The position numbers and the translations under genes are program-made. The notes under the pieces are model-generated. The model saw only the letters and a list, made by a program, of their open reading frames with translations, did no database searches and was not told the origin of the DNA. A stretch of DNA of 20,000 bases from an uncultured virus (IMG/VR IMGVR_UViG_3300013382_000010) (lineage: Duplodnaviria > Heunggongvirae > Uroviricota > Caudoviricetes), in IMG/VR virus record IMGVR_UViG_3300013382_000010, one strand, 5' to 3'. How positions within the stretch are numbered: the stretch's first letter is position 1; the number at the start of each line of letters is the position of its first letter. Shown one piece after another: positions 1-20,000 of the stretch.

Positions 1-99
1 GAACATTAATTGATAAAGATAATCATATTTATCGTCTAAGCACCAATCTTTCAAAATGGAGGTTATAGCCCCTTCGTATTTAGTTATATTACTTTCCAT
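1..99 (-). CDS. Hypothetical protein, N-terminal part (runs off the left edge)
   Basis: Not in the ORF track. ATG at 99 overlaps the end of the DUF3310 gene and the frame is open to position 1: MESNITKYEGAITSILKDWCLDDKYDYLYQLMF. Confidence 0.7.
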   Translation of the reverse strand, partial: MESNITKYEGAITSILKDWCLDDKYDYLYQLMF

Positions 100-331
100 T
101 AGTCAATTCAATTTCTTTATTTAAATACCATGCAGCTTTCTTCAAATCTTCTGTACCATTTTTATAATGACTTCTCCATAAATATTTAAAAGCATTTAGG
201 TGACAAAATGTTTTAACATTATCATCTCCGAAAGCTGCTTTCATAGCATCTATACATTCTATCCCACCTTGATTGTAATGAGTGGGATGGTTCACATTGT
301 CAGTTGTTTTTTCAGTTGCTTTTGCTACCAT
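89..331 (-). CDS. DUF3310 family protein (T7 gp1.7/SaV-like, putative nucleotide kinase-like)
   Basis: Signature VNHPxHY..GGIECID...NAFKYLWR..KNG.EDLKKA.WYL. Confidence 0.9.
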   Translation of the reverse strand: MVAKATEKTTDNVNHPTHYNQGGIECIDAMKAAFGDDNVKTFCHLNAFKYLWRSHYKNGTEDLKKAAWYLNKEIELTNGK

Positions 332-594
332 ATATTACCACCTTTTATATAAATTCTATCTTTAGAGTAATACTCATATTTCTCGTTAGTAATAGTATCT
401 ACTACTGTTAATACATATCCATTAGGCACTCTTGAGATATAAGATTTAAATGAATTGGTTGGATTATGAAATACCATTTCATTTTTCTCACCATAAGTTT
501 CATATATTAAATTATATCTATTTAAGTGCCTATAGGGATGTGTATTAGTACAGTTAATACATACTAAAGATAGCAGTATTATTATATATTTCAA
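325..594 (-). CDS. Hypothetical exported protein, possible lipoprotein
   Basis: TTG start; MKY followed by hydrophobic IIILLSLVC and INC resembles a signal peptide/lipobox; fits the gene packing. Confidence 0.55.
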   Translation of the reverse strand: MKYIIILLSLVCINCTNTHPYRHLNRYNLIYETYGEKNEMVFHNPTNSFKSYISRVPNGYVLTVVDTITNEKYEYYSKDRIYIKGGNIW

Positions 595-606
595 TCTTAA
601 AATATA

Positions 607-999
607 TTAATCTATAAAACAATATACTCCTTTTATATCAGAATATTCTGCATTATTATGAATATCGTATAGAAATTTAATGTAATCTCTTACAGCTTCT
701 AAGTCTTCAAGATATTCCTTCTTATCAACTATATCCTGAACATCTGGAGATTTAACTTCTTTTGCAGTGTTAATATATAATTGAGCATTGTTTATCTGCC
801 CTTGCAAATCGTTTAGTATGGAATTAAAAGTGTATTCAGTAATTTCTTTCTTTTCCCCTTCAGAAGAATAAAAGTTACCTGCTTCATATACTGTTTGATA
901 TATATCAGAATTTCTAGATATACTATCAAATAGAATAAAGATAGGTTCTTTCATATCCCTCTTCTTTACCTTAAAATATATATTTAAATAGCTACTCAT
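607..999 (-). CDS. Hypothetical phage protein
   Basis: 130-aa ORF, AAATT-ATG start 3 nt after the thyX stop; coiled-coil-like C-terminal half. Confidence 0.75.
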   Translation of the reverse strand: MSSYLNIYFKVKKRDMKEPIFILFDSISRNSDIYQTVYEAGNFYSSEGEKKEITEYTFNSILNDLQGQINNAQLYINTAKEVKSPDVQDIVDKKEYLEDLEAVRDYIKFLYDIHNNAEYSDIKGVYCFID

Positions 1000-1002
1000 A
1001 AT

Positions 1003-1866
1003 TTATACAAAATATTCTTTAGGACAACCATGTTCTTCAAGGAACTTATTTATCTGTTCCTTTACCATTCTCATTACTATCTTGCAATTAGGATGTGCCA
1101 CACCATACTTATCATACAGCCTAAGGTCAAGAATATCTTTCCATTCCTTTATGGTATAGGTATATATAACCTTAGTAGCTGTATCCAATGGTAGAACGCC
1201 TCTTGCATTCTCAGGCTTAAAGCCGTTTTCAAGCATACCTTTATAAGAAGCATAAGCATTCTCCATGTAGTTTAAGTAATCATCCTGTTTCTTTTCATCA
1301 GTATCACTCCACCACCATGGCTTACATATATCCAAACCATCTTTTGATGAACAGTATCTTGTAGACCTCTCAGCAATGTTGTTAGGAGACTTACGATTCA
1401 ATTCCCTTGAAGTTGCAATCTGAGTGGTAATGCAGAAGGTCATGCGAAGACTCTTGAAATATTCAGGATTCTTTTCACACTGCTTTAAGAACTCAGGAGC
1501 ATCCATAGTGACCACAGAACCCTCTTGTAAATTATCTATAGCGTCTCCTACATTCCCAAACATATATTCTTGCATATTACAAGAGACACAGCCCCAATCC
1601 TTGAACACGTTGGAGGATATTGTGAAAGTTATGGACTCCTGTTCTATCTTGGACAACCTTGATAAGTCCAAATATACAGAACCATGCCTAAGCATACTAA
1701 GATGGCCTTTATTTATAAGACCTTGCACAAGTTTATTATCTTGCTCTAGAGTATGGGGTTTATCCTCCCCACCATAACATACCCTCGCACATCTTGCTAT
1801 ATGTTGATTAGAGGTTACTTTACTTTCATCAAAAAATTCAACTTTCGGTTCTATTAATTTTAGCAT
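1003..1866 (-). CDS. thyX: FAD-dependent thymidylate synthase ThyX
   Basis: ARCARVCY, GHLSMLRH, RELNR...ERSTRY, Y..ML..G.KPENARGVLP, W..IL.LR and AHP motifs of the Thy1 family. Confidence 0.9.
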   Translation of the reverse strand: MLKLIEPKVEFFDESKVTSNQHIARCARVCYGGEDKPHTLEQDNKLVQGLINKGHLSMLRHGSVYLDLSRLSKIEQESITFTISSNVFKDWGCVSCNMQEYMFGNVGDAIDNLQEGSVVTMDAPEFLKQCEKNPEYFKSLRMTFCITTQIATSRELNRKSPNNIAERSTRYCSSKDGLDICKPWWWSDTDEKKQDDYLNYMENAYASYKGMLENGFKPENARGVLPLDTATKVIYTYTIKEWKDILDLRLYDKYGVAHPNCKIVMRMVKEQINKFLEEHGCPKEYFV

Positions 1867-2065
1867 TTTCTAATAATTTTTTACCTTTTTCAGTTAATCT
1901 AAATGTTGTATTGGAATTTGTAATACTATCTATATCATTTAGTATATCCATGATGGCATTACCATCTCCTATTGGTATAAACTTTCCTATATCAAGGTCT
2001 CCGCATTCTACATATATTCCATTATCAAAGAAATGAAATACGGCTGTTGTGTTTTCTCCTGTCAT
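1838..2065 (-). CDS. Hypothetical phage protein
   Basis: 75-aa ORF with an ATGA overlap with the upstream stop. Confidence 0.65.
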   Translation of the reverse strand: MTGENTTAVFHFFDNGIYVECGDLDIGKFIPIGDGNAIMDILNDIDSITNSNTTFRLTEKGKKLLENAKINRTES

Positions 2066-3132
2066 TCTTTTTCTAGTATTACTTCTGTAAACATTTGATT
2101 CTTAAGTTTGTACCAAGTATTTGCCTTAATACGTTCACCATCAACATACTCTGTTTTCACATACTTGGGAACTCTTTGTTTCATCATGTCGTCCCATGCC
2201 CATTCTGTAAGTGTAATCCAAGAACCAACTTCTGCTTTTACAACGGATTTGTCTCCTGCACACATGATTATAGAATCTTTACCAGTGCTGACAATCTTAG
2301 TAGAGTCACCACTCGAATTGATTATAGCACGGTTACCACTCGAACAAACATGAGCACAGTAACCTGTGGAACTAATCCGGGCGAAATAACCACTTGAACC
2401 AATTTGAACATAGTAGTCACTCGAACTAATTTGAGCGTAGTCACCTTCGGAAAGAATTTTAGCAAAATCACCGCTAGAACTGACCTGAGCAAAATTCCCA
2501 CTAGAACCAATATTGGCAGAATTACCACTAGAACTAATTTTGGCATAGTCTCTGTCTGAACTAATCCAGGCATGGTCATCACTCGAACTAATCCTAACAT
2601 AGAAACTACTATTATCGTTTGGGCCAGTTGTTTTTTCCGTCTTAGATTGTGAAGTAATATTCTTTAGCCATTTAATACATATTTTGATAATGTCAGAAAG
2701 TTTTAGCTCAACCTTAATTTTAATACGAGAAGAACAAACTTTTGTTGAGTTATCTCCTCTATCAATTTTACCAGATTGCTCAACCTCGGCAAAGCGGGAG
2801 TTGACTATATCATAATAGTTAAAAACTTCCCAAGGTGATCCACACGCGTGAAAACCACGGCTGCAACATTTAATATCACCATCCACCTCGTATTCTTTAC
2901 CAACTTCGTACTGAAAGCCCCGACACTGCATATTTTTATCGAAGCCTTTGTAGGACTTTATTACTCTATCTTCTTTCATATTCCCAATATTTAACCTAAA
3001 AATAAAATTATCACATTCATTTACATCATCTGACATTGCTATCTCATCCCAACACCTACCTTTGTCTTGGTAAATGCAAGATCTGCTACAATGTTCCCTT
3101 ATATCTATATTCTTTTCGTCAACCATAATCAA
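2062..3132 (-). CDS. Phage protein with YKGF...GFHAC N-terminal domain (DUF7666-like) and 9-aa Ser/Gly repeats; alternative start at 2979
   Basis: YKGFDKNMQCRGFQYEVGKEYE, GFHAC.SP, SRFAEVE and C-terminal VDGERIKANTWYKL are typical of this widespread phage family; central repeats. Confidence 0.85.
   Translation of the reverse strand: MIMVDEKNIDIREHCSRSCIYQDKGRCWDEIAMSDDVNECDNFIFRLNIGNMKEDRVIKSYKGFDKNMQCRGFQYEVGKEYEVDGDIKCCSRGFHACGSPWEVFNYYDIVNSRFAEVEQSGKIDRGDNSTKVCSSRIKIKVELKLSDIIKICIKWLKNITSQSKTEKTTGPNDNSSFYVRISSSDDHAWISSDRDYAKISSSGNSANIGSSGNFAQVSSSGDFAKILSEGDYAQISSSDYYVQIGSSGYFARISSTGYCAHVCSSGNRAIINSSGDSTKIVSTGKDSIIMCAGDKSVVKAEVGSWITLTEWAWDDMMKQRVPKYVKTEYVDGERIKANTWYKLKNQMFTEVILEKE
2266..2589 (-). 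repeat. 12 degenerate tandem 27-bp (9-aa) coding repeats, consensus near SSSGDYAxI
   Basis: Units SSSDDHAWI, SSDRDYAKI, SSSGNSANI, GSSGNFAQV, SSSGDFAKI, LSEGDYAQI, SSSDYYVQI, GSSGYFARI, SSTGYCAHV, CSSGNRAII, NSSGDSTKI, VSTGKDSII; ACT[CA]GAACTAAT recurs on the + strand. Confidence 0.9.
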
Positions 3133-3815
3133 TCTTCCTTATAGTCATTAAAAGTGCCTATGAGTTTGGCGGTATCTTTGTTGTAGGGAAGTATCTCGCT
3201 ATACCATCCACCAATACAGTAGTAAGATTTATCATCAGCATAGCCGAATATTTCAGGGCGCCAAGCATCCCCATTATATCTTGCTACCACCTTTTCATAA
3301 GGCTCAAACTTAGGCTTAGTAGGCTTGTTAGGAATTATCTCTAAGGTCTCCATGCTGAACTTGCTATTAAAGGTTTCCTCAACTTCCTTGATATATTCCC
3401 TCGCCTCTTCTGGACTGACTTTTTCGTACCAGTCTTCTACACTTTCTTTAGTAACTTCTGGGGCAATAAATACTCCATCTGCTCTATTGTATCGCATATA
3501 TTTTGCTTCAAAACAAGTGTAGGAATCATCTGAGAACTTATCAAAGAAACAAAACATATTTCCATCACTTTTGAGTATGTCACCTCTTTTCCATGCGAAC
3601 TTTGACCAGTCGCACATTTCCTTAGAGGGGAATAACATGAGGTCTCCACCCCTGCTGTATCTACCATCTCCGTAAAAGTTACGCTTTTCCTCTGCATTAA
3701 TTTTCACAAAAATGATTCCATCATTATCTATATGGTCAAAAGTAACATATCCCCAAATAGGAGTATAGAGCTTGGTGCCTTGTGACTTGTTTTTAAGAAT
3801 TTCCGCTATGTTCAT
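3129..3815 (-). CDS. Hypothetical Bacteroidales phage protein
   Basis: 228-aa ORF; MNIAEILK..GTKLY.PIWG.V, LFPSKE..DW and FEPYEKVVAR resemble a common Prevotella/Bacteroides phage family (from memory). Confidence 0.75.
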   Translation of the reverse strand: MNIAEILKNKSQGTKLYTPIWGYVTFDHIDNDGIIFVKINAEEKRNFYGDGRYSRGGDLMLFPSKEMCDWSKFAWKRGDILKSDGNMFCFFDKFSDDSYTCFEAKYMRYNRADGVFIAPEVTKESVEDWYEKVSPEEAREYIKEVEETFNSKFSMETLEIIPNKPTKPKFEPYEKVVARYNGDAWRPEIFGYADDKSYYCIGGWYSEILPYNKDTAKLIGTFNDYKED

Positions 3816-3836
3816 AATTTTAATGGTATTGAAAGT

Positions 3837-4079
3837 TTATACATTTAAAGTATATTTAGTAATCCAGTCACCACACTGTTCACATGTACCCAAATCCTCA
3901 TAATTTCCTTGAGATTCTATCAAGTTTATTAGAGTTTGTTGTAAAGTACCTATATCAGATATTTTATCAACAGCTTTTTTAATAGCTGCTTTTATATCTT
4001 CTATAGGTAATTCAACAGATTCTTTACCATCTATAGTTAAAGAATCACATATACATCCTGAAATACTTACTAATTTCAT
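3837..4079 (-). CDS. Hypothetical protein with C-terminal CxxC motif
   Basis: Start reassigned to ATG 4079 (ATGA overlap with the upstream stop); CEQCGD near the C-terminus and GCIC near the N-terminus. Confidence 0.7.
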   Translation of the reverse strand: MKLVSISGCICDSLTIDGKESVELPIEDIKAAIKKAVDKISDIGTLQQTLINLIESQGNYEDLGTCEQCGDWITKYTLNV

Positions 4080-4378
4080 ATTTGATCTGATAACCATCCT
4101 TCGCTGTCCTTACATGTATGAAATTCACAATAAGGGCATCCCCATTCTACTGATAAACAACACATATCAATATCTTTTTTATTAGGCAATCCATCAAATA
4201 ATTTATTCATTTCTTCTTCTGGAAATACCCATTTAGAGTTAAAATATATGTCTAAATTCTCAGAATCCATTATCTGAACATCTCCATCTAAAACATTATT
4301 AAAGAACTCTTTTATATATTCTAGATTCTTAGGATCTGTTGAATATACCCTGAGTGTATTCTCGCAAATGTTAGCCAT
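4076..4378 (-). CDS. Hypothetical protein, YubB/Api92-like ferredoxin-fold candidate
   Basis: MANICENTL...FNSKWVFP...EWG matches the MxNxCxNxL / FxxxWxxP / ExG pattern; start reassigned to 4378. Confidence 0.6.
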   Translation of the reverse strand: MANICENTLRVYSTDPKNLEYIKEFFNNVLDGDVQIMDSENLDIYFNSKWVFPEEEMNKLFDGLPNKKDIDMCCLSVEWGCPYCEFHTCKDSEGWLSDQI

Positions 4379-4979
4379 TATTTTCAATTTTAGAATTTAT
4401 AATATCTAATATCTGATTCCAAGATATTGGATAATAATTATTATTATCTACTCCTACATCATATTGATAAGGAAATGTCATATTTAGTCTAGATGTATCT
4501 TTATTTTCATTATTTTGATTACTATGGACATGCCCATACAGTTGTATTACAGCATGATTGGGTTCTCTGTACGTTCCCCCATAGCACAAGAATGGATAGT
4601 GATTTAAATATACATATCTTCCGTCGATATTAAGAAGTAATTGAGAAGCTACTCCTTCAAATAAATCAAATGTCTGGTGCCCTGGATACCGCAGATCGTC
4701 ATGGTTACCTACAATCAAATAGATATGCCCATTTAGACTATTAATTATTTCTTTCCATCTACCATTAGTAGCAAATGCAAAATCCCCTAAATGGAATACT
4801 ATATCTTCAGGTTTTACTACTTTATTCCAATTTTCTATCAGAGCATTATCCATTTCTTCTACAGTATTCCACGGACGATTACAGAATTTAATTATATTTC
4901 TATGACCAAAATGGGTATCAGAGGTAAACCAAATATTTACCTCTGAAGTGCTTAATTTTAAAGGTTTAATATATTCCAT
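4371..4979 (-). CDS. Calcineurin-like metallophosphoesterase
   Basis: All motifs intact: SDTHFGH, HLGDF, GNHD, HYP, GHVH, DVGVD. Probable start at 4979 (TAATG overlap). Confidence 0.92.
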   Translation of the reverse strand: MEYIKPLKLSTSEVNIWFTSDTHFGHRNIIKFCNRPWNTVEEMDNALIENWNKVVKPEDIVFHLGDFAFATNGRWKEIINSLNGHIYLIVGNHDDLRYPGHQTFDLFEGVASQLLLNIDGRYVYLNHYPFLCYGGTYREPNHAVIQLYGHVHSNQNNENKDTSRLNMTFPYQYDVGVDNNNYYPISWNQILDIINSKIENNG

Positions 4980-5338
4980 TACAACAGATATTTTATCCAA
5001 GCATAATGCTTTCTGTGATTTATATAATCGGAGTTTTCCTCATTAGTATATGCTTCTTGTTCTAATGACAAACTTCTATAAACTCTTTTAAAGTAACTCC
5101 TACCGGGTTTAGAAAAATTCTTAGTCAATGAAGGTATAAAGAATTTTATAATAAATTCTAACCCATAAATTAAGAAGAAACCGATTATAAGAGTTTCTTT
5201 ATACTGCTCCCAATGAATAGCTTCGTGATTAATATCTTCTCCACTAAGAGTAGAATCTTTTTTAATGAAGATAAATGGGCCAATTGTTAAAGCCTTAAAA
5301 CCAGATGGTGGTAGAATTTTATTTACAATGATTTTCAT
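4979..5338 (-). CDS. HExxH putative Zn-metallopeptidase-like membrane-associated protein
   Basis: INHEAIHWEQYKE, a hydrophobic segment and EQEAY. Confidence 0.7.
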   Translation of the reverse strand: MKIIVNKILPPSGFKALTIGPFIFIKKDSTLSGEDINHEAIHWEQYKETLIIGFFLIYGLEFIIKFFIPSLTKNFSKPGRSYFKRVYRSLSLEQEAYTNEENSDYINHRKHYAWIKYLL

Positions 5339-5354
5339 ATATATAAAATTTAAG

Positions 5355-5630
5355 TTAATCTTCTATTACGTCTAAGTTATCTTCTGTCCAATTAGAGCAT
5401 TCTTTTATAAGATATTCAGAATATTCCTTATTCGGTAAAACCTTTCTTTGAAGATAACTCTTAAATTCACTTATTAATTCTATTGGTGTTAGATGAGAAT
5501 ATATATATCCTTCTTTTAGATTTACATATTCTTCATCTAATTTATCATAATCTGTTAATACATTATCAACAGATTTACTTAAAGTTTGTGAACATAGAAC
5601 ACAAACTGGCTTTCTTATAATATTATTCAT
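5355..5630 (-). CDS. Hypothetical phage protein
   Basis: Probable start MNNIIRK at 5630, overlapping the upstream stop. Confidence 0.65.
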   Translation of the reverse strand: MNNIIRKPVCVLCSQTLSKSVDNVLTDYDKLDEEYVNLKEGYIYSHLTPIELISEFKSYLQRKVLPNKEYSEYLIKECSNWTEDNLDVIED

Positions 5631-6129
5631 TGTAAGCAAGTATTCTATAATCTTGATAATTAGGAGCAATTTTCAAAAGTGCTTTACAATAAGTTCTTAT
5701 CTTATACACTAATTGATCGTAACTTCCCATTTCGTGAACTTTTGGATTAAATTTGCAGTAATATTCTTTATTTGTTGCCAATTCCATATAAGAATCTAGT
5801 ACTGAATTTATATAATAAGGAAATGATATATTTAACAGATCTTCTGGATGCCATAATATATCATATAGAGTATTGGGTTCGACTATTAAAGCTGAAGTTC
5901 TATCTTTACAATGCTTGGCCATTTTAATTAGAGTATCTTCAATTCTCGTATGAAACCAAACTTTATACCTATAAGACTTTTCACCTATTGTGGCACTATC
6001 AATATCTGGAAAATATTTAGATACTTCTTTTTTAGTACCAAACTCCATAAATTCTCCACCTTCGCTAAGACACACTCCAGTAGTCTCAAATACTCTAGGA
6101 TTTTTATCTATTATATATAAATGTAACAT
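5623..6129 (-). CDS. Hypothetical phage protein
   Basis: 168-aa ORF tightly packed between its neighbours. Confidence 0.7.
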   Translation of the reverse strand: MLHLYIIDKNPRVFETTGVCLSEGGEFMEFGTKKEVSKYFPDIDSATIGEKSYRYKVWFHTRIEDTLIKMAKHCKDRTSALIVEPNTLYDILWHPEDLLNISFPYYINSVLDSYMELATNKEYYCKFNPKVHEMGSYDQLVYKIRTYCKALLKIAPNYQDYRILAYNE

Positions 6130-6133
6130 AATT

Positions 6134-7156
6134 TTATTTATTTATAGCTAAATATGAATTATTACTTATATCAATAATTTTAGAATTTTCGTAAAATTCT
6201 TCCAAATTTTTGGCATTACAGTAACTCATTGCAGATTGTAGATAATCTTTCATATTATCAGTCCACTGCTTTAAAGTATACTTTATTGGAAGATATTTAG
6301 CAATTCCTTCTGCAGTATGTTTCTTTTCACCAAAGAGGTCAATCTGACCCTGCTTCGAAGCCATACCATAGAATTTATGATAAATATCCCCATCTAGACA
6401 TCTAGTATGTTTATATTTACCATCAGAAGTTTTATAATATATTTCATCTTTATTAGATTCATAGCATTGAGAAAACAGACTTCCTATCATTACATAATTT
6501 GCCCCTAAAGCCAGTGCTTTAATTACATCGGAATAATTTCTAATTCCTCCATCAGCAATTATTTTAATTTTATTTTTATTCTCTTTGGCATTCCAATTAT
6601 ATCTATAAAGAGTAGCATTATGAATTAGAGATGCCATAGGACAATGTATACCTGTGTTAGAAGAAGTAATGCATCCACTTCCACCACCTATTCCTAGTCT
6701 TATATAATCTACAGATCCCCATTTTACAATAGTATCAAGTAGATTTGGATTGGCAATATTTCCTGTCATTATAACAAGTTTTGGATATTTCTCCTTTTTA
6801 GCATTAATGCAGTCATATAGATACATCATATGGCCATTAGCTACATCTACACAAACTTTACTAATTTTTGGAAATTCTGTTTCATTAAACTCTTCCAAAG
6901 ACATTGCTACCCAATACCCTTTATTCATATACTTTATACGTACATCGTAAGGTATATTTCTTGGAAGGATAGGTGTAATATTGTTATTTATATAATCATT
7001 AAGATTCTCTTCCAATACTATACAACTCATAGGAGCTGTAAATATAGGTAAAGATTTAATATTAAAATCAGTTAAATAAGGGTAACATTCTTCTCTATGA
7101 TGAATATTAGAAAAATTTCTTGGAATTATTGAAACGTCATTATAACTTAAATACAT
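6134..7156 (-). CDS. guaC: GMP reductase / IMP dehydrogenase family oxidoreductase (GMPR-like, no CBS domains)
   Basis: SYNDVSIIP, PIFTAPM, VDVANGH, GNIA, GIGGGSGCIT (catalytic Cys), IADGGIR, KALALGA.YVMIGS, FYGMAS, AEG, SAMSY. The family call is firm; GuaC versus GuaB is inferred. Confidence 0.8.
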   Translation of the reverse strand: MYLSYNDVSIIPRNFSNIHHREECYPYLTDFNIKSLPIFTAPMSCIVLEENLNDYINNNITPILPRNIPYDVRIKYMNKGYWVAMSLEEFNETEFPKISKVCVDVANGHMMYLYDCINAKKEKYPKLVIMTGNIANPNLLDTIVKWGSVDYIRLGIGGGSGCITSSNTGIHCPMASLIHNATLYRYNWNAKENKNKIKIIADGGIRNYSDVIKALALGANYVMIGSLFSQCYESNKDEIYYKTSDGKYKHTRCLDGDIYHKFYGMASKQGQIDLFGEKKHTAEGIAKYLPIKYTLKQWTDNMKDYLQSAMSYCNAKNLEEFYENSKIIDISNNSYLAINK

Positions 7157-7175
7157 AATTATTGATGGATAAAAA

Positions 7176-7269
7176 ATTGATTTTAAGATACTTATTAATA
7201 AAAATTCAAGATTTAAATTTGATTATTGATAAAATACTTGTAATTAAAAATAAATATCTTAAAATCAAT
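7176..7269. repeat. Long imperfect inverted repeat with perfect 15-bp outer arms
   Basis: ATTGATTTTAAGATA (7176-7190) is the exact reverse complement of TATCTTAAAATCAAT (7255-7269); pairing continues inward imperfectly. Confidence 0.85.
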
Positions 7270-7281
7270 CTTATAAATTAT

Positions 7282-7860
7282 TTAATTATATTCTATAAAA
7301 TCAATTAATAACACTTTGTTATTAGAAGATAAATCATCTATATGAGATTGTAAAAACTTACGATTATAATGTTTAGCATAAAACTTAGTACCTAATAAAT
7401 AAAGATACCAAGGAGCCGAAACACTTGCATGATGTTCTATAACTTCTGTTATGGTATTAGAATATTTTTTTATATCCCAATCCCAATAACATATAGCACA
7501 ATCTATATTTAGATGATTCTCATCTTTTAATTTTGTTATAAAATCTGTAAATTTCTTAGTATACTCTTTCGTATTATCTACTTTATACCTCTCATCAAAT
7601 ATAAATCTATAATAAACATCTTTTTTCTTAAAGAGTTTAAACAGATCCGTACAGTCATAGAGATACCCATAATCTATTCTATTATGACATAAATGCCATT
7701 GATTATCTATTAATCTTAGTCTTATATCAAAATATCTAACTCCCAAAGAATATTGTTCTAATAAAGTTAGTTTTTGACAATCTGACCAGATTTTAGTATA
7801 CTTACGCAATCCTTTATTTTTAATTGGTAAGTAACTTATACTATTATGACTTCCTAACAT
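7282..7860 (-). CDS. PI-PLC X-domain-like phosphodiesterase
   Basis: GSHNS, CQ..TL.EQ...GVRYFDIR and LCH motifs (both catalytic His positions); probable start MLGSHN at 7860. Confidence 0.8.
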   Translation of the reverse strand: MLGSHNSISYLPIKNKGLRKYTKIWSDCQKLTLLEQYSLGVRYFDIRLRLIDNQWHLCHNRIDYGYLYDCTDLFKLFKKKDVYYRFIFDERYKVDNTKEYTKKFTDFITKLKDENHLNIDCAICYWDWDIKKYSNTITEVIEHHASVSAPWYLYLLGTKFYAKHYNRKFLQSHIDDLSSNNKVLLIDFIEYN

Positions 7861-7862
7861 AA

Positions 7863-10112
7863 TTAATGAATCCAATATGTCGGTAAATTCCCTTCTTTAT
7901 CCAGAGACAAATCTCCAGGAAGAGGTAATTTATCACAAAAAGGTTTAGCACCCTCTTTCATACATTTTAATAATACCTTGGCGACTTTATCTGCTATATT
8001 ATTAGGAGCTTCTATGTTCCATTCGTCATGAGCAGGTATGCAGAACTTTACTTTATGTAGCAAATCGTTCTTAACTACCCAGTTAAATAGGAACAAGGAA
8101 GCTAATTTAAAGCAACAAGCACCTCTATTTTGTATTCTATAATTTATAGACTGCTTTTCTAGAGTCTTTTTTCGCTTTTTATAATATTTAAAATCATCCA
8201 TTAATACAGGATCTTCTCTAAACATTTTCCAGAAGTTATGGTCTTGCATTTCTTTCTGAATTTTGGATAATCTATCCCAATCATAAGCAAATGCTTTAGC
8301 TCCAGTAATATTATTCATTTGAATATAACCTCTTTCCATAACATCCTTTTTACAGTACCTCTGATATGTTTCCATACCAGGAAAACCTTTCATATAATTA
8401 TCATATACCTTCTTGGCTTCTTCCAAAGGGATTCCTTTGTTATTAGCTATGGTGTTTTCATCACCACCGTAGTTGATAGCAAACTCTACTCCCTTAGCAT
8501 CTTGTCTGAGGTCATGATATTTCTTCTTGATCTCTTCAATCTTAGTATCTCTAGGTATTAAATGTGGATATGACATATATGCTACTAGAGAATGTATGTC
8601 TTTGCATCCCTCAGTGAATATTTTTATCATAGCATCATCGCCTGTTACAGACGCAATAATACGTGATTCTTGACCTTCATAGTCCACCGAGAGCCATTTA
8701 TTACCTTTTTCACTAATAAAGCATGCTCTAGTCTCTGCATCCTTCGGTAATTGCTGCAGATTCACTCCTCCTTTAGTTCCACCACAGGACATTCTGAATG
8801 TATCGGCCCCTATAGGATTAAAGTCAGCATGAATCCTACCATCTTCCTTAGTTACATTACTAATAAAGTTTTGCCCGAATGCTTCACATACTTTAGCTGC
8901 TTCTTTATAATTCACATATAATTCTGCAATAGAAGATATATTCTTTTGAGCTTCTATAATCTTTTTATCTGCAGATTTCTTGTGCATCTTAGTCTTCTTA
9001 TCAATAGTATCAAGATTAAATCCCAATAATTCAAATAAAGGAATTACTTGACTACTACTAGACCAGTTGATAACACATTTATCTCCAAATTCTAAAGCTA
9101 CTGGATTGAATAAATCTTGTTGTATTGTATTTATATGTTGTACATAAGGATTGAATTTATCTCTTAAGGTATATCCAAATGGAATTTTATAAACTCCATA
9201 TGTCTTAAATCCATATTTATCATCAGGGACTTGTTCAATTTCTCCATCTTCATATTTAACCCCAAAGAGTCTTTCAACATCTACAAATTTTAAATCAGAT
9301 GGAATATTTTGATCGTCTCTATGGATAAATTGTGTGTCAAGGAGGGCTTTATATTCTATTTTTCCCCTACTTCCATTATGCTCTTTATAATATTTTACTA
9401 TCCAGTCATTTAGTGCTTTTAACCATTTATCTCTTCTGGCATTATCTTTAATCATTTTCTTTTTCCATCTATCAACATCTAGTTTTACACCATCCAGTTT
9501 TATTTTACCAACTACAATTGTAAACTTAGATTCAAAGTCAGCAGCTTTCTTAACATGATATTTAATTAATTCTTTCTGCTGAGCTTTATAAATCGGAATG
9601 GAATATTTAACGTCTGTTGCTGAATAAACTATAGTTCTTTCAGTTAAACCTTTAGTAATGATTTCACCTCTAGCTGTTTTATCCATATCATAGTCACAAT
9701 ATTTCTTTGCACATGTTTTCAATGATACAGAATACATATCTCTAGGTTTACCATTATTAAGGACTCTTTCACCTATCAAAGTATCAAAATAGTTCTTCTG
9801 CACAATTCCTACTTGTAGTAGCCATTGACTATCAAAGCAATAATTATGCCACACATATAGTATATTAGGATTCTCTAACAGCTCCTTCAACATTATTAGA
9901 GGATAGCTTAGACAATCCCATACTATTTGATCTTGTTCATCTCCAAGCTGAATAGATAATATTTTCTTAGTAACAGGATTCAATCCTTGAGTTTCAGTAT
10001 CTGCTCCTAATATTGTTTTCTTAGATAGTAAAGCTATAGCTTCTTCTGGAGGTATTACTGTATACTTATCAGATTTAAATAAAGTTTGCTCCCTACTTAC
10101 TAAATAAATCAT
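7863..10112 (-). CDS. polA: Family A DNA polymerase with 3'-5' exonuclease (no 5'-3' exonuclease domain)
   Basis: Exo I DTET, Exo II HNYCFD, Exo III YSATD; NLQQLP; motif A DYEGQESR; motif B RQDAKGVEFAINYG (Phe at the E. coli 762 position); motif C HDE. Confidence 0.96.
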   Translation of the reverse strand: MIYLVSREQTLFKSDKYTVIPPEEAIALLSKKTILGADTETQGLNPVTKKILSIQLGDEQDQIVWDCLSYPLIMLKELLENPNILYVWHNYCFDSQWLLQVGIVQKNYFDTLIGERVLNNGKPRDMYSVSLKTCAKKYCDYDMDKTARGEIITKGLTERTIVYSATDVKYSIPIYKAQQKELIKYHVKKAADFESKFTIVVGKIKLDGVKLDVDRWKKKMIKDNARRDKWLKALNDWIVKYYKEHNGSRGKIEYKALLDTQFIHRDDQNIPSDLKFVDVERLFGVKYEDGEIEQVPDDKYGFKTYGVYKIPFGYTLRDKFNPYVQHINTIQQDLFNPVALEFGDKCVINWSSSSQVIPLFELLGFNLDTIDKKTKMHKKSADKKIIEAQKNISSIAELYVNYKEAAKVCEAFGQNFISNVTKEDGRIHADFNPIGADTFRMSCGGTKGGVNLQQLPKDAETRACFISEKGNKWLSVDYEGQESRIIASVTGDDAMIKIFTEGCKDIHSLVAYMSYPHLIPRDTKIEEIKKKYHDLRQDAKGVEFAINYGGDENTIANNKGIPLEEAKKVYDNYMKGFPGMETYQRYCKKDVMERGYIQMNNITGAKAFAYDWDRLSKIQKEMQDHNFWKMFREDPVLMDDFKYYKKRKKTLEKQSINYRIQNRGACCFKLASLFLFNWVVKNDLLHKVKFCIPAHDEWNIEAPNNIADKVAKVLLKCMKEGAKPFCDKLPLPGDLSLDKEGNLPTYWIH

Positions 10113-10981
10113 AACAATTCTTTTAAAGTTTTTCTAAAATATTTCTTTAATTTTATAATAGCTCTAAGTTTGGTCTGCCTAATACATTCTGTAGACTTGT
10201 GATACTTTTCACAGAGATTTTTAAGATACTTAGATTCGTTATTTGGATCAGAAAATCCATAATAATCTAATACTATATCTCTTTCTATCTTTGTGAAATA
10301 TTTACTATTTAATATATTCAAAATAACTTCTCTTTTATTTTTATGCTCTGCAGAAGTATCTGTAGAATCTACATTATTATTTGGTATAGCTTCTATAATA
10401 AGAGGAGCATCCGAATCTGAAGAGGTTGAAGTATCTAAAGATGTATAATTAATATCAGAATTTAAAGCATTTTCTAATTGAGGTAATGTACATCTACATA
10501 GTTTAGCAAGCTCTTCATCTGTTGGTGCTTCTCCATGTTTTTGAATATACTCTTGTCTATATTTATTAATTCTATATTGTATTTCAACAGGACCTTGTGC
10601 AATTCTAATAGTTCTAGATTTATTAGTAAGAGCTTTGGTAATACATTGACGCATCCACCACAAAGCATATGTAATAAATCTGTAACCTAGATCGACATTC
10701 CACCTTTCTGCTGCTCTACAAATTCCTGCATTTGCTTCAGCTATTAAATCTTCCAAAGGTAATCCTCTACCTTGATAATGTTTTGCAACAGTTACCGCAA
10801 ATCTTAAATTGGAATTTATAAGTTTTCGTCGGGCTTTCATATTACCACGCTTACTTAATTGTCCAATATATCTTTCTTCATCTTTCGTAAGTAATTTATA
10901 TCTAGATATGTCATGTAAATAATCTTTCAAAGAACGAGAATATATATTAGTAATACTTGGTGCTGTGGTAATTTGTCTCAC
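10109..10981 (-). CDS. RNA polymerase sigma70 factor, similar to the Bacteroidota primary sigma (no region 1.1)
   Basis: Region 1.2 SLKDYLHDI..YKLLT.DEE; region 2 NLRFAVTVAKHYQGRGLPLEDLIAEAN.G, GYRFITYALWWMRQ; SRTIRI; region 3 SLD; region 4 HTH ECIRQ...A..KL. GTG start. Confidence 0.93.
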   Translation of the reverse strand: MRQITTAPSITNIYSRSLKDYLHDISRYKLLTKDEERYIGQLSKRGNMKARRKLINSNLRFAVTVAKHYQGRGLPLEDLIAEANAGICRAAERWNVDLGYRFITYALWWMRQCITKALTNKSRTIRIAQGPVEIQYRINKYRQEYIQKHGEAPTDEELAKLCRCTLPQLENALNSDINYTSLDTSTSSDSDAPLIIEAIPNNNVDSTDTSAEHKNKREVILNILNSKYFTKIERDIVLDYYGFSDPNNESKYLKNLCEKYHKSTECIRQTKLRAIIKLKKYFRKTLKELL

Positions 10982-11340
10982 TATTTAGAACTGTTTAAAA
11001 TGTTATTTATATAAGTAATCAACCATCTATCTCCTAGAAAGGAATTCCTTAACCATGTATGGCCATAACTATCTGTGTAAGATGATATAATCTTATATTT
11101 AGACCAGAGACTCTTATATGCATCTAATATTTCTTTAGCAGTAAATTCTGGATGTTTAGCTATATTCTCAGCTAGATTTCTTAAATAAACCTTAGTAAGC
11201 TCTATTTTAGAAATATGCTTATTGCTGAATATAACTTTATCATCTAATTTTATCACTACAGTAAAATATCCTGGCTGTTTAACAGTTTTACTTATAGCAG
11301 TAACGGCTTTCTCAGCTTTACTTATCCTACCTTTCCTCAT
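10981..11340 (-). CDS. Hypothetical basic protein
   Basis: 119-aa ORF with a Lys/Arg-rich N-terminus, overlapping both neighbours. Confidence 0.7.
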   Translation of the reverse strand: MRKGRISKAEKAVTAISKTVKQPGYFTVVIKLDDKVIFSNKHISKIELTKVYLRNLAENIAKHPEFTAKEILDAYKSLWSKYKIISSYTDSYGHTWLRNSFLGDRWLITYINNILNSSK

Positions 11341-11635
11341 ACAATACTGTTTGAGAATACTCCATCAATAAATTACCTACACTTTGTGCAAATGATTCAT
11401 CAGATCCATTATTATAATAATAGTTTATAGCATGAGCTAATTCATGGAAATAAGTATTTAACATAGTTTGTTCGGATACTTCATCTCCATAAATAGTTCT
11501 AGCTATTTTAATTATGTTAGTATTAGAATCAAATTGCCCATAATCATAAGAATCATCTTCGTTGTGAATATCATCTACAATCTCAACTGTAAATGTTATA
11601 CCAGCAAATTTAAACTGTTTAGGAATTTTAATCAT
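11327..11635 (-). CDS. Small HExxH zincin-like metallopeptidase domain protein (ImmA/IrrE-like fold candidate)
   Basis: YGQF...IKI...TYFHELAHAI...E..A pattern. Confidence 0.7.
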   Translation of the reverse strand: MIKIPKQFKFAGITFTVEIVDDIHNEDDSYDYGQFDSNTNIIKIARTIYGDEVSEQTMLNTYFHELAHAINYYYNNGSDESFAQSVGNLLMEYSQTVLYEER

Positions 11636-12878
11636 GTAAATCAGCTTCTGTTAAATCGAATCTAAATGCAATAAATGCGGGCTGTTCAGGAATACCATAA
11701 GGAGAAATATTAAAATATTTACAATCTCCTAATTTTCCTTTATAGAATTTATCAAAGTTGTCAGTATATTCTACTTTTTGATTATGGTCTCCTAATGGTT
11801 TGGCTTTAAAAGTTTTGCCTTCTCTAGTTTCCATTATAAATACCATATCATCATAAGGACGTAAGCCTTGCTCAATACCAATACATTTAAAAGTATTCTC
11901 TTTATACTTCTTAATTTTAATCATATTGTTATTTCGCTTGCCTGGCCCATATTTAGCAGTATCCAATCTGACAACTAGTCCTTCCCAACCTTCTTCTACA
12001 TATTGATTATGTAGTTTCATCATATTGTCCCATCCAGTTACTGCAACTTGTGGAACAAATTGAATCTTTAACTCACCTTTTTTCCAGATTCTATAAGGAT
12101 TAAAGTCTAGATTCAACAATCTTTTAATCCTATACATTTTCTTTAATCTATCATGAAAAGGTAAATCAATATCTACAATATCATACATATAGAACTCTAA
12201 CTTACCTAAATCCTTGGCAGTAGAATTATTACGACATATTCCACTAATAGTAGATAGAGGTAAACCATGTTTATAAGCTTCTCCATCTAGTATTAGATCT
12301 GGATTTGCTTTAAACAACTTTTTCAACAATGGATGACTAATTATATGATAGAGAGGAAAATCTAAAGATATAGCTGTTCTACTCTTAGCATGAATCTCTT
12401 TACCATCATAGTAGATTAATGTTCTAATTCCATCAATTTTCCTACTGGCCCAATAATGTAAATCAAATGTAGCTTTATTAGTTACATTCTTAGCCATTTT
12501 ACATAACATTGGTTTTAGTAACCCATCACTGAAAGTCTTATAGAATCCGATAATTGCATCTAATTCTTCTACAGTATAATCATCAGCAGATTTGTCTAAT
12601 TTTTTATATCCTTTATCAATATATTCTTTACATAGAGATTTAACTCTCTGCTGAACTCTAATATGTGCATCTCTCTGGACTTTTCTATCATCTATATCTA
12701 TTGAAGGCTGTTCTGTATGCTTACAATGATATTTATAAGAGAATCTTCTTATTTTGTAATAATTAGGTTCAATTTTTTCATAATAAATATCAATACCTCG
12801 TATACCTCCAACACTATCTCTAATAGCAAAATAGAACTTAGTTATCTCTTGACTATCAAATAATCCCGGTTGATCCAT
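11628..12878 (-). CDS. ATP-dependent DNA ligase
   Basis: Motif I KIDGIR, motif III LDGEAY, IIIa FYMYDI, IV EGLVVR, V KIK, OB-fold C-terminus; about 120-aa N-terminal extension before KPML. Confidence 0.94.
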   Translation of the reverse strand: MDQPGLFDSQEITKFYFAIRDSVGGIRGIDIYYEKIEPNYYKIRRFSYKYHCKHTEQPSIDIDDRKVQRDAHIRVQQRVKSLCKEYIDKGYKKLDKSADDYTVEELDAIIGFYKTFSDGLLKPMLCKMAKNVTNKATFDLHYWASRKIDGIRTLIYYDGKEIHAKSRTAISLDFPLYHIISHPLLKKLFKANPDLILDGEAYKHGLPLSTISGICRNNSTAKDLGKLEFYMYDIVDIDLPFHDRLKKMYRIKRLLNLDFNPYRIWKKGELKIQFVPQVAVTGWDNMMKLHNQYVEEGWEGLVVRLDTAKYGPGKRNNNMIKIKKYKENTFKCIGIEQGLRPYDDMVFIMETREGKTFKAKPLGDHNQKVEYTDNFDKFYKGKLGDCKYFNISPYGIPEQPAFIAFRFDLTEADLHD

Positions 12879-13153
12879 TAAGCATTTGTATACACTAATT
12901 TACCTTTATTATCTGGAATCTCTAGAGTATATTCCCCATTATTATCTTTAGGTTCTAATGGTTCTATATCATCAACATATTCTTCTGTACCTACTAATTT
13001 TATTGTATCAGAATCTGGTATAATATCTACATTATTTTCTTTGGTAGCGGCTATAAGTTTATTTACAGCCTCATCATAATTATCAGCTTCTACAGAATAT
13101 GTTTCATTAACCCACATTCTACATAGAACATTTCTATCAATATAATACTTCAT
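12878..13153 (-). CDS. Hypothetical acidic phage protein
   Basis: Probable ATG at 13153 (TAATT-ATG) rather than TTG 13168; Y.VEA.NYDEA motif. Confidence 0.7.
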   Translation of the reverse strand: MKYYIDRNVLCRMWVNETYSVEADNYDEAVNKLIAATKENNVDIIPDSDTIKLVGTEEYVDDIEPLEPKDNNGEYTLEIPDNKGKLVYTNA

Positions 13154-13170
13154 AATTATATTAGACAATA

Positions 13171-13206
13171 ATAGCCTACATAGAAAATAATATCTATATA
13201 GGCTAT
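13171..13206 (-). terminator. Putative intrinsic terminator or processing hairpin
   Basis: Minus strand ATAGCCTATATAGA-TATTATTT-TCTATGTAGGCTAT forms a 14-bp stem with one G-U pair, 7 nt after a stop codon; the U-tract is weak. Confidence 0.65.
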
Positions 13207-13213
13207 CTTATTA

Positions 13214-13480
13214 TTAGAAATTAATGTTAGAAAGAGTATAATTCAATGTTTTAATAGTTTCATTTAATTTGTCAATTGTTTTTTGCAGCTCTTTAAGTTT
13301 GGCAACATCTGCCGAATCATCTTCATCAGATTTATCTGAATCTTCATCTGAATCTGCTACGTAATGCAATGAAGAATACATATTATCATCTTCTAGAGCT
13401 TTTGCAAATGCTTTATAAAACTCATCTTCCGATTTAAATTTCTTACCATTAATCATTCCTTCAAATACTTCTTTTTTCAT
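13214..13480 (-). CDS. Hypothetical protein with acidic Asp/Ser linker and C-terminal coiled coil
   Basis: 88-aa ORF; DSDEDSDKSDEDDSAD tract followed by a heptad-like tail. Confidence 0.75.
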   Translation of the reverse strand: MKKEVFEGMINGKKFKSEDEFYKAFAKALEDDNMYSSLHYVADSDEDSDKSDEDDSADVAKLKELQKTIDKLNETIKTLNYTLSNINF

Positions 13481-13517
13481 TATTTTAAAAATTAAAACTA
13501 TTAGAGATACCCTCTTT

Positions 13518-13855
13518 ATGCCGATGTTATAAAATTAATTCCTAGAGCCTGTGGAAGGCTTGGAAGTTGGGAATAACACCCAGTAAAACCACTTCGTGCT
13601 ACTACACTACTATTTTCAAAATCATAATATGGCTAACTATGAAATTTAAGTGGTCGGCTCATGTACAGCCACGGATTGCCATGTATCGAATCTAGCCTAA
13701 CTTAAAAAAGTCATCGGCACCCGTTGTCAGAGGGTAGGACAGAGCGGGATTAAAGCTATCTGTACACGAAACAGGAGATAAACTCCACTGTTTGAGGTTT
13801 TTATTATGTGGTCAAACGAAACTGCTAAACACCACTAAGATTTTTTTGATTCAAA
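13518..13855 (-). ncRNA. Candidate structured non-coding RNA, family not recognised
   Basis: Only large ORF-free gap; 112/260 G+C (43%) counted over 13541-13800 in an otherwise AT-rich window; many helices, with most G-U pairs favouring the minus strand. Boundaries are approximate. Confidence 0.55.
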
Positions 13856-13856
13856 A

Positions 13857-13864
13857 CAAACATA
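13857..13864 (-). promoter_or_regulatory. Possible Bacteroidota -7 promoter element (TAnnTTTG)
   Basis: Minus strand TATGTTTG at the upstream end of the non-coding gap; no clear TTG/TTTG -33 element at the expected spacing. Confidence 0.4.
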
Positions 13865-13867
13865 TCG

Positions 13868-13886
13868 GCTACCTAAAATAGGTAAC
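13868..13886 (-). terminator. Small hairpin downstream of the 13905-14126 gene
   Basis: GTTACCTA-TTT-TAGGTAGC: 8-bp stem with one G-U on the minus strand; no immediate U-tract. Confidence 0.35.
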
Positions 13887-13904
13887 TGTTAATTATCTAT
13901 AAAA

Positions 13905-14126
13905 TTAATTCTGCTTGCCTTTAAGAATTTCATCAATCTTACTTTCAATCTTCTTAACAGCGTCTGCAATAGAAGCAGAATCTTTATCTAGCTTACCGAA
14001 GACTTCTTCGAGCTTAGATTTCAAATCTACAAACTTATTACCATTCTTCTTGTAAATAAAGTAAAGAACAGCAAGTACAATAACAATAGTAATTAAATTA
14101 CCGGCAATTACACTTAATACTACCAT
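13905..14126 (-). CDS. Small single-pass membrane protein with coiled-coil tail
   Basis: Hydrophobic N-terminal 25 aa followed by YKK and a charged amphipathic tail. Confidence 0.75.
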   Translation of the reverse strand: MVVLSVIAGNLITIVIVLAVLYFIYKKNGNKFVDLKSKLEEVFGKLDKDSASIADAVKKIESKIDEILKGKQN

Positions 14127-14148
14127 AATTTTAAATTATTAAAAAGAA

Positions 14149-14439
14149 TTATTTTCTATGATCTTTAACTACCTCCCATAAATCTTCTACAGAAGATATA
14201 TCAATATCTTTATCATCTATTACTACATAATCAGCATCTTCATACATATAACTATATATTATATCTCTACCAAAATCATCAAAAGTATAGTCGAGGAATG
14301 TATCAAATAGAATATTTGCATAATCTACCCAATCACATTCCAGTAGGTCTGCTTTAAAAGCCTCTGATACTCTATCAATATCATCACTCCACTTTAGATG
14401 ATTCGTAATTAGTTTAATAAATTGTTCTTTTGTAATCAT
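14149..14439 (-). CDS. Hypothetical acidic phage protein
   Basis: 96-aa ORF, MITKEQF...I.SVEDLWE. Confidence 0.75.
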   Translation of the reverse strand: MITKEQFIKLITNHLKWSDDIDRVSEAFKADLLECDWVDYANILFDTFLDYTFDDFGRDIIYSYMYEDADYVVIDDKDIDISSVEDLWEVVKDHRK

Positions 14440-14442
14440 AGT

Positions 14443-14805
14443 TCAATAACTTATTTCAAAACATAAAGATTCATCGTCATTTAATTTATCAAACTCTGGA
14501 AGTAATTCATCTTCCACATAACTTCTAACTCTCCTTATATCATCAAAATAATATTCGTCATAAGCTGTACTTCCAAAGAAAAATCCATCCATTGTAGGTA
14601 GAAGTTCAGGAGCTTTAGAATGATCTTTTAAAACTTCATTACATCTAGACAGTAATTCTTCTACATCTTTTTTCTCAATTTCAAAAGGATTTGGATGTGT
14701 AATATCCATACCTTTATCATTAAAGAATCTTACTAGAAAATTTACTTTTCTAAAATATCCTATATCTTTAGTCCCTTTCTTTGTAAAATATATATCCAGT
14801 CCCAT
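14443..14805 (-). CDS. Conserved hypothetical phage protein (MGLD...GFFFGST family)
   Basis: MGLDIY, YFRKVN and LLPT..GFFFGST.YDEYY motifs of a common uncharacterised phage family. Confidence 0.8.
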   Translation of the reverse strand: MGLDIYFTKKGTKDIGYFRKVNFLVRFFNDKGMDITHPNPFEIEKKDVEELLSRCNEVLKDHSKAPELLPTMDGFFFGSTAYDEYYFDDIRRVRSYVEDELLPEFDKLNDDESLCFEISY

Positions 14806-14807
14806 AA

Positions 14808-15335
14808 TTATTTAGATCCAGTTGAATTAAAACCTCCATTACCTCTATCAGTATTTCCTAAATCATCTTTAGAAAATACTTTAGACCATCTAAGACGATA
14901 GACAGGTTCGAGAATAGCTTGACATACTCGTTCCCCATCTTCAATATAAATATCTTGTAAACCAAGGTTGATAACAGGAATCATCCACTCTCCACGATAA
15001 TCACTATCAATAGTTGAAGGAGTGTTAGCTAGTTGCAAACCTTTCTTTATAGCCATACCTGAACGTGGTCTAAAAGATATTTGATAACCTTCAGGAATAG
15101 CAGTAAATATACCACTAGGGAGCAAAGCTCTACCCATAGGAGCTATACGTACCATTGGAACAGAGTGTCCTTCACCAGACCATATCACTTCAGCATCTCC
15201 AAAAGCTTTAATTGTATTAGTAGGAGTTACTCTACTCAAATCAATTCTAATATCAAGACCTGCCGATCCAGCAGTCTCGTATTTTGGAAGATCATTATTA
15301 CTTACATTATACACTTTAACATTTACCTCGTTCAT
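14808..15335 (-). CDS. dut: Trimeric dUTPase
   Basis: Motifs AGLDI, PRSG, TIDSDYRGE, ERVCQ and RGNGGFNSTG. Confidence 0.96.
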   Translation of the reverse strand: MNEVNVKVYNVSNNDLPKYETAGSAGLDIRIDLSRVTPTNTIKAFGDAEVIWSGEGHSVPMVRIAPMGRALLPSGIFTAIPEGYQISFRPRSGMAIKKGLQLANTPSTIDSDYRGEWMIPVINLGLQDIYIEDGERVCQAILEPVYRLRWSKVFSKDDLGNTDRGNGGFNSTGSK

Positions 15336-15344
15336 AATCGTAAA

Positions 15345-15539
15345 TTAATAATTACTTATTATAGCATCTATAAATTCATATATATTATCTAGAGTTATAT
15401 ATTCAAATTGACATAGATTTTCAATCTCAATCTCAGAAATAGAATCTGTTTTATTTATCACATATCCAAATTTTCCAATTCTAAAATTAATATAATCTAT
15501 ATTATCTAGAATTAACTTTATTTTTTGTTCTTTACCCAT
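15345..15539 (-). CDS. Hypothetical protein
   Basis: 64-aa ORF filling the gap between its neighbours. Confidence 0.6.
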   Translation of the reverse strand: MGKEQKIKLILDNIDYINFRIGKFGYVINKTDSISEIEIENLCQFEYITLDNIYEFIDAIISNY

Positions 15540-16207
15540 GATTGAAAGTCTATAAATTTGTTATTTTCTAATATATATGAGTGAGTATAATCTAAACAAG
15601 AAAATATTTCAGAGTTTTCGGTATCAGATTCTACAATATTTTCAGATATATTCCATTTAAATACTTGGTGATATGGACTAAATCTAGGATATTCTATAAA
15701 CTTAATAGGATTACTATAAAGTGGACTAATATTACTAATATTCTTAGATACTTCTTGAATCTTGATAAATCTATCTAAATTTAAAGAAGGTATTATAAGT
15801 CCGGGATATTGTAAATTACAGATATTTGAATTTATAGAGAACCATGTATAGTTTATTCCTCCGTAAGTAAATAGATAAGTTTCATCACCCTGAGTTAACC
15901 ATGTATTTAAACTTAGTGGCAATGATTGCAATTTTTGTTTAGCAATAGTTAGGGAAGAATTTTGACTATTTAAAATGTTAGTTTCCCAATTACCTAAGAT
16001 AAGTTCAACTTTTCCAGAATCTTTATCTAATTCATCTGCAGTGAAAGATTTTAAAAGTAAACTTAATTTCTTTAATGATTTTTTAAAGTTACTTTTATCT
16101 ATACTGATATAATCTCCCAATACTATTATATGGTCAAAGTTGTCTTTATATTTAACAGCTTCTTCCCAAGGTGACAAAAAACAACTAGGTATTACTAGAA
16201 TCTTCAT
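15518..16207 (-). CDS. Degenerate (probably inactive) calcineurin-like metallophosphoesterase
   Basis: MKILVIP, IIVLGDYI, LILGNWE, YLFTYGGI, QVF and CLD fall at the spacing of the family motifs, but the His/Asp ligands are replaced. Confidence 0.7.
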   Translation of the reverse strand: MKILVIPSCFLSPWEEAVKYKDNFDHIIVLGDYISIDKSNFKKSLKKLSLLLKSFTADELDKDSGKVELILGNWETNILNSQNSSLTIAKQKLQSLPLSLNTWLTQGDETYLFTYGGINYTWFSINSNICNLQYPGLIIPSLNLDRFIKIQEVSKNISNISPLYSNPIKFIEYPRFSPYHQVFKWNISENIVESDTENSEIFSCLDYTHSYILENNKFIDFQSWVKNKK

Positions 16208-16472
16208 TTTGTAAATAATTAATTAATTGAACTATGGCATTATCCTCCCAATCATTCTCACTATAAAATGCTTTCTTAGGAGTATCTCCATCAAATATTA
16301 TACAGAATGGATCTACCTTAGCCCCCCAATACTCTTTCAGTTTCCAACCCTCCTTTTTACCATGTCTAGTAGTTGTATCTATATATTCTACTAGAAAAGG
16401 CTGCTTAAAGATAGTGTTTTTAAACTCCAAAGCCTGTTGAGGATCATTATATACAATATATACGCTAATCAT
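16185..16472 (-). CDS. Thioredoxin/glutaredoxin-like fold protein lacking CxxC (tentative)
   Basis: 95 aa; beta-alpha-beta pattern, VEYID and WGAKVDPFCII resembling the cis-Pro motif (G...VP..). Confidence 0.5.
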   Translation of the reverse strand: MISVYIVYNDPQQALEFKNTIFKQPFLVEYIDTTTRHGKKEGWKLKEYWGAKVDPFCIIFDGDTPKKAFYSENDWEDNAIVQLINYLQNEDSSNT

Positions 16473-17821
16473 TTATTAAATATATTTACATCACTACGAG
16501 TTCTACTAAAAGCTACATATTCAAGCTGTCTGCGTACTGCAGATTCACAACATTTCTTAAGATTACTTAGATCTATATATACTTTATTATATGACGAACC
16601 TTGTGCTCTATGAATTGTACAACTATATCCTAAATCAAATGTCTTTTTAAAGACTACTCTATCCTCATATATTAAATTATCATAAGAACAGAAAGATTTA
16701 GTTAATGCCATATAAGATTGCCACTTATTAGTCTTCAAAGCTCTTAATCTAAGATCTTCTATTTTTTCAGGTAAGTCTGGATATTTACTTACATCTGTTA
16801 ATAGAAATATTAGTCCATAAGATTTATTGTAATTATCGTACAATGTTAGCCAATATCCATCAACATCACCATAACAAGGTAATCTCTTATATCCTGCACA
16901 GACATTGGTAATAAAATAATCCATTCCATTGTAATAGTCGAAATAACTTATAGTTTCTTCACCATTACTAGTTAATTGTACCCCACTTCTACCGTTAGCA
17001 TAAGCAGTTAATATATCACCTACATGGAATAAATCTTTATCTTTCCATATAAATCTCTGAATAGCCTTATTATAATTTCTTACAGCTTTATTAGTATAGA
17101 CTAACATTTTAGTGTATAAAATATCTTTATTAGAAATAGCTTGCTTATAATCGGCTGCACACTTTCTAACAAATTCTTTTATATCTGTATATACATTTAA
17201 ATCTCCATCAGAAGAATGTAAAGGTTTAAAATTACGAATTTCTTCAGTTCGCAATTTAGTTAATATTGGTAATATACAATTCTCATCTGACTGCCTATAT
17301 ATTTTAGTCAGAGTATAAGTTTTATCACAATTAGTATATACTTTAGAGAATCTGACTGTATCTACTGGAAATAATTGAGCTTTATCACTTACAAATATTA
17401 TCTTACATTTATAATCTTTACACTTCTCTATTAGTAAATCAAATAAATCATCATTAATCATAGAGGCTTCATCACATATTACTACTCCTTTATAAGGAAT
17501 CTGAAGATTATCTTTAGTAGATAAAAACTTTAAATCTAATAGATTAAATTTCTCTATATAAAGATTTGGAGTTAATGCTAATAAACTATGAATTGTAATA
17601 GCAGACCTACCACAATAATTCATCATTACTATAGAAGCCTTATGTGTAGGAGCACATAATACTATAGACATATTTAACTCATCTATTTTAGGTAATAGTT
17701 GAGATATGGTATAACTTTTACCTGTTCCAGCAGCCCCTACTAAACTAAAACATACGTCTGAGGACTTTAGAAATTCTAGAATTAAATCTATTGCTTTCTG
17801 TTGATCAGTTCCTAACTGCAT
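16469..17821 (-). CDS. dda: SF1B DNA helicase, Dda/RecD-like
   Basis: Walker A GAAGTGKS, APTHKA, TIHSLL, DEASM, D.AQL.PV, LTKIYRQ, YTN, TIHRAQGSSY and YVAFSR. Confidence 0.93.
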   Translation of the reverse strand: MQLGTDQQKAIDLILEFLKSSDVCFSLVGAAGTGKSYTISQLLPKIDELNMSIVLCAPTHKASIVMMNYCGRSAITIHSLLALTPNLYIEKFNLLDLKFLSTKDNLQIPYKGVVICDEASMINDDLFDLLIEKCKDYKCKIIFVSDKAQLFPVDTVRFSKVYTNCDKTYTLTKIYRQSDENCILPILTKLRTEEIRNFKPLHSSDGDLNVYTDIKEFVRKCAADYKQAISNKDILYTKMLVYTNKAVRNYNKAIQRFIWKDKDLFHVGDILTAYANGRSGVQLTSNGEETISYFDYYNGMDYFITNVCAGYKRLPCYGDVDGYWLTLYDNYNKSYGLIFLLTDVSKYPDLPEKIEDLRLRALKTNKWQSYMALTKSFCSYDNLIYEDRVVFKKTFDLGYSCTIHRAQGSSYNKVYIDLSNLKKCCESAVRRQLEYVAFSRTRSDVNIFNK

Positions 17822-17824
17822 AAA

Positions 17825-18589
17825 TCATAATTCTTTGTTAAATCTGGCTTTTTCATTTCTTATTAACTTGTTATTGAATTTTTTATCTTTTAAATATTCC
17901 AACCATAAATCCTTAAATTTTTTATCTATAGAAACGAATTTAGATAAAAAATAAGATTCAATGTTCTCTCTATCTACAATTGTTAGTTTATCTAAATATT
18001 GACGTGTAATTTCATCATCATAGGAATTATCTTGGAAGATAATTTTATTTACTAAATATGCCAAATATACTACTAATTCAAATCTAGGAAATTCCTTAGT
18101 AGATACTAATTTACCATTAATAGTAATATTATATCTGTATCTGTAAGGATAGATACATGTACGATAAATTCCTTTATATCCAAAAGAAGTAATAGGTATT
18201 CTTTTAAACTTCTTAAGTTTTACTATTAATAGATTATCTCTAGTATAATTAAAAAGGTCATTATCTTTAAATGTTACTTTCTGAATACTGTCTGTTTTCA
18301 TTAGTATATTTAAAAGATAATGACCTTCTGAATCAATTAGATAAGGTTTAGTATTTACATATTTAATAAACCATTTGTGAGTTTGAATTGTATCTAAATC
18401 TTTAATATCGAAGATGAATATTTTATCATCAATATATAATTTATTATCAACAATTACGTTATCTGCCTTTAGATGTTTCCTACTTAGAGATTCATGGTGA
18501 TATTTACACAAGTCCATATTATATTTAATACTATGGACTATTCTAGTTTCTTTTTCAGTTTTACCACAAATTCTACATACTCGAAACAT
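17825..18589 (-). CDS. Degenerate HNH endonuclease / AP2-domain DNA-binding protein with N-terminal Zn-ribbon-like motif
   Basis: CRICG...LCKYH; FD..D...I..HKW; KVTFKDNDLFNYTRDNL resembles VDHINxNxLDNRxxNL; TSFGYKGIY resembles the AP2 start. Confidence 0.65.
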   Translation of the reverse strand: MFRVCRICGKTEKETRIVHSIKYNMDLCKYHHESLSRKHLKADNVIVDNKLYIDDKIFIFDIKDLDTIQTHKWFIKYVNTKPYLIDSEGHYLLNILMKTDSIQKVTFKDNDLFNYTRDNLLIVKLKKFKRIPITSFGYKGIYRTCIYPYRYRYNITINGKLVSTKEFPRFELVVYLAYLVNKIIFQDNSYDDEITRQYLDKLTIVDRENIESYFLSKFVSIDKKFKDLWLEYLKDKKFNNKLIRNEKARFNKEL

Positions 18590-19053
18590 TATTTATTTAC
18601 ATAGATTATATGCTGATTGGTTGAACCCTTAAATGGATTGTTAGAAGTAGTGTCTAATTTATCTATTTCAAATGGCCCATCTACTAATACATCTACATTA
18701 TTATCTACAAATTCTTTTAATGGTTTTGGCAATTCTTTATAATAATATCCAGTATAGCACCAGACATCTTTATTAAGATTATGTACTTCTTTACATAAGT
18801 CTGCTAATTCTTTAGTATTAGTAAATTGTAAAGGTTCCCCACCACTTAAAGTTAGTCCTTTTATGTAGGGTAATTTACAAATATCTAATATTTTCTTTTT
18901 AGTTTCAGAATTATAGATATGTCCAAAGTAATAATCCCAAGATTCCGGATTGTGACATCCCTTACATTTGTGGGAACATCCACTTAACCATAGAGTAACT
19001 CTACACCCAATACCATTATTAAGATCTGGATAACTAATATTTATATAGTTCAT
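18589..19053 (-). CDS. nrdG: Anaerobic ribonucleotide reductase activating enzyme (radical SAM)
   Basis: NG.G.RVTLW.SGCSHKCKGCHNP, LSGGEP, YTGY, DVLVDG and GSTNQ. Confidence 0.97.
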   Translation of the reverse strand: MNYINISYPDLNNGIGCRVTLWLSGCSHKCKGCHNPESWDYYFGHIYNSETKKKILDICKLPYIKGLTLSGGEPLQFTNTKELADLCKEVHNLNKDVWCYTGYYYKELPKPLKEFVDNNVDVLVDGPFEIDKLDTTSNNPFKGSTNQHIIYVNK

Positions 19054-20000
19054 TCTATTATTTTTATATGTTTTACCCTATGCTCTACCTCATCTTGCTT
19101 GCCTTTATTGAAGGCTGTGGTATAGTTGCCAGTAAGATAGCCCGTTACCCTGCGCAATCTATTGATATTAGTGCTTCCACAGTTAGGACACTTATCAGAA
19201 ATCTCTCCCTGATACCCACAATCCTTACATCTATCGGCAGGAATATTAATTGCAAAATAAGGTATGTCTTTATCCATAGCATAATCAACTATAGTTTCCA
19301 ATCCATCTATGTTATTGATTACACTACTATCAAGTTCTACATAAGTAATACATCCAGCATTACTATATCCAGTCAATTGAGATTCAATATCTATCTTTTC
19401 AAAAGGAGTAATCTTCTTCCATACAGGTACATGCATACTGTTAGTAAAGAACTCTTTATCACTTACATTAGGGATCACTCCATACTTCTTTCTGAACTTC
19501 TTTAAAGCTGTATATGATAAATTTTCTGCGGGAGTTAAATATACGCCGAAATTCAGCTTATATTTCTCTTTAAATTCCTTACATCTTTGACTATAAAGAG
19601 ATTCTATACGTTTAGCTAACTGCATTCCTTCATCAGTAGTTTGGTCTGTACCAATTAAAAGTTGTAAGCATTCAGCTAAACCTAGTTGTCCTACAGCTAG
19701 GGTATTATGCTTCATAGCACTAATAATACCTTCTTTAGGATTATAACCTTCCATTAATCCATTTTCCCACATGAATTTAGCAGAATCTGGAGATTGAGAA
19801 CATATATAATTAAATCTCTCAATCAACATATCTTTAGCTTCATGGATCTTTTCATCAAGGAGCTTCATAAAAGACTCTACATCCCTATCAGCTTCCATTG
19901 CAATAGTTGGAAGTATTATAGTTACAGGACAAATATTACCTCTACCATCTTTAAGCTGCCCAAATCCATTAATATCGCAGCTAGTGGCCGTACGGCAACT
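19050..20000 (-). CDS. nrdD: Anaerobic (class III) ribonucleoside-triphosphate reductase, C-terminal part (runs off the right edge)
   Basis: The frame is open beyond 19898 to the window end (SCRTATSCDINGFGQLKDGRGNICPVTIILPTIA); Y.TPAENL, FTNSMH, CxxC...CxxC Zn site and glycyl-radical motif RVTGYL. Confidence 0.97.
   Translation of the reverse strand, partial: SCRTATSCDINGFGQLKDGRGNICPVTIILPTIAMEADRDVESFMKLLDEKIHEAKDMLIERFNYICSQSPDSAKFMWENGLMEGYNPKEGIISAMKHNTLAVGQLGLAECLQLLIGTDQTTDEGMQLAKRIESLYSQRCKEFKEKYKLNFGVYLTPAENLSYTALKKFRKKYGVIPNVSDKEFFTNSMHVPVWKKITPFEKIDIESQLTGYSNAGCITYVELDSSVINNIDGLETIVDYAMDKDIPYFAINIPADRCKDCGYQGEISDKCPNCGSTNINRLRRVTGYLTGNYTTAFNKGKQDEVEHRVKHIKIIE

Follow-up and report, generated by a model that had tools for sequence, protein, structure and literature searches.

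A predicted pseudoknot-rich structured RNA on the minus strand of a crAss-like phage genome, with homologues in mobile DNA of Bacteroidota

The question raised by this locus is whether a stretch of phage DNA without open reading frames encodes a structured RNA and, if so, of what kind. The window analysed here (the whole stretch of 20,000 nt) forms one end of a phage contig of 76 kb and carries genes for PolA, a sigma factor, a ligase, a dUTPase, and a Dda-like helicase (15 proteins scanned with Pfam and PHROGs). An earlier note, made from the letters of the window, had proposed that a gap in this gene block holds a novel structured non-coding RNA. The gap (13481-13904, 424 bp) indeed contains no frame of at least 50 aa (translation table 11), and its core is richer in G+C (42.1% over 13546-13835) than the window as a whole (30.1%). 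The comparisons below lend strong support to a novel structured non-coding element encoded on the minus strand: its predicted pairs covary, it is more conserved than neighbouring enzyme genes, and it matches no Rfam family. It very probably acts as a functional structured RNA.

The PolA of the window is 41-47% identical to those of crAss001, IAS virus, and their kin, and a near-identical 155-kb record (G006, 86% complete) encodes a crassvirus capsid domain. The late genes of G006 form open frames only when TAG is read through, and a suppressor tRNA with a CTA anticodon is present at G006:C1:7564-7636 as well as in G007, G001, G002, and G039; G052 is also recoded, yet ARAGORN found no suppressor tRNA there. 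Read-through of TAG is confined to late genes in these recoded phages. Since size and recoding fit the Zeta group of crAss-like phages, as described in the available part of PMC7886860, the window phage probably belongs to that group, a label assigned from these two traits rather than from a tree. Elsewhere in this phage, the capsid gene region (L313; G006:C1:46179-48641) is interrupted by two NUMOD1 homing-endonuclease-like genes, probably introns, and an OmpA-domain protein with a signal-peptide-like start is encoded at L318:7676-8734.

Close homologues were identified by pattern scans of viral and metagenome contigs and fall into four lineages that are 78-91% identical, namely those of the window, L149 (with L204, L205, L207, and L208), L153, and L152 (with L200). 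Across 81 pairs in nine distinct close sequences, 98.9% of cells pair, compared with 37-45% when the structure is slid along the alignment; one broken pair each occurs in L121 and L153. Covariation, by which the earlier note had suggested that its candidate be judged, was detected as double changes at 18 of the 81 pairs, a number reached by 0 of 500 shuffles in a test that is biased in favour of the structure, which was drawn from the same nine sequences (four independent lineages) and RNAalifold. G-U cells outnumber A-C cells by 51 to 1 across the aligned pairs, and the minus strand is therefore the RNA strand; eight columns alternate between Watson-Crick and G-U pairing. The minus strand folds more stably than shuffles (z -2.22; 1/100), the plus strand does not (z 0.05), and folding energy, with sense-strand z values ranging from +0.35 to -2.86 over eight homologues, is by itself modest support. 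An antisense frame of 111 codons with TAG read through was rejected since it lies on the wrong strand and homologues differ by non-triplet indels (lengths of 341, 342, 301, 297, and 324). The element and its predicted parts are as follows.

13508..13841, minus strand: whole structured element, a predicted RNA of about 334 nt, with sharp conservation edges in the four close lineages and the same ends in distant homologues
13790..13835, minus strand: 5' H-type pseudoknot with A-rich loop 3, invariant in nine close homologues
13835-13831/13812-13808 and 13817-13813/13794-13790, minus strand: stems 1 and 2 of the 5' pseudoknot
13772..13790, minus strand: small hairpin H2, double changes at 3/6 pairs
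13658..13770, minus strand: helix A, 11 bp (13770-13760/13668-13658), which crosses helix E to form the second pseudoknot
13693..13758, minus strand: helix F, 6 bp (13758-13753/13698-13693), double changes at 3/6 pairs
13720..13748, minus strand: core hairpin B (4 bp, 3x1 internal loop, 4 bp, 9-nt loop)
13508..13736, minus strand: helix K, 8 bp, between the loop of B (13736-13729) and the 3' terminus (13515-13508), the third pseudoknot
13519..13719, minus strand: helix E, 8 bp (13719-13712/13526-13519), invariant in close homologues
13674..13692, minus strand: hairpin C with an 11-nt invariant loop, unchanged across nine close homologues
13587..13655, minus strand: domain D, closed by an 8-bp helix (13655-13648/13594-13587), double changes in D and V2
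13646-13618 and 13607-13596, minus strand: variable hairpin V2 and a small hairpin, both within domain D
13617-13608, minus strand: single strand GAAAAUAGUA (10 nt) in domain D, invariant in 12/12 phage sequences
13530..13585, minus strand: variable arm V3, about 40 nt shorter in L149 and L153 and much longer in L387

The overall fold predicted from these comparisons, branched and with three pseudoknots, is well supported, and element size varies from about 290 to 370 nt among homologues. The first 56 nt are identical across the four close lineages, and it is the 5' region of distant homologues that reveals the H-type pseudoknot: in L387 and L401 both stems are rewritten with pairing kept (for example, GUUUG/CAAAC becomes GUUCU/AGAAC). 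A knot resembling it is present in L419, L414, L421, and L420 and was not found in L423; it occurs in 10 of the 11 sequences tested, with 0-8 of 100 shuffles equally good. Helix A shows double changes at four pairs and single G-U changes at two, and wastewater contig ends provide two further paired versions of it if their fragments are correctly matched. Hairpin B, with double changes in both stems, is the most conserved part of the family in an alignment of 12 phage and bacterial contig sequences. Helix K has two double changes among close homologues and is formed by other paired sequences in L387, L401, and L423, at a constant 3 nt after helix E, which is itself rewritten yet paired (7-10 bp) in these three and in L419. 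Equivalents of helix F with different sequences occur in the same four homologues, and domain D is not kept in L423.

All nine perfect stems of the earlier note that were re-checked by coordinate are present in the sequence, and about half of the secondary structure that it proposed is upheld by homologues, the remainder being wrong or lineage-specific. The long-range pairing of TGCCGATG with CATCGGCA (13519-13526/13712-13719) corresponds to helix E, the suggested TGTACAG/CTGTACA pseudoknot is part of the 11-bp helix A and crosses it, and the GTGGT/ACCAC and TCATA/TATGA helices likewise hold. In the hairpin at 13769-13793 the GAG/CTC tip was retained, but the strands of AAACAG/CTGTTT covary with other partners, as do those of TTAAGT/ACTTAA with its enclosed GGCT/AGCC, of GAAGT/ACTTC, and of ACCC/GGGT. 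AGCCT/AGGCT and TGGG/CCCA belong to variable arm V3, whose counterparts in other lineages are either unrelated to it or shorter by about 40 nt. That first structure lacked the 5' pseudoknot, the pairing K of the loop of B with the 3' end, and helices F, B, and D.

More distant homologues may be considered an independent test of the fold, as their long-range helices are rewritten and still paired. A model of the A, F, B, and C domains gave weak matches in two of 49 more distant phage records, and a profile search confirmed both and added a third (E 2e-9, 1e-7, and 1e-6). Distant phage homologues are 50-54% identical by automatic alignment and keep the fold, with helix E as UGCUGGU/ACCAGCA, helix K as GACCCC/GGGGUC or GGCCCU/GGGGCC, and D and F rewritten. 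A core-motif scan of GTDB genomes returned ten loci, five of which are homologous and score 57-74 bits with model R3 (four of the five were in its training set; L420 was not), the other loci scoring 14.8 bits or less. In a Prevotella assembly, L423 occupies a prophage-like stretch, and the L419 copy shares an island with a resolvase gene and methyltransferase-like genes; at the 3' ends of both, helix E is followed by three spacer bases and helix K (5 pairs in L419). The usual 3' tail is missing from L414 and L421, and L420 ends just past the core. In 7/7 carriers recovered by a topology descriptor that is nonspecific on its own (2 chance matches, and 13 in reversed sequence), helices E and K are separated by exactly 3 nt, without any offset. 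A SAM-I/IV riboswitch match lies just outside the prophage-like stretch (L423:2350-2461), a Tad2-like anti-defence gene (L430:2658-3248) lies about 1.5 kb downstream of the RNA, and in L420 the break in the element is followed by an inverted repeat at the junction (2990-2930, minus strand), resembling an integration site; the upstream flank of L420 is common to L414 and L421.

Several candidates were discarded during these searches. Of the 120 loci returned by a first, loose pattern, one was homologous, motif scans of bacterial genomes based on the window's group gave 65, 1, and 13 loci with no homologue among them, weak matches in G001 lay inside genes, and five weak R2 matches in 4/49 records lacked the rest of the fold. 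L504, a core match with two mismatches, was rejected at 12.8 bits (E 1), its relatives sharing a short repeat only, and circular permutation of L414 and L419 was rejected given the normal 3' tail of L419. No copy was detected with model R3 in G009, G037, G041, or other loci searched, five blastn queries with four members of the family found nothing among annotated phages, and a plasmid search returned short chance matches only.

Known carriers comprise six crAss-like phage lineages (about 51-91% identical), a Prevotella prophage-like contig, and freshwater Bacteroidota islands. Among 50 distant crAss-like records three carry the element, the same three having trained the model, and among records at least 90% complete 2/20 do; since most complete relatives have no detectable copy, the element is either dispensable or too diverged to be recognized in them. 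In bacteria, one of 151 genomes of the genus Prevotella and one of 151 in the family of G056 are positive, each being the seed, and 401 genomes of the phylum gave two matches, one the seed and one rejected. As only seed genomes are positive, the element is an accessory component of mobile DNA and not a housekeeping RNA. It is present once per genome where tested. Among the DNA segments that G006 and G007 share, it ranks second in conservation (82% over 260 nt), below a tRNA (89%) and above PolA (75%).

No Rfam 15 covariance model matched the window at gathering level (the best E on the element was 9.3), which agrees with the novelty claimed in the earlier note; L407 and L408 gave no match either, and bacterial copies reached at best 22.4 bits against a cut-off of 72. 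The note had seen no signature of tRNA, tmRNA, RNase P, group I or II introns, or small ribozymes, and Rfam, ARAGORN, and inspection confirmed this. ARAGORN found no tmRNA, the covarying structure has no acceptor stem or T arm, and the sole tag-like frame lies on the strand that the G-U test excludes. In RNase P RNA, P1 closes both ends and the P4 pseudoknot has a bulged U and conserved regions I and V; in the element, no helix joins both ends, helix E is continuous, unbulged, and freely varying, and Rfam gives no match. Group I introns have a P3-P7 core with a G-binding site, a P4-P6 domain, a terminal G, and an interrupted gene or tRNA; here the flanks are intact unrelated genes in each lineage, and no P6 or G-binding helix was seen by inspection. 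Group II introns are marked by the domain V catalytic triad, a GUGYG start, and an intron-encoded reverse transcriptase (RT); the window does have a domain-V-like GAGCCG, but this is not conserved, and no RT was found in the scanned proteins. Known small self-cleaving ribozymes (hammerhead, twister, pistol, hatchet, HDV-like, and glmS) gave no Rfam match, and by inspection we take the strand order of the element to differ from the HDV-like double pseudoknot.

The earlier note had also raised a 6S-like partner of the nearby sigma factor. This was not borne out: the element is branched with three pseudoknots where 6S RNA is a long rod of about 180-200 nt with a central bubble, and the sigma gene also occurs in G001 and G002, which lack the element. 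A 6S-like RNA, or a very divergent tmRNA, RNase P RNA, or group I intron, is largely refuted as an explanation and highly improbable. The sigma gene does lie 2.5 kb away, the element resembles RNase P RNA, tmRNA, and group I introns in being about 300-400 nt long and multi-domain with a pseudoknot from the 5' half to the 3' end, its size fits tmRNA and RNase P RNA, and the phage group recodes TAG and is intron-rich according to the part of PMC7886860 available. However, helix order, topology, and signature bases do not fit, there is no tRNA-like domain, tag frame, CCA end, or bulged P4, and no Rfam or ARAGORN match was obtained at any threshold tried.

The RNA class and fold are uncatalogued and new, whereas the way in which the RNA acts may turn out to be a familiar one. 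Full-text literature searches found no account of this RNA, although a fragment of it may exist as an unnamed candidate within survey alignments (PMC10690425, PMC8040213, and bioRxiv 10.64898/2026.10.21.760802). In the part of PMC10690425 available, candidates are at most 151 nt long, and the core motifs are absent from the six supplementary files of that survey and the eight of PMC8040213 that were searched. By word search, a 2025 paper on Zeta phages (PMC12386605) has no passage on ncRNA, ribozymes, tmRNA, or intergenic regions, and the words 'tmRNA' and 'non-coding' do not occur in the available text of PMC7886860. The nearest likeness in kind may be sought in ROOL and GOLLD, described in the accessible part of PMC12286853 as pseudoknot-rich phage RNAs with no known partner or function. 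Like these, the element is predicted to be stand-alone, is pseudoknot-rich, occurs in phages and prophages, and has no identified protein partner; unlike them, it is about half their size or less, has a different fold, and is not beside tRNA islands (the nearest tRNAs in G006 are more than 30 kb away), and no ROOL or GOLLD covariance model matched. The known classes of large structured RNA in bacteria and phages are few, and several proved to be catalysts or to have unusual architectures. The element extends the biology of large crAss-like phages that recode TAG by an RNA, and its covariation-backed fold, exact ends, variants of about 51-99% identity, and short search motif make it directly synthesisable and testable.

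The tie to a replication operon was not sustained, as flanking genes, which run in the direction of the window's minus strand, differ in each close lineage. In L204 and L208 the adjoining thyX-like and metallophosphoesterase genes are split by endonuclease-like frames. That neighbours differ between carriers argues against a gene-specific leader, and a cis-acting leader (riboswitch-like or protein-sensing) controlling the gene just downstream is accordingly quite improbable. A start codon does lie about 15-35 nt past the 3' end in four phage lineages, and mutually exclusive pairings are possible, but the downstream genes are unrelated across carriers, the start codon is not covered by the 3' helices, and in L401 and L400 a terminator-like hairpin with a U-run directly follows the element. 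Typical aptamers are also smaller than this element. The window has a terminator-like hairpin just upstream (13886-13868) and the following box.

13857..13864, minus strand: TAnnTTTG box, a possible -7 promoter element (weak), 15 nt upstream of the conserved 5' end

TAnnTTTG is the Bacteroidota -7 consensus according to the part of PMC8748976 available. The box noted earlier is present at 13864-13857, but the 76-kb contig has about 90 boxes of this kind, and conservation among homologues is incomplete: it lies about 6 nt upstream of the element in L401 and L400, a version with one mismatch lies 7 nt upstream in L149, and none was seen upstream in L152 or L153.

An origin or packaging signal folding as single-stranded DNA is very unlikely. 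The element lies in the replication gene block of several crAss-like carriers, and single-stranded DNA tolerates G-T pairs; nevertheless, the site shows no GC-skew switch, iterons, or tandem repeats, its position shifts among relatives, most complete relatives have no detectable copy, and three pseudoknots with strand-specific wobble pairs speak against it.

Our preferred, though tentative, reading is that the element specifies a stable trans-acting RNA of about 330 nt that would bind a protein, as a decoy or scaffold aiding the phage or prophage in its Bacteroidota host. This reading is favoured because the ends lie in pseudoknots, neighbours are interchangeable, one lineage has its own signals resembling a promoter and a terminator, and no partner enzyme lies next to the element. 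The element, which we infer to be transcribed, could be expressed with early or middle genes or from its own promoter, and trimming or termination would give the transcript its conserved ends. With one end held in the 5' knot and the other in the knot between the loop of B and the 3' tail, the RNA would resist exonucleases, and its invariant single strands, namely the A-rich loop of the 5' knot, the internal loop of B, and GAAAAUAGUA, may provide tertiary contacts or a binding surface. Antisense action found little in its favour, in that invariant segments have no match of more than 12 perfect bases elsewhere in four phage genomes. A decoy has precedent in the phage RNA mimicry against ToxIN described in the available part of PMC3475682, and the part of PMC12283969 available describes tenpI as an H-type pseudoknot with an adenosine-rich loop. 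The element's 5' H-type pseudoknot of about 46 nt, with an adenosine stretch in its loop, resembles such type III antitoxin RNAs (ToxI, CptI, and TenpI), but unlike them the element is single-copy, has 280 further nt of conserved structure, no tandem pseudoknot repeats, and no toxin family adjoining it.

A core that is invariant and nested would suit a catalytic RNA just as well, and a new large ribozyme or strand-exchange RNA, while rather unlikely, is the main rival to the protein-binding reading. The strand following B would serve as an internal guide: it would pair initially with loop C and afterwards with the 3' tail, leading to self-processing, circularisation, or cleavage of other RNA. 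Consistent with this are the compact invariant core with its nested pseudoknot and fixed 3-nt register, and a placement independent of context. Moreover, the loop of hairpin C partly copies the 3' strand of helix E, a repeat seen by eye in three groups that suggests a switch or guide exchange. The resulting 8-bp alternative duplex is significant in L387 (11/500 shuffles) and marginal in L401 (34/500), but does not exceed shuffles in the window's group (212-224/500, three homologues), L423 (107/500), or L419 (417/500); furthermore, the element has no known catalytic motif and no split gene or exon around it. A new class of RNA machine or large ribozyme of Bacteroidota phages is unlikely; here the RNA would process itself, circularise, or assemble without protein as its internal guide alternated between loop C and the 3' tail, and the loop-to-tail pseudoknot would dock the reaction site or link monomers into rings.

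A guide-RNA scaffold or mobile-element end structure, like omega-RNA or bridge RNA, whose protein was lost or has departed, is improbable. Omega-RNA/HEARO and TnpB reRNA are of similar length, pair a hairpin loop with a distant 3' strand, and occur in mobile contexts, in all of which the element resembles them; it is also patchily spread across phages, a prophage-like contig, and islands, a serine resolvase adjoins the L419 copy, L420 stops just after the core, and L414 and L421 are without the usual 3' tail. Unlike these RNAs, it has no Rfam match or demonstrated guide, and no IscB, IsrB, TnpB, or IS110 gene flanks any full-length carrier. There is likewise no nuclease, transposase, or reverse transcriptase beside phage copies or in scanned G006 proteins, the element is single-copy, and conservation above enzyme genes argues against a relic.

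For the protein-binding reading, the putative partner would be a protein of host defence or one that binds RNA; in crAss-like phages it might be a phage-encoded protein of 148 aa. Scans of 98, 16, and 15 proteins with Pfam and PHROGs, covering proteins up to 900 aa and thus leaving out the largest late ones, revealed no reverse transcriptase, TnpB/IscB, SmpB, RnpA, TROVE, or toxin family in phage proteins. The candidate gene is located as follows.

L318:6222-6668 (G006:C1:146222-146668), minus strand: gene for the 148-aa protein, 31 kb from the element in G006

This protein is common to G006, G007, G039, and G052, is absent from G001 and G002, and tracks the RNA in 5/5 searchable crAss-like carriers. 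Among 50 related records it occurs in six, including all three RNA carriers (two of which are near-identical) and three in which the RNA was not found; none of the five bacterial carriers was found to encode it. It belongs to no Pfam family and has no Atlas match at 0.9, it has a motif that, read by eye, we take to be KOW-like, and its C-terminal half occurs as stand-alone frames of 81-93 codons in other phages. It is at present a lead only, since in G007 a second conserved non-coding stretch directly follows the gene and the protein may belong to that stretch instead. The second stretch (G006:C1:143270-143400, equivalent to L318:3270-3400, and G007:C1:132850-132974), the G007 copy of which has no Rfam match, is 80% identical over 128 nt and lies near tRNA genes.
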